A stretch of 62,819 nt of DNA, filler included. It is 6 parts of 6 records of this genome, joined end to end, with 100 filler letters (N's around TTAATTAATTAA, not from the genome) between each part and the next. Parts side by side here need not be neighbours in the genome. Positions count along the whole stretch, not along the records: positions 5,770 to 11,317 come from DRR378314_742; 5 more parts are not named here. One strand, given 5' to 3'. Position numbers and translations under genes: made by a program. This document shows positions 1-62,819 of the stretch, piece after piece. A model generated the notes under the pieces. It worked only from the letters and a program-made list of their open reading frames with translations, had not been told where the DNA came from and made no database searches. How positions within the stretch are numbered: position 1 is the stretch's first letter; every line of letters starts with the position of its first letter.

Positions 1-21
1 GAAGTGTGACACCTGCGTGAG

Positions 22-989
22 CTATAAAATCGCAGAAACAATAGCCGCTGCGCCTCCACCAACGGCAACCCAAGAGGACCCACACGCGCTCCTATACACA
101 AATCGGTCAATACGTGAAGCGAGTACTTCCATCACATCGTCCATAGTACAATGTATATTGCTGCTGTCTGTCTGAGGCACCGTTTCACCACAAGTGCGCC
201 CTTGCGTGTAGTGAGTACCAGACACGGCCCGACACACGGCCCCGAGGCACACCTGCGTCGACGCGCCTCTCGCGGCAACGCTCACGCGCGCTCGAAGCGA
301 ACCACACGGAACTCCTATGCCCTCACCACCCTTCACCACCGCACAAACCATGGTACGCATACGAGTACATACGTATGCGGACTTTGCGTGAACTTGTTTT
401 CTGAGAGGTGTGTGACGGGAGGGTTCTCTTCGGGTGCATGGAGGTGGGGACGTGACGCTCGACAGCGCGTGCGCCTCCTCTGGCGGCCGGCGCTGCGTAC
501 CTCGCACGGGCACGCCACGGGCGCTGCCGCACCGGCTGCGCGCGACACCACCGATCCCAGGACAAGCGGCGACAACGACGCGATAACATCGCACGCTCTT
601 TGTGCTGCAGATCGGAGTGCCGTGTCGTCCCCATGGTCAATATGCAGAAGTGACATTTGCAACAGCTTTGGAACGGTGCTTGTGAGCCGTAGCAGCTGGT
701 CGGCAATGGCGTTTTCGTAGATGCGCAGTGCCTCCTCGCTTGCCGTGGTCACATCGCTCCGCAGAGGCTCCCACAGAAAGAGAATGATCAGCACTCCGCT
801 GATAAGAGTGATCACAGAAAGAGCGTATTGCCATCGGCCATACAGTCCACACCACCGTTCGCTTCTCTCAATCTTACTTAGCGACCATCGTAAGAGACTT
901 GCTTTCGCACCGAGGGCTATCATGGAACGGGAGCGCGGCCGCTGCCGCCGCTTGACAGCGTCATCCAATACTGGCTCGGAACTTCCCAT
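22..989 (-). CDS. Probable intron-containing eukaryotic membrane-protein gene, unknown function (gene model uncertain)
   Basis: ORF from ATG 989 has a hydrophobic helix (YALSVITLISGVLIILFLW). Candidate GTGCG donor near 532 and GCAG acceptor near 253 lead into a second protein-like frame (22-252). No family recognised. Confidence 0.35.
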
Positions 990-2209
990 CGCCAGCCAAG
1001 TACCACGCGCTTCCTTCGAAAATCTCCAGATATACTCGGTGGAGTACTTGTATTACTTCCAAAAATAGATTGCAAACATCTCACTCATCTAGATTGCTCC
1101 GGCTATCCTGTCGCATATGGGAGTCGAGTGAACCTGTGCTGCTTGTATATGAGTCTCCGTTCTTGCACGCCGTGCGCCAGTCCCCCGGGTGAAAGCGACG
1201 CTGCTCCGCCAGCCCTGAACAGAACCACGAAACGTGGTACTTGAATGTGTACGAAGAGATTTGTCGTAATGCTGCGTTGTAGAGGAATATCAAGGCGTCG
1301 CGTCCACGTGAGGAGGTTCTGGTTCGTGTTGACAGCAAAAGCACGTGGCGTGGCGAATCCGCTGCACAGTTGTGCGCGCACGAACCAGGATTGCCGCCGC
1401 GCTCGTACGCGCTAGCTCGCGGTCGGGAAGGCAGCGGAAGCGCAGTGCCCGCCGCTATCACAAAACCCTATATCAAGAAACACCTCGCAGAATGCGAGAA
1501 AGGCGTGTTGCGACTAGGAGTCCGGCCAGCGCCCGCATATGCCGCGAAATAGCACTTCGCTGTGTCTCCGAAAGGCTCCCGTTTCGCGCTATCGCTACTC
1601 TGGCGATCTGCTGGCTCCTATTTGACAGCGTGCAGCTGCCTTTTCACTTTGCGCGCTTCGTATGCGTTTCCTCTGGCGGTGCTGAACGAAAAGAGCGGGT
1701 ACTGTGTCTCCGACTTTGAAAAGTTTGCGATGTAGGGCGGCGGCAAAGGACGCTATGTTCCTGCAGCTCGGACAGCACGACTGCGCAAGCAGCGCGCGCG
1801 AGTCGCGAAGGCGCGCAGAACACGCGTAGCACAATCCTCCGACACAACTCGGGGAGCAGGACATACGCCTTGTGTGCAATAACGTAATAGAGACTTGGTA
1901 GCCGTCCTGGTGACAAAAAGTCAGAGTCAGAGAGAGAAAGAGAGATTCTGTGTGTAAGTCGGAAAGGGAGAGAGGAGGGAGGAAGAGCCAGAAGCACGCT
2001 CCGCGCATACGTGCGAGGTTGTGATGAGCACTCTTCGAGACAGCGCCTTGCACGTGCACGCTGGGCCGCAGCTACGCCGACCGGCGAGGAGCAGCGCACG
2101 GAAGTTTGGCCTCCTGATCACCGCGACATGTCAGAACCTATCACATGCATACAAGGATTGGCTTCATCCAGATAACCGTGCCAGGAAAGAACCTGCGCAC
2201 TCTCTTCCA

Positions 2210-5200
2210 ATGTCGGGGCGGTTCATCGTGTGTGCTACCATCCTCCTGGTCTGCAGCAGCGTTGCACAGGCTTCCAAGGCGGCGGGCGATGGCAACACGC
2301 CCGTGAACGAGGAAAGAAATGCTGGGTTACGTAGCACCGAGTGGCAGAATGATATGATGTCTTTTTCTTTTGAGCAAGATGATACAGTATATCGAGGTGG
2401 CTTGCTCGCGCAAGGGAGTAAGGACAGCACTTTCGAATCTCCGAAAGCAACGCCAGACCGGCAGAACGCCAGGCGAGTGGCACATACAGCACACGCCGCT
2501 GAGTCTGACGCTCTGCGTTTTCTGCTAGAGAATGACATCACTATACCGCTGGTAGACGGAACGAGTCTGCAGATTCGAGCATCCAGCGACGCGATCATGT
2601 CGAGTAAAGATCACCTGCCGGTGGTTGTGTACGTGGTCCTTCATATGGATGCCAAGACGTTGTCCCTGTTGCAAAGCAGTGCACTGTCGCCGTCTCCGAT
2701 CGTTGCCGTGCCGAGTGCTGGCCTGTTGAACGGGCCTGACGCGCGTCGCAAGTGGGAAGAATGGGTTTCAACTGTGCTACAACCTCTGCAAGGAAATTTT
2801 CATTCCAACGACACAGATACTACAGAAACTGATCAGGGGGAAGAAATGAGCCTCAAGTTCGCTTTGTCAGAGTTCCCGGACCTCGACAAAGTCCTGCGGA
2901 TTGCCGAGCGAGCGGGACGACGCGTCAAGACTGTTCTCCGCTCGAACTCCTCAGAACCATTTGCCTTGTGCTCGGACGAACAGCGAAGAATACGATATGC
3001 CGAGTACTCTGCCAGCAAGGTAGCAAACCAGGATCTTGCTTTGGTTTCTGTCGCTTGTACGAAGGATGCTGTTCGCTTCGAGAACGAAGTGCGGAGCATT
3101 TCAGCTGCAGCAGGTGCGAGGTGTACGCGAGCGGCAGCCCACGCGGTAGCTGCGGCTATGGCCGCGCCGTGCCGCCCACATGCACAGCAGCGCCGTGAGA
3201 AGGCACACTGAAGCACTCACGCCGCAGCCGCGAGAGATATAAACATCACAACGAACCAATCTTATGCACTGTGGTTAATCTTAGGTCACACTCAAGATAA
3301 AGCGATAGTACGAGTGCATGCGAAGACTGGTCGACAATGTGTCGTACGCAAATCTCCCACAAAGCTCAGCTGCACCTCGTCGTACAGTGGTTCCCGGGCG
3401 CATTGCTGTTCGATGGACCGACCTTGGAACAGCTTGCGGTGGACAAGATGGGAACTAGCTCCAAGGGATGGGTAAATGATAAGAAGTACAACATATAGAG
3501 TAGTAACGCTCGATCTCGTTGTACAGTGGCGAGAATGAGAGTAGGTGTGCGTTTGTTGCTCCCTTGGCGACCACCGCGCGCCCCGTGTCACGCTTGCGCT
3601 GGCTCGTCGAATCATCGAGGATGCTCGAGGACTTCTCACAGTGTCGCTTTATGCACGTTTTTCGTGCACGTGCGCACTCACGTTCTTTTGGCAGCCTACC
3701 CTATTGCGGTACTCGTGGACGTGAGTCAAGACGGATGCGATGTTCAGCGCATGACGGTCGCTGCAGCCGCAGCCGGCGCAGCGGCGGTGTTTGCCGGCCC
3801 GGACGGCCCGTCGCCGTACTGCTCCACACAGCCGCAGCCGCGAACGCCACAAGACGATCAAGCATGCCCCCAGCTGGACATAACCTTCTGTGGACTCAAA
3901 AGCAAGTCATTTGCGGACCTATCTGCATATGTGCAAGGTACAAGTGAAGGGAGAAGTGATCGTGCTGGCGCTGCGTTCGGACCGGACGTGCTCGTACGCG
4001 TGTCCGATGCGACGGTGGGCCGCGGCTTCGCAATCGACACCTCCGGTCGCATCCGATCGCTCGGTGGCGGAGCGTTGGTTATCCCTTCCGCAATCGCCGA
4101 ACAACTGCAGTACGAACACAAGGTACAAGAAATAGTGGCAGACCTTGTTCAAAACGGCGCAGAGCGAGTCGATGTGGAGGTCAAGCCTGGAAGCCAGCAA
4201 GCCCTGATCGACCGCTTCGTATGGCTAACAATGGAGTGGCGTTTGGACGCCTCTATCCCGCAACAGCTGTTCGCTCATCTGGAGCTGCTGTGCAAAGACC
4301 ACCGGTCGGAGTACTGCGGGCTGTGGGACTTTGTCCTGTCGCTCATGGTGTGCCCTGGATCAGCCGATGTACAGAATAGCTCAGCAGATGAGTACGCCAA
4401 GGTCAACTGCAGTGAAATAGCTAGATGGGTGACTGCGTACTCGCGGGAAGGAGTTTGGCTGACAGATATTTCGCCGATGACCGCAGTGCTGCTCGACGCT
4501 GCCAGACGAAGCCACGGCACGATAACGCTGGTTCTTCGTACGGATGGATCCAGTGCGTACGAGCCCTCGCTCTTTTTCCTCAAGAAGCACGGTTCTGACG
4601 AACGTGCACTTGTCCCATACAGAGCGACGCTAGTGTTTTCGGGCGGCAATCTGGAAGGAGATGTAGGCACAAGGCCTGCTGTACGGGATGTGGAGCTTGC
4701 AACCTCCACGCGCACAGCTGCTCTGGTGTCACTGGTCACCGGACACGGATGGGAGTGGGACACGCACAACTGCGCGGAATTTTGCAGGCTCACTCACACG
4801 TGGAGTGCGGCAGTCGCTACAAACACCCCTGCCAGCGACGCAAGAGGTGGTGCTTTGTTTCCGCTCGAGACTATCGCAGACGCTTACCCTTCTTCCTTTC
4901 TGAACTGGCATCTCGTCACGCCCGAGGCTGAAGACACGCTGGGGTGTCTCGCGCAGGTATCGCAGGGCGTGCCAGCAAACCAGTTCGGCGCATGGGTTGG
5001 TGGACGTGCAAACTGGTGCCCCGGTCTGGACGTGAAGCCAACAGTCTGGGATATTCCGCTAGAGTCGCTGCCGTGCCTTGCTGGTCCACAGCACACGGGG
5101 CAAAGTATTGAGCTGGGAACTGCCGCCAGCTGTGCGAAAGAGCTCCGCAGCACCGCCGCATATGGCCATGACTCACTGCGCCGCCTAGTGCTCGCGTATC

Positions 5201-5526
5201 GTGTAGGGCGAGATTTTGTTCCCTACGTACCCTCACAGGGACAGAACGAACCTACCGGAGGGTTTCCACCGCAGATTCGTCTTACCACGTACCTCGTCGA
5301 ATACACCGACGAGAACGAGGCTAGAAAAAGCCTCTCTCTTTCGTCGGTGATACCAGAGGCGCTGGCCTCTCATTCGCCGGCAACAGATCCCAAGATCTGG
5401 ACTCTGTTTCTAGCGTATATTGCAGTCGTTGTGCCTATCGCACTCTTCATTTTCATTAAATATCTTCGCCGGGAGCACGCAAAGCAAGACTCTAACTCAG
5501 CTAATTCCAGCTCAGACATTGCGTAG
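2210..5526 (+). CDS. Peptide-N-glycosidase F family protein with signal peptide, PA-like segment and C-terminal TM anchor (multi-exon)
   Basis: Exon 2210-3113 starts with signal peptide MSGRFIVCATILLVCSSVAQA and ends at a phase-1 GTGCGAG donor. The last exon 3695-5526 follows a phase-1 acceptor (CTCAC...TTTTGGCAG). Motifs CGLWD, EIARWVTAY, WLTDISP, TGHG..CAEFC, NQFGAW..GRANWCPG. TM segment IWTLFLAYIAVVVPIALFIFI then KYLRR. Internal exons in 3114-3694 are unresolved, and joining the two exons is inference. Confidence 0.7.
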
Positions 5527-5669
5527 CCGCCGAGAATGTGGCGTTCCTGTGCCGCCCAGGCAAGCGCTTTTCTCGCCCATGCCGGGCAAAGAGCGCGTGT
5601 AAATTTCTGTGGTAAATTCGAGAGCGGAAGCGTCGAACCAGTCGTGAAAGCACGAGTGCCAACCATGCT

Positions 5670-5769
5670 NNNNNNNNNNNNNNNNNNNNNNNNNNNNNNN
5701 NNNNNNNNNNNNNTTAATTAATTAANNNNNNNNNNNNNNNNNNNNNNNNNNNNNNNNNNNNNNNNNNNN
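5670..5769. other. Artificial contig spacer N44-TTAATTAATTAA-N44
   Basis: Runs of N around a 12-mer with stops in all six frames. The same spacer occurs five times. Confidence 0.99.
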
Positions 5770-5875
5770 TGTTGCTTGCACTCGCCGAGTCCGCCTGCGA
5801 GAGGGAGTGCGGCGCTTGCGCGAGGTCGTAACGGCACGCGCGGGCGGACAAAGCACCACGAGCGCGCCAACGCAC

Positions 5876-8800
5876 CAGTCTTTGCCACACGCTCGGAGCC
5901 GGCCAGATCGATGAGATGCATCTTGCCGTACGTCTTCACGCCGGTCGTCACATTCTCTTCGACAACATACACAGACATGATGCAGTGGGAGCGGCTGGAG
6001 TGCTCATGGACGTTTGTGATGCCTTCCGCGCGATGGCGCATTCCCATAGTCACGTACTCGGTGACCTGATCGAGCGACTTCACCTCGACCATGCGCAGAC
6101 CAGGCACGTACACACCACCCGCCTTGCGATCTCTGCACCGCCAGCGGCGGAGGGATATCGCAACGAAGCGGGAAGCAGAGGCATGGAAACACGCATGTCA
6201 CACGCGAGACCGGGTCGAGTGCAGAGGTCGAGTCGGTGGAGGAGGCGCAACGCACGTTACTCGCACCAACACCGCGCCTGACGAACGAGCCATAGATGGA
6301 GGAACGCCTCGACAACAAGCCAAGCACGCACGAATCTCCTGCAACGGTGCGATTGGCCTTCTCGGTTCCCCAAAGCGAGACTACCGCGGCTCGGGTACGA
6401 CTAGAGCAGCGGCTACAGACCGCCCGGATAACGGTCAGCAGTCAGAGCACTTGCTGTACCGAGCGCAAAAACGCACCTGTGCTTCACCTGGAGATCCTTT
6501 CCCTTCTCCCGGCCCTCGGCGAGCAGGTCGCGGATCTGCTCGTTGTAGATCTCCAGCAGGGACATCTGGATGGAGTGGACATACTCGTCCGGGCGCTCCT
6601 CCTTGATAATGCGGAACAGCTCCTTGAGCGCGCGGAAGTTCACACCGGGATCGTCCGGCGGTCCCTCCATCTGGACAGGCGCACAGACGCAGCGGCCCAG
6701 ACAAGGAAAAGCGCGCAGATGAGCGGCGGCGTTCGCGCGCGCTGACACCGCAGCGCTCATACGCCACGCAGGGAGGGAGGGGGCGGTGTCCGCGTGGGGA
6801 AAGAAACGCCACAACCCCTAGCATGCAGCGCGGCGCCGGCGCGCACCGTCACACCCCTACCAGCCCAAGCGCCGAGCACTTCACGGCGGCGCTTCACAAA
6901 TGCGCTCTTGCGCCATGGGTGGGCGCGGCTACGGCGCGCGTTTGCGTACCGTGTATGTCTTCCCACTTCCGGTCTGGCCGTACGCGAACACGCACACGTT
7001 GTAGCCGTCGAGCAGCGAGATGACGAGCGACCGTGTCTCACGGAACACGTCCACCTGCTCCGCGTTCGGCCCGAACACGTTGTCGTACTGCGGAGAAGGA
7101 GCGCAGGACAGCAAGCGCGCGCGGGCGCGACAACGATGGAGAACAACAGCGCGGCGATCAGAACGGCAATGCAGTGTGTGCTGGCGCGAGAGCAGTACGT
7201 GCGCTTCGTTTCCACAACAGACGCGAACGACAACGCGCCATCGGCCACCCACACGCGCAACTTGCACACGAGTACTTCCTTGCAACTCGCGACACCTCGC
7301 AGATTCGCGGACCGCGCAGCGCATAGACGACGAGGTACCGCACGCCTCCGCCATGCAGCCATTACGCACGCAGCTCCATCGTACAGGAGCCCGAGTGACA
7401 GCGCGAGCAAGCGCAACGTACACGGAAGTGCTTCTCGCGCTGCTTCTCGTCGTACAAGACAATCAGACCCTCGTCTTCAAATACGTCAAGACAAACTTCG
7501 GCGTCAACCGCAATTTCGTCCTGTGTGAGCGGACGGACGCGGCAGAACACACGGATGTTCCCGCGCATTTCTACGAGCTCGTTGTGGAGGCGGCGGCGCT
7601 CCTGCTGCTCCTTGCGGAAACGGTAATTCGCGAGATCGACCTGCTCATGCTGCTGCATAATGAGCTCGTGCACTTGCCCGTGCAGCGTTTTCACCGCATC
7701 CGGGATCACGCGCGTAAACTCGCGCGCATCATGCACCACCGAGTCGAAGAACGCACGCGCATCGCGCATGTCCTTGACGAGCGCGTCGTACTTTCGCCCC
7801 GCGCGGCGCTTGATCTCGCGCGTCGCCAGCGACTCGACGTCGGCCATCACCGGAACCTCGAAGGGCGATCCCGCAATGTCCTCGCCGCCGACCGAGATCC
7901 CAACCTGCAGCTTCCCGGACTCGCGCGCGTGGAAAATGACCGAGTACGTGCCGTCGCGGTTGTCTTCGAGCGTAAAGTCCGCGCTAATGCTGACGTGGAA
8001 CGAGTCGCCGCCGCAGTCGCGCCGGTTCCCGAACCGGTCGCGCGCCTCGATGAGGAACGACGCCGGATGCAGCGCGACCGTCCCGCTGGACAGTCCCGGT
8101 CCGTACGCCGTGCACTCCGCCGGGCACACGCTTGCGGGGCGCGCGCGCAGTGAGTACGGCGACTGCGCAACGTTCTCTCCGGCGACCGTGGCTGAGAGTA
8201 CGTATTCGCCGGCGACTTTGAGCGAGAAGATCGCCGTGTACGTGCCGTCGCGGTTGTCCAGCACGCGCGCCGCAACTTCCGCCGGCCCGGACAGCGTGCA
8301 CTGCACGTCCTCGCCGCCGCAGTCGCGCGCGTTGCCGAAGCTGTCGCGCAACGTGATTGTGAGCGCCTCCTCTTGGCCGCACTCGCACAGCGTGAGCCCC
8401 TTGCCCACAATCGAGCTCGTGCGCGCGGAAGTCGCCCCTGCCGCGATGTACACGCGCAGCGGGCACCCAGGGAGAACTTCGTCGCCAAGGTACACGTTCA
8501 CAGAGTACGCGCCGCTCACTGTGGGTGCGAACGACGCGCTGTACGAGCCGTCGCCGTGGTCGGACACGTCCGCGACAACGTCGGCAGGGCCCTGGACCGT
8601 GGCGTGGAAGCCGTCGCCGCCGTCCCGCTGCGCGTTGCCGAAGCGGTCGCGCGCGCGGATCGTGAGCGCAGTCAGCTCGCCGACCACAAGCGCCGCCGAG
8701 CTGGCGCGCTCCGGCAGCAGCAGCTCGCAGGCGCGCGCGTTCGACTTGTTCGGCACGACGGTGACGGGGAACGTGCGGAGAACGCCGTTTACCAGGAGCG

Positions 8801-11317
8801 AGAGGCGGTACCGGCCGGCCAGGTGCGACGTGTACGCGACCGTGAACGACCCGTCGCCGTTGTCGGCAACCTCGGCGTCCACCGCCGCCGTGCCTTCGAG
8901 ACGAGCTGTGACAACATCGCCACCAGTCTTCACATCGTTGCCGAAGGCGTCGGTCGCCTGGATCGCAACGCGCGCAATCTCGCCCGCGGTGCACTGCGAC
9001 AGGCCGCTGCCGGAAATGCGCGACCGGTGCGCGTCCGCCGGCCCTGCAACGCACGAAAAGCGCAGCGGGCACCCGGACGCCTCGGCGCCGTCGACTTGGA
9101 TGACAAGCTGGTATTCCCCGGCGACGCGCGGACGGCACCGCACATCGTACGTCCCGGACTCGGCCGGCACAACCTCGACACTCACGTCGGCTGGGCCGGT
9201 GCAGTGCGCCTGCACGAGCGCGGTCTCGCCGAACACGGGATTGCAGTGCCGGTCGCGCAGCTGCACAGAGCAGCGCATTTGCCGCCCAGCCCGCACGGCG
9301 ACCTCCGAAACTTTGGCGCCCAGAGCGGTGGGCATCAACACGTTGCACGACGGGCCGTGCACAGTGCCCGCGACAACGCGTAGCTCCGCCGGCCCGAGCG
9401 GGACGAGTTTGCCGAGAATCCTCGTCATCACGCTGTACACGCCGACAACGGTGGCGGTGATGCGCACTGTGGCGACGCCGCCTTCGCGATACGCAACGCG
9501 CGGCACCACCGCAGCCGGTCCGTCGAGCTGCACGTCCACAGTACCGTCGTCCAGAGGCACGCGATTACCATACGCATCACGCGCCAGAACTGAAAACTCT
9601 GTGCTCTGGCCAGCACGGCACTGCAGAGCCGATGTTGCCGGCGCTGTCAGGCAGCTGGTCGGACAGAGATCTGCGGCGGCGACAGCCAGATGGAACGGAG
9701 ACCCGGGCACGCTGCTCCCGCCGACAAGCACGCTAATGCGATACTCCCCGGCAGTCCGCAGCGGGCACGGAACTGAGACATCGCCAACACGCTCCGTCTC
9801 AATTGTACGGAGTGCGATGGCTGACGATGAGGCGATGTCGGGCGCGCCGTCTGCGCTGCCGTCGCCGCTCCCCGCGTCGGAGTCCGCCAGCACTGCGGTG
9901 ATGCTGACCGCACCCTCGGGTGCGCGCACCGCGTTCCCATACTGGTCGCGCAGGTGCACGTGGAACGAGAACGCCTCGTCTGCATGCGCCGTCCCGCGCT
10001 CAGCCTTGCCGCCACCAGCCGCAGCGCCGCTTGGAAGAACCAGGCGGCTTGCCTGCGACACTGGCGATGCGGGTACGACTTTGACCGCAAACGGCGATCC
10101 TGGCACAGGCTTTCCGCGTACAAACACACCAAGCTTGTACGAGCCCGCCTTCTCGGGTGCACACTCGAAGAGCACCAAACCTTGTTCGCCACCTCCGAGT
10201 GAGCTCGATGGTCCGACGCGGGCACACGGCACCGAAGTAGGGCCCTCCAGCACAGCCGTGACATCGCTGGGCCCAACATGCGACACATTGCCAGTGGCGT
10301 CGCATAGATCCAGCGAAAAATGGACACGAGCGCCCGCTTCGTACTGGCCGTCGGCACGGAGGCCGTGCACGCGCGCGCGATCACCAGGCTCGACAGCAAG
10401 CGCGGGCTGAACAATGGCCACAGCCGTGCGGCCGCCGCCAATCGCAGATCCATTCCAGGTGGCAGCAACACGATTGGCACCCACGCGGGTGGCGGTGAGT
10501 GAGCAGCGCCACACGCCAGCGCGCACGACATCTACATTCTCAGCGCGCACATCCTGCGGTCCATCCTGGACGGAGAGTCGCAAATGCTTCTGCAAGCTTT
10601 CAGCATCGACCGAGGCTGCGTTGCCGCACGAGTCCCGGAGGCTAACAAGCACCGGGAGAACCTCGCCGCAGCGAGTCTGAAGCGCGCGCGTGCCAACGCG
10701 CCTCTCGATCGACACCCCAGAAGCCGCAGCATCGGGCACACCGGCGACCACCTCGAGGGCAATAGGGAACGCGGCAATCGGGAGGCCGCCCAGCGTCCCC
10801 GACATACTGTACGGGCCCGCCTGCGACAGGCTGCCGCGCACAACCAACACGCGCTCGTCGCCGTCGACATCACACGCCAGCGGCATGGCGGCCGCCGATT
10901 GGAAGCTCCCGCCTGATCCACCCAGCGCACGGCGAGCAATGATCTCACCAGCGCCTGGAATTTCACTCGTCGCATTGCCCCAGCTATCAAAGAGCGCAAT
11001 GCGCAGCGTGAACCAGTCTCCCGCACGCACTGCACGCCGCAGCGCATCTTTGACAGTGCACTGTCGCGGGTCTGCCGGTCCAGGCAACACTTCGAGCTTC
11101 ACTGCTGACGTCGAGGCGCTGCCATTGACTTTCAGGACACTGCGATACAAGCCCGCGCGCGACGGTGCGACTGTACCCGCGCGCAGCGACGGCCCCGCGG
11201 GCACCAGCGGAACTTCAACGGAAGCACCAGCGGAATTCTCCAACGCTTCAAAGCGAAGTTCGACCGCATCGGCCTCCTCACCGCCGCTTGCCTCAACAGG
11301 ATTCCCGTGCCGGTCGC
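5876..11317 (-). CDS. Kinesin-14 (C-terminal motor) with at least 11 N-terminal filamin/ABP280-type Ig repeats; partial at both ends
   Basis: Exons 11317-7422, 7087-6950, 6670-6477 and 6132-5876 join in phase through GT-AG introns. Neck [24 protein letters not shown]-loop [36 protein letters not shown]. The upstream frame is open to the contig edge and carries 11 DxxGN-type repeat motifs plus DNxDGTY and G(S/C)PF motifs. Confidence 0.92.
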
Positions 11318-11417
11318 NNNNNNNNNNNNNNNNNNNNNNNNNNNNNNNNNNNNNNNNNNNNTTAATTAATTAANNNNNNNNNNNNNNNNNNNNNNNNNNN
11401 NNNNNNNNNNNNNNNNN
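11318..11417. other. Artificial contig spacer
   Basis: N44-TTAATTAATTAA-N44. Confidence 0.99.
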
Positions 11418-11475
11418 TGGCGGCATCGACGAAGTGATCGCCAAAGCCGAAAAAATGGCTGCTGACGCGGCCTAA
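11418..11475 (+). CDS. atpD: F1 ATP synthase beta subunit, C-terminal fragment
   Basis: [18 protein letters not shown] at the contig start, directly upstream of atpC. Confidence 0.85.
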
Positions 11476-11486
11476 GGAGGGCCCTT

Positions 11487-11900
11487 ATGGCTGATACGAT
11501 GCAATTCGACCTCGTCAGCCCGGAGCGGAGCCTTGCTTCGCTTCAGGCCAGCGCGGTCCAGATCCCCGGGTCCGAGGGTGACATGACGGCCATGCCTTTG
11601 CATGCGCCGACCCTCACCACCCTGCGTCCGGGCATCCTGAAGGTCGATGCGCCTGAAGGATCGTCGGAGTATCTTGTCACCGGCGGCTTTGCCCAGATCA
11701 CCGCAGAGGGCCTTTCGGTCCTCGCGGAGCGGGCAATTCCGATGGACGAGATGACCCGCGCCCATATGGACGAGCTCATCGAGGAAGCCCGCGCCATGTA
11801 CAAGACCGCAAAGGACGATGACTCCGAGCACGGTCTGGTGGAAGACGCGGCCAAGCTGCTTTCGGACATGGAAGCGCTCGGGACCCACATGAGCCTCTGA
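11487..11900 (+). CDS. atpC: F1 ATP synthase epsilon subunit
   Basis: [10 protein letters not shown]...[34 protein letters not shown]. Confidence 0.97.
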
Positions 11901-11925
11901 CGCCTGTCGTCAGACTGAAATCTTT

Positions 11926-11960
11926 GAAACCGGCCTGTTTACGCAGGCCGGTTTCTTTTT
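11926..11960 (+). terminator. Rho-independent terminator of the atp operon
   Basis: GAAACCGGCCTG-TTTACG-CAGGCCGGTTTC followed by T5. Confidence 0.9.
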
Positions 11961-12016
11961 GGTAAGAAACCCGCGATAGTTTCACTTTGTCGCATATTTT
12001 ACCTTTGAGGTTCGCC

Positions 12017-12373
12017 TTGCACTCCACTCGTCTTCACAGCGCACGCACCGGGATTATTCAGGGTGATGCAGAGGTCTTCTCTGAATTTGAGTCCGGCGGC
12101 ACCATGTGGACCGGAGAGGGGGAGCGCGAGCGGCGCCTGCACCTGCGTTTTGACGAGGCGTTTGCGGCCCCGCCTGCGGTGCATCTCACGGCTTCTCTGA
12201 TGGACATGGACCACGCCGCCGCCTACCGTGCGGAACTGGTGGCCGAGGAGATCTCGGCGACAGGCTTTGATATCGTGTTCCGCACCTGGTCCGACAGCCG
12301 CGTTGCCCGCGTGCGCGTGTCCTGGATGGCGATCGGCGATCTGCCGTTCGAGGACGACTGGGAGGTGGAGTAG
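12017..12373 (+). CDS. H-type lectin domain protein
   Basis: QGD..VFSEF..GG.MWTG...F...P.V...MD.D...RAEL..E.I...GF...FRTW.D.RVARVRVSWMAIG. No ATG is available; TTG at 12017 has GAGG 6 nt upstream. Confidence 0.8.
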   Translation: MHSTRLHSARTGIIQGDAEVFSEFESGGTMWTGEGERERRLHLRFDEAFAAPPAVHLTASLMDMDHAAAYRAELVAEEISATGFDIVFRTWSDSRVARVRVSWMAIGDLPFEDDWEVE

Positions 12374-12517
12374 GGACGGCAGCGACCCTCTGCCCTGACC
12401 GGGAAAGAACACATCTCACATTCGCGGTCGGCAATATTAAACTTGCAAGTGGTGCGAGCGCTGCATTTGATACCCCCTGCGTTGTTTGCGCATTTGGTGT
12501 TCAGGAAAGGTATTGAA

Positions 12518-13222
12518 ATGTGGTTTCGCTCTATTGGCTTGATGATGTCCGGATTAGCGCTTGCCGCCTGTAGTCGTCCCATGACTGATGGCGAGATTAC
12601 TTACGGGTCACAGTATTTTACGCAGAACCTGGCGTTTGAAGATGTGCGGTTTTCCGGGAACGAGGCCCGAGGGCGCAGAGTTGCGAAGCAGCAGTTGGAA
12701 CGCGAACTCGGAACAGCGGCGGGCAGCGCCAGCGAAAACTCGCAAAAGATTGCGTCCCTGCCATCACTGTTCGGCGCCGACGCACTGGTGGTGGGCAATA
12801 CCGTGTTCTTTGACCGTGAATACTATTCGTCGGATATCTCTCAAAGCCCAATCAACAGTGACCGATGGTTGATGGCGCATGAACTGACCCATGTGTGGCA
12901 GTATCAGAACCGCGACATGATCGGGTACAGCTTTGCCAAGGTGGTCTCGGAGCATGTCAGGTTCGGGGATGACGTCTATGATTATACGCTGGTGAACGGA
13001 AAGCGCTTTACCGAGTATCGCTTTGAACAACAGGGCAAAATCGTCGAGTGCTACGCCATGTTGAAAGAAATCTCGCCCAATGGTGCAAACACGCGCAAAC
13101 ATGAAAAGTTGATCCGGGCCGAGTTTCCTCTGGACACTGTAATGGCACGGATCGGGATGGGTGCTGGCGATGTGATCCGCGTGCGTGAAGCCGTGCAGAT
13201 GCAGGAGTGTGACGGCCAATGA
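12518..13222 (+). CDS. Lipoprotein with DUF4157-like zincin (HExxH) domain
   Basis: Lipobox LAAC; A.VVGNTVFF...WLMAHELTHVWQYQ...F.EY..EQQG.IVE. Confidence 0.75.
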   Translation: MWFRSIGLMMSGLALAACSRPMTDGEITYGSQYFTQNLAFEDVRFSGNEARGRRVAKQQLERELGTAAGSASENSQKIASLPSLFGADALVVGNTVFFDREYYSSDISQSPINSDRWLMAHELTHVWQYQNRDMIGYSFAKVVSEHVRFGDDVYDYTLVNGKRFTEYRFEQQGKIVECYAMLKEISPNGANTRKHEKLIRAEFPLDTVMARIGMGAGDVIRVREAVQMQECDGQ

Positions 13223-13299
13223 CGGTACCGTCTGGCTGGTTCCCGGTCGGGGGGAGGCTTGGGTATTGCGCGGGGCACGATAAAAATTCAAATGCCCCC

Positions 13300-13330
13300 T
13301 TGAGCCTCCAGTGACTGGAACCCCTACATG
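13300..13330 (+). promoter_or_regulatory. MerR/CueR-type promoter and operator for copA
   Basis: -35 TTGAGC, 19-nt spacer containing the inverted repeat TCCAGT-G-ACTGGA (13307-13319), -10-like TACATG. Confidence 0.7.
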
Positions 13331-13360
13331 GAACACAACTGGCAATAACGGAGTCGTTCC

Positions 13361-15838
13361 ATGACCCAACCGATCACCACCCGCCTCTCGATTGAGGGCA
13401 TGACCTGCGCCGGATGCGTGGGCCGTGTCGACCGCACCCTGGCCGCGCTGCCGGGGCTGAGTGATGTCTCGGTGAACCTCGCCAATGAGACCGCACTGAT
13501 CACCGCCACCACCCCGCAGGCGTTGCAGCAGGCTGACAGCGCCCTGCGTGATCTTGGCAAACCGGCGCGGCACCAGACTGTGCAGTTGTCCATTGAGGGC
13601 ATGACCTGCGGCAGCTGCGTGGGCCGCGTGGAACGTGCGATCCAGGCGCTGCCCGGCGTGGTCTCGGCCCAAGTGAACCTCGCCGCCGAAAGCGCCCAGG
13701 TGGAGATCCTGCAAGGCGTGGCGACCCCCGCTCAGGTGGCGGCGGCCAGCACGGAGGCTGGCTATCGCGCCCGCCCGGCAGAGGCGAACGACAGCGAGGA
13801 CCGCAGCGCCCGGAAGGATCGTGAAGCGCGTGATCTGCGTCGTCAGGTCTGGATCGCCGCCGTGCTGACCCTGCCGGTGTTCCTGTTGGAAATGGGCGGT
13901 CACATGGTCCCGGCGGTGCATCACTGGATCGCACGAACCATCGGGATGCAGACCTCATGGATAATACAGGCAGTGCTGACCACGGCGGTGCTGTTCTTCC
14001 CCGGTCGGGCTTTTTTCACGCTGGGTCTGCCCGCCTTGCGCAAGGGCGCGCCGGATATGAACAGCCTTGTGGCGCTGGGGGCAGGGGCCGCGTGGATCTA
14101 CTCCTTGGTGGCGACCTTCGTCCCGGCGCTGCTGCCCGCCGATGTGCGTGCGGTTTATTTCGAGGCGGCGGCGATGATCGTGACCCTGATCCTGATTGGC
14201 CGCTGGCTGGAGGCCCGCGCCAAGGGCCGCACCGGTGCCGCCATTCAGGCGCTTGTGGGCCTGCAGGCCCGTCATGCCCGACGGCTCACGCAGGACGGCC
14301 AGCCCGAGGATGTGGATGTGGATGATCTTGCCCCCGGTGATCGCATCCTTGTGCGTCCCGGCGAACGCATCCCCACCGACGGCGAGGTGCTGGAGGGCAG
14401 CGCCCATGTGGATGAGAGCATGATTTCGGGCGAGCCGATCCCGGTCGAGAAATCCGCCGGCGCTGCGGTCACCGGCGGGACTGTAAATGGCGAGGGCAGC
14501 CTCACCGTGCATGTGACCCGGACTGGCGCGGACACGACGCTGGCGCAGATCATCCGCATGGTGGAGGACGCGCAGGGCGCCAAACTGCCGATCCAGAGCC
14601 TCGTGGACAAGGTCACCCTGCGCTTTGTGCCGGTGGTGATGGGGCTGGCGCTGCTGACGGTGGCGGTGTGGCTGATGGTGGGGCCGGAGCCGACAGTGAC
14701 CAACGCATTGGTGGCCGGGGTGTCGGTGCTGATCATCGCCTGCCCCTGCGCCATGGGGCTGGCGACGCCGACCTCGATCATGGTGGGCACGGGCCGCGCG
14801 GCAGAGCTTGGCGTGCTATTTCGCAAGGGCGACGCGCTGCAATCCCTCAATGAGGTCGACATCATCGCCTTTGACAAGACCGGCACCCTGACCGAGGGTC
14901 GCCCGTCACTGGTGGCGCTGCACCCGACTGCAGGGTTTGAGCGCGCCGCGGTGCTGGGCGCGGTGGCTGCGGTGGAGGCACGTTCTGAGCATCCCATCGC
15001 CCGCGCGCTGGTGACGGCCGCACGGGAGGAGGGCCTGACCCTCGCAGAGGTCAGCGACTTCCAAAGCCACACAGCACGCGGTGTCACCGCCAGGGTTGCC
15101 GGGCGCGAGATTCATATCGGCAGCGCGCGGCTGATGTCAGAGGCCGGGATCAGCGTTGATGCGCTGGCGGCAGAGGCGCTGGAACGCGCCAACCGGGGCG
15201 AAAGCGTGCTCTACACCGCCATCGACGGCCAGCTTGCGGCGTTGCTGGCGGTGGCAGACCCGATCAAACCGACCAGTGCCGCAGCAATCAAAGCGCTGCG
15301 GGCGATGGGCAAGGATGTGGCGATGATCTCTGGCGATGCCCCCGCCACGGCAGAGGCCATTGCCCGCGATCTGGGCATCAGCCATGTGGTCGCAGGCGTT
15401 GCGCCCGAAGGTAAAGTGGCCGCGCTCAAGGATCTTGCCTCGCGTGGGCGCAAGCTGGGCTTTGTCGGGGATGGGATCAACGACGCACCGGCCTTGGCGC
15501 AGGCAGACGTAGGCATCGCCATTGGCACCGGTACCGACGTGGCCATCGAGGCTGGTGATGTGGTGCTGATGTCAGGCGATCTGGGCGGTGTGGTGACGGC
15601 GATCCATATTTCGCACAAGACGCTGGTGAATATCCGCCAGAACCTCGGCTGGGCCTTTGTCTATAACGCGGCACTGATACCGCTGGCGGCGGGCGCGCTC
15701 TATCCCGCGTTCGGCATATTGCTCTCGCCGGTCTTTGCCGCCGGGGCGATGGCACTGTCATCTGTCTCGGTGCTGACCAACGCGCTGCGGCTGCGCCGCG
15801 CAGGCCGGGGGATCGGAGCGGAGCCGCAGGGCAACTGA
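13361..15838 (+). CDS. copA: Cu(I)-translocating P1B-type ATPase
   Basis: Two GMTCxxC metal-binding domains, SGEPIP actuator, CPCAMGLATP, DKTGT, SEHP, GDGINDAPAL, YN and MALSS motifs. Confidence 0.95.
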   Translation: MTQPITTRLSIEGMTCAGCVGRVDRTLAALPGLSDVSVNLANETALITATTPQALQQADSALRDLGKPARHQTVQLSIEGMTCGSCVGRVERAIQALPGVVSAQVNLAAESAQVEILQGVATPAQVAAASTEAGYRARPAEANDSEDRSARKDREARDLRRQVWIAAVLTLPVFLLEMGGHMVPAVHHWIARTIGMQTSWIIQAVLTTAVLFFPGRAFFTLGLPALRKGAPDMNSLVALGAGAAWIYSLVATFVPALLPADVRAVYFEAAAMIVTLILIGRWLEARAKGRTGAAIQALVGLQARHARRLTQDGQPEDVDVDDLAPGDRILVRPGERIPTDGEVLEGSAHVDESMISGEPIPVEKSAGAAVTGGTVNGEGSLTVHVTRTGADTTLAQIIRMVEDAQGAKLPIQSLVDKVTLRFVPVVMGLALLTVAVWLMVGPEPTVTNALVAGVSVLIIACPCAMGLATPTSIMVGTGRAAELGVLFRKGDALQSLNEVDIIAFDKTGTLTEGRPSLVALHPTAGFERAAVLGAVAAVEARSEHPIARALVTAAREEGLTLAEVSDFQSHTARGVTARVAGREIHIGSARLMSEAGISVDALAAEALERANRGESVLYTAIDGQLAALLAVADPIKPTSAAAIKALRAMGKDVAMISGDAPATAEAIARDLGISHVVAGVAPEGKVAALKDLASRGRKLGFVGDGINDAPALAQADVGIAIGTGTDVAIEAGDVVLMSGDLGGVVTAIHISHKTLVNIRQNLGWAFVYNAALIPLAAGALYPAFGILLSPVFAAGAMALSSVSVLTNALRLRRAGRGIGAEPQGN

Positions 15839-15846
15839 TGGTTGTG

Positions 15847-15876
15847 ACCGGCGGGGCAGGGTGCCGCCCCGCCGGT
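15847..15876. terminator. GC-rich hairpin between convergent copA and MFS genes
   Basis: ACCGGCGGGGC / GCCCCGCCGGT 11-bp stem; weak U tract. Confidence 0.5.
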
Positions 15877-15910
15877 TCTGCATGCCTCTCGTCGGGCGAC
15901 CGGTGCGGTC

Positions 15911-17107
15911 TCAGATCCCGTCGCGGGCCGGGAGGGCACTCAGTCGCAGACTGCCCCAAACCGCAAAGAGCACAACCGTGAGCCCGGCGCAGAGGGCGAC
16001 CCCAAAGGCCGCCGCGGGCCCGTGGAGATCGACCATCTGACCAGATAGTGCCGCCCCAAGCGCCACCCCGATGTTCAGCCCCGCCAGCAGCCAGGTCATG
16101 CCCTCGGTAAGCTGATGGTCCGGCGCGACTTTCTCCACCAGCGACATCGCCACGATCATGGTCGGCGCAAAGAACAAGCCTGCGACAAACACCGCCGCCG
16201 CAAGGCTGGGGAGACCACTCACTCCCATCAGCGGCACCGTCGCGGCCGCCGTCGCCAGACCGCCCCAGAGCAGCAGCCGATGCAGTGGAATTTCGAGGAC
16301 AATCCCGCCAAAGACCAGCCCCGCCAGACAGGATCCTGCTGCATAGGCCGCCAGGACAGCGCTCGCCATAGCCGGGCGGCCAAGGTGTTCGGCAAAGGCA
16401 ACGCTGGTAATGTCCACCGTCCCGACGATGATTCCCATGGCGACCAGCAGCAAAGTCAGCAGACGGATGTCGGCCCGCCGGATCAGAGAAGCTGCGCGCG
16501 ATATCCCCGGGTCAGTGATCGGAGGCTCCGTACGGTGCTGCACCACCAGCGCGAGGGTGCCAACCGCCAGTATCGCTGCGGCAGCCAGAACACCGGCTTC
16601 GGGAAAACCCATGATGCTCAGTCCAACCGAGAGGGGGGGACCGGCGATGAATGTCACCTCGTCCAAAACCGTTTCCAGCGAATAGGCCGTCTGCAATCCG
16701 GGCCGCCCGCGAAAGAGCGCCGACCAGCGCGCCCGTATCATCGCCGAAATGCTCGGCATGGCACCGGACAACACCGCGCCAGAAAACAGCAGCCATAGGG
16801 GGGCCTGCCAGGCCGAGGCCATAACCAGCAGCGCCAGCCCGATGAGGCTGATCATCGTTGCCAGTGGCAGAACGCGGCGTTGTCCGAACCGATCCACCAG
16901 ACGTGAGACCTGTGGCGACAGCACCGCATAGGTCAGCACAAAGCTGGCAGCGACACCCCCTGCCAGCGTGTAGCTGCCGCTGCGCTGCGACAGCATCGTT
17001 ATGATGCCGATACCCGTCATCGGCAGCGCCAACCGTCCCAGTAGCCCGGCACCGGCAAATGCCGCCGCACCCGGGGCGTGAAATAAGGTCCGATATGGAT
17101 TTTTCAT
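15911..17107 (-). CDS. MFS transporter
   Basis: About 12 hydrophobic helices; motif A SRLVDRFGQRRV. Confidence 0.92.
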   Translation of the reverse strand: MKNPYRTLFHAPGAAAFAGAGLLGRLALPMTGIGIITMLSQRSGSYTLAGGVAASFVLTYAVLSPQVSRLVDRFGQRRVLPLATMISLIGLALLVMASAWQAPLWLLFSGAVLSGAMPSISAMIRARWSALFRGRPGLQTAYSLETVLDEVTFIAGPPLSVGLSIMGFPEAGVLAAAAILAVGTLALVVQHRTEPPITDPGISRAASLIRRADIRLLTLLLVAMGIIVGTVDITSVAFAEHLGRPAMASAVLAAYAAGSCLAGLVFGGIVLEIPLHRLLLWGGLATAAATVPLMGVSGLPSLAAAVFVAGLFFAPTMIVAMSLVEKVAPDHQLTEGMTWLLAGLNIGVALGAALSGQMVDLHGPAAAFGVALCAGLTVVLFAVWGSLRLSALPARDGI

Positions 17108-17157
17108 GTGAGTCTCCGTTCCCCGTCTTGTCAGGCAGCCCCGACGCGGGCATTAAC

Positions 17158-17225
17158 ATACAGTCCGTATCAAAGAGAGCTACAATGATACGCACCGTAT
17201 GTAAATAATCATACGATGCGTATGT
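17158..17225. promoter_or_regulatory. Three ATAC-N5-GTAT palindromes, putative TetR operators
   Basis: ATACAGTCCGTAT (17158), ATACGCACCGTAT (17188), ATACGATGCGTAT (17211) between divergent MFS and TetR genes. Confidence 0.7.
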
Positions 17226-17236
17226 CAGGAGGAAAC

Positions 17237-17839
17237 ATGGTGCGTCGTACGCGCGCAGAAACCGAAGAAACCCGTCTCTCCCTGATCGAGACAGCGCGCA
17301 GGGTCTTTGCGCAGCAGGGGTTTGCCAAGACGTCGATGGATGATCTGACGGCACAGGCCGGGCTGACTCGAGGCGCGCTCTATCATCACTTCGGTGACAA
17401 GAAGGGCCTGCTGGCAGCGGTGGTGCAGCAGATCGATCAGGAAATGGATGATCGCCTGACACAGATCTCGGATGCTGCCCGCAGCCCGTGGGCGGGATTT
17501 CAGGAGCGGTGCCATGCCTATCTGGAGATGGCGCTGGAGCCGGAGTTCCAGCGGATCGTACTGCGGGACGCCAAGGCAGTGCTTGGAGAGCGCACCGAGG
17601 ATCAGGGCCAGTGTATCGCAACCATGCGACAGCTGATCGACGAGATGATCCGCGCCGGAGAGATCGAGGATACCGATGCAGAAGCGCTGGCGCTCCTGAT
17701 CTTTGGCAGCCTGGCCGAGGCCTCCGGCTGGATCGCCGAAGCAGAGGACAGTTCCGCCCGTCTGGCGCGCGCCAGAGCTGCACTGAACCTGCTTTTGCGC
17801 GGCATTCCCCGGCATGCCCCCTCTGTCGCCACGGGGTGA
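17237..17839 (+). CDS. TetR/AcrR family transcriptional regulator
   Basis: MVRRTRAE..ETR..LI..A...F...G...TS.DDL...AGLTRGALYHHF.DK; AGGAGG RBS. Confidence 0.95.
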   Translation: MVRRTRAETEETRLSLIETARRVFAQQGFAKTSMDDLTAQAGLTRGALYHHFGDKKGLLAAVVQQIDQEMDDRLTQISDAARSPWAGFQERCHAYLEMALEPEFQRIVLRDAKAVLGERTEDQGQCIATMRQLIDEMIRAGEIEDTDAEALALLIFGSLAEASGWIAEAEDSSARLARARAALNLLLRGIPRHAPSVATG

Positions 17840-17940
17840 ACGACGGTTTTGCACGGCTGGCGTGCGCCGCATGATGTCACCGGCTTGCACTTTTTGCAGT
17901 TTGCTGAAATTTTATGCGCAGCCAGAAGGAGATATGGCAT

Positions 17941-19089
17941 ATGCAGCGCATTCTGAGATCGCTTGGCCCGGCAGTGGCTCATGTCTCGCCGATCGAGGCC
18001 CTGCGTGCTGGCCTGGGCGCCTGCGTCGGCCTTGGCGTGGTGGGGCTGGCCCTGTTGTCGCCGGGGATTGATCTGACCGCGGGCCTCTATCTCGTGGCGC
18101 CCTTCGGGGCCAGTTCGGTACTGTTGTTTGCAGTTCCCAACAGCCCGTTGGCACAGCCCTGGTCCGCTGTCGTCGGCAATACGATCGCCGCTGTGGTGGG
18201 CGTGGCAGTGACGCTGCTGGTGGCCGACCCCGCCTTGCGGGTGGCGCTGGCGGTTGGCCTTGCCATCACCGCCACCATCCTGTGCCGTGCGGTCCACCCC
18301 CCCGCCGGGGCGGTTGCGATGACTGCTGCCCTCAGCCCGGAGGCGGTCGATCATCTGGGGTTCTGGTTTGCGCTGACGCCCGTGGCAACTGGCACAGTGG
18401 CCCTTGTGGCGCTGGCCGCACTCTATGCGCGGCTGACCGGGCGCCACTATCCCTTCCGGCAGTTCGACGCCTCCGGACAGCATGGCACCGAGGATCGCAG
18501 CCCGTTTGAACGTCTGGGCCTGTCAGAGACGGAGCTGACCGAAGTGCTTGAGCGCTATCGCCAGTCCTTCAATCTCGGCGTTGAGGACCTCGCCCGGCTG
18601 ATCGGCGCGGCAGAGCTTCAGGCGGCGGCCCACAGCAGCGGCCCACTCAGCGCCGGTGACATCATGTCCCGCGATCTGATCACCGTGCAGGCGGAAACCG
18701 GGATGGGAGATATCGCGGAACTGTTCCGGCAACACAAAGTCACGTCGCTGCCGGTTGTCGGCGCGGATGACCGCTTTCAGGGGGTCATCTTCCAGTTGCA
18801 TCTGATCAGCCGCGCGCGTGCAGATGCCTTGCGTCTGGAGCGTGGCTATCTGGCGGCGCTGCGGCGCTTGCTGGGGCGGGAGTGGGATAAACCGGTGCGC
18901 GCGGGCGAGATCATGTCCGTCGCAGGTCCGCGCGCCAGTACGACCACCCCGGTCAGTGCCCTGTTGCCGATGATGGCGGACAGCGACGTCGATGCGGTGC
19001 CGATCCTCGACGAAGGGCGGCTTGTCGGTATCGTGACCCGCACCGATCTGATCGCGGCAATGGCACGTAAGGCCATACGGGGCGCATGA
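17941..19089 (+). CDS. HPP family membrane protein with C-terminal CBS pair
   Basis: APFGASSVLLFAVPNSPLAQPW, HPPAGAVA, two CBS motifs (DIMSRD..TV; GIVTRTDLI). Confidence 0.93.
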   Translation: MQRILRSLGPAVAHVSPIEALRAGLGACVGLGVVGLALLSPGIDLTAGLYLVAPFGASSVLLFAVPNSPLAQPWSAVVGNTIAAVVGVAVTLLVADPALRVALAVGLAITATILCRAVHPPAGAVAMTAALSPEAVDHLGFWFALTPVATGTVALVALAALYARLTGRHYPFRQFDASGQHGTEDRSPFERLGLSETELTEVLERYRQSFNLGVEDLARLIGAAELQAAAHSSGPLSAGDIMSRDLITVQAETGMGDIAELFRQHKVTSLPVVGADDRFQGVIFQLHLISRARADALRLERGYLAALRRLLGREWDKPVRAGEIMSVAGPRASTTTPVSALLPMMADSDVDAVPILDEGRLVGIVTRTDLIAAMARKAIRGA

Positions 19090-19147
19090 TGAGGGGGGGC
19101 GTCACATATGCGGCGGGCCAGGGGGCGGCTGCGGGAGGCATCTGGCC

Positions 19148-19255
19148 GTGGAGCTGATCCTGACCATCGGGATGGCCTGTGCCGTTGTCGGTCTGATCGG
19201 CTTTGGGTTCTCGTATTACCTGACACCCGAGGATGAAGATGAAGACCGCAGGTGA
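19148..19255 (+). CDS. Putative 35-aa single-pass membrane protein (below the ORF-track cutoff)
   Basis: GGAGG 9 nt before GTG; MELILTIGMACAVVGLIGFGFSYYLTPEDEDEDRR*; codon usage resembles neighbours. Confidence 0.55.
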   Translation: MELILTIGMACAVVGLIGFGFSYYLTPEDEDEDRR

Positions 19256-19274
19256 CCTGTGTCTGCCGCCGGTC

Positions 19275-19931
19275 TTATACCTGTGGTGCGAGGCGAAACA
19301 ACGACAGAAAATCGGCTGCCGCCTCCAGATCTCCCTCGGCGCTTATCATCCCCTGTGACACCAGCGCCGACAGGGGATAGGCACCGTAGATCGCCGCCGC
19401 CATTGTGTTTCCGGTGCCTGTCAGCACGAAGGGCGTGCTGGGCTGGCTGACCGGTGTGGTCTGTAGCCTGCCGCCCGACAGCTGCATTTCAAAGGCTTCG
19501 CTTTCAAAGTCAAATCCCGCCAGCGCGTTGCGTCCGACTGCCAGGTCTGGCACCAGATTGACCCCCATGGAGATCATCAGTGCAGTCGGGCTGATGAACC
19601 GTGTCGGATCATGTCCCGGCACCGTCAGCGCCCAGCGGCACAGCGATTCCAGCACCGGCAGAAGGCCGCGCCCGGAATCAGTCAGCGTGTAGATCCCGAG
19701 GCGCTCGTCATGTGCGACCACATCCGCCTGCAGCAGCTGCGTCAGGCGACCGGTCAGCACGCTCGCCGAGACCCCCGGCAAGCCACTGCGGATCATCTGG
19801 AACCGCTTGGGCGCAAACATCAGCTCACGCACCACCAGCAGTGCCCAGCGATCCCCGATCAGGTTCAGCGCATGGGCCGCAAGGCAGCCTTCGTCATAGC
19901 GGAGGCGCGGCTCTTTCGCCGGTTTAGTCAT
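19275..19931 (-). CDS. HxlR/DUF24 winged-helix regulator with C-terminal SCP2-like extension
   Basis: Y.EGC..AHAL.LIGDRWALLVVREL...PKRF......LPG.S..VL..RL..L. Confidence 0.9.
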   Translation of the reverse strand: MTKPAKEPRLRYDEGCLAAHALNLIGDRWALLVVRELMFAPKRFQMIRSGLPGVSASVLTGRLTQLLQADVVAHDERLGIYTLTDSGRGLLPVLESLCRWALTVPGHDPTRFISPTALMISMGVNLVPDLAVGRNALAGFDFESEAFEMQLSGGRLQTTPVSQPSTPFVLTGTGNTMAAAIYGAYPLSALVSQGMISAEGDLEAAADFLSLFRLAPQV

Positions 19932-20029
19932 CTTTTGGTACTTTCAGTTGTTTTTTACTACTAATACTGCCACGCTTGAATTGCAAGCGGGATTCGCCCG
20001 CTTGGCATTTGACCGAAAGGCAGATTGAC

Positions 20030-20752
20030 ATGACTTATTTTACAGGCGCGGTGGCTGCAGTGCCGACCGCCAACAAGGACAAATACACCGCGCATATCGC
20101 AGCCGCCTGGCCGCTGTTCAAATCCTACGGCGCAACCCGCATGGTGGAGACCTGGGGCGTGGATGTGCCCCACGGCAAAGTCACTGATTTCTACGGTGCT
20201 GTGCAGGCGCAGGAGGACGAGACCATTGTGTTCTCCTGGATCGAGTGGCCCGACAAGGCCGCCGCGGATGCCTCCTGGCAGAAGATGGAGAGCGACCCGG
20301 CGATGAAGGATATGCCGGAAATGCCCTTTGACGGCAGCCGCATGGTGTTTGGTGGTTTTGCGCCGATCTACGAGTCCGGTCAGCGCGACAGGGCAGGGTA
20401 TTATCAGGGCTTCCTGCTGGCGGTCCCCGAGGAGAACAAGCCGCGTTACATCGAAATGGCCGACGAGGGCTGGCAGATGTTCCAGAAGGGCGGCGCGACG
20501 CGCATGGTGGAAACCTGGGGCGTGGATATTCCGCGCGGTAAGGTCACGGATTTCTACCGGGCGACAAAGGCGGACACCGGAGAGATCCCGGTTTTCTCCT
20601 GGATCGAATGGCCCGACCGCGCCAGTTGCGACGCCACCGCGCGCGAGATGGAGGCCGGTATGGGGGATTTCGACATGTCGGCGATGCCCTTTGACGGGAT
20701 GCGCATGATGTGGGGCAGTTTCGAACCCCTGTTTGACTCCGCGGACAGATGA
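20030..20752 (+). CDS. Tandem DUF1428 (YbaA-like) double-domain protein
   Basis: Two copies of VE.WG.D.P.GKVTDF..A......E..VFSWIEWPD...MPFDG.RM..G.F. Confidence 0.9.
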   Translation: MTYFTGAVAAVPTANKDKYTAHIAAAWPLFKSYGATRMVETWGVDVPHGKVTDFYGAVQAQEDETIVFSWIEWPDKAAADASWQKMESDPAMKDMPEMPFDGSRMVFGGFAPIYESGQRDRAGYYQGFLLAVPEENKPRYIEMADEGWQMFQKGGATRMVETWGVDIPRGKVTDFYRATKADTGEIPVFSWIEWPDRASCDATAREMEAGMGDFDMSAMPFDGMRMMWGSFEPLFDSADR

Positions 20753-20778
20753 CATTCTGGAGGGAGGAGGAACCTGCC

Positions 20779-21264
20779 ATGACGATTGCGAAGAACACCA
20801 TCTGCCTGTGGTATGACACGGAGGCCGAAGATGCCGCGCGCTTCTACGCCGAGACATTTCCCGACAGTGCAGTGACCGGCGTGACCCTGGCACCCAGCGA
20901 TTCACCAGCTGCCAAGGCGGGCGATGTACTGACGGTGAATTTCACCGTGCTTGGAATTCCCTGTCTCGGGCTCAACGGTGGGACGACCTACCGCCATAGC
21001 GAGGCCTTCTCCTTCCAGATTTCCACCGAGGATCAGGCGGAGACCGATCACTACTGGAACGCCATTGTTGAGAACGGCGGCGAGGAAAGTGCCTGCGGTT
21101 GGTGCCGCGACCGATGGGGGCTGTCCTGGCAGATCACCCCCCAGGTGCTGATGGAGGCGATGTCCGCCGGTGGCGAGGCGGCAAAACGCGCCTTTGAAGC
21201 GATGATGCCCATGCAGAAGCTCGATGTGGCCGTGATCGAAGAGGCCATCCGCTCGGCGCGCTGA
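20779..21264 (+). CDS. VOC/PhnB-like (3-demethylubiquinone-9 3-methyltransferase family) protein
   Basis: CLWY...AE.AA.FY...F; LNGG; Q.E.D.YWN; CGW..DRWGLSWQI.P. Confidence 0.9.
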   Translation: MTIAKNTICLWYDTEAEDAARFYAETFPDSAVTGVTLAPSDSPAAKAGDVLTVNFTVLGIPCLGLNGGTTYRHSEAFSFQISTEDQAETDHYWNAIVENGGEESACGWCRDRWGLSWQITPQVLMEAMSAGGEAAKRAFEAMMPMQKLDVAVIEEAIRSAR

Positions 21265-21288
21265 TGTCCGCTGCCCAGTTACAAGGAG

Positions 21289-21843
21289 ATGATAAGCATG
21301 TGCCCGGACACCAATCTACGCTGTCGCTGCGGTGCAGTCGAACTGACCGCCGGGCACCGCCCCATCATGAGCACTGAATGCCATTGCACCTCCTGCCGCA
21401 CGGCGGCGGAGGTTCTCGAAGCGCTGCCGGGTGCTCCGTCGCTGCGCGCGCCAACCGGCGGCATTCGCACTGAAATGTATCGCAAGGATCGCGTGTTCTG
21501 CATCAAGGGGGCCGAAAATCTTCGCGAGTACCGCCTGACGCCGGACGCCAAGACCCGCCGGGTGGTGGCGATTTGCTGTAACACTCCGGTTCTGCTGGAT
21601 TTCACTGAGGGGCATTGGGTCGATCTCTACGCGACGCTCTGGCCGGAGGGCAGCCTGCCGCCACTCCAGATGCGCACCATGACCGGAGATATCTCGCCGC
21701 CCGCGACGCTGCCGGGAGACGTGCCCAACCACAAGGCGCATTCCGCCGGGTTCTATGTTCGCCTGATTGCGGCGTGGGTTGCTATGGGCTTTGCTCGACC
21801 CACCATCGACTATGTCGATGGAGCGCTGAAGGTCGGCCACTGA
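21289..21843 (+). CDS. GFA/DUF6151-like zinc-binding (Mss4-like) protein
   Basis: CRCG.V, CHCTSC, T.RVVA.CCNTP. Confidence 0.8.
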   Translation: MISMCPDTNLRCRCGAVELTAGHRPIMSTECHCTSCRTAAEVLEALPGAPSLRAPTGGIRTEMYRKDRVFCIKGAENLREYRLTPDAKTRRVVAICCNTPVLLDFTEGHWVDLYATLWPEGSLPPLQMRTMTGDISPPATLPGDVPNHKAHSAGFYVRLIAAWVAMGFARPTIDYVDGALKVGH

Positions 21844-21916
21844 AGCGACGATCAAGGTCGAAAATACTGCCTCCCAGGGCAGGGCCAGCCGCATCAACCG
21901 GGCCATATATGCTGTC

Positions 21917-22150
21917 ATGCGTGCCGCCTTGCTGGCGGGACTGCCCGGTGATCGTGCAGTCATCGAGATGGAACTGGGTGATTTCCTGTCGCAAATGCAG
22001 TGGCATGTCGTTGTGGAGCAGGAGGATGTTCCGCGTGGCTTCATGTTCCTGCACTGGTGGCCATGTCGAGGCCCTGTTCACTGCCCCTGACCCTGAGCTT
22101 GGCATGCACGGCAGGGACCTTGGGTCGAAGCTGATGGCGGTGTTGCGTTC
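21917..22150 (+). pseudogene. Degraded YjaB-like GNAT acetyltransferase
   Basis: One frame gives DRAVIEMELGDFLSQMQWHVVVEQEDVPRGFMFL. After a frameshift near 22053 another frame gives GGHVEALF..P...HGRDLGSKLM (motif A-like). Both ends appear lost. Confidence 0.6.
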
Positions 22151-22186
22151 GGCGGCCCGTGCCGCTGTACCCCCTGGCACCACACA

Positions 22187-22219
22187 AAGCAAAACGCCCC
22201 GCAATATTTTGCGGGGCGT
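22187..22219 (-). terminator. Terminator downstream of prs
   Basis: ACGCCCCGCAA / TTGCGGGGCGT stem followed on the minus strand by TTTGCTTT. Confidence 0.8.
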
Positions 22220-22250
22220 CCGGTGGTCCATCTCTGAATCGTCTGCGGCG

Positions 22251-22838
22251 TTAGCCGGTGTAGAGCGACTCGTAAATCGGGATCAGCGTCTTGTCCTCGA
22301 ACAGCGACGACACAGAGGTGCCATGCCAGATGTTCAGGATCGCCTGGGTGAACAGCGGTGCGGTGGGCACGATGCGGATGTTCGGGGCGTCCAGGATCGG
22401 TTGGGTCGGCTGGATCGAGTCGGTCAGCACCAGCGACTTCATCACCGAGTTGGTCACACGCTCGACCGCCGGGCCGGACATGACGCCGTGGCTGATGTAG
22501 GCGTGCACTTCCTTGGCGCCGTTGTCGAGCAGGATTTGCGCTGCCTTGCACAGGGTGCCTGCCGTGTCGCAGATGTCATCGACGATCAGGCAGATTTTGT
22601 CCTTCACGTCGCCGATGACGGTCATTTCGGCGATCTCGCCCGCCTTCTCACGCCGTTTGTCGACGATGGAGAGCGGCGCGTTGATGCGCTTTGCCAGCTC
22701 CCGGGCGCGGGCCACGCCGCCCACGTCGGGCGAGACCACCATCAGGTCGTCCATCTGGTCCTTGAACTGTGCCTTCACGTCCAGCGCAAAGATCGGGCTG
22801 GCGTAGAGGTTGTCCACCGGAATGTCGAAGAAGCCCTG
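22251..22838 (-). CDS. prs: Ribose-phosphate pyrophosphokinase, 5'-truncated
   Basis: [42 protein letters not shown]. Confidence 0.97.
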
Positions 22839-22938
22839 NNNNNNNNNNNNNNNNNNNNNNNNNNNNNNNNNNNNNNNNNNNNTTAATTAATTAANNNNNN
22901 NNNNNNNNNNNNNNNNNNNNNNNNNNNNNNNNNNNNNN
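22839..22938. other. Artificial contig spacer
   Basis: N44-TTAATTAATTAA-N44. Confidence 0.99.
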
Positions 22939-22968
22939 CTCTCTCTCTCTCGCTCGCTCTCTCTCTCT
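22939..22968 (+). repeat. (CT)n microsatellite at contig edge
   Basis: ctctctctctctcgctcgctctctctctct. Confidence 0.85.
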
Positions 22969-23165
22969 TTCGCGGGGCCGCTGCGGCTGCGGCCCGGGCC
23001 ATGTGCAATAGGGCGGGATTGTAGTAGTGAGGTAGGTTTGTCTACGCGCGCCGTCGCGCCCGCGTCCTCTTGCCTGCCGTGTCGCGCGCAGCGTTGCACG
23101 CCCTCGAGACCGCGAGCGACCACGCTCACCGCGCAGGCACGCAGAGAGGTCCCCAGCACGCGGCG

Positions 23166-24516
23166 ATGATTGCGTCGACACCGTGTGCGTCATGCGGGGC
23201 GACGTCGTCCAAGTACCGTTGTCCAGCGTGCGCGACGTGCTCGTGCAGTCTCGCCTGCGTGCGCGCGCACAAGGAGGCGGCGCAGTGCACAGGTGCGTGC
23301 GGCAGCACCGCGGCGTACCTCGCTCACCGCGCAGCATCGCATCCCCGCACTCGCTGTGGCACCAGCGTGCGTATGTCAAGTGCTTGCATCTGCGAAGCAC
23401 GCGGTGAGAAGTGGCGGCGGGTCCCGCGCGCACGCTGGGGCCCGCCCGCGGCGTCGCGCGCACTCGCGTGCGGCTCCTCACGCAACGCGCGCCGGCTGCG
23501 ATGCGCGCCGTGCAGGCAAGGCGCCGCGCTCGACGTGGACACCCATCAAAGATTTCAACGATGACATCCTCCGCAAAGGTGCGCATGTATAGTACGTCTC
23601 ATTGTACGCTCGTGTATTGCTGCTGATATCATAGATGGAGGTGCAGGAAGGGCGTACGCGGGTCTTCCAGCGCCGTGAACGTACTCGCGTGCGGTGCGCG
23701 TGCGCCGCCGCAGACCTCCGGTTCCTCGAGGAAGTGAGCGCGCGCTGCGACGCGGCCGAGCGCGCGCTACCGGCACCGCGGGAAACACGGCGGCGATTCC
23801 GCGCCATCAAGCAGGTGGAACGGGCGTGTAGCGCGCGAAAGATCGTGTGGCGCACGGTTGCGGCCGGGATGAAGCAGCGGCGCGAGAACGCGACGCGCTA
23901 CCGCGCCGAGGATGACACGCTCGTGTGGACGGTGCGGTGGCGCTTCGGCGCGCCGCGCGTGCCCGACGCGTTTGTTGTGCTCGACCGCGCGGTAGCGGAG
24001 ACTACGACGCTGCAGGAGGCGCTCGATAGACACTTGGTGCAGCACACCAAGCGCGACGCGAAATGGTACGCTCGGTAGCGGGCGGGCGCTCGCTCTCTCT
24101 CTCTCCCTCTCCTCTCCCGGCTCGGCGCCTCACCGGCGCGCTGTGCGCGTGTGCGCGCGCGCTCCGCATCCAGGCACTTCCTCCTCCCGCGCGCATCGAA
24201 CCGGACAACGCTGCGGCTCTTCTTGCACGCGACATTCCAGCAGGTAAGTGGAATCGGGGCGCGCGCCGCTGCTGCGGGGCGGCCAAGCGCATGCACCGCG
24301 CCCTCACCATCTGTCATGTATTATACGCTCCGTACGCGTGCGGCGCACGCACAGCACGCATCGTCGCGCTTCGTCCCGCTCGACGAGCGCGCGACGCTGC
24401 GCGAGGCGCTGCAGGGCAAGACTGTCGTGGAGTTCCCGGAGATCCTCGTTCTGCTCCCGCACGAGGCAGCGGAGCTCGTTGCGCAGCACAACGCGGACGC
24501 GGACCCGCACTCATGA
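23166..24516 (+). CDS. BCD1: Box C/D snoRNA protein 1 (BCD1/ZNHIT6), 5 exons
   Basis: Exons 23166-23292, 23516-23578, 23714-24065, 24174-24243 and 24355-24516 join in phase. zf-HIT C..C.....KYRCP.C...CSL.C...HK....C.G, D.RFLEE, GM..RREN.T......WTV.W.F, L.E.L.GKT.VEFP.I.V. The start may lie further upstream. Confidence 0.88.
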
Positions 24517-27500
24517 GAGAATCCCATTGGAGAAGTTTTGAAATCTATCATATGCAGTTGTTCTAAAATTATTCAGTGATGAATGTATGAGCGAGAGCAC
24601 ATGATCCGCGACTTTGTCGTCAGTTAGGCTGACGCAGAAGCGCGCGACGAGCGCGTCGAGCAGCGACGGGCCGCCTTCAAAGCACGGGAACGACGAGCCC
24701 TCCATCGACATGGAAACCAGCTGAACGATGCGCTCGTGGTGTTTCCGGAGCGCAAGGAACCCGTGAATCATCAGCGACTGCATGCCCCACGAACAGAGTG
24801 CACACGCACGCACATGCACACGCGCGTACATACTTTCCATATGAGGTTGGGCAGCCCGCGCGCGATGGGAGCCGCCGCGACGCGGTGCGCGCATACGCGA
24901 GAGTGCGAGCACGCGGCGATGGCGCACGCACCGCACCGCCGCGACGGTACCCCAACAGCGCGGCGGTGCGCAATAGCGACGGTGCACGGCAGCGGCGGTA
25001 CCCCAACAGCGCGGCGGTGCGCAACAAAGACGCAAAGGAACACCAGCACGAAGCGCACCGCACCCGCCACAACGTACCACAAAGCGCGTAAAGTGCGGAC
25101 TATCAACCCCGTCCAGCAGCGCAACAAAGTCCTCGGAGAGCTTGAAAGGAGCGCTCTCGAAATTCATATTGAAGCCGGGCGAATTGCTGAGCATGAAGCC
25201 GTAGTCGATGTGGATCACATGACCGATCCGATCCAGCAGGATGTTCCCGTTGTGGCGATCCTTCACCTGAATGATGTAGCAGAACAAGGAGTATCCAGCC
25301 AGGGAATCGATGAAGTTTCTCCGCGCCTTTTCAAACGATGGCGTTTCTGGCGGACCGTACGCGGCCTCGAAAAATTGGCGCAGCGTTGCGCGCTCCGGTG
25401 GCGCATTCTTCTTCAGCGCGTGAAGCGAAACAGCGTCGGTGATCACCTCCATCAGGCCTCCCGTCCCCGTCACAGCAACGATATCGATCGGTTTCACCCA
25501 CAGGGGGAGACCTTCAGCAGCAAATATATCATGAAACTGCCGCAGTAGCTGATTCGCGAGCTGTTCTTGCCGTATGCCGTCACCGGATTTCACAATCATG
25601 GGTACGATGTCCCAGTGCGCGACGGAGCGCAGCGGCGAGGACTTGCGCATGAGCTCGCGCCGATCGGCAAGCGATAGCCCAAACGCTTCATCAAGCATCT
25701 CGCGGCCGGATGCGGAGCAGAAGTCATCGCTCTCCGCCGCCACTGCAACACGATCGTCCGTCGCGGCGGGCGGCACCACCCCTGCTGCTGCCGCAGCGGA
25801 GGACGATGCTGCGCCGTCGCTCTCCGATCCGCGCTCGTCGCCCTGCAGCGCCGTTGACGCGGCCATCTCCGCCTCGGCCCACGCAACGGCGCCGTTTTCA
25901 GAGCCGGAGCCATCGGAGAAGAACCGCCGCACTTCGATCACAATCATGTCCCCTTCACACGCCTCACGCATCGTCTCCGCGGCACCGCGAAGCGTACTAT
26001 CGCCTGCGAGTAGCGAGATGCCGTTCACGCGGATCACGTAGTCTCCCGGCCGGATCGTTCCCTCGCGGTCGGCGGGGGTGTTCTCAATCACCTGCCGCAC
26101 TTCGATCCCAAAGGGCGTGATCACATGCCGGAGAGCTAGCCCGATACTGTCCTCCTCCTGCGCAATGGGCATGGTAACGGTGAGAACCTTGCTGGGCCCG
26201 CTGAAACCTGCCACGTGCGCTCCGGCGGGCGGGAGGGAGAGGAGCGATGGCCGATCGCACGTGCCTTCGCCGTCTGCGACTTCCGCGTAGAGAATGAAAG
26301 GCGCACGGTCTCGCGACTGGAGGATCGAGGTACATTCAAAGGGGATGCGCATGACATGCCGTACTGTATCGGAGCCGGAGCACATGGGGAGGTACACTTT
26401 CATGTTTGGCAGGCGCTTGTTGAGATCGTCGAGGAACTTGCTCAGCGCCGGTGCACGCTCCGCGCGGGGCAGTTTCCGGAGCCCTTCACCATGCTCCACG
26501 AGCGACGCAATAAACCGCTCTTCTTCCGTCACGTACTTGGCAAGCTCGTGCCGCACATGTGTTACCGCAAGGGCATCAAGAGTCGCCTTGGGAAGGTTCT
26601 CGTTCCCTTGCTGCAGCGTCTCGTGCAGCGAAGTCGCACTCACGCTCGCGACAGACGCCGCATCGGGTATCGACAGCGACGACCGCCCGTTCACAAGCGC
26701 TTTTTCACAGTCTTCCAGCAATGAACTCACGCGTATATATCGCGGCGAAGTCGAGAGATATCCCTGCTCTTTGATTTCATCCAACATGGCCGTCAGCTGC
26801 CAAATTACTTTGAGGCCGAAATGAATGGAGCGCATCGACAGGTCCTGCACCCCAGCACCAAGCGTACGCGGATCGATGAAACGGCGATAGACGTGCCGGT
26901 ACAGCGGCGCGTGCGTGTCCTGCGCGCCTGCGATGCAGCGGTACCCGCGGTATCCCGGACGAACTCGGTGCGGGCCGCGCGTTCGCACGCACTGCGCCAT
27001 GCGCTGGATGGCGTACAGCAGCTGCATCGGAGTGGCCGAAGCTGCAGCACACACACACGTGCCCAGTGCGCCGCACGGAACGGTCACGCAGCACTTGTAC
27101 GGAGTGTGCGTGCGCTCGGTGACCTGCACACCATCGACCCACGCCACCCGGGCGCGCGCAACCACACCACACTGCAACTTGGCGCGACAAAACGCACCTC
27201 GAGCAAAAGGTGAAGTGGCGGCTTCTCCTTCGCCACTGCCGATGCAACGAGGTTGCACAGCTGCGGCAGGTAGAACTCGATCTTCGACGGGTCCATGCGA
27301 TACAGCTGATTGCAAATATACGCCTGAAGATGGGGCGATAGCACAGGCGGTGCACGCGCGAAGAGACGAGTCCTTTCAACGCAGACGCCAAGGCAGAGAC
27401 CGAGGCTCGGCGGTGCACGCGGGAGCCATAGCACGCGAGGGCTCTCACTGCGTGACTGAGGAGCGCATTGGTCGTGCAAAGCCTGCTGCACTTACTCTCG

Positions 27501-28490
27501 GACTATGTCAAGTCCCTGCTGGGAATGCTGAGTACGTCAAGGCGCCGTGCAACGATACGAGTCTACACGCCGCTGCACGGCGCTCCCGCGCGCACGCATA
27601 CCACGTGCTCGCGACTCCCCCACATCCACTGCACGCGCCTACTCGATCTCTACACTACTTTCGGCCATCCAACCATAATATGAAGTGGAACTCGCCGTAG
27701 CTACTTTATCATAGTGGCACAACGGCGCCCTTTCATTCGCCAGCGACTGCACAGCGCAGCGCGCAAGCAGCACGGCGCGGCACGGTTCGTGGGGTGGAAG
27801 CCCTGGATACCGTGTGCAGTCCGTTGCATGATCTGACAACGACGAGCCTCATGTGCATAACACGGTTGTAAAAATACTAGCGCAAGCGATGAGGCCATAT
27901 TACGACGCGGGCGGAAGCAGCAGTAGTGCGCCGCAGAGCCTCCCCGCGCCACCGCTGCGCCGCCGCCAACAGCGCCAGCACGCACACACGCGCACGCACT
28001 CAAGCGCGAGCGCCCACACACCCACGCGCTTCCACGAGACCGGTCGCACCTGTACGCCATCCACCGTAAACTTTTTGTGAAGATAATACACAGCAAGCCA
28101 CTCGTCGAAGAATTCACTTTGGAACAATCGCAACAGGGAGTCCATGGATAAGGAAGGAGACGGTTCCGCGAGCTCGTGCCGTGGCGGCGCTGCGTGCGTG
28201 CTCCCTTCTGCGCTGGCGGTGGTGTCGTCGCTGGCGCGCTCCACTGCACGCTGCTCCGCTGTCAAGCTCGACTCGACAGCAGACGCCGTTCCTTCCCCGC
28301 TGCTATCATGGGTAGCAGAGGTATCGGACTCGGTGGGCACAGCCTCAGCGGCAGCGTGCTCCTCTACGTCTGCAACATCGCTGCCGTCTTGGGCAGAGGC
28401 AGCGGCACTGTGCGAGCTCGTTTCGCCCGCTGCGGGTGCGGAAGCGACCTGCTCCGGCTCCGCCGCAACGACGCCCTCCTCTTCAGACAT
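24511..28490 (-). CDS. PI4KB: Phosphatidylinositol 4-kinase III beta (Pik1-like) with inserted PDZ domain, 4 exons
   Basis: Exons 28490-28050, 27323-27198, 26844-25078 and 24777-24511 are all phase 0. LLRLFQSEFFD, IEFYLPQL, LQSRDRAPF, IVKSGDGIRQE, SLAGYSL..YI.QVKDRHNGNILLD..GH.IHIDYGF, FESAPFKL, YD.FQ..SNGI. Confidence 0.92.
24945..25024. repeat. Direct repeat: 29-nt identical core with 51-nt period inside the last PI4K intron
   Basis: cggtaccccaacagcgcggcggtgcgcaa at 24945-24973 and 24996-25024. Confidence 0.9.
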
Positions 28491-29066
28491 ACACTTCTTC
28501 GCCAGCCTTGCGCGCGCGAAAGAGCTCGCACGGTGGACTTAGGTGGGACTGATACTGTAAAGTGGTTCGCTCGGCACTGCCTAGGTCGCTCAGGGACAGC
28601 ACGAGCACCCGTTGCTGCAGCGCGCGCCACGCTTTCCGGTCTCGCGTCAGCTGTGCGCGAAGCTCTGTGTCGTCAGTCAGTCGTGCGATAGGAGCACAGC
28701 AGCGCGCCACTCTGCGGGTACTCCGTGAGTGCAACAGTAAGGCCATGCAATATCTCAATACGCAGCGTGCTTTCTTTTGTATAACGCATTTATCAATTTT
28801 CCCAAGCTCCGCGTGCCGAACACCCATGATTATCTGATAGCATATTTGTACAATATATTAACATCTGTATGCAATATATACTGGAACATGGCGACCGGTT
28901 CCCTCGCCCTCGTATCCCAGCCACGTTCTGCTGTGGCGCCTAGTTTGCCGTCGCTGGCCCCCGCGCCGTAGACTGACGTGCTACTTTGCTCAGGACCAGC
29001 ACCGTAGAGCTCTCTCGCTACCATGGGTCGCGTTATCAGATGTGCGTTCACGGCGCAGGCATCGCG

Positions 29067-29166
29067 NNNNNNNNNNNNNNNNNNNNNNNNNNNNNNNNNN
29101 NNNNNNNNNNTTAATTAATTAANNNNNNNNNNNNNNNNNNNNNNNNNNNNNNNNNNNNNNNNNNNN
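29067..29166. other. Artificial contig spacer
   Basis: N44-TTAATTAATTAA-N44. Confidence 0.99.
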
Positions 29167-29167
29167 C

Positions 29168-32553
<3,386 letters not shown>

Positions 32554-32570
32554 GCGAAAAATTCCATTAA

Positions 32571-32633
32571 GTTCACAAATGTTCTCAAAAAGTTCTTTAC
32601 TGACTCACTGAAATATGAGAACAAAAGGTCAAC
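32571..32633 (+). promoter_or_regulatory. Alphaproteobacterial LexA boxes
   Basis: Perfect GTTC-N7-GTTC at 32581-32595, an extra GTTC at 32571, and GAAC-N7-CAAC (one mismatch) at 32619-32633. Confidence 0.75.
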
Positions 32634-32664
32634 AAAGGATTAATACCTGACCGGAGGTGAGACC

Positions 32665-32787
32665 ATGCTGACCCAGATCAAGACTGCCTTTACCCGCTCG
32701 CAATCCACGATTTTGCAGGATGCAGCCGGTGCGGTTTCGCTGATCGTGATGCTGGTGGTTGCCCTTCACCTTCCAAGCGGGTTCTAA
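32665..32787 (+). CDS. 40-aa small membrane protein, putatively SOS-induced
   Basis: GGAGG RBS at 32653; MLTQIKTAFTRSQSTILQDAAGAVSLIVMLVVALHLPSGF*; one C-terminal hydrophobic helix. Confidence 0.75.
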   Translation: MLTQIKTAFTRSQSTILQDAAGAVSLIVMLVVALHLPSGF

Positions 32788-32818
32788 GCCTTTCTGCCTG
32801 CGATCTCGTGCCGACAAC

Positions 32819-32976
32819 ACCGCGCTTGTCTCCCCATCTTAATCAAGGGTGACCTGCCTGTCCCATTTCCCTTGAAGGGGCCAGCCTCGGCCCCGCGCGG
32901 TTATCCGGACCCTACATGAGAAACGCATGACTTGCCGCCGCCCTTTCTGCCCGGAAGGTGCGGCGGTTCTTTTTTT
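32819..32976 (+). ncRNA. Candidate structured 3' UTR / sRNA ending in an intrinsic terminator
   Basis: Nested stems 32819-25/32895-901, 32843-49/32869-75 and 32877-82/32889-94; unpaired UCUCCCC; terminator 32935-32976. Confidence 0.45.
32935..32976 (+). terminator. Rho-independent terminator
   Basis: CCGCCGCCCTTTC...GGAAGGTGCGGCGG followed by TTCTTTTTTT. Confidence 0.8.
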
Positions 32977-33613
32977 ACAGCTGCCCTGTTTTGATGATTT
33001 CGATCGCTGCAGACAGGACGGAATTCACCGCAACAGATGCCAGGATCATCCCCATCACACGGCTTATAATCGCGGCACCGGAATGCCCGATCAAACGGAT
33101 GATCGGCTCGGCCAGCAACATCAATACAAACGCTATCGCAATCACAACCAACATCACCAGCGCGGTAATGCTCTGATCGGCGATGCTGAACCGGTTGTTG
33201 TCGGTCAGAACAACTATTGCCAGCATCGCGCCGGGTGATGCCAGTGAAGGCACAGCAAGCGGAAATATGGCCGGGTTCGTCTTGTGCATTTTGTCATCCA
33301 GGTCTTCTTCGGCCTGACGTTGTTCGATCTCTTGTTTGCTTTCGCCAAAAATCATGGTCAGCGCGAACAGGAACAGGATAATTCCACCCGCGACCTGAAA
33401 CGAGTTCAGGCCGATATCCAACGCCTCGATTACCAACTGGCCGAAGACAAGGAAGAACAATAGAATGCCCGCGCTCACCAATGCCGCCAGCAGGGCGGTT
33501 TTTCGACGCGCTCCTGCAGCAATACCTGCGGTGACGGCGATAAAGACGGGGATCGTGCCGATCGGGTCGATAACAACCCAGAGCGTTACGAAATGTTCCA
33601 GCAAATTGTTCAC
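32975..33613 (-). CDS. MarC family integral membrane protein
   Basis: F.TL.VVIDPIG..PVF; F.VAGGI.LF..A..MI; AIFPLA.P.LA.PGA; I.R.MG.ILA..AV. Confidence 0.93.
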   Translation of the reverse strand: MNNLLEHFVTLWVVIDPIGTIPVFIAVTAGIAAGARRKTALLAALVSAGILLFFLVFGQLVIEALDIGLNSFQVAGGIILFLFALTMIFGESKQEIEQRQAEEDLDDKMHKTNPAIFPLAVPSLASPGAMLAIVVLTDNNRFSIADQSITALVMLVVIAIAFVLMLLAEPIIRLIGHSGAAIISRVMGMILASVAVNSVLSAAIEIIKTGQL

Positions 33614-33670
33614 GTTAGCCCCCCAAGACAGTTGAGGAACCCTATACGGCTTTACCCGGAAAGGCCACGC

Positions 33671-34123
33671 TCAGGCGCAATTGGCTTGTTCGGCTTGCTC
33701 CATCGCATCGGCAGTCGCGTCAAGCGCCAAAAGGATCGAAGCATGGCGGTTCTTGTAATCCCGTGCAGGCAAAAGAACTTCGAGCTCGTCAAAGGGCGCA
33801 ACGGGGACAGGGCCGTCTTTCTTTAGCATCGCAGAAAGCTGATCGCGCGCGGTTTCGACCTGAGCCCGCGTAGTTCCGATCACCGCGCTGCCCACGACCG
33901 AGGCCGATGCCTGACCCAGCGCACAGGCCTTGACGTCCTGCCCAAACTCCGTGATCCGCCCGTCTTCGACCTTGACGTCGACTGTCACGGTCGACCCACA
34001 CAGGGGCGCGCGTTTCTTCACTGTCGCATCGGGATTGTCCAACCGGTCCAGATGCGGAATATCCGCTGCAAGTGCCAGTATGCGCCCGGAATAGAGCTTG
34101 ATCAGATCGGTTTCGCCGCTCAT
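33671..34123 (-). CDS. IscU/NifU-like Fe-S scaffold family protein
   Basis: PLCGS.V.VD, V.ACALGQA.AS, Y.NRHAS.LL. Confidence 0.88.
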   Translation of the reverse strand: MSGETDLIKLYSGRILALAADIPHLDRLDNPDATVKKRAPLCGSTVTVDVKVEDGRITEFGQDVKACALGQASASVVGSAVIGTTRAQVETARDQLSAMLKKDGPVPVAPFDELEVLLPARDYKNRHASILLALDATADAMEQAEQANCA

Positions 34124-34189
34124 GGCTTTCCCTCGTTGTCTATTCCCCATACATAATGGCGGGATTCTGGGATGCAAAAGGTTTTTGCG

Positions 34190-34561
34190 ATGGCTGATAC
34201 AGTCTTGTTCGATCCGTCGACTCTGAAATTCAACGAGGCGGGATTGATCCCTGCGATCGCGCAGGATGCAGAAACCGGAGAGGTTCTGATGATGGCCTGG
34301 ATGAATGCCCAGTCCATCAATCGCACGTTAGAGTCCAAACGCGTCACCTATTGGTCGCGGTCGCGGCAGGCGTTCTGGGTCAAAGGCGAAAGCTCTGGCC
34401 ATGTGCAGCAGTTGGTGGACTTTCGGGTCGATTGCGACCGGGATTGTCTGCTGGTGCTGGTGAACCAAACCGGACCCGCCTGTCACACCAATCGGCGGAG
34501 CTGTTTCTACACAGCCATACGCGACGGGAACGAAGTCGAGCTTATGTCACCGATGGAATAA
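34190..34561 (+). CDS. hisI: Phosphoribosyl-AMP cyclohydrolase
   Basis: GLIPAIAQD, LMMAWMN, YWSRSR..FW.KGESSGH.Q, DCDRD, GPACHT.RRSCFY. Confidence 0.96.
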   Translation: MADTVLFDPSTLKFNEAGLIPAIAQDAETGEVLMMAWMNAQSINRTLESKRVTYWSRSRQAFWVKGESSGHVQQLVDFRVDCDRDCLLVLVNQTGPACHTNRRSCFYTAIRDGNEVELMSPME

Positions 34562-34584
34562 TGCCGTCTGTGGCAACAACCATG

Positions 34585-35430
34585 TCAAAGACCGACCAAA
34601 GCCCTGATCTCTGCGGGTGAAGCCCCTTGTTGGCGATAGAGCGAAATGGCACGGGCATCATCGCGTTTTGCAAGCCGTTTTCCCGTCGTGTCTCGGATCA
34701 ACCTATGGTGATGATAAACCGGTGTTGGCAATCCAAGCAGGCCTTGCAGCAGTACGTGTATCTGCGTTGCGTCGAAAAGGTCCTCTCCACGCACCACATA
34801 CGTGATGTTCTGATCGGCGTCGTCAACGACAACGGATAAATGGTAAGAACTGCCCATATTTCGCCGAACGAGGATAATATCGCCAACCGCGTGTAGAAGG
34901 GTGTTGGCATCAAGTGGGTGCGTCCCTGCAAATGCCTCACCGGTTTCACAAAACGTACGAAGTTCGGATGCGATTATGGCCTTATTCATATCCAAACGCA
35001 GAACATCTTGAGGGTCCGCATCCGAAAGAGGGCGCTTGCGGCAGGTGCCCGGATAGATGCGCCCGTCTGGCCCAAACTGGGGCACACCTTCCTGCGGCGC
35101 TCCGGCCGCGGTTTCGATATCGGCCCGCTTGCATCCGCAGGGATAAACCAGCCCTAAATCTATCAACGCTTCAAGCGTCTGACGATATTGCCCAAGCCTG
35201 TCGGATTGGCGCATCACCGGTTGTGGCCAGCACAAGCCAAGCCAATGCAGATCATCGTAAATCTGGGTTTCCCATTGGGAACGGGATCGCGATTGATCGA
35301 TATCTTCGATGCGCAATAAAAACTCACCGCCCGCAGCCTGCGCTAGATCATATGCCAGAAGCGCGGAATAAGCATGCCCCAGATGCAGCGGACCCGTCGG
35401 AGACGGAGCGAAACGCGTTGTGAATGTCAC
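34585..35430 (-). CDS. gluQ: Glutamyl-Q tRNA(Asp) synthetase
   Basis: RFAPSPTGPLHLGH, LRIEDID, YPGTCR, YHL.VVVDD, VRG.DL, KRLAKR; no anticodon-binding domain. Confidence 0.93.
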   Translation of the reverse strand: MTFTTRFAPSPTGPLHLGHAYSALLAYDLAQAAGGEFLLRIEDIDQSRSRSQWETQIYDDLHWLGLCWPQPVMRQSDRLGQYRQTLEALIDLGLVYPCGCKRADIETAAGAPQEGVPQFGPDGRIYPGTCRKRPLSDADPQDVLRLDMNKAIIASELRTFCETGEAFAGTHPLDANTLLHAVGDIILVRRNMGSSYHLSVVVDDADQNITYVVRGEDLFDATQIHVLLQGLLGLPTPVYHHHRLIRDTTGKRLAKRDDARAISLYRQQGASPAEIRALVGL

Positions 35431-36041
35431 GCTTTTTCAACAACGTAAACGTCAGATTTCATGTCCATTCCGGGTAAATGTGGGCCATATTCGCGAAATA
35501 GCAGCCGTGCATGGCCCATGTCCAGCCAATCGTTTAGGCGCCCGGTATATGCCCGCTCGGCCAGCGTGTGATCATTGAAGGAAAACGCCAGATAACCGCC
35601 ACTGGGCAATGCGTTCATAAGCAAATCGAAGGTTTCTGGTGGAGCTGCACCAACGCTGATGACGCCTATGGATGTAATGGCAGAGTAGGAGCCAGCCTCG
35701 ATCGGTTCAGAATCTGCCAAATCAAAACTGATCAGTTTGCGGTAGACCTCTTTGGTCGCTGCCCTTTCCAGCATCTTTGGTGTCGGGTCCATCCCGTCGA
35801 TGACGCGAAATCCGGCCTTGTTCAGTGCCACACCGGACAACCCCGTGCCACACCCATAGTCCAGCACCGGAGTATCAGCATCGGAAACAAAAGACTTTAA
35901 CGCCGCCGCAACACGATCCGGGGTAACATAGCCATGTTCACCAACCTCATCATCATAAGAGCCCGCCCATTTCTGATAGTGGTCATGGGTGTCCTCGGCA
36001 GAATTCAGATTGTACGTGTCTTTCAAAAACTTGTCGCTCAT
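35427..36041 (-). CDS. Class I SAM-dependent methyltransferase
   Basis: Y..WA..YD, VLDYGCGTGLSG, IDG.D....ML. Confidence 0.9.
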   Translation of the reverse strand: MSDKFLKDTYNLNSAEDTHDHYQKWAGSYDDEVGEHGYVTPDRVAAALKSFVSDADTPVLDYGCGTGLSGVALNKAGFRVIDGMDPTPKMLERAATKEVYRKLISFDLADSEPIEAGSYSAITSIGVISVGAAPPETFDLLMNALPSGGYLAFSFNDHTLAERAYTGRLNDWLDMGHARLLFREYGPHLPGMDMKSDVYVVEKA

Positions 36042-36078
36042 ACCTACATGTTAGGCGCAGGCCGGGAGTGGCGTCCAG

Positions 36079-37419
36079 TCAACACTGGTTTACCCAATCG
36101 CTCCAGACAGCTTTCGCCCGATCGGTATATGCTTTGTAGCGATCCTTACGACCCCGTCGGCCACCTTTCAAACCATCAACCGGGCGGAACAAACCGAAAT
36201 TTACGTTCATCGGCTGAAAGGTCTTGGCTTCAGCACCGCCGGTGATGTGATGGATCAGGGCACCCATTGCGCTGTCTTGCGGCAGGTCGGGCAGGGTGCG
36301 GCCCAATATTTCTGCTGCGGCCAGACGGCCAGCCAGCAGACCCATCGCAGCGCTTTCCACATACCCCTCGACCCCGGTTATCTGACCTGCAAATCGAATA
36401 TTGGGTTGGGATTTCAGGCGCATCTGCGCGTCCAGCAAAGTCGGAGAGTTGATAAATGTGTTGCGGTGAATACCGCCCAACCGCGCAAAACTGGCGTTTT
36501 CCAATCCCGGTATCATACGAAATACTTCGGTCTGTGCCCCGTATTTCATCTTGGTCTGAAAGCCCACTATGTTGAACAACGTGCCCAGAGCATTGTCGCG
36601 GCGCAGCTGAACCACGGCATAGGGCTTTACATCCGGCTCATGTGGATTTGTCAGGCCAACGGGTTTCATCGGGCCGTGGCGCGGGGTTTCACGGCCGCGC
36701 TCAGCCATGACTTCGATTGGCAGGCAGCCATCAAAATAACCAGCGGTTTCACCTTCGTGGAACTCGGTCTTATCTGCGGCCAGCAGCGCGTCAATGAACG
36801 CTTCGTACTGATCGCGATCCATCGGGCAATTAAGGTAGGCGGTCCTCTCTTCTTCGGTCTCGCCCTTATCATAGCGGGACTGCATCCAGGCTTTGCTCAT
36901 ATCGATGCTATCCGCATAGATGATAGGGGCGATGGCATCGAAGAAGGCCAACGCCTCGGCGCCAGTCTCGGCGCGAATGGCCTGACCCAAGGTGGGTGAT
37001 GTCAGCGGGCCGGTGGCGAATATCCAGTGGCCCTCTTTGGGCAGTGTCGTGACTTCTTCGCCTGTGACCGAGACGTGCGGATGGGCCCTCAGCTTGGTTG
37101 TCACAGATTCGGCAAACGGATCGCGATCTACTGCAAGCGCGCCACCCGCAGGCAAACGATGGCTATCGGCGGTTGTCATGATCAACCCGTTTGCTGCGCG
37201 CATCTCCCAATGCAGCAAGCCGACAGCGTTCTGTTCGTCATCATCTGAGCGGAAAGAGTTTGAACACACCATCTCGGCCAGATTGCCAGTCTGATGCGCA
37301 AAGGTGCCCACGTTGGGCCGCATTTCGTGGATCACAACATCCACGCCCATTTCCGCCGCCTGCCAGGCCGCCTCGGACCCGGCCATGCCGCCGCCCACGA
37401 TATGCAATTTGTCTGTCAT
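36079..37419 (-). CDS. trmFO: Folate/FAD-dependent tRNA (uracil-54-C5)-methyltransferase
   Basis: [68 protein letters not shown]. Confidence 0.97.
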
Positions 37420-37489
37420 GCGCTGCCAAATAAGGCAGAGCAACGTCATGCGCAATGCGCAGTTGTCAGTCTAATTTTTGGATGAAGTC

Positions 37490-37568
37490 TTGGGGTCGCC
37501 GCTGCGGGAATGTCTGCGCCGGTGAGAGAAACCAGCTGGAGGGACCTTCCGCCCACGGCGACCCAAAA
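37490..37568 (-). ncRNA. Candidate structured RNA (long irregular hairpin) upstream of trmFO
   Basis: GGGUCGCCG/CGGCGACCC outer stem, GCUGGU-UUCUCUC-ACCGGC apical hairpin (the U-G pair works only on the minus strand), bulged CCUCCA. Confidence 0.4.
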
Positions 37569-37669
37569 GTATGTTCAGGCCTTAGCCTCGTCCCAGCATT
37601 GCCACAGTGTCGCCCTTTTGGAAAGTGCAAAAATGCGAACAGTAGAGAAAAATGTATGAAATAGTCGCC

Positions 37670-38455
37670 TTACTGACGCCAATTTGGCGGTCGTTTTTCA
37701 ATAAAGGCGTTAATTCCTTCTTCAGTATTTCGGTCCATCATGTTTTGCGCCATTACCTCAGCGGTGTAGGCGTAGGCCTGATCGGTGGACATTGTAATCT
37801 GTTGATAGAATGCAGTTTTGCCGATCTTGACCGCGCTGCTCAGCTTGGTCGCCAGCTTTTCAGCCAATGCATTTGTTTCCTCGGCCAGCTGATGCTCTGG
37901 AACAAATCGATTGATCAAACCCAGTTTAGCTGCACGCTCGGCTGTGATAAAGTCACCTGAAGTTAACATCTCAAACGCTTGTTTACGTGGTATATTACGA
38001 CTGAGAGCCACCATAGGCGTCGAGCAGAACAGGCCTATATTGACCCCATTCACCCCAAAACGCGTTCCCTCGGCCGCGATTGCCAAATCGCAGGTTGCTA
38101 CCAGTTGACAGCCCGCAGCGGTGGCGATGCCGTGCGTTTGTGCAATCACCGGCTGTGGCAAGGACTGAATGGTCATCATCATTTTGGCGCACCGATCAAA
38201 AAGATCTTGAAAATATGATAGCCCACCGTCGCTGGCCTGACGGCCTTGCGTCATCTGTTTCAGATCGTGCCCTGCGCAGAACGCTTTTCCCGCGCCGGAA
38301 AGAATAATGACGCGAATCGTCTTGTCGTCACGCAATGCGTCGAATTCGGCCTGCAGGGCTGCCAGCATTTCGTCACTAAGTGCGTTCAACCGCTCGGGCG
38401 CGTTCATCTTTAGCCGCGCTATTGCACCTGTGTCGCTACGTTCCAGAATTGCCAT
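37670..38455 (-). CDS. Enoyl-CoA hydratase/isomerase family protein (ECHDC3-like)
   Basis: NALS..ML, AFCAGHDLK, ATAAGCQLVATCDLA, GV..GLFCSTP. Confidence 0.93.
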   Translation of the reverse strand: MAILERSDTGAIARLKMNAPERLNALSDEMLAALQAEFDALRDDKTIRVIILSGAGKAFCAGHDLKQMTQGRQASDGGLSYFQDLFDRCAKMMMTIQSLPQPVIAQTHGIATAAGCQLVATCDLAIAAEGTRFGVNGVNIGLFCSTPMVALSRNIPRKQAFEMLTSGDFITAERAAKLGLINRFVPEHQLAEETNALAEKLATKLSSAVKIGKTAFYQQITMSTDQAYAYTAEVMAQNMMDRNTEEGINAFIEKRPPNWRQ

Positions 38456-38501
38456 CTTGCCCTCCCGCTGGCGTTCGGGCCAACTCTAGGCGGGCAGAGC
38501 C

Positions 38502-38957
38502 ATGAGGGGAAGCATGTCATTAGCGCTGAATAAACAAGAACTGATCGAATATCTGGAACTCGTGTTTCCACAGGTTCACAACGACTTTGTCGTAGAGGAT
38601 TTGACGGAAACAACGATCAAGATGCGCCTGAAAGTTGGGAACCGTCATCTGCGGCCTGGTGGCACTGTATCCGGCCCATCCATGTTCGGGCTGGCTGATG
38701 TCAGCGTGTATGCAATGGTTCTGGCGCGAAAGGGTCGGCAATCACTGGCGGTAACCACCAGCAGTTCGATGGATTTCTTACGCAAACCCGAAAGCGAGAC
38801 CGACTTAATTGCCGAATGTAAGCTATTGAAATTGGGCCGAACCTTGGCCGTTGGAGATGTACTTATGTATTCGGACGGATCCGACAAACCTGTGGCCCGG
38901 GCAAGCATGACCTATTCCATTCCCCCGGAAGGATCAGCCGCAGCGGCGTTCGGATAA
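38502..38957 (+). CDS. PaaI family thioesterase
   Basis: HLRPGGTVSGP.MF.LADV, AVT.....DFLRKP, LLKLGRTL.VG; start may be 38514. Confidence 0.9.
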   Translation: MRGSMSLALNKQELIEYLELVFPQVHNDFVVEDLTETTIKMRLKVGNRHLRPGGTVSGPSMFGLADVSVYAMVLARKGRQSLAVTTSSSMDFLRKPESETDLIAECKLLKLGRTLAVGDVLMYSDGSDKPVARASMTYSIPPEGSAAAAFG

Positions 38958-38982
38958 AAAGGGCCGGGGATAGACCCCGGCC
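38956..38982 (-). terminator. Terminator downstream of the DUF1127 gene (possibly bidirectional)
   Basis: GGCCGGGG-N5-CCCCGGCC with a T tract on the minus strand. Confidence 0.75.
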
Positions 38983-39016
38983 AGGAAGAGGTCCCTTAGA
39001 TGGGACTGGGGATAAA

Positions 39017-39244
39017 CTATTTCATCCAGAAGTGGCGGCTGACTTCCGCATCGGCGCGATGGCGCGTCAGTCCGACATCGCGAAGCAGCCTGTCATCCAG
39101 TTTGCCCAAATTTATGCGGCTGCGGCGGCGTTGCTCCCACTGTGTGACACTCGCCGCGAACCGCACGGCCAGCGCGGCGATAAGCGGCAGCCGAGGGCTG
39201 TCGTTCAGCAGCAAGAGGGCGGGGTTGTGCATTGCGCGTGTCAT
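39017..39244 (-). CDS. DUF1127 (YjiS-like) small protein
   Basis: W..RRRSR..L..LDDRLLRDVGLTR..A..E....FW; AAAGGA RBS. Confidence 0.92.
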   Translation of the reverse strand: MTRAMHNPALLLLNDSPRLPLIAALAVRFAASVTQWEQRRRSRINLGKLDDRLLRDVGLTRHRADAEVSRHFWMK

Positions 39245-39343
39245 CTTGGGTATCCTTTCAAATTGTATTGACACAAAACTAACATGTTCGGTACAGTATT
39301 TTGATACATTCAACATTGTGTCGGAATCAAAGGAAGAATTGTA

Positions 39344-40747
39344 ATGGATACAATTTGGCCAGAGGCGCTCCCGAAATCCAAAGGTCCAAAGTACACTCTG
39401 GTCGCCGACACGATCCGAAAAGCGATAGAAAACAAATCACTGGAGGTTGGAAAGAAACTGCCTCCGGTCCGCGAACTGGCGTATCGACTTAAGATCACAC
39501 CAGGAACAGTTGCCCGAGCCTATACAATTCTGACGGATGAAGGTTTGCTACAAGCAGAAGTTGGGCGTGGTACATTTGTTGCCCCACCGCGATCGCCCAT
39601 TCTGGATGATGTCTGGTCGCGTCAACTGCATCTCAGAGACGACAAGTATGAGTCCAACGTCAGTCTGTTCAGCCCACGCTTGCCGGATGTCGGGCAGGTA
39701 AGCTTGATCCGAAAATGCCTTGAAAAGGTTGCAAAAGGCGATCCCCGGATGTTCATGAACTATCCGACCCGAGACGCCTATCAACCAGTACGCCAGGTCG
39801 TGGCCGACTGGTTGTCTGAACTCCCACTTGGCTCGTTGACTGCGGATGACATTGTACTGACCCATGGCGGGCAAAGCGGTATTTGCGTCGTGTTCCAGAC
39901 CCTTCTGAAAGATCCAAAACCCGTCGTGCTGGTTGAAGACCTGTCCTATGCCGGGTTCCGGCGGGCGGGGGAGTTGATGCGCGCAGAGATTGTAGGAGTA
40001 AAGATGGACAAGTGGGGCATCAGCCCCGATGCGCTGGATCACATCCTTAGGCAAACAAAGGCGCAGGCAATCTGCGTTTCACCCGAGGTGCAGAACCCGA
40101 CGGGTGGCCATTCGCCGTTAGAGCGGCGCAAGGAAGTGGTCGAGATTGCACGCAAATATGGCCTCCAGATCGTCGAAGATGATTGTTACCGAATGGGTGA
40201 GGCCCGCGCGCCCAGTTATAGGGCGTTGGCACCTGAGCGGGGTTGGCACGTCTCATCAATCTCAAAAACCCTGACGCCTGCGCTGCGCGTTGGTTTCGCT
40301 ATCGCGCCAAAAGAGCGGAGTGTCGATCTGCGCCGATGTGCTGAGTACGGGTATTTCGGGCTTGCCCAACCTTTGGCCGAATTGACGCGGTTGTTGTTGG
40401 GGCACCCTGAGGCAAGGCAACTGGCAAAAGATGTCCGCGTTAAGATGGGGGAATATGTGCGGGTCGCAGTAAATGCCTTGGGTGGATTTGACCTGAATTG
40501 GGATTCAGAAATTCCCTTTGTCTGGCTGCATTTGCCGTCAGGCTGGCGTTCCGCTGCGTTCAGTCGCGCGGCAGAGCGTGAAGGCATTCAACTGCGATCT
40601 GCGGACGAATTTGCGCTGCGTGACGGTCGCGCACCAAATGCAGTCCGCATTGCAGTAAATGGGCATGTCTCGTTGGAGAAGTTCGAAGATGCCATGCTTC
40701 GTCTACGGGCGCTGTTGGACAACCCGCCAGAACAAATAAGCGTCTAG
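39344..40747 (+). CDS. MocR/GntR-family PLP-dependent regulator
   Basis: GntR wHTH (G.KLP.VR.LA..L....GTV.RAY..L...G......GRGTFV) plus aminotransferase domain (QNPTG, IVEDD.Y, SISK...P.LR.G). Confidence 0.95.
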   Translation: MDTIWPEALPKSKGPKYTLVADTIRKAIENKSLEVGKKLPPVRELAYRLKITPGTVARAYTILTDEGLLQAEVGRGTFVAPPRSPILDDVWSRQLHLRDDKYESNVSLFSPRLPDVGQVSLIRKCLEKVAKGDPRMFMNYPTRDAYQPVRQVVADWLSELPLGSLTADDIVLTHGGQSGICVVFQTLLKDPKPVVLVEDLSYAGFRRAGELMRAEIVGVKMDKWGISPDALDHILRQTKAQAICVSPEVQNPTGGHSPLERRKEVVEIARKYGLQIVEDDCYRMGEARAPSYRALAPERGWHVSSISKTLTPALRVGFAIAPKERSVDLRRCAEYGYFGLAQPLAELTRLLLGHPEARQLAKDVRVKMGEYVRVAVNALGGFDLNWDSEIPFVWLHLPSGWRSAAFSRAAEREGIQLRSADEFALRDGRAPNAVRIAVNGHVSLEKFEDAMLRLRALLDNPPEQISV

Positions 40748-40750
40748 CGA

Positions 40751-41116
40751 CTATTTCATCGGCGTAGGATCGCCGAAGAATCCTGCCAAATGGGCAATCT
40801 TACCTTCATCATCGCGACGGATGAAATCATGCCCAGACACCATGACCGAACCATCAGGCGCAACCATGTGCCAGGTAAAATGTACCACATCATGGTGCGA
40901 GGATGGTTCACTGGTTATGTCCACCCGTCCATTCGAATTCTGTAAAACTTCACCGATATGGGTGCAGAGTTGATCTCTGCCCGAAACCTGAGCGGTCGGA
41001 TCGACATACTGGCCGGTTTCTGAAAAGCAACGCTTTAGCAACTCAAGCCGTTTGTCATCGCTATGTTCCTGCCAGGCAGCCCCATAATCTGCGATGATTT
41101 GGTTCAGTTCTATCAT
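40751..41116 (-). CDS. SnoaL/NTF2-like protein
   Basis: Y..AW.E.....R..LL...F.....Y.DP.....GR; F.W.......G.DF......GKI....GFF. Confidence 0.8.
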   Translation of the reverse strand: MIELNQIIADYGAAWQEHSDDKRLELLKRCFSETGQYVDPTAQVSGRDQLCTHIGEVLQNSNGRVDITSEPSSHHDVVHFTWHMVAPDGSVMVSGHDFIRRDDEGKIAHLAGFFGDPTPMK

Positions 41117-41358
41117 GTCATCCTCCGAAGCATACTGAGGTCGATTATTGATAGTTGTACCAGAGCGGTGAAATCTAATCCAATTTCGGGGGTAATATGT
41201 GGGGTAAAATAATACCTATTTTATAAGTTGTTGTTTTGGCTCAGCTATATTAAAGGTGCGGCGCTTGACGAGACATCAGGGGGTGTCTAGATACGCATCC
41301 ATCGAATTCGGGCCGCTCCGCTGGGGCGGTCTTTCACATCAAACAGGACTATCCTGCC

Positions 41359-41625
41359 ATGAAAACCTTTTCTGCAACCCCTGCAGACATCGACAAGAAA
41401 TGGATCCTGATCGACGCCGAGGGCGTTGTTTTGGGTCGTCTTGCGTCGATCGTAGCCATGCGCCTGCGTGGTAAGCACAAGCCGTCCTTCACTCCGAATA
41501 TGGACATGGGCGACAATGTCATCGTGATCAACGCTGACAAAATCCAGATGACCGGCAAGAAGCGTGAAGAAAACTTCTACTGGCACACTGGCCACCCGGG
41601 CGGCATCAAATCCCGCACCAAACAG
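41359..41625 (+). CDS. rplM: 50S ribosomal protein L13, 3'-truncated
   Basis: W.LIDA...VLGRLAS.VA..LRGKHKP.FTP..D.GD.VIVINA.K. Confidence 0.98.
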
Positions 41626-41725
41626 NNNNNNNNNNNNNNNNNNNNNNNNNNNNNNNNNNNNNNNNNNNNTTAATTAATTAANNNNNNNNNNNNNNNNNNN
41701 NNNNNNNNNNNNNNNNNNNNNNNNN
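41626..41725. other. Artificial contig spacer
   Basis: N44-TTAATTAATTAA-N44. Confidence 0.99.
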
Positions 41726-41755
41726 AAGGTTCAAGGTTCAAGGTTCAAGGTTCAA
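41726..41755 (+). repeat. Heptanucleotide tandem repeat (AAGGTTC)x4+, truncated by contig edge
   Basis: aaggttc aaggttc aaggttc aaggttc aa. Confidence 0.9.
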
Positions 41756-41767
41756 ATTAAGGATAGT

Positions 41768-44209
41768 ATGATCAAACGTATCACATGGGGACTCGTGTTT
41801 TTATTGCTGAGTGTTTTAACACTTGGCTACGTATTTCGTATGCCTATAACTCAATGGGCTATAGCACCCTCTTTGAGCCAATCTGGTATTGAATTACATT
41901 GTTTAGATTGGTCACTAAATGCAAATATTAGCTTAAACGTATCGCGAGTGTGCCTGACTTATCAAGGTCATCAAATTGAGCTTGGTAGCATAGTCGCTGA
42001 TACAAATAAAATAACCGTTGGTCGTGCTAACCTTCGCTTAAATAATAACGAAAGTGACTCGTCAAGTAATGACTCATTTAAAAAGCTGGCACTTAATTTA
42101 CCCAAAGAGCGGCCTAAAATTGAGATCAAAAGGCTGCTAATTAGCCACCCACAACTTCATGATGAACTGTCGGTTAGCGTTGCTGAAGAAAAGCTAAATA
42201 CATTTGTGATCTCAGATGATGTAATTGCCGAGATAACAGTCAACAATAATAAAGTTACTGGCCGTTTTAATTTAGCTGATGGATTACTAACAAAGATAAA
42301 GCCGATACCCGCGCTGACGTTAAGCAGTGAGCATGAGTTCACTTTTGATGGGTTATCCGTTGATATAAAGTCAAATATAGATGCTGAGTTTACTCAAGCG
42401 TTTAGTCAATGCCCTGTAATGCTGAATACTTTTGGTGATGTAAATACTTACTATCATTTTAACAATAAAAAAATTTCGTTAAATGCGCAGCAATTAACGA
42501 GCTTGGTTACGTTTGATAGTGATTGTTTGGCGCTAGTAAATAATCCAGCACAGCGTGACTTTATAGCCAAGCAGCTGCCTTTAAAGTGGCAAATCATGCT
42601 GAGTGATACAGTGACGTTTGAAAATGAACAACTTGTTATGCCAGCGATGTTATTGAACGCTCAAAATAGCGAAACAAAGCTGGGTCTGACAAACCTTGCA
42701 ATCAATGTTCAGCAGCCATTAGAGCAAGCCAAAGGCGATATTAGGGTGTTGTTTAGCAGTGAAGATATTGAGCATATAGCAGTAAATGCAGCTTTGAATA
42801 ACTTGGCTATGAATGGCGATTACCAATTACGCGTCGATGAACTGCCTGGTTTTTTACCTGCATCAGCTAAAAAGGTAGCAAGCAAAGGTCAATTTGAAAT
42901 AGCGAATGTTTTACAACTGCAACAAAATGCGAAAATAAGCAGCGAGGTTGCTTTTGCTGAGCTTGGTTTTGATAAATTAACCGCAAAGGGCTACAAGGCA
43001 CAGTTTACGATTGAACTTGACGATAAACAAAATATAAATGCAAGCTTGGATAGCCAATTAGACTCAGTGACTTATGATGAATACCAAGTGCTTGGTATAA
43101 AAAATCAATTATCAGCATCGTCTAGTTTGGCTGTTGGCGAATTATTTGTCGATTTAAACAGTGAAACTAAACTTGCTCAATTTAATAGTGATTTATTAAA
43201 CCTAAGTAATATTCGTATAAGTTCAAAGGGCTTGCAAAGCCGAGCGTTGCAAGCATCACATCATGTATTTATTGATGGTATTGAATTAGTAGCCAGTCAC
43301 CATATATCTGCTGTGGAACACCCATTTGAGATAACAATAGCAGAGCAAGCCGTGACTAAACTTAACCCTGTTTTACAGCAGTTTGAGCCATTAGCAACAC
43401 TGACCGACGGTAGCTTTAATGGCGTTGTACGCGGAGATGTCAATTTACAGCAGGCTGATTTTACATTACAGATAGACCAGCTAAGTGGCTTATATAACGA
43501 TTATTTAGCTAAGAACTTTAGCAGTCGGCTAACGGGAGCATATGATTCAGGGCAGCTTAATGTAGCTCCCACTACATTTGAACTAAATGAGTTACGTGCG
43601 GGTGCTGTTGTGAATAACATAGCAGGAAATTTGAGTGTTGAGAACTCTGTTGCACGCGCTTATCAGTTAACCGGTGATGTGCTGGGTGGTCGCTTCGCCT
43701 TAGATAGCTACAAAGTGACTCAAGAAACTCAGCAGTCCTTGGTCACATTTGAAAGTATTGATGCCAGTAAATTAATTACCTTAGATGATAAATCAGGCAT
43801 TACATTAACAGGTCAAGTGAATGGGCGTTTACCCGTTTACTTTGATCAACAAGGTATTTCAGTAAAGTCGGGTGAGTTATCAAACAAAGGAGCTGGTAAG
43901 CTAATAATTTCTGATAATGCTGCTTTTGATGCGGTTAAAACTCAGCAACAAGAGTTGAGCCCGATTTTAAGTTTGTTAGAGAACCTAGACATTCAGAGTT
44001 TAAACAGTAGTGTCGAATTAAAGCCTGATGGTTGGCTCTATTTAGGTGTAAACTTAAAAGGGTACAATGAAGAACAGGCACAGCAAGTTAACTTCAATTA
44101 CAACCATGAAGAAAATGTATTTACACTCTTAAGAGCATTGCGCTTAAGTGATGAAATTACTCAAAAAGTTGAACAAGAGTATTCAACAAAAGGAACAAAA
44201 AATGACTAA
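41768..44209 (+). CDS. ydbH: YdbH family (AsmA-like) intermembrane lipid transport protein
   Basis: N-terminal TM, long beta-rich body, C-terminal G.V.G.LP...G.N......VNFNY.HEEN.F.LL..L; synteny with ynbE and ydbL. Confidence 0.88.
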   Translation: MIKRITWGLVFLLLSVLTLGYVFRMPITQWAIAPSLSQSGIELHCLDWSLNANISLNVSRVCLTYQGHQIELGSIVADTNKITVGRANLRLNNNESDSSSNDSFKKLALNLPKERPKIEIKRLLISHPQLHDELSVSVAEEKLNTFVISDDVIAEITVNNNKVTGRFNLADGLLTKIKPIPALTLSSEHEFTFDGLSVDIKSNIDAEFTQAFSQCPVMLNTFGDVNTYYHFNNKKISLNAQQLTSLVTFDSDCLALVNNPAQRDFIAKQLPLKWQIMLSDTVTFENEQLVMPAMLLNAQNSETKLGLTNLAINVQQPLEQAKGDIRVLFSSEDIEHIAVNAALNNLAMNGDYQLRVDELPGFLPASAKKVASKGQFEIANVLQLQQNAKISSEVAFAELGFDKLTAKGYKAQFTIELDDKQNINASLDSQLDSVTYDEYQVLGIKNQLSASSSLAVGELFVDLNSETKLAQFNSDLLNLSNIRISSKGLQSRALQASHHVFIDGIELVASHHISAVEHPFEITIAEQAVTKLNPVLQQFEPLATLTDGSFNGVVRGDVNLQQADFTLQIDQLSGLYNDYLAKNFSSRLTGAYDSGQLNVAPTTFELNELRAGAVVNNIAGNLSVENSVARAYQLTGDVLGGRFALDSYKVTQETQQSLVTFESIDASKLITLDDKSGITLTGQVNGRLPVYFDQQGISVKSGELSNKGAGKLIISDNAAFDAVKTQQQELSPILSLLENLDIQSLNSSVELKPDGWLYLGVNLKGYNEEQAQQVNFNYNHEENVFTLLRALRLSDEITQKVEQEYSTKGTKND

Positions 44210-44384
44210 ATGGCTGGTAATATTTACAGCGCTGGGTTTACTTAGTGCATGTACTCACCGTGTTGAAGTGGCGGCGAAAGAGCCTATCACTATTAATTTA
44301 AACGTGAAGGTTGATCATGAAATTCGTGTGAAAGTTGATAAAGAGCTAGATGATCTATTTGGCGATGACAGTGAATTATTCTAA
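44202..44384 (+). CDS. ynbE: YnbE family lipoprotein
   Basis: Lipobox LSAC; KEPITINLNVK.DHEIR.KVDK.......S.LF. Confidence 0.92.
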   Translation: MTKWLVIFTALGLLSACTHRVEVAAKEPITINLNVKVDHEIRVKVDKELDDLFGDDSELF

Positions 44385-44393
44385 GGAGCAATT

Positions 44394-44729
44394 ATGAGTT
44401 TTTTAAAAAATAAAAAGTTAAATGTGATCACACTGTTAAGTGCTGCTTGCTTGTCATTTTCTGCTTGGGCTATCACGTTAGATGATGCTAAAAATCAAGG
44501 GGTTGTTGGTGAAGATAGCTCAGGTTATTTAGGTCTAGTAGTGCAAAGTGCAGAGGCGAAAGCAGTTGTTGATGAAATTAACGCAAAGCGCAAAGCACAA
44601 TATTTAAAACTTGCGAAAAAGAACAATTTGTCACTTGCGCAAGTAGAAGCATTAGCTGCAGCGAAAACGATTGAAAAAACCCGAGCAGGGCACTTTATTG
44701 AAGTAAATGGTGAGTGGGTTAAAAAATAA
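44394..44729 (+). CDS. ydbL: YdbL (DUF1318) family protein
   Basis: L..AK.QG.VGE...GYL..V; V..IN.KR...Y..LA; G.W.KK. Confidence 0.92.
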   Translation: MSFLKNKKLNVITLLSAACLSFSAWAITLDDAKNQGVVGEDSSGYLGLVVQSAEAKAVVDEINAKRKAQYLKLAKKNNLSLAQVEALAAAKTIEKTRAGHFIEVNGEWVKK

Positions 44730-44764
44730 ACTCAGCGCATTACTTAAAGGCATTAAAACCGAGC

Positions 44765-45325
44765 TTACTTGCTCGGTTTTTTACAGTTCTTTAATAAGGC
44801 TTGCCAAAAGTCGATGCCTTTACGGCGTGCTAAATTAATATTGTGCTCAGGGATTGACTCTGGCTCATTGTATTCATCTAACGCCGCGCTCATGCTTGCT
44901 TCACGTATTAAATGCAACGTAGGGAAAGGCGCTCGGTTGGTATAATTAGCGGCATCGTTTTCATCGCTATCAGCGAATACATAATCAGGATGAAAGTTCG
45001 CTATTTGGTACTTCCCTTCAAATCCCTGTGCTACAAGTAAAGCATTTGCTAAATCTACTAAATCTAAAAACTCCTCAAAATCAATAAAGCCTTGCTCAAA
45101 CATGATAAGTGTTGTTTCACGCTCAGGTAAAGAATTAAGTTGATTACACTGTTCAAGCATTTCCATTACCGCATCATCGATGCTAACACTTTGGCTGGTA
45201 TAATAATGAATGCAGTTATTCTCGACTTCTTTACGAGCGAACGGGCAGAAGTTGTATTTGACAATAACACTTGAGACCCACTGACGGGTTTGTAATTCAG
45301 CTAACGTGACGGTTTGATTGTTCAT
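44765..45325 (-). CDS. DUF1415 family protein
   Basis: W....I..YNFCPFA, ETTL, EG.YQIA.FHP.Y.F, NYTNRAP.P.LHLIRE. Confidence 0.92.
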   Translation of the reverse strand: MNNQTVTLAELQTRQWVSSVIVKYNFCPFARKEVENNCIHYYTSQSVSIDDAVMEMLEQCNQLNSLPERETTLIMFEQGFIDFEEFLDLVDLANALLVAQGFEGKYQIANFHPDYVFADSDENDAANYTNRAPFPTLHLIREASMSAALDEYNEPESIPEHNINLARRKGIDFWQALLKNCKKPSK

Positions 45326-46584
45326 GATTTAATATACTGATTAATTATGGTGAGTGTATTTGCAATAGCGCCTTGATTATTTATTAGGCACTTGTTGGCT
45401 TGTAATCCGAGTGCTTTAGTTAATTCAGGTTGGTTTGCATATAAGCAAAGCTGCTTGTAAAGCTCGTCGCTAGTTTTTACTTGTATGCAGCCGCCAAGCG
45501 TTACTAGCTCTGGGTAAACATGGTTAAAATTATAGGTGTGCGGGCCAGATAGTACCCCTACAGAAAATGCAGCTGCTTCAAGCGGGTTATGGCCACCACG
45601 CTCAATTAAACTCCCCCCGATATAACTTATATTAGCCATGCCATAGAGGCATTGTAATTCACCTAGGGTATCCGCTAATAACACTTGCTCATTAGCATAA
45701 TTATTTTCGCTTCTACGGCTAAATGTAAGGGCTGAATTAGTGAGTAGATCGGCAACTTTATTAAACTGTTCTGGATGGCGTGGTGCAATGACTAGTAGTG
45801 CATCAGGGAATTGCGTAAGTAAATGTGAATGAACTTGTAGAATAAGTTCATGCTCAACCGGGTGAGTTGAGCCTGCAACCCAGATAAAGCGTTGCTGGTT
45901 ATAAAGTGATTTTAATTCAGACACCTTTTCAAGTTGTGTTGTGTTTGGTTGAATATCAAATTTAATTGAGCCAGTTACTGCTACTTTATCAGGTGTTAAG
46001 CCGAGTTCAATAAAGCGTTGTGCGTCTTGTTGGTTATGACTCGCTAGGCGTGTTATTGAGTTCATTATCACACGGGTTAGTGGCTTTATTTTATTATAGC
46101 CTTGCTGTGATTTTGCCGATAAACGCGCGTTTAATACCAGCACCGGAATGTGTTTATTTTGGCACTGAGCCATTAAGTTTGGCCAAAGTTCAGTTTCTAA
46201 TATGCACAGTGCTTGCGGTTGAATATTTTTTAAAAAACGAGCCGTTGCCGATGGAAAGTCAAGCGGCAAGTAAAGCGCCTGTACAGAGTCTTTAAAGTTG
46301 TTTTTTATTTGCTCACGACCCGTAGGGGTATTACAGGTGATAATAATTGCTAACTCAGGGTGCGCTAATTGTAGTTGCTTTATTAAAGGTGTTGCAGCAA
46401 GTACCTCACCCACTGAGGCGCAGTGAATAAGCAAAGGAGAAATTCTGTCAGCTTTTACCAATCCAAAGCGCTCAGCAAAGTGGTGACGATACGCCGAGTT
46501 TTTTTTACCTCTTATTCCATACAGGTAAAAAACAATCAATGGGCTTAATAAATAAAGAATAAGCGAATAACAAAAGCGTGCCAT
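45322..46584 (-). CDS. waaA: Kdo transferase
   Basis: IHCASVGE, T..TPTG, YLPLD, ETELWPN, NARLS, TGSIKFD, AGSTH..E, PRHPE.F, GGHNPLE. Confidence 0.97.
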   Translation of the reverse strand: MARFCYSLILYLLSPLIVFYLYGIRGKKNSAYRHHFAERFGLVKADRISPLLIHCASVGEVLAATPLIKQLQLAHPELAIIITCNTPTGREQIKNNFKDSVQALYLPLDFPSATARFLKNIQPQALCILETELWPNLMAQCQNKHIPVLVLNARLSAKSQQGYNKIKPLTRVIMNSITRLASHNQQDAQRFIELGLTPDKVAVTGSIKFDIQPNTTQLEKVSELKSLYNQQRFIWVAGSTHPVEHELILQVHSHLLTQFPDALLVIAPRHPEQFNKVADLLTNSALTFSRRSENNYANEQVLLADTLGELQCLYGMANISYIGGSLIERGGHNPLEAAAFSVGVLSGPHTYNFNHVYPELVTLGGCIQVKTSDELYKQLCLYANQPELTKALGLQANKCLINNQGAIANTLTIINQYIKS

Positions 46585-46737
46585 TTTTAAGCCTCAAATA
46601 ATAAAGGGTAATAATAACGTGGATACTTAAGAAGCTAAATATGAAATTGTTAAAAAGCGTTATTTGAGAGAGTTTTGAGTGTTTAGTTTGCCCTAATTTG
46701 GTAATATTTGGCCACTTATTAGAAAATGTGTGATGTT

Positions 46738-48228
46738 ATGGAATTCAAATTTATTAAAGCCGCGGTAGTCGCCAGTTTTTTAGCAGGTGCGTTTCCAGCT
46801 CTTGCTAGCCCCACTGCTTATTTACCAATTGGCATGGATGCGCAGCTTGATCACCAACTTGATACCTTATTTGCACTTACGTCGGGCACGCCTATGGCAA
46901 AGCCGTACCGCCTTAGTGAGGTAGAAGCAGCACTAAGCAAATTACAAGCCACAGAGCCAGCTCTAGTTAGTGCAATTCGTACTAAAATAAAGCCCTATCA
47001 AGGCACTGATAATATCACCCGCGTTGGCGTAAAACTCACAGTGGATGGTGATAAAGCAGTAAAGCTTGCTAATCAACGTGGAGTAAGCTCTGATGAGTGG
47101 GGGCAAGGTTTTTTTGAAGGTATTTGGCGACCGAACGATTACATGTTGATGCAAGTTGGCGCAGATTACCGTGCACAACAGAATAAATTTACCAACTATA
47201 ATAGTTTCATAAGTTTTGCAGGTGACGACTTGCAGCTAAATATTGGCTATAAAGAACATTGGTTTTCGCCTTTTAAGCAATCAGCACAAATAATTTCAAC
47301 TAATGCTCGTACGTCGCCATCAATTTCGTTAGGTATGGTGGCGCCAGCGCATAATTGGTGGAACTTTGATTTCGAGCTTTACTACTCTGAGCTTGAACAT
47401 GTGGAAAAAGGTATTTTATATCAAGGTGAATTGCATGACGGCACGCCAAAACTTGCTGGAACACATATTAGTATCGAGCCTATAAGTGGTTGGAAAATTG
47501 GTTTAAACCGTATGATGCAGTTTGGTGGCGGCCCTCGCGAAGCAAGCGCTGGAGATGTATTTAAAGCGTTCTTTGATCCTGCTGGTAATGATAATGCTGC
47601 TATGGTTGAAGGTGGGCGAGATAACGAGTTGGGTGATCAGTATGTCACGATCACAAGCAGTATTAATTTTGATTGGGGCATGCCTGCAGAGTTTTACTTT
47701 GAGTATGGTGGTGAAGATACAAAAAACCATAAAAATTACCAGTTTGGTAATACGGTAGCGAATATTGGTTTATTTTTACCTCAACTCACCAATGAATTGT
47801 CATTTAGATACGAATATACCAATATGCATAGCCTTTGGTATGTGAATCAAGTGTATCCTGTTCATGGAAATACGAAAGATGGTTTTAGCACGGGTCACTT
47901 CGCAGCAGATCAACGCTACCTAGAACAGCATTCAGGTAGTACTACACACGTATACGCTGATGCACCTCCAACACAAGTTCACTCAGTTGAGTTAATGTAT
48001 AATGATAATTATAGTTCTCTTTGGCGTGCAAAGTTAACCAGCATAGAAAATGAAAGTAATTACTTAAATGAGTTTGGCCAAACAACTGCTAATTATGAAC
48101 AAGCGATTAAGCTACAACTAAGCAATAACCGACAATGGCAAGAGTATAATATAGAAACCACATTGACGTATGGCGAAGATGTGTTTGGTGATGATTATGC
48201 TTGGTTATCCGTTGCACTTTTCTGGTAA
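46738..48228 (+). CDS. Capsule assembly Wzi-family outer-membrane protein
   Basis: Signal peptide; HWFSP......STNA; IGLNR.MQFGG..R; ND..GDQ; Y.EY.GED; terminal aromatic residues (FW). Confidence 0.75.
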   Translation: MEFKFIKAAVVASFLAGAFPALASPTAYLPIGMDAQLDHQLDTLFALTSGTPMAKPYRLSEVEAALSKLQATEPALVSAIRTKIKPYQGTDNITRVGVKLTVDGDKAVKLANQRGVSSDEWGQGFFEGIWRPNDYMLMQVGADYRAQQNKFTNYNSFISFAGDDLQLNIGYKEHWFSPFKQSAQIISTNARTSPSISLGMVAPAHNWWNFDFELYYSELEHVEKGILYQGELHDGTPKLAGTHISIEPISGWKIGLNRMMQFGGGPREASAGDVFKAFFDPAGNDNAAMVEGGRDNELGDQYVTITSSINFDWGMPAEFYFEYGGEDTKNHKNYQFGNTVANIGLFLPQLTNELSFRYEYTNMHSLWYVNQVYPVHGNTKDGFSTGHFAADQRYLEQHSGSTTHVYADAPPTQVHSVELMYNDNYSSLWRAKLTSIENESNYLNEFGQTTANYEQAIKLQLSNNRQWQEYNIETTLTYGEDVFGDDYAWLSVALFW

Positions 48229-48278
48229 TAAGTGGCCTTTAGTATTTATATACCGTAACAAATTTGAGAGAAATATGT

Positions 48279-48869
48279 ATGTCTAACACTGACTCAGTAG
48301 CAGCGAGCTACCTTGAAAGTTTAACCCGTCATCAAACTTTGTTTGAGACGATGGAAACGTATCACCCACAAGTAATGCAATTGCTTGAGGTGTGCCATAG
48401 TGTGTTACAGGCGGGCGGCAAAGTAGTCTGGTTTGGTAATGGTGGCAGCGCCGCTGATGCGCAGCACTTAGCGGCTGAATTCGTGGTGCGTTATAAGTTA
48501 GAGCGCGGACCATTGGCATCTATAGCATTAACGACAGACACGTCTATATTAACAGCCCACAGCAACGACTATCATTTTGACACTGTGTTTGAACGCCAAG
48601 TACAAGCACTCTGTAAGCCTGAAGATTTAGTCATTGGCTTAACAACATCAGGTACCAGTGCCAATATCAATTTAGCTCTAGCTGCAGCAAATGAAATTGG
48701 TGCTTATACAGTTGCCTTTACCGGCCGTGATGGTGGTAAAGTCAAAGACATTGCAAAACTACCGATCATTATCAAAGATGATGAAACAGCACGTATCCAA
48801 GAAGCACATATGTTTATCGGTCACTGGTTATGTGAAGCGATTGATATGGTTGTTGCGGGGCAAGAGTAA
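48279..48869 (+). CDS. gmhA: Phosphoheptose isomerase
   Basis: [39 protein letters not shown]. Confidence 0.95.
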
Positions 48870-50308
48870 TGGAGCTAGGGCTGCTTAAAAATTTATCTAA
48901 CGCTAAGATACTGGTTGTTGGCGATGTCATGTTGGACCGCTATTGGCATGGTGATTCAGGGCGTATTTCGCCAGAAGCACCAGTACCGATTGTTAAGGTG
49001 AGTAAGTTTGAAGATAAAGCTGGTGGTGCGGCTAATGTAGCTAAAAATATTGCTCGGTTAGATGGTAAAGTTGGTTTGCTTGGTTTAATTGGCGAGGATG
49101 AAAGTGGTCAAATCCTTGAAAATATTTTAAATGATGAGCGCATTGATTCGCAGCTAGTGAGTGTGTGTGATTTACCGACTATATCTAAAATGCGTGTTAT
49201 CAGCCGCCACCAACAAGTTGTTCGCTTAGATTTAGAAGAAAAATTTACCGAGCAGCACAGCCAATTATTATTAAATCGCTTAGAACTTGTTTTAGAACAG
49301 TATGATTTTGTGCTTTTTTCAGATTACGATAAAGGCTCGTTGAGCTTAATTCAAAAAATGATTCAAGTGGCTAAAGCGGCAGGTAAAACGGTTCTTATTG
49401 ACCCTAAATCATCAGATTTAAATCAGTATCGTGGTGCTGATTATATCACGCCAAATTTAAACGAGTTTAAGCTTGCAGGTGGGCAAGCTGATTCAGAGCA
49501 AAGTTTATCTGACAGCGCACGCCAACTAATAAAAGATGCCGGTGTTGCAGCTATGCTACTTACTCGTTCAGAGCAAGGCATGTCATTGATCAGCGCAAAT
49601 GAGAAATATGATTACTCGGCGCAGCAGCTAGAAGTCAGTGATGTAACTGGCGCGGGCGATACGGTTATTGCAACGCTTGCGGTAATGCTTGGAGCTGGTA
49701 TGCAGCCTAAAGATGCTGTTGAAGTTGCTAACCTTGCAGCGGGTATTGCTGTTAGTAAGCTTGGTGCCGCAACAGTCTCTCCTGAAGAGTTAAGTCGTAA
49801 GCTTGGTCAGTATTTACAAAAAAATGGCGAGCATTATCAAACACCGTTTGATGATGTATTGCAGCACATAGAGTTTGCAAAACAAAATGGTGAAACTATT
49901 GTATTTACCAATGGCTGTTTTGATATTTTACATGCGGGCCATGTACGTTATTTAGCACAAGCAAAAGCACGCGGCGATCGTTTAGTGGTTGGTCTAAATA
50001 ATGACGAATCTATTGCGCGTTTGAAAGGCCCACAAAGGCCTATTAACCCACTTGATGAGCGTGCAATGGTGTTGAGCGCATTGGCATCGGTTGATTGGGT
50101 CATTCCGTTTGGCAGTATTGACGAAAATGACACGCCGGCTAAGTTAATCGAGCAAATTAGCCCTGATATTTTAGTTAAAGGTGGTGACTATACTGTTGAG
50201 CAAATCGCGGGTGCTGAACACGTATTACGCCATGGTGGTAAGGTTGAAGTGCTGGAGTTTTTAGATGGTTGCTCAACCTCTAAAGTAATCAGTAAAATTA
50301 AATCTTAG
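48869..50308 (+). CDS. hldE: Bifunctional heptose 7-P kinase / heptose 1-P adenylyltransferase
   Basis: [10 protein letters not shown]...[37 protein letters not shown]. Confidence 0.98.
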
Positions 50309-51026
50309 GCTTAAGAGATGACTGGTACGCAGTATTTAATTGCTGCCAGTCGCTTTGTTGCCAATGCATTACCTGATTACGATTACGCTCCTTGTCAAAC
50401 GAGCGGAGTAAGCGCGATATATTCGCCTCTTGCCATTGACCTTTAACGGCCTTTATCTCACCTCTATCGAAATCGATAATATACACAGCGCCCGTATTGT
50501 CGAATAATATGTTATTAATGTTCAAATCAGCATGATAAACACCTAAGTTATGGAACTGGGCGATGGTGTTACCAACTTTTGTTAACTCATCAGATGTTAA
50601 GGCACGTTGTTTGAGTACATCAAGTAAGCTTTGTGCGCCTTCTATTGCTTGAGTAATAATATCGCCGCGGTAAATTAAACCGTGTTTAGTTACCTTTGCT
50701 GTAATGGGCTTTGGTACGTTGAGGCCCATCTCACAAAGTTTCATCATCAATGCGAACTCTTGGTAAACGCGGGTCTTTTCAAGGCCAAGGTACACGTATT
50801 GATCGCTTAAAACCTTACCGACTAAACCGCCGCGCCAATAGTGCCTGAGTACGGCAGTTAACTCGTTATGACAAAAGAACCACGCAGTGGCACGGCCTTT
50901 TTTGCTGCCGACTATTTTTTCTTGTTGTTGCCAATATTCAGCATCAAACCAATTTAAGCTAATTTGAGCGCTGTACGCTGGGTTGCTCAAAATAATGTGT
51001 TGATTGATTGTTTGTTGATTGAACAT
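50298..51026 (-). CDS. kdkA: Kdo kinase
   Basis: GRAT.WF, LRHY.RGGL, VP.P, HADLN..NIL, IDFDRG, N..RL.RSF.KE. Confidence 0.95.
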
Positions 51027-51146
51027 GGCTAAGATACTTTATTACAGGTAATGAGGTATCTTAACGCGTTTTAATGCTAAGCATAAGTACTTGCAATAGT
51101 GAGTGGTTAATTTAAGATCAAGCTCTAGTTAATAATAAAGTGAACA

Positions 51147-52229
51147 ATGCCTGTGAGCCAGACTGCAAACTATTCAGATATCTGTATTTTACGACTTTCA
51201 GCAATTGGTGATGTATGTCATGCGGTTTCTGCGGTACAAGCAATTCAAAAAGCTCATCCTAATGCAAAAATTACGTGGGTGATGGGTAAAATAGAATCCA
51301 TGCTATTGGCAGACTTACCTGGTGTAGAGCTTGTTGTATTCGATAAAAAACAAGGTAAGCAAGCATTTGAGCAGTTAAAGCAGCAATTTAAAGGCCGCAA
51401 GTTTGATGTGCTTTTACATATGCAAGTCGCTTTACGTGCAAACCTTGTGGCACGTTGCATTCCAGCAAAGGTCAAAGTTGGGTTTGATTGGGCGCGTGCT
51501 AAAGAGCTCCACAGCTTATTTATAAATAAACGTATAAAGGCAGAGCCGCAAGCACATGTACTCGAAGGATTTAAAGGGTTTGCAAAATCAATAGGAGTAC
51601 CTGACTACCAACCTAGCTGGGCTATGCCAGTAACAGCAGAAGATCAAATTGTCGCCGATGACTTGCTCGAGGCAAAGCGGCTTGCCAGCCCTATTTTTGT
51701 TATATCGCCAGCGGCGAGTAAAAAAGAGCGTAATTGGTTACCTGAGCGATATGCAGCCCTTGCAAATCATGCACATGGCCAAGGGTTTAAAGTAGTGATC
51801 ACTGGGGGGCCAACAGAGCTTGAAGTTGAGCTGAGTAAGCAAATTACTAGCTACGTTAACGCACCTATTTTAAACTTAGTTGGAAAAACAAAACTTAAAG
51901 AATTGTTGTGCGTGCTTAAGCGTGCCGCATTAGTGCTAGCGCCTGATACCGGGCCTGCTCATATGGCGGTTACAGTTGGTACGCCTGTTATTGGTTTGTA
52001 TGCCCACTCTAATCCAAAACGAACGGGGCCGTATTTGTATCAAAATTATGTGGTTGAGGTTTATCACCAAAATTTATTACAGCAAACAGGCAAAACCGCT
52101 GAGCAAGTGGCTTGGGGAACACGGGTTAAGGGGAGTGATTTAATGGCCCAAATAACCGTTGCAGACGTAACATTGATGTTCGATCTAGTCGTTAAAAAAG
52201 AGCAGCTGCTCGCAGCTAAGGTTTACTAA
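51147..52229 (+). CDS. Glycosyltransferase family 9 heptosyltransferase (OpsX-like)
   Basis: ILRLSAIGDVCH, SPAASK.ERNW, DTGPAHMA, GLYAHSNP.RTGPY, WG.RVKG. Confidence 0.92.
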   Translation: MPVSQTANYSDICILRLSAIGDVCHAVSAVQAIQKAHPNAKITWVMGKIESMLLADLPGVELVVFDKKQGKQAFEQLKQQFKGRKFDVLLHMQVALRANLVARCIPAKVKVGFDWARAKELHSLFINKRIKAEPQAHVLEGFKGFAKSIGVPDYQPSWAMPVTAEDQIVADDLLEAKRLASPIFVISPAASKKERNWLPERYAALANHAHGQGFKVVITGGPTELEVELSKQITSYVNAPILNLVGKTKLKELLCVLKRAALVLAPDTGPAHMAVTVGTPVIGLYAHSNPKRTGPYLYQNYVVEVYHQNLLQQTGKTAEQVAWGTRVKGSDLMAQITVADVTLMFDLVVKKEQLLAAKVY

Positions 52230-52777
52230 TGTTAAATAAAGCGCTTTTTTTAGACCGTGACGGTGTTGTTAATGTTGATCATGGTTATGTGTATGAACCT
52301 GAGAAGTTTGAATTTATCGACGGTGTATTTTCTGCCTGTAAGGCGTTTGTTGATGCAGGCTATAAATTAATCATCGTGACCAATCAATCAGGAATAGGGC
52401 GAGGTTATTATACTGAGGCTGATTTTCATGCGCTGAGCAACTGGGTTATAGCGCAATTTGCAGAGCATAATATCACTGTCAGTGGGATTTATTTTTGCCC
52501 TCACCATCCAAAAAAAGCACTTCCAGAATATCTAAAGGAATGTCAGTGCCGCAAGCCTGCACCAGGGATGTTGCTACAAGGTATTGATGAGCACCATATT
52601 GATGCTACGCAAAGTATTATGGTGGGCGATAAGCTTAGTGATATGCAAGCCGCAAGTAATGCGAATATTACAACTAAAGTACTTGTACGCTCAGGCCAAG
52701 TATTTGATAGTAGCGCTATAGCAGCGGCAGATCATATCAGTGACTCTTTAGCTGATTTACCTGCATTACTGTTGTAG
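52229..52777 (+). CDS. gmhB: D-glycero-D-manno-heptose 1,7-bisphosphate phosphatase
   Basis: FLDRDGV.N.DHGYV, VTNQSGI.RG, CPHHP...C.CRKP.PGM, MVGDK.SD. Confidence 0.96.
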   Translation: MLNKALFLDRDGVVNVDHGYVYEPEKFEFIDGVFSACKAFVDAGYKLIIVTNQSGIGRGYYTEADFHALSNWVIAQFAEHNITVSGIYFCPHHPKKALPEYLKECQCRKPAPGMLLQGIDEHHIDATQSIMVGDKLSDMQAASNANITTKVLVRSGQVFDSSAIAAADHISDSLADLPALLL

Positions 52778-52932
52778 CTAAATATAAACTGGCAGCTTAA
52801 GTTGTCAGTCTCAATTTATGCGATGAACTACAAACAGTGCATTTAGTTGGCTAAACTTTTACAATAGCCACAATTCGTGATCAGCGATTAAATTTACGTT
52901 TGATTACCCGTTCAATTATTTGGAGATTTCAG

Positions 52933-54129
52933 ATGAGAGCATCTGCATTTTTTAGCCAACTTCAGCAGCAAATTGATGAAGTAAAAGCCGAAGGTCTGTA
53001 TAAAAGTGAGCGAGTAATTACCTCGCAACAACAAGCGCAAATTCAAGTTGCTTCAGGTGACAAAGTTATTAACTTTTGTGCTAACAATTATTTAGGCTTA
53101 GCAAACAGCCCTGAGTTAATTGCAGCCGCACAACATGGCCTTGATGAACATGGTTTTGGTGTTGCGTCAGTACGTTTTATTTGTGGAACTCAAGATATCC
53201 ACAAAACGCTAGAACAAAAAATCAGTGAGTTTTTAGAAACAGAAGACACCATTTTATATTCATCATGTTTTGATGCGAATGCTGGTTTATTTGAAACTAT
53301 TTTAGGCCCAGATGATGCCATCATCTCAGACTCTTTAAATCATGCCTCTATCATTGATGGTGTGCGTTTATGTAAAGCAAAACGTTTCCGTTATGCTAAC
53401 AACGATATGGCCGACCTTGAAAAGCAATTAATCGCAGCAGATGAAGCAGGCGCGAAGACAAAGCTTATCGCGACAGATGGTGTATTCTCAATGGATGGCG
53501 TTATTTGTAATTTAGAAGCTGTATGTGATTTAGCGGATAAATATGATGCATTAGTGATGGTTGATGATTCGCACGCTGTGGGTTTTGTTGGCGAAAACGG
53601 CAAAGGCACACCAGAGTACTGCAACGTGTTAGATCGTGTTGATATTATTACAGGTACTTTAGGTAAAGCGCTTGGTGGTGCATCAGGTGGTTATACTTCG
53701 GGTAAAAAAGAAATTGTTGAATGGTTACGTCAACGCTCGCGCCCTTATTTGTTCTCAAACTCGCTTGCGCCATCAATTGTAACAGCCTCAATTAAAGTGC
53801 TTGAAATGCTAGCCGATGGCAGTGAACTGCGTGCTAAGTTGTGGTCAAATGCTAAGTACTTCCGTGAGCAAATGGAAGCGGTAGGCTTTACCTGCGCAGG
53901 TAAAGATCACGCGATTATTCCTGTTATGTTAGGGGACGCAAAGGTGGCATCAGCAATGGCTGACAAACTCCTTGCTGAAGGTATTTACGTAACGGGTTTC
54001 TCATTCCCTGTTGTGCCAAAAGGTCAGGCTCGTATTCGTACGCAAATCTCAGCTGCACACAGCATTGAACAGCTAGATACGGCAATTTCAGCCTTTACCC
54101 GCATCGGTAAAGAAATGGGTGTTATCTAA
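52933..54129 (+). CDS. kbl: 2-amino-3-ketobutyrate CoA ligase
   Basis: [50 protein letters not shown]. Confidence 0.97.
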
Positions 54130-54178
54130 TTAATTATTAAACCGCGGCATGTCCGCGGTTTTTATTGAGTGTGTGATC

Positions 54179-55204
54179 ATGAAAGCATTATCAAAATTAA
54201 AAGCAGAACCGGGCATTTGGATGACAGATGCACCAAAGCCAGAAGTAGGCCATAACGATTTATTAATTAAAATTCGTAAAACGGCTATTTGTGGTACCGA
54301 CGTACACATTTATAAGTGGGATGAGTGGGCACAAAATACCATTCCAACGCCTATGGTTGTGGGTCATGAATATGTTGGTGAAGTAGTCGACATGGGGCAA
54401 GAAGTTCGCGGTTTCAATGTAGGAGACCGTGTTTCAGGTGAAGGCCATATTACTTGTGGTCATTGTCGTAACTGTCGTGCAGGACGCGTACATTTATGCC
54501 GTAACACAACGGGTGTTGGTGTGAACAGAGAAGGCTCATTTGCTGAGTACTTAGTGATCCCTGCATTCAATGCGTTTAAAATTCCAGATAACATCAGCGA
54601 CGAGCTAGCATCTATTTTCGACCCGTTTGGTAATGCCGTTCATACTGCCTTGTCGTTTGATTTAGTAGGTGAAGACGTACTTATAACAGGTGCAGGTCCA
54701 ATTGGTATCATGGCGGCTGCTGTAGCTAAGCACGTAGGTGCTCGCCACGTAGTTATCACTGATGTGAATGAGTACCGCTTAGACTTAGCCCGTAAAATGG
54801 GGGCTACTCGCGCCGTAAATGTCGCCAACGAAAAACTTGAAGATGTAATGAATGACCTTGGTATGACTGAAGGGTTTGATATTGGTCTTGAAATGTCAGG
54901 TGTACCATCGGCTTTTAACGCTATGCTAAATAACATGAATCATGGTGGTAAAATTGCCATGCTCGGTATTCCACCGTCAGATATGGCGGTTGATTGGAAC
55001 CAAGTTATTTTTAAAGGCTTAGTGATCAAAGGTATTTACGGTCGCGAAATGTTTGAGACCTGGTATAAGATGGCCAGCCTTATTCAATCAGGCTTAGACC
55101 TAAACCCAATCATTACTCATCAGTATTCAGTAGATGACTTCCAAGCAGGCTTTGATATGATGATTTCAGGCCAGTCAGGTAAAGTTATCCTTAATTGGGA
55201 CTAA
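54179..55204 (+). CDS. tdh: L-threonine 3-dehydrogenase
   Basis: [45 protein letters not shown]. Confidence 0.98.
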
Positions 55205-55218
55205 CTTTTCTACTATGG

Positions 55219-55247
55219 AAAAAGGCGGCCTTATAGCCGCCTTTTTT
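55219..55247 (+). terminator. Terminator after tdh
   Basis: AAAAAGGCGGC-cttata-GCCGCCTTTTTT. Confidence 0.9.
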
Positions 55248-55280
55248 ATCAATTAAAAAGTATTATTTTAAGAGGCAGCA

Positions 55281-55598
55281 ATGGCATTTAAACATATTTC
55301 AATCGCCCAAACTCAAGAGCTACTTAATAAAGAAGACGTGGTGATTGCAGATATTCGTGATCCTAACTCATATCAAGCAGGCCACATTCCTGGCTCTGAG
55401 CATTTGTCGAATACTAATATTGGCGAATTTATGATGAACAAAGAGTTTGATCAGCCAATCATTATTGTTTGTTACCACGGTATGAGTTCGCAAGGTGCTG
55501 CTAACTACTTATCAGAGCAAGGGTTTGAAGACGTATATAGTATGGACGGCGGTTTTACACAGTGGGAAGTACAGTTGCCGGAGCTAGTTGAAAAATGA
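55281..55598 (+). CDS. glpE: Thiosulfate sulfurtransferase (rhodanese)
   Basis: DIRD..S...GHI, VCYHG.SSQGAA.YL..QGF..VYS.DGGF..W. Confidence 0.95.
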   Translation: MAFKHISIAQTQELLNKEDVVIADIRDPNSYQAGHIPGSEHLSNTNIGEFMMNKEFDQPIIIVCYHGMSSQGAANYLSEQGFEDVYSMDGGFTQWEVQLPELVEK

Positions 55599-56431
55599 TA
55601 GAGCTTGGCAGTATTAATAATCCTCGTGCGGCGCAAGGTTTTATCGACTATATAAAAAGCCAAGGGCTTAGCGGCGAATTGCGCTCAAGTGATGGCCAAA
55701 ATGTGATTATTTGTATTGCCCCCGAGCACTTTCATCAAGCTAAACCTTTATGGCAAGAGTTTGTTGAAAACCCTAACCATACCCGTTATCAAGATGCATC
55801 GTGGCAGGTTGGTAACACGCAATCGCCTCTTAGTTACCAAGGGCAGTCACTTAATTTAAAAGAACGCTTTAAAGCACTTAGCTGGCTCAACCAAACCGTC
55901 ACTTTATTATGTGTAGGTATTTATATCGCTTTCTTACTCGGTGGTTTTGAGTCAATTTATGGTGTATTACAATTTAACCCTAATCACCCCCTTACTTGGT
56001 TGACGCCTGCTATTGTGCACTTTAGTGCGATTCATTTAATTTTTAATATTATCTGGTGGATCTCACTGGGAGACGGTATTGAAAAGCTTGCTGGTAAAAG
56101 CACGTTAATAGGCTTGTTTTTAGTAACCGCTTTGTTTAGTAATTGGGCTGAGTTTCTAATGGTAGGCCCTAACTTTGGTGGTTTAAGTGGCGTGGTTTAT
56201 GGTTTATTAGGGTATAGCTGGATATACAGTGCCCTTAACCCGCAACAACCTGCACTTGTATGTAATGCGATTATTGGCTTTATGCTTATTTGGCTTATTT
56301 TGGGCTTTGCTGAGATGTTGCCTGTAGGCATGGCTAACTGGGCACATTTAGGTGGATTACTCAGTGGCATGGCTTATGCACTTACCGCACAATTTTTTAA
56401 AACTAAAAAAACTAATGGTAAAGGTATTTAG
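55595..56431 (+). CDS. glpG: Rhomboid protease
   Basis: NPR.AQ.F.DY N-terminal domain, HFS..H..FN..WW, FGGLSGVVY, AN.AH..GL. Confidence 0.95.
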   Translation: MIELGSINNPRAAQGFIDYIKSQGLSGELRSSDGQNVIICIAPEHFHQAKPLWQEFVENPNHTRYQDASWQVGNTQSPLSYQGQSLNLKERFKALSWLNQTVTLLCVGIYIAFLLGGFESIYGVLQFNPNHPLTWLTPAIVHFSAIHLIFNIIWWISLGDGIEKLAGKSTLIGLFLVTALFSNWAEFLMVGPNFGGLSGVVYGLLGYSWIYSALNPQQPALVCNAIIGFMLIWLILGFAEMLPVGMANWAHLGGLLSGMAYALTAQFFKTKKTNGKGI

Positions 56432-56819
56432 TAAATAGTACTTCACGAATAATCTCTTGCCCTGTTTCTTGTTTGAGCAGGGTTTTTAGTCTTTGCGCGC
56501 AACGCTTTCGAATTTCTTCACGGCCAGTTAGTGACTTGATATTTTCTTCAGGTTCTTTTGATAAAATTTCAATAATCGCATCACGAAGCAATGGTGTGTG
56601 GTGTTCTACAACAGCAATATTAGCCATATCACTTAGCATTAAATCTACTGTTAAACGAACGTAACCTAGCTTTTTATTATTCTGAGCAATGTAATTAGCA
56701 ATAATATCAGGCTCAAAACCAAAGTAACCGACGTTTGACTCTGCACGGCTAGTAAAGCTGGTTAATAAACCAAATAACATTGTTAAGAGTAAAATGCTTG
56801 CGTAGAGCGTTTTTTTCAT
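56412..56819 (-). CDS. fliL: FliL-like protein (stand-alone copy)
   Basis: Y....PDI..N......KLG..R..V.LM; H.PLLRD.I..IL; SL.GRE.IR; V.FTKYLY. Confidence 0.8.
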   Translation of the reverse strand: MKKTLYASILLLTMLFGLLTSFTSRAESNVGYFGFEPDIIANYIAQNNKKLGYVRLTVDLMLSDMANIAVVEHHTPLLRDAIIEILSKEPEENIKSLTGREEIRKRCAQRLKTLLKQETGQEIIREVLFTKYLYH

Positions 56820-56977
56820 ATTAAGTAAAGTAATCCATATTCCTGCCATGGTTAACAGTTTATACGTAATACCAATTAATATACAGGCTGAAGAGGCTAT
56901 TATATTCATTAATCATCACTTTTTCATAACAGCCGCCAGTGGTATCATTTACTCGGTTGTTATTAAGTAGAGATATC

Positions 56978-57523
56978 GTGATTACATTCCCCCTTTCATT
57001 GAACGCTAATTGGCAGCATGGTGCCACTGTTAAGCCGCTTACTCATCATGAGAAAGATTGGCTACTTGAGCCGAATTCACTAACGGCTAAATTAAAACAT
57101 CATGGCTGTAACTTTCATGTGCAAGTGCTCAGTGAAAAAGTATTTAAACTAAATGTTGAGCAACAATCGTTACTCGATGGTCAGTATAAAGAGGGCGTTA
57201 ACCGCGAAGTATTACTTTGGTGTAATAATCAGCCAATGGTTTATGCGCAAAGCTGGTTGCCTGTAACCAAAAGTATGCAACAGCAGCAATTACTTGAGCT
57301 GGGCGATAAACCGTTAGGTGATGTCATTTTCCAACACCCTGATTTAAAACGCACTGAAATTGAAGTCGCCTGTTTTGATGAGCATCACCCAGTGCAGCAA
57401 TTGATAGATCAACCTTCCGAGGGAAAGCGATCATTGTGGGGGCGCCGGAGTGTTTTCTCCCTAGCGCAAAACCGCTTTTTGGTTTGTGAAATATTTTTAC
57501 CTAAGGCCTTTATATACCAATGA
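56978..57523 (+). CDS. ubiC: Chorismate pyruvate-lyase
   Basis: WLL...SLTA.L, REV.L......VYA.S..P, LG..PLG...F, LWGRRS.F, LV.E.FLP. Confidence 0.93.
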
Positions 57524-58398
57524 AACTTGCTTCATTAAAAGTTGCACACATACCCTATTACAAGCAACTAATGCGAACAGATAAACCAATAGGAACGTTA
57601 CTGCTTCTTTGGCCTACTTATTGGGCTCTTTGGCTTGCAAGTCAAGGCGTTCCTAGCTTAGTAAATTTTGTTGTTTTTACTTTAGGCGTGTTTGTGATGC
57701 GTAGTGCCGGGTGTGTGATCAATGATTTTGCTGATCGCAAAATAGATGGTTCAGTAAAGCGCACGGCTCAGCGACCACTCGCTGCTGGGCTGGTGAGTAG
57801 TGGGGAAGCATTAAGCTTATTCGCGTTGCTGATTAGCATTGCTTTTGGGCTTGTATTGTTACTAAGCTGGCAAACAATTTTGCTCTCGGTAGGAGCGCTC
57901 GTATTAGCGTTTAGTTATCCATTTATGAAGCGTTTTACCCATCTACCGCAAGTGGTTTTGGGGGCTGCGTTTAGTTGGGCGATACCCATGGCATATATGG
58001 CATGTAGCGGATATGTTCCAGTTGCAGCATGGCTACTGTTTTTGGCTAATATTATTTGGACAGTTGCTTACGATACAATGTATGCGATGGTTGATAGAGA
58101 TGATGATTTAAAAATAGGGGTTAAATCAACGGCGATTTTGTTTGGCTTTGCAGATAGAGCGGTGATCTTTTTACTTAATTGTTGTTTTGTAGGATTGCTT
58201 GCGATTGTAGGAGTTATCTACCAACTAAGTTTTTATTATTGGCTTAGTTTATGTGTAGCGTCTGGCTTTTTAATTTACCAGCAGTGGTTAATACATAGGC
58301 GTAAAAGAGAGCAGTGCTTTAAAGCATTTTTGAATAACCACTATGTAGGGCTAGTGATATTTATTGGTTTAGCAGCCTCCTTGCCACTCACTTTTTAA
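57520..58398 (+). CDS. ubiA: 4-hydroxybenzoate octaprenyltransferase
   Basis: [44 protein letters not shown]. Confidence 0.97.
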
Positions 58399-58409
58399 GT
58401 GAGTAAATG

Positions 58410-59030
58410 TTAACGAGGAGGATCAATAATTCCGCTGATAGACGTATTCATTCTAAACCAACCAGCGATAGAGTAACGATCATCGACAGCAGGAAGTACT
58501 TCATGCATAAAGCGATCGCTTTCAAACATCACGAGCGTGCCTGCTTGAGGTTTAATATTAACCTCGACTTGCTTGCTTTGAGGTTTGTAGATTACTAATT
58601 CGCCCCCACTAGGAGGAGTATTTAAATATAGTACCGTTGTAAAAATACGATTAGAACGACCCTTAAATGCATCATAGTGTTTTTTATAAAAATCCCCATT
58701 AAGGTACTTAGCATAATGGCATTCGTAGTCGAATAGGCCTAAAAAGAAACTGCGATTCAGTACTCCCCTCATTTCTTCCATAAGCGCTAAGTAATGAATC
58801 TGTGCCTCGCTGCTGGCATCAAACCAAAATGTTTTATCTTTACGGATAGTTTTATCAACGTGTAAATCACTTTTTCGACCAATACCCGCAATATTAAAGT
58901 CAGGGTTTACTCTATAGCAATCAAGCATGAGTTGAGCAATGAGGGTCTTAGAGACCGCATTGTGAATTATTGTAAAACCGTGCTTTTCGATATCATCTAA
59001 ATAGATTTCTGAAATGAAATAGGGGATCAT
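58410..59030 (-). CDS. 2OG-Fe(II) oxygenase, prolyl-hydroxylase (PHD/EglN-like) type
   Basis: IR.D...W, E.HYA.Y..G.FYK.HYD, T.VLYLN, GGEL, HEVLPA...R.SI.GWF. Confidence 0.88.
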   Translation of the reverse strand: MIPYFISEIYLDDIEKHGFTIIHNAVSKTLIAQLMLDCYRVNPDFNIAGIGRKSDLHVDKTIRKDKTFWFDASSEAQIHYLALMEEMRGVLNRSFFLGLFDYECHYAKYLNGDFYKKHYDAFKGRSNRIFTTVLYLNTPPSGGELVIYKPQSKQVEVNIKPQAGTLVMFESDRFMHEVLPAVDDRYSIAGWFRMNTSISGIIDPPR

Positions 59031-59109
59031 TTTACGTACTAAGTATGAAAGGTTAGCCAGTTTAGCCTATTAAGCCGTTTACGCGAACTTAAATCTACTA
59101 AAAAGAAGC

Positions 59110-59137
59110 AAAAAAAGCCTGAAGTAATCAGGCTTTT
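59110..59137 (-). terminator. Terminator downstream of the LysR gene
   Basis: AAAAGCCTGA / TCAGGCTTTT stem with a T tract on the minus strand. Confidence 0.8.
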
Positions 59138-59146
59138 GATTTATGT

Positions 59147-60064
59147 TTATTCACTAATAGACAGCGCTGTCTTTTTAATAAGTGAAAGCAGCTGATTTAC
59201 ATGGTCACCCTGAGGGACATGGTGGCTTGTTTTAACTATCAGTTGTTCTTGCGTTAAATCCTTATTTGTTTTCAATTGCACCAAACCGGTATGCTCTGCA
59301 ACTGTGTTAGCATGTTCAATACTGGCAATTGCAAAGTGATTTGATTTACATAAACCATCCATCACTTGCTCAATGCTGCCCACTTTAATTGACGGTGTTT
59401 TATTTAGCCCCTCAATAGCTTCGTTTAACATGGCTTGGATTTGCTTAGACTGTGAGAAACAGCCATACATTGGGTAGTCAATAAGATCTTGTTTACTAAT
59501 ATCACTTTTTTCAGCGAGTGGGTGAGTTTTAGCTACAAATAAAATAAGTTGATCAGGTAAATGAATATCAGTACCTATGCTATTAATTGCTTGTGAGCAT
59601 ACGCTAATATCAATTTCACCAAGCTGAAGTTTACGCATTAATTCACTTGGTTCTTGAAGTTGCATCTCGATTTTTACATGGGGGTATTGTGCTAAAAACT
59701 GACCACAAGAAACAGGGACGATCGCACTTGCTTTATTGGTATAGCCAATTACTAACTTTTCATCAGAGCAACCATTAACAGATTGGTATAGACGTTTTTT
59801 AGTTACTTCAAGTTCATTCAATGCCGCTTGTGCATAGCTTAAAAACAACTCACCTTCAGTAGTTAATTTTACCGAACGAGTAGAGCGTTTAACTAGCTCG
59901 TAACCCATTTCATCTTCTAATGTTTGGATGCTGCGTGTTAACGCTGATGTACTAATTTTTGTTGTTTCAGCTGCTTGGCGAAAGTGCCTAAGCTGACCTA
60001 GTGCTACAAATTGTTCTAGTTGTTCAAATCTCACTTTTATAGTCCTTTGTAATAAGTAAGCCAC
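59147..60064 (-). CDS. LysR family transcriptional regulator
   Basis: QL..FV.L....HF..AA....IS.SAL.R.I..LE.E.G..L..R.TRSV.LT.EG; start may be GTG 60034. Confidence 0.93.
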   Translation of the reverse strand: MAYLLQRTIKVRFEQLEQFVALGQLRHFRQAAETTKISTSALTRSIQTLEDEMGYELVKRSTRSVKLTTEGELFLSYAQAALNELEVTKKRLYQSVNGCSDEKLVIGYTNKASAIVPVSCGQFLAQYPHVKIEMQLQEPSELMRKLQLGEIDISVCSQAINSIGTDIHLPDQLILFVAKTHPLAEKSDISKQDLIDYPMYGCFSQSKQIQAMLNEAIEGLNKTPSIKVGSIEQVMDGLCKSNHFAIASIEHANTVAEHTGLVQLKTNKDLTQEQLIVKTSHHVPQGDHVNQLLSLIKKTALSISE

Positions 60065-60154
60065 ACGGAGGCGAACATAGTTGAAATAAACCTAATAGAT
60101 ACTAATGCATTGTACCTAATTTGAAAAGGCCATTTTACACAAATGTTACAACCA

Positions 60155-61678
60155 TTAGTCTGGGTATTGTTTATTTATCTGTAGAAAAAGTGCTAAATTT
60201 TCGATGAATAAATCGACTAACTTGGGGTCGAACTGCTTGCCTCTTTGTTCTTTAATAAGCGCTATAACGTCATCCATTAACCATGCTTTTTTATAGCATC
60301 GCTCGCTGCCAAGCGCATCAAAGACATCAGCAAGCGCTGTAATGCGCCCCGTAATATGTATTTCTTCTCCTTTTAATTGATTGGGGTAGCCAGTGCCATC
60401 CCATTTTTCATGATGAAGATAGGCAATAAGTGAACCGCATTTTAAAATTTCATTATTGGACTTGTTAAGAATGTCGTATCCAATTTGAGCATGAGTCTGC
60501 ATGATTTTCCATTCTTCAGCATCCAGTTTTCCGGGTTTATTTAAAATGCTATCAGGAATGCTGATTTTGCCAATATCATGAAGTGGTGAGGCCAGTTTGA
60601 TTATTTCACATTCAAATTCATTTAATCCGTATAGCTTGCCTAAAAGTTCACTGTATAAGGCAACCCTTTTAACGTGAGAACCGGTTTCTTTAGAGCGTTT
60701 TTCAACGGCTTCACCTAAAATATAGGATAACTCTTTTTGTGAATCTTTTACCATTTCACGCATTTTTAAATTATCGTAGGCAAGGGCGATATTGTTGGCA
60801 AAATATTCTAAAAGTTGGTGCTCCGTGCCTCCTAGTTGAGAACCCTTATGAATGTAAAGCATAGCTTCAAGGCCTGCTTGGGTAGAAAAATAGCCTACAT
60901 AGTCATGATTTGTTTTATAAGAAGATTTACGATTATGCGCATCAATAAATAGCGCTTTTACATTCTCAGGAATATCACTATTCATTGGTAGGGACTTTAC
61001 GCCCGAGGCAGCAAGCAACTCAAAGTCAGTTGCTGGAGATGTTTGTTGGTTTACTGCCGCGGCACAATAAATTTCGGTTCCATCTAAACCTAATACATTT
61101 TTTACATGAGTTAAAATCGTTGATGCAAATTCATTAACACTGCCACACATTAAAAATGAACTTGAAGCCGTAATTATTCTTTCTAACCCTTTTTTATGAC
61201 GCTCAATAATTTGAATATCTCTGTGGGCTCGAAGTGCAGAATAAAGCAGCGTCTTCATTTTTATAGCGGTCAGCTCAGTTTTGTTTTTGTAGTCATTAAT
61301 ATCGTAATCACGAATGACTGCTTCTTCAGGCGCTTCACCAGGCTGTCCGGTCCTAAGGATTAAGCGTATATCGTGATTATTAATATCTTCGCGGATAAAC
61401 TTTATGAGCTCTAGCCCAGCGTGACTAGTCTCCATCACAACATCAATTAAACCCACAGAAAAGTCAGGGTGTTGTTGTAATAATTGCTTGGCCTCTTGGG
61501 CAGAATATGCATGATGAAACCTGAGTGCTTTATTCTCAAACTTAAAGCCGGATAATACCAATTTGGTCACTTGATGAATGTCATCTTCATCATCGACAAC
61601 TAATACATCCCAAAAATCGGGCTCGCTATTAAGTGTGGCCTCTTGAATTACCTCATTTGAAAATAAAAAGTCACTCAA
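60155..61678 (-). CDS. Response regulator with REC, DUF3369 and HD-GYP phosphodiesterase domains
   Basis: VVDDE, IDVVME, LRTGQPG.APE, ETG.HVKRV, HDIGK, HHEKWDGTGYP, ADVFDAL. Confidence 0.93.
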   Translation of the reverse strand: MSDFLFSNEVIQEATLNSEPDFWDVLVVDDEDDIHQVTKLVLSGFKFENKALRFHHAYSAQEAKQLLQQHPDFSVGLIDVVMETSHAGLELIKFIREDINNHDIRLILRTGQPGEAPEEAVIRDYDINDYKNKTELTAIKMKTLLYSALRAHRDIQIIERHKKGLERIITASSSFLMCGSVNEFASTILTHVKNVLGLDGTEIYCAAAVNQQTSPATDFELLAASGVKSLPMNSDIPENVKALFIDAHNRKSSYKTNHDYVGYFSTQAGLEAMLYIHKGSQLGGTEHQLLEYFANNIALAYDNLKMREMVKDSQKELSYILGEAVEKRSKETGSHVKRVALYSELLGKLYGLNEFECEIIKLASPLHDIGKISIPDSILNKPGKLDAEEWKIMQTHAQIGYDILNKSNNEILKCGSLIAYLHHEKWDGTGYPNQLKGEEIHITGRITALADVFDALGSERCYKKAWLMDDVIALIKEQRGKQFDPKLVDLFIENLALFLQINKQYPD

Positions 61679-61729
61679 ATGAATACCCTTAAGTTTAATT
61701 ATTCACATATAGAGTATAGTGTCTGTTTT

Positions 61730-62137
61730 TTAGTCTGCCTGTTTGCTGTGTGGTTTTTTTTCAATATTCTTCAACTCGATCTCTATAGCATCACAGGAAA
61801 TATGAATTTCATATAAAGAGGTTAAAAGTGACAAAGCTAAGCATCCTAGGCTAATACCAAAGAGGACTACGCCAACGGTTTTAAACTCAATAAATAATGC
61901 AAACATCGAAATAGTACACATTAAAAATGAGGCTACACCATAAACTTGCATGGTTCTTATAAGTTTAATACGCTTTCTGAGGTTCGCTATTTGCTCTACG
62001 ACAATTGGGCGAATCGTTTTCCCTTCACGGGCATTTAGCTCTCTAATTAATTGCGCTAATACTAAAAAACGATTTGTATAGGCTAACAGCAACAAGGATA
62101 TTGCAGGAAAGAGTAAGCCAGGGGTTGTGAGGGTCAT
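61730..62137 (-). CDS. DUF2721 family membrane protein
   Basis: TTP.LLFPAISLLLLAYTNRFL.LA.LIR.L; QI.NLR.RI.LI..MQ..G. Confidence 0.88.
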   Translation of the reverse strand: MTLTTPGLLFPAISLLLLAYTNRFLVLAQLIRELNAREGKTIRPIVVEQIANLRKRIKLIRTMQVYGVASFLMCTISMFALFIEFKTVGVVLFGISLGCLALSLLTSLYEIHISCDAIEIELKNIEKKPHSKQAD

Positions 62138-62235
62138 AACTAGGTCCAGTATAGCTGTAGGTTTAAACACCCAGCCTAGCAATCAAGTAAATGAAAGTAA
62201 AAGAGTTCGCTTATAAAATAACAGGAAAGTAATAA

Positions 62236-62562
62236 ATGAATAATCCATTTCAATGGCTCACCATTTATAGTGCCGCGGATGCTGTAGAGGCGAATATTGT
62301 TAAAGGCTTACTTTTAGCCAATGACGTTAATTGTCAATTGTTAGGCGAGTCTTTACAAAGTGCGGTGGGTGAAATACCCATTGCACAAACTGAAGTTCGT
62401 GTTCAGGTTTATGCGATTAAAGAGCGCCAGGCGCGAGAAATATTGATAAACTATACACAAGAACAACAATCCGCTCCTGATTGGGTTTGCCCTAATTGTA
62501 ATGAGCATAATGGGTCAACATTTGAAATGTGTTGGTCCTGTAGGACATCAAAGAATGACTAA
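62236..62562 (+). CDS. DUF2007 family protein with C-terminal zinc finger
   Basis: EA.I.KGLL....V......E.L....GE.P; W.CP.C.E.N...FE.CW.C. Confidence 0.88.
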   Translation: MNNPFQWLTIYSAADAVEANIVKGLLLANDVNCQLLGESLQSAVGEIPIAQTEVRVQVYAIKERQAREILINYTQEQQSAPDWVCPNCNEHNGSTFEMCWSCRTSKND

Positions 62563-62819
62563 AGCGAATAATTTTCAGCGAATTCGAGAGCTTAACTATT
62601 TACAGCAAGCGGTGTTAGCCGCAGCACTTATTGAGCGAATGCTACCAAATTACGGTTTATTTAGTGAAGCGACAGGGTTTGGTGATGAAACAACGCTGCG
62701 CAGTGCACTTAATGTATGCTGGGAAAAAATTCTTTTACCTAAAAGTAAAATTGATTTAGAAAAACAAATTGAAAAAATTGAACCTAATGTACCCGAGTTA
62801 GCAGACTTTGACATGTTTG
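62555..62819 (+). CDS. YjaG (DUF416) family protein, 3'-truncated
   Basis: Own translation MTKANNFQRIREL...ERMLPNY.LF.E.T.F......R..L...WE......KID.E.Q.EK.E...P...DFDMF, open to the window end. Confidence 0.85.
   Translation, partial: MTKANNFQRIRELNYLQQAVLAAALIERMLPNYGLFSEATGFGDETTLRSALNVCWEKILLPKSKIDLEKQIEKIEPNVPELADFDMF

Follow-up and report, generated by a model that had tools for sequence, protein, structure and literature searches.

A filamin-type Ig rod continuous with a kinesin-14 neck and motor in a eukaryotic gene fragment, and its relatives in algae and protists

The window, a stretch of 62,819 nucleotides, was put together from six contigs that are unrelated to one another, with N spacers in between. 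One of them carries a gene in which an array of filamin-type Ig repeats leads through a helical stalk into a kinesin-14 neck and motor. This gene is identified, with a probability of about 95%, as a real filamin-rod kinesin-14 that belongs to a clade of filamin-bearing motors. All its elements were found at the positions given in the first-pass annotation, and they lie on the minus strand (Table 1). The gene is truncated on both sides, its N-terminal side being cut at 11317 and the other at 5770, inside intron 4. The window copy is therefore without its N-terminus and without roughly the last third of the motor (positions 242–327 of the PF00225 profile fall outside the contig). The contig probably holds the central and C-terminal portions of a eukaryotic nuclear gene with introns. 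On its own it is a modest result: a fragment of one more family member, from a GC-rich eukaryote in a mixed assembly.

Table 1. Features of the filamin-kinesin contig, in positions of the whole window.
Feature	Position	Strand	Description
contig	5770..11317		5548 nt, eukaryotic; N44-TTAATTAATTAA-N44 spacer on either side; GC 0.60–0.69
exon 1	7422..11317	-	open at contig end, frame from 11315; 1298 codons; donor GTACGT after 7422
filamin rod	7836..11317	-	11 filamin/ABP280-type Ig repeats, the first partial
helical stalk	7557..7838	-	~94 residues, directly into neck
neck motif	7530..7562	-	translation; 11 residues
intron 1	7088..7421	-	334 nt, GT..AG; absent from X1 contig
exon 2	6950..7087	-	46 codons; P-loop GQTGSGKT at 6956–6979; PF00225 profile 45–91, E 5.1e-18
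intron 2	6671..6949	-	279 nt, GT..AG; absent from X1 contig
exon 3	6477..6670	-	64 codons + 2 bases, ends in phase 2; PF00225 profile 92–154, E 7.8e-13
intron 3	6133..6476	-	344 nt, GT..AG; absent from X1 contig
exon 4	5876..6132	-	switch I SSRSH 5985–5999, switch II DLAGSE 5892–5909; PF00225 profile 158–241, E 2.1e-21
intron 4 start	5770..5875	-	donor GTGCGT; next exon beyond contig

Exon 1 encodes the rod, stalk and neck as well as the first strands of the motor. The Pfam Filamin profile (PF00630) matches its 1298-residue translation with an E-value of 6.4e-96, eight stretches passing individually, and an HMM made from the window's own repeats delimits 11 repeats over residues 1–1160. The D-x-x-G/C-N motif is found in 11 copies spaced by 101–123 residues, in a list identical to that of the first-pass annotation, whose repeat count stands. 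The last four repeats have a period of 101–102 codons. In the DNA the rod period is 303–306 nt, with an identity of just 65–88%. An AlphaFold2 model of a 240-residue fragment (mean pLDDT 80.3) features an Ig domain and, after it, two long helices. The last repeat, modelled as this Ig domain, is superimposed by Foldseek on the Dictyostelium filamin rod (1wlh/1qfh) with an rmsd of 0.9–1.4 Å, and the best matches are filamin repeats of Dictyostelium and human. Profile, repeat number and fold together identify tandem filamin/ABP280 Ig repeats.

The predicted stalk helices (residues 102–145 and 147–195 of the fragment; block pLDDT 78–92) are separated by a single break, located at a conserved Pro, and the second helix runs directly into the neck. 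Given this break, the modelled stalk could fold back as a hairpin instead of forming a single uninterrupted coiled coil. Its consensus is conserved across 15 family sequences (alignment A1), in which residues G, N, V, R and P of the neck motif are invariant. The neck is of the kinesin-14 type, with a predicted helix up to the G-N that precedes the first motor strand and a match to PF16796. Exons 2–4 match contiguous positions 45–241 of PF00225, each above the 29.3-bit cut-off, which places the protein in the kinesin superfamily. These matches, the neck and the grouping with KIFC3 described below support the kinesin-14-type neck and motor proposed to lie behind the rod. The earlier description of three further in-phase exons that give the P-loop, switch I and switch II is correct for the presence of the motifs; exon 3, however, ends out of phase and carries none of them, the P-loop being in exon 2 and both switches in exon 4. 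The best solved match to exon 4 is KIFC3 (5wde), a kinesin-1 chain coming after, while the relative P0144 has KIFC3 5wde and then KCBP as best solved matches. The motor is C-terminal in relatives P0137, P0142, P0290, P0292 and P0293; the window contig ends within the motor.

Kinesin-14 proteins (Ncd, Kar3, KIFC1/3) are made of two chains paired by the stalk and neck, and are minus-end-directed, non-processive motors that use the neck helix as a lever. By analogy, the stalk and neck described here would pair two chains, and the motor would move non-processively to microtubule minus ends with its neck helix as lever. An active, dimeric, minus-end-directed motor is thus the likely state of the protein. 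The motor could instead have turned into a nucleotide-insensitive microtubule anchor, leaving a passive long linker. Three residues before SSRSH the window has His, against Asn in the 33 other rows where this motif was located, and one Gefionella paralogue has lost both SSRSH and DLAGSE, so that family members need not all be active motors. Such a static tether is nevertheless unlikely for the window protein, whose P-loop, SSRSH, DLAGSE and neck are intact and whose four differences from a second copy (see below) are all synonymous; the remaining motors of the family are canonical.

The join between rod and motor is real. A single open frame runs from the contig end at 11317 across rod, stalk and neck to the GT donor after 7422, in agreement with the earlier statement that the fusion does not depend on a splice model. 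A 5216-nt contig from a public run (X1), whose run type is only guessed as RNA and which may not be an independent sample, is continuous over 7422–11317 with four differences from the window, joins 7422>7087, 6950>6670 and 6477>6132, and shows no break at the repeat-to-neck junction. It also extends 730 nt past 5875 into sequence not in the window; the first 30 letters of this extension, read on from exon 4, are KTGSAGQRLEEA and fit the family consensus after switch II. Because X1 joins exactly these exons and leaves rod, stalk and neck unbroken, the fusion is not an artefact of assembly or of the splice model. The window's own contig is short, belongs to a mixed assembly and stops within a repeat-coding motif, as might be expected of a chimera or of read-through between two adjacent genes. 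Such an origin is highly improbable: the junction is crossed by one open frame and spanned by the separately assembled, if possibly not independent, X1 contig, the same order with the same stalk is found in at least eight proteins of other organisms, and the repeats are too divergent in DNA to collapse.

Among the 150 best of 1164 library matches to a stalk-plus-neck query, nine proteins have filamin repeats right before the stalk, and the filamin-bearing proteins are the top full-length matches of the stalk query. P0137, P0142, P0135, P0136, P0290, P0293, P0292 and P0144 match both the Filamin and the Kinesin profiles of Pfam. The same domain order occurs in at least six named species. The sequences come from Cyanophora paradoxa (EP00741_P025102, 3627 aa), Gefionella okellyi (two paralogues, EP00698_P019273 of 5058 aa and P016092 of 4208 aa), four trebouxiophyte algae (Trebouxia sp. 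C0004, KAL0032084.1; [Myrmecia] bisecta, KAK9829410.1; Elliptochloris bilobata, KAK9845317.1; Coccomyxa elongata, CAL8470626.1) and environmental contigs. The full-length relatives carry 17–43 filamin repeats, and the window copy retains at least 11; one environmental locus has at least 19, its frame still open at the contig start. From the first repeat to the stalk, the filamin HMM made here leaves no unmatched stretch longer than 60 residues, except for 404–664 of a Trebouxia model to which the upstream gene seems to have been fused. These relatives share with the window a filamin rod followed by a conserved stalk of ~95 residues and by a kinesin-14 neck and motor, and their motors form one clade. 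They differ from it in motor sequence (54% identity at most, with Gefionella P019273), and the window copy is fragmentary and has the switch I His for Asn.

In an IQ-TREE phylogeny of 35 rows, all 10 filamin-bearing rows form one branch (support 97/98). Together with KIFC3 and kinesin-14s of algae and plants, this branch is nested in a group with 95/91 support, separate from the Kar3/klpA group. The rows of CENP-E, KIN-12 and KIF13B fall outside it; the named reference motors were few and drawn from search matches. The window thus combines the features by which a filamin-rod kinesin-14 clade is provisionally defined here, an Ig rod, the conserved stalk and the neck in a group with monophyletic motors. 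The filamin-rod kinesin-14s probably represent a conserved, undescribed subfamily in the KIFC2/KIFC3-like part of the family, whose tail would be an acidic filamin-type Ig rod in place of a CH or MyTH4-FERM tail or of the long coiled coil that is usual. Sequence databases already hold the architecture, catalogued without a name in the species listed above, with entries called "hypothetical protein" or "Kinesin motor domain-containing protein"; the first-pass statement that no characterised filamin-rod kinesin is known agrees with the literature searched, where no paper describing or characterising this architecture was found. In Wickstead et al. 2010, the word "filamin" is absent from the main text. 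The distribution over a malawimonad, a glaucophyte and green algae means that the clade either is ancient and was lost many times or spread by gene transfer, and bears on the number of kinesin-14 paralogues in early eukaryotes.

The distal tip lies off the window contig and is deduced from the relatives alone. Their first Ig repeat begins 4–96 residues from the start or past a low-complexity basic region, and the N-terminal heads of five of them have a pI of 9.9–12, the rods having a pI of 5.1–5.8. Filamin repeats are familiar chiefly from actin cross-linkers, and the missing N-terminus could hold a CH actin-binding head like that of filamin or plant KCH, as suggested in the first-pass annotation. 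Such an actin-microtubule cross-linker is very unlikely, considering these short or basic N-termini and the CH domain profile (PF00307), which was found in none of the five long relatives scanned (P0137, P0142, P0290, P0293 and P0292) and is not in the precomputed domain list of a sixth, P0291. The protein is not classed as a filamin here; the N-terminus of the window copy lies off the contig.

The motif S-x-I-P-K/R is present within the first 60 residues of three of five relatives, compared to 1 of 293 other proteins; it was not found in the N-termini of Gefionella P0142 and Cyanophora P0137. Of the three positives, Trebouxia and [Myrmecia] are related algae, so that just two independent lineages back the motif. 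Note that gene models are prone to errors at their N-termini: in one Trebouxia model an unrelated helical region is fused on, and the predicted start of the Elliptochloris protein seems to lie within the first repeat. The SxIP class of EB1-dependent plus-end trackers is recognised by S/T-x-I/L-P in basic, disordered regions rich in Ser and Pro. In Klp2, a kinesin-14, such SxIP motifs of the tail are reported to bind Mal3, the EB1 homologue (PMC3510020), and an EB1-kinesin-14 complex is reported in PMC7545359. The distal tip would be a short basic peptide, often with an EB1-binding-type S-x-I-P-K/R motif, in an Ncd/Klp2-like layout with the Ig rod as spacer. The protein could link growing plus ends, or another microtubule, to the lattice along which the motor pulls minus-endward. 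That the tip works through EB1 or microtubule binding is a tentative proposal made from sequence. More speculative still is the full scenario: an old, patchily retained subfamily that malawimonads, glaucophytes and green algae share with at least one further lineage, and whose members have an Ig rod exceeding 100 nm in place of the coiled-coil spacer, with a basic SxIP tip at the distal end to bind EB1. If true, this motor would bridge the lattice of one microtubule to the growing plus end of another, farther than any known kinesin, for example in organising flagellar-root or cortical arrays.

Each filamin repeat is ~3–4 nm long, and a rod of 30–40 repeats would span ~100–150 nm. The Ig rod would be a long, flexible and possibly extensible spacer that keeps the motor far from the target of the distal tip, with many Ig faces open to docking partners. 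We infer from this anatomy a spring-like, long-reach arrangement and, for function, a long-reach minus-end-directed motor. The rod may instead serve mainly for multivalent docking, capturing short peptide tails of membrane or scaffold proteins through strand addition in the manner of filamin repeats, the motor hauling organelles, vesicles or cortical complexes to minus ends as described for KIFC2/KIFC3. The motor does group with KIFC3, the rods are the sole large part of the tail, and structures of filamin repeats in complex with integrin, GPIb-alpha and migfilin peptides (2brq, 2bp3, 4p3w) are among the Foldseek matches. A cargo or membrane adaptor of this kind is a rather doubtful main role, given that 17–43 repeats far exceed docking needs and that basic N-terminal heads with S-x-I-P-K/R point to a specific tip function, but it does not exclude the long-reach motor.

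The kinesin tail determines the job of the motor. The kinesin-14 tail types known to us are basic microtubule-binding, CH and MyTH4-FERM, with no Ig rod, and a conserved clade with 17–43 filamin repeats in distant groups of eukaryotes would add a new type. It would also be a natural test case for the effects of spacer length and elasticity on a non-processive motor. Among the closest known systems is animal kinesin-14B (KIFC3/KIFC2), which provides the best solved motor match, falls in one supported tree group with the window and has the neck motif before the motor; the filamin-rod clade is a separate branch, and the KIFC3 tail is a coiled coil that is not known to have Ig repeats. Kinesin-14A proteins with a basic, EB1-binding tail (Ncd, Klp2, Kar3-Cik1) have a comparable overall layout, with a basic N-terminal tip and a C-terminal motor (both seen here in relatives only), a long spacer, and movement to minus ends (here probable), but belong to a different kinesin-14 branch and do not have an Ig rod as spacer, theirs being a coiled coil. 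Plant KCH (CH) and KCBP (MyTH4-FERM) are likewise kinesin-14 motors with a tail module that is not a coiled coil; the module is a different one, and the KCBP-type row of the tree (Diphasiastrum, MyTH4/FERM) lies in another starred branch. Filamins (FLNa/b/c, Dictyostelium ABP-120) have an Ig repeat that both Pfam and the fold assign to the same family, in many tandem copies that form a rod; no CH head was found in the relatives scanned here, and their rod ends in a helical stalk and kinesin motor, not in a dimerising last repeat. The DHC4-alpha dyneins, whose tails are reported to have Kelch, IPT and filamin-type Ig domains (PMC5100056), are also microtubule motors that took Ig-type domains into the tail; they are dyneins, and each unit is reported to have a single filamin-type domain amid Kelch motifs, not a rod of dozens.

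The minus strand of the second contig of the window (5770-11317) carries part of a gene whose product belongs to a conserved clade of filamin-rod kinesin-14s, in which a rod of Ig repeats is followed by a helical stalk, the kinesin-14 neck and the motor. Starting at the contig end (11317), the reading frame of exon 1 has no stop down to 7362. All 11 D-x-x-G/C-N motifs in which the first-pass annotation had recognised filamin-like repeats were found, at a spacing of 101-123 residues, and Pfam identifies the repeats as filamin with an E value of 6.4e-96, eight stretches passing individually. An HMM trained on the repeats of the window itself recognises 11 across residues 1-1160. The last four have a period of 303-306 nt in the DNA, with an identity of just 65-88% over short motif-coding stretches; this divergence rules out an assembly stutter as the source of the repeats, which are old and diverged.

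Coordinates of the exons of the filamin-rod kinesin gene, of its switch I and of the spacers
Feature	Position	Strand	Content
Exon 1	7422-11317	-	1298 codons, translated
Exon 2	6950-7087	-	PF00225 profile positions 45-91
Exon 3	6477-6670	-	PF00225 profile positions 92-154
Exon 4	5876-6132	-	PF00225 profile positions 158-241
Switch I	5985-6008	-	His at the Asn position
Spacers	5670-5769, 11318-11417, 22839-22938, 29067-29166, 41626-41725		N44-TTAATTAATTAA-N44

The last repeat and the kinesin-14 neck motif are separated by ~94 residues. The C-terminal 240 residues encoded by exon 1 were modelled in AlphaFold2 with a 15-sequence alignment (mean pLDDT 80.3); in the model an Ig sandwich is followed by helices 102-145 and 147-195, which end at the neck G-N. 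In Foldseek searches the modelled Ig domain matches the Dictyostelium filamin rod (1wlh, 1qfh) with an rmsd of 0.9-1.4 Å and 31-33% identity, and many human filamin repeats match it as well. The stalk is conserved in all 15 aligned sequences, with a mid-stalk Pro and an E-R-R-R-L-x-N run ahead of the neck. A two-copy model of the last Ig repeat, stalk and neck, for which the alignment was not used, scored 0.06, which counts neither for nor against a homodimer.

The three shorter exons code for successive positions of the kinesin profile, which thus runs on across each junction. Their introns (334, 279 and 344 nt) are all bounded by GT..AG. The P-loop, SSRSH and DLAGSE motifs of the motor are intact, with the particularity that switch I has a His three residues before SSRSH, at a position occupied by Asn in each of the 33 further rows in which the motif could be located. 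The same His is read in a 5216-nt contig of X1, a public sequencing run. A fifth exon at 5770-5794 was rejected since the X1 contig departs from the window at 5875, which indicates that intron 4 continues off the contig end. The gene is truncated at both contig ends and lacks its N-terminus and about the final third of its motor.

Of the words sampled from the kinesin contig, 76% are present in X1. Its 5216-nt contig spans 7422-11317 unbroken and joins 7422 to 7087, 6950 to 6670 and 6477 to 6132, while X1 depth is zero in both bins that lie wholly inside introns. X1 is guessed to be RNA; were it DNA, its contig would be an intron-less copy. In either case rod, stalk, neck and motor are on one molecule. 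The fusion claimed in the first-pass annotation, for which reads across the repeat-to-neck junction had been proposed as the check, is confirmed by this contig, which crosses the junction without a break. Note that X1 may share its sample with the window assembly and need not be independent; with this taken into account, the reading of the fusion as an artefact retains a negligible probability. Window and X1 contig differ only at 7755, 7842, 7863 and 7875, four synonymous third-position changes that cluster within 121 nt, where the last Ig repeat gives way to the stalk. They probably reflect alleles or strains, and the pattern fits a gene that is under selection. Past 5875 the X1 contig has a further 730 nt that are absent from the window, and its first 30 letters past exon 4 read KTGSAGQRLEEA, which fits the post-switch II consensus of the family. 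It too stops at 11317, and its last 30 letters are common to two other X1 contigs, which points to a branch of the assembly graph within a repeat-coding motif.

The window (62,819 bases) does not represent a single molecule and is made up of six contigs separated by five spacers. Contig GC ranges from 0.37 to 0.69, and some contigs carry bacterial-looking genes (copper P-type ATPase, RecG, YdbH, Wzi). Adjacency in such a spacer-joined mixture of bacterial and eukaryotic-looking contigs is therefore uninformative about the kinesin gene. A separate contig of 55-57% GC has a 666-residue open frame (3526-5526, plus strand) that weakly matches the C-terminal domain of peptide-N-glycosidase F (E 1.6e-11) and has a hydrophobic stretch close to its carboxyl terminus. 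Another, eukaryotic-looking, codes for a 934-residue frame with PDZ and PI3/PI4-kinase domains (24511-27315, minus strand). The ~40% GC contig at 41726-62819, with YdbH-like, Wzi-like and response-regulator HD-domain genes, is bacterial-looking and unrelated to the kinesin contig.

The stalk and neck (159 residues) were used as query against a library of 1.84 billion proteins, yielding 1164 matches with E up to 0.001, eight of which reach 1e-10. Matches spanning the entire stalk stand out: filamin repeats immediately precede the stalk in 9 of the best 150 of these 1164 matches. Both Filamin and Kinesin domains are found by Pfam in P0137 (3627 aa), P0142 (4208 aa), P0135, P0136, P0290, P0293, P0292 and P0144, and a word-index search identified two more fusion fragments, P0067 and P0076. 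The source organisms are Cyanophora paradoxa, Gefionella okellyi, which has two paralogues (4208 and 5058 aa), Trebouxia sp. C0004, Coccomyxa elongata, [Myrmecia] bisecta and Elliptochloris bilobata. The relatives are annotated just as hypothetical or as 'Kinesin motor domain-containing protein'. The long ones have 17-43 filamin repeats according to the HMM from the window repeats, and no unmatched stretch above 60 residues is found between first repeat and stalk except in one Trebouxia model, whose helical region looks like a fusion with an upstream gene. The Gefionella protein P0142 retains a rod of 36 filamin repeats along with stalk and P-loop; SSRSH is lost, DLAGSE reads DAADPE, and from these changes it may be a motor-dead tether. 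That the window protein, with its intact motor motifs, would likewise be a static tether is improbable.

Environmental sequences were scanned with the whole exon-1 protein, giving 140 pattern matches of which none was confirmed, and with alignment A1 (15 family sequences over the Ig repeat, stalk and neck). The latter scan kept 80 loci. The Ig repeat and stalk (query residues 2-221) are matched only in L001; nearly all the others start part-way through the stalk or in the neck and resemble the necks of ordinary kinesin-14s. Locus L001 (1-7500, 42% GC), still open at its start, codes for a rod of at least 19 filamin repeats followed by stalk and kinesin motor, spread over several frames by introns; it is a further low-GC lineage of the family. 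A query of the ESM Atlas with the 240-residue fragment gave no usable match, and a word-index search restricted to the stalk region retrieved 9 generic kinesin-14s and nothing else.

The position of the family among kinesins was defined with a tree of 35 motor domains (IQ-TREE, LG+C20+F+G4) that comprises the spliced fragment of the window, eight other filamin-bearing proteins, P0144, 19 other kinesin-14-like matches and six outgroup rows. P0136, P0067, P0283, P0284, P0129, P0289, P0141 and P0309, with fewer than 250 aligned residues, were left out, as was P0294 (Klp8). The ten filamin-bearing rows share one branch (support 97/98). It is nested in a larger group (95/91) that also contains KIFC3 and several kinesin-14s of algae and plants; the Kar3/klpA group and the KCBP-type row fall elsewhere in the tree. 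Note that P0142 sits on a very long branch (3.04) and has an odd composition, so that its position is less sure. The closest motor to that of the window is Gefionella P0291 (54% identity), the 35-row tree giving no resolved order within the clade. The KIFC3 motor 5wde is the best solved relative for both exon 4 and P0144; the second best is a kinesin-1 chain for the former and KCBP for the latter. One alternative is that the protein, like KIFC3, is a cargo or membrane adaptor; set beside the far-end features of the relatives, this is possible but unlikely.

The CH-domain head envisaged in the first-pass annotation at the far end of the rod does not appear in the relatives: PF00307 was found in none of the five long ones scanned, nor in the precomputed list for P0291. 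An actin cross-linker combining the filamin rod with a CH head is, with relatives devoid of such a head, very improbable. In five relatives the rod, acidic at pI 5.1-5.8, is preceded by a short, basic head (pI 9.9-12). Three of these five heads have an S-x-I-P-K/R motif in their first 60 residues, which is the EB1-binding consensus; it occurs twice in Gefionella P0291 and is also present in [Myrmecia] P0293 and Trebouxia P0412, amounting to two independent lineages, all of them relatives, with gene-model N-termini that are error-prone. The same N-terminal motif is found in 1 of 293 other proteins compared, and elsewhere in each of the five relatives, over thousands of residues, it occurs at most once more. 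Klp2, a kinesin-14, has two SxIP-type motifs in its tail that bind Mal3, the EB1 homologue, and load the motor onto plus ends (PMC3510020), and a yeast EB1-kinesin-14 complex is reported (PMC7545359). The amino terminus of Cyanophora P0137 has no such motif. Its Ser/Pro-rich carboxyl-terminal tail has one match, SGLPR, beside which a second S-x-L-P is readable.

No paper on a kinesin-filamin architecture was found, though supplements and subscription journals may still mention it. Wickstead et al. 2010 do not use the word 'filamin' in their main text; the supplementary tables of such kinesin surveys could list such proteins. One paper, on dyneins (PMC5100056), brings together kinesin, filamin and Cyanophora, and its only filamin passage concerns a dynein tail. 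Of the earlier interpretation, there stands a real fusion that is uncharacterised in the papers found; the architecture itself is already catalogued in public sequence collections, so that the window gene is one more member of the family and not its first sighting, and the CH head is missing from the relatives. Within the literature searched, this is a tail type of kinesin-14 without prior description. The family lends itself well to motor biophysics and to the study of kinesin evolution; the window contributes just a fragment, of presumptive function.

The established behaviour of Ncd, Kar3 and KIFC1/3 provides the basis for the mode of action that is proposed as most likely. By analogy with these kinesin-14s, stalk and neck would pair two chains and the motor would stroke non-processively toward the minus end. 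The anatomy of the Ig rod suggests a flexible spacer and docking surface. A filamin repeat measures ~3-4 nm, and at this length per repeat the rod would reach roughly 100-150 nm in full-length relatives. The basic tip seen in relatives, often with SxIP, may tether the tip of the rod either to growing plus ends or to a second microtubule. Such a protein would have in common with Ncd and Klp2 the design of basic tip, spacer and C-terminal motor, the proposed difference being that an Ig rod replaces the coiled coil.
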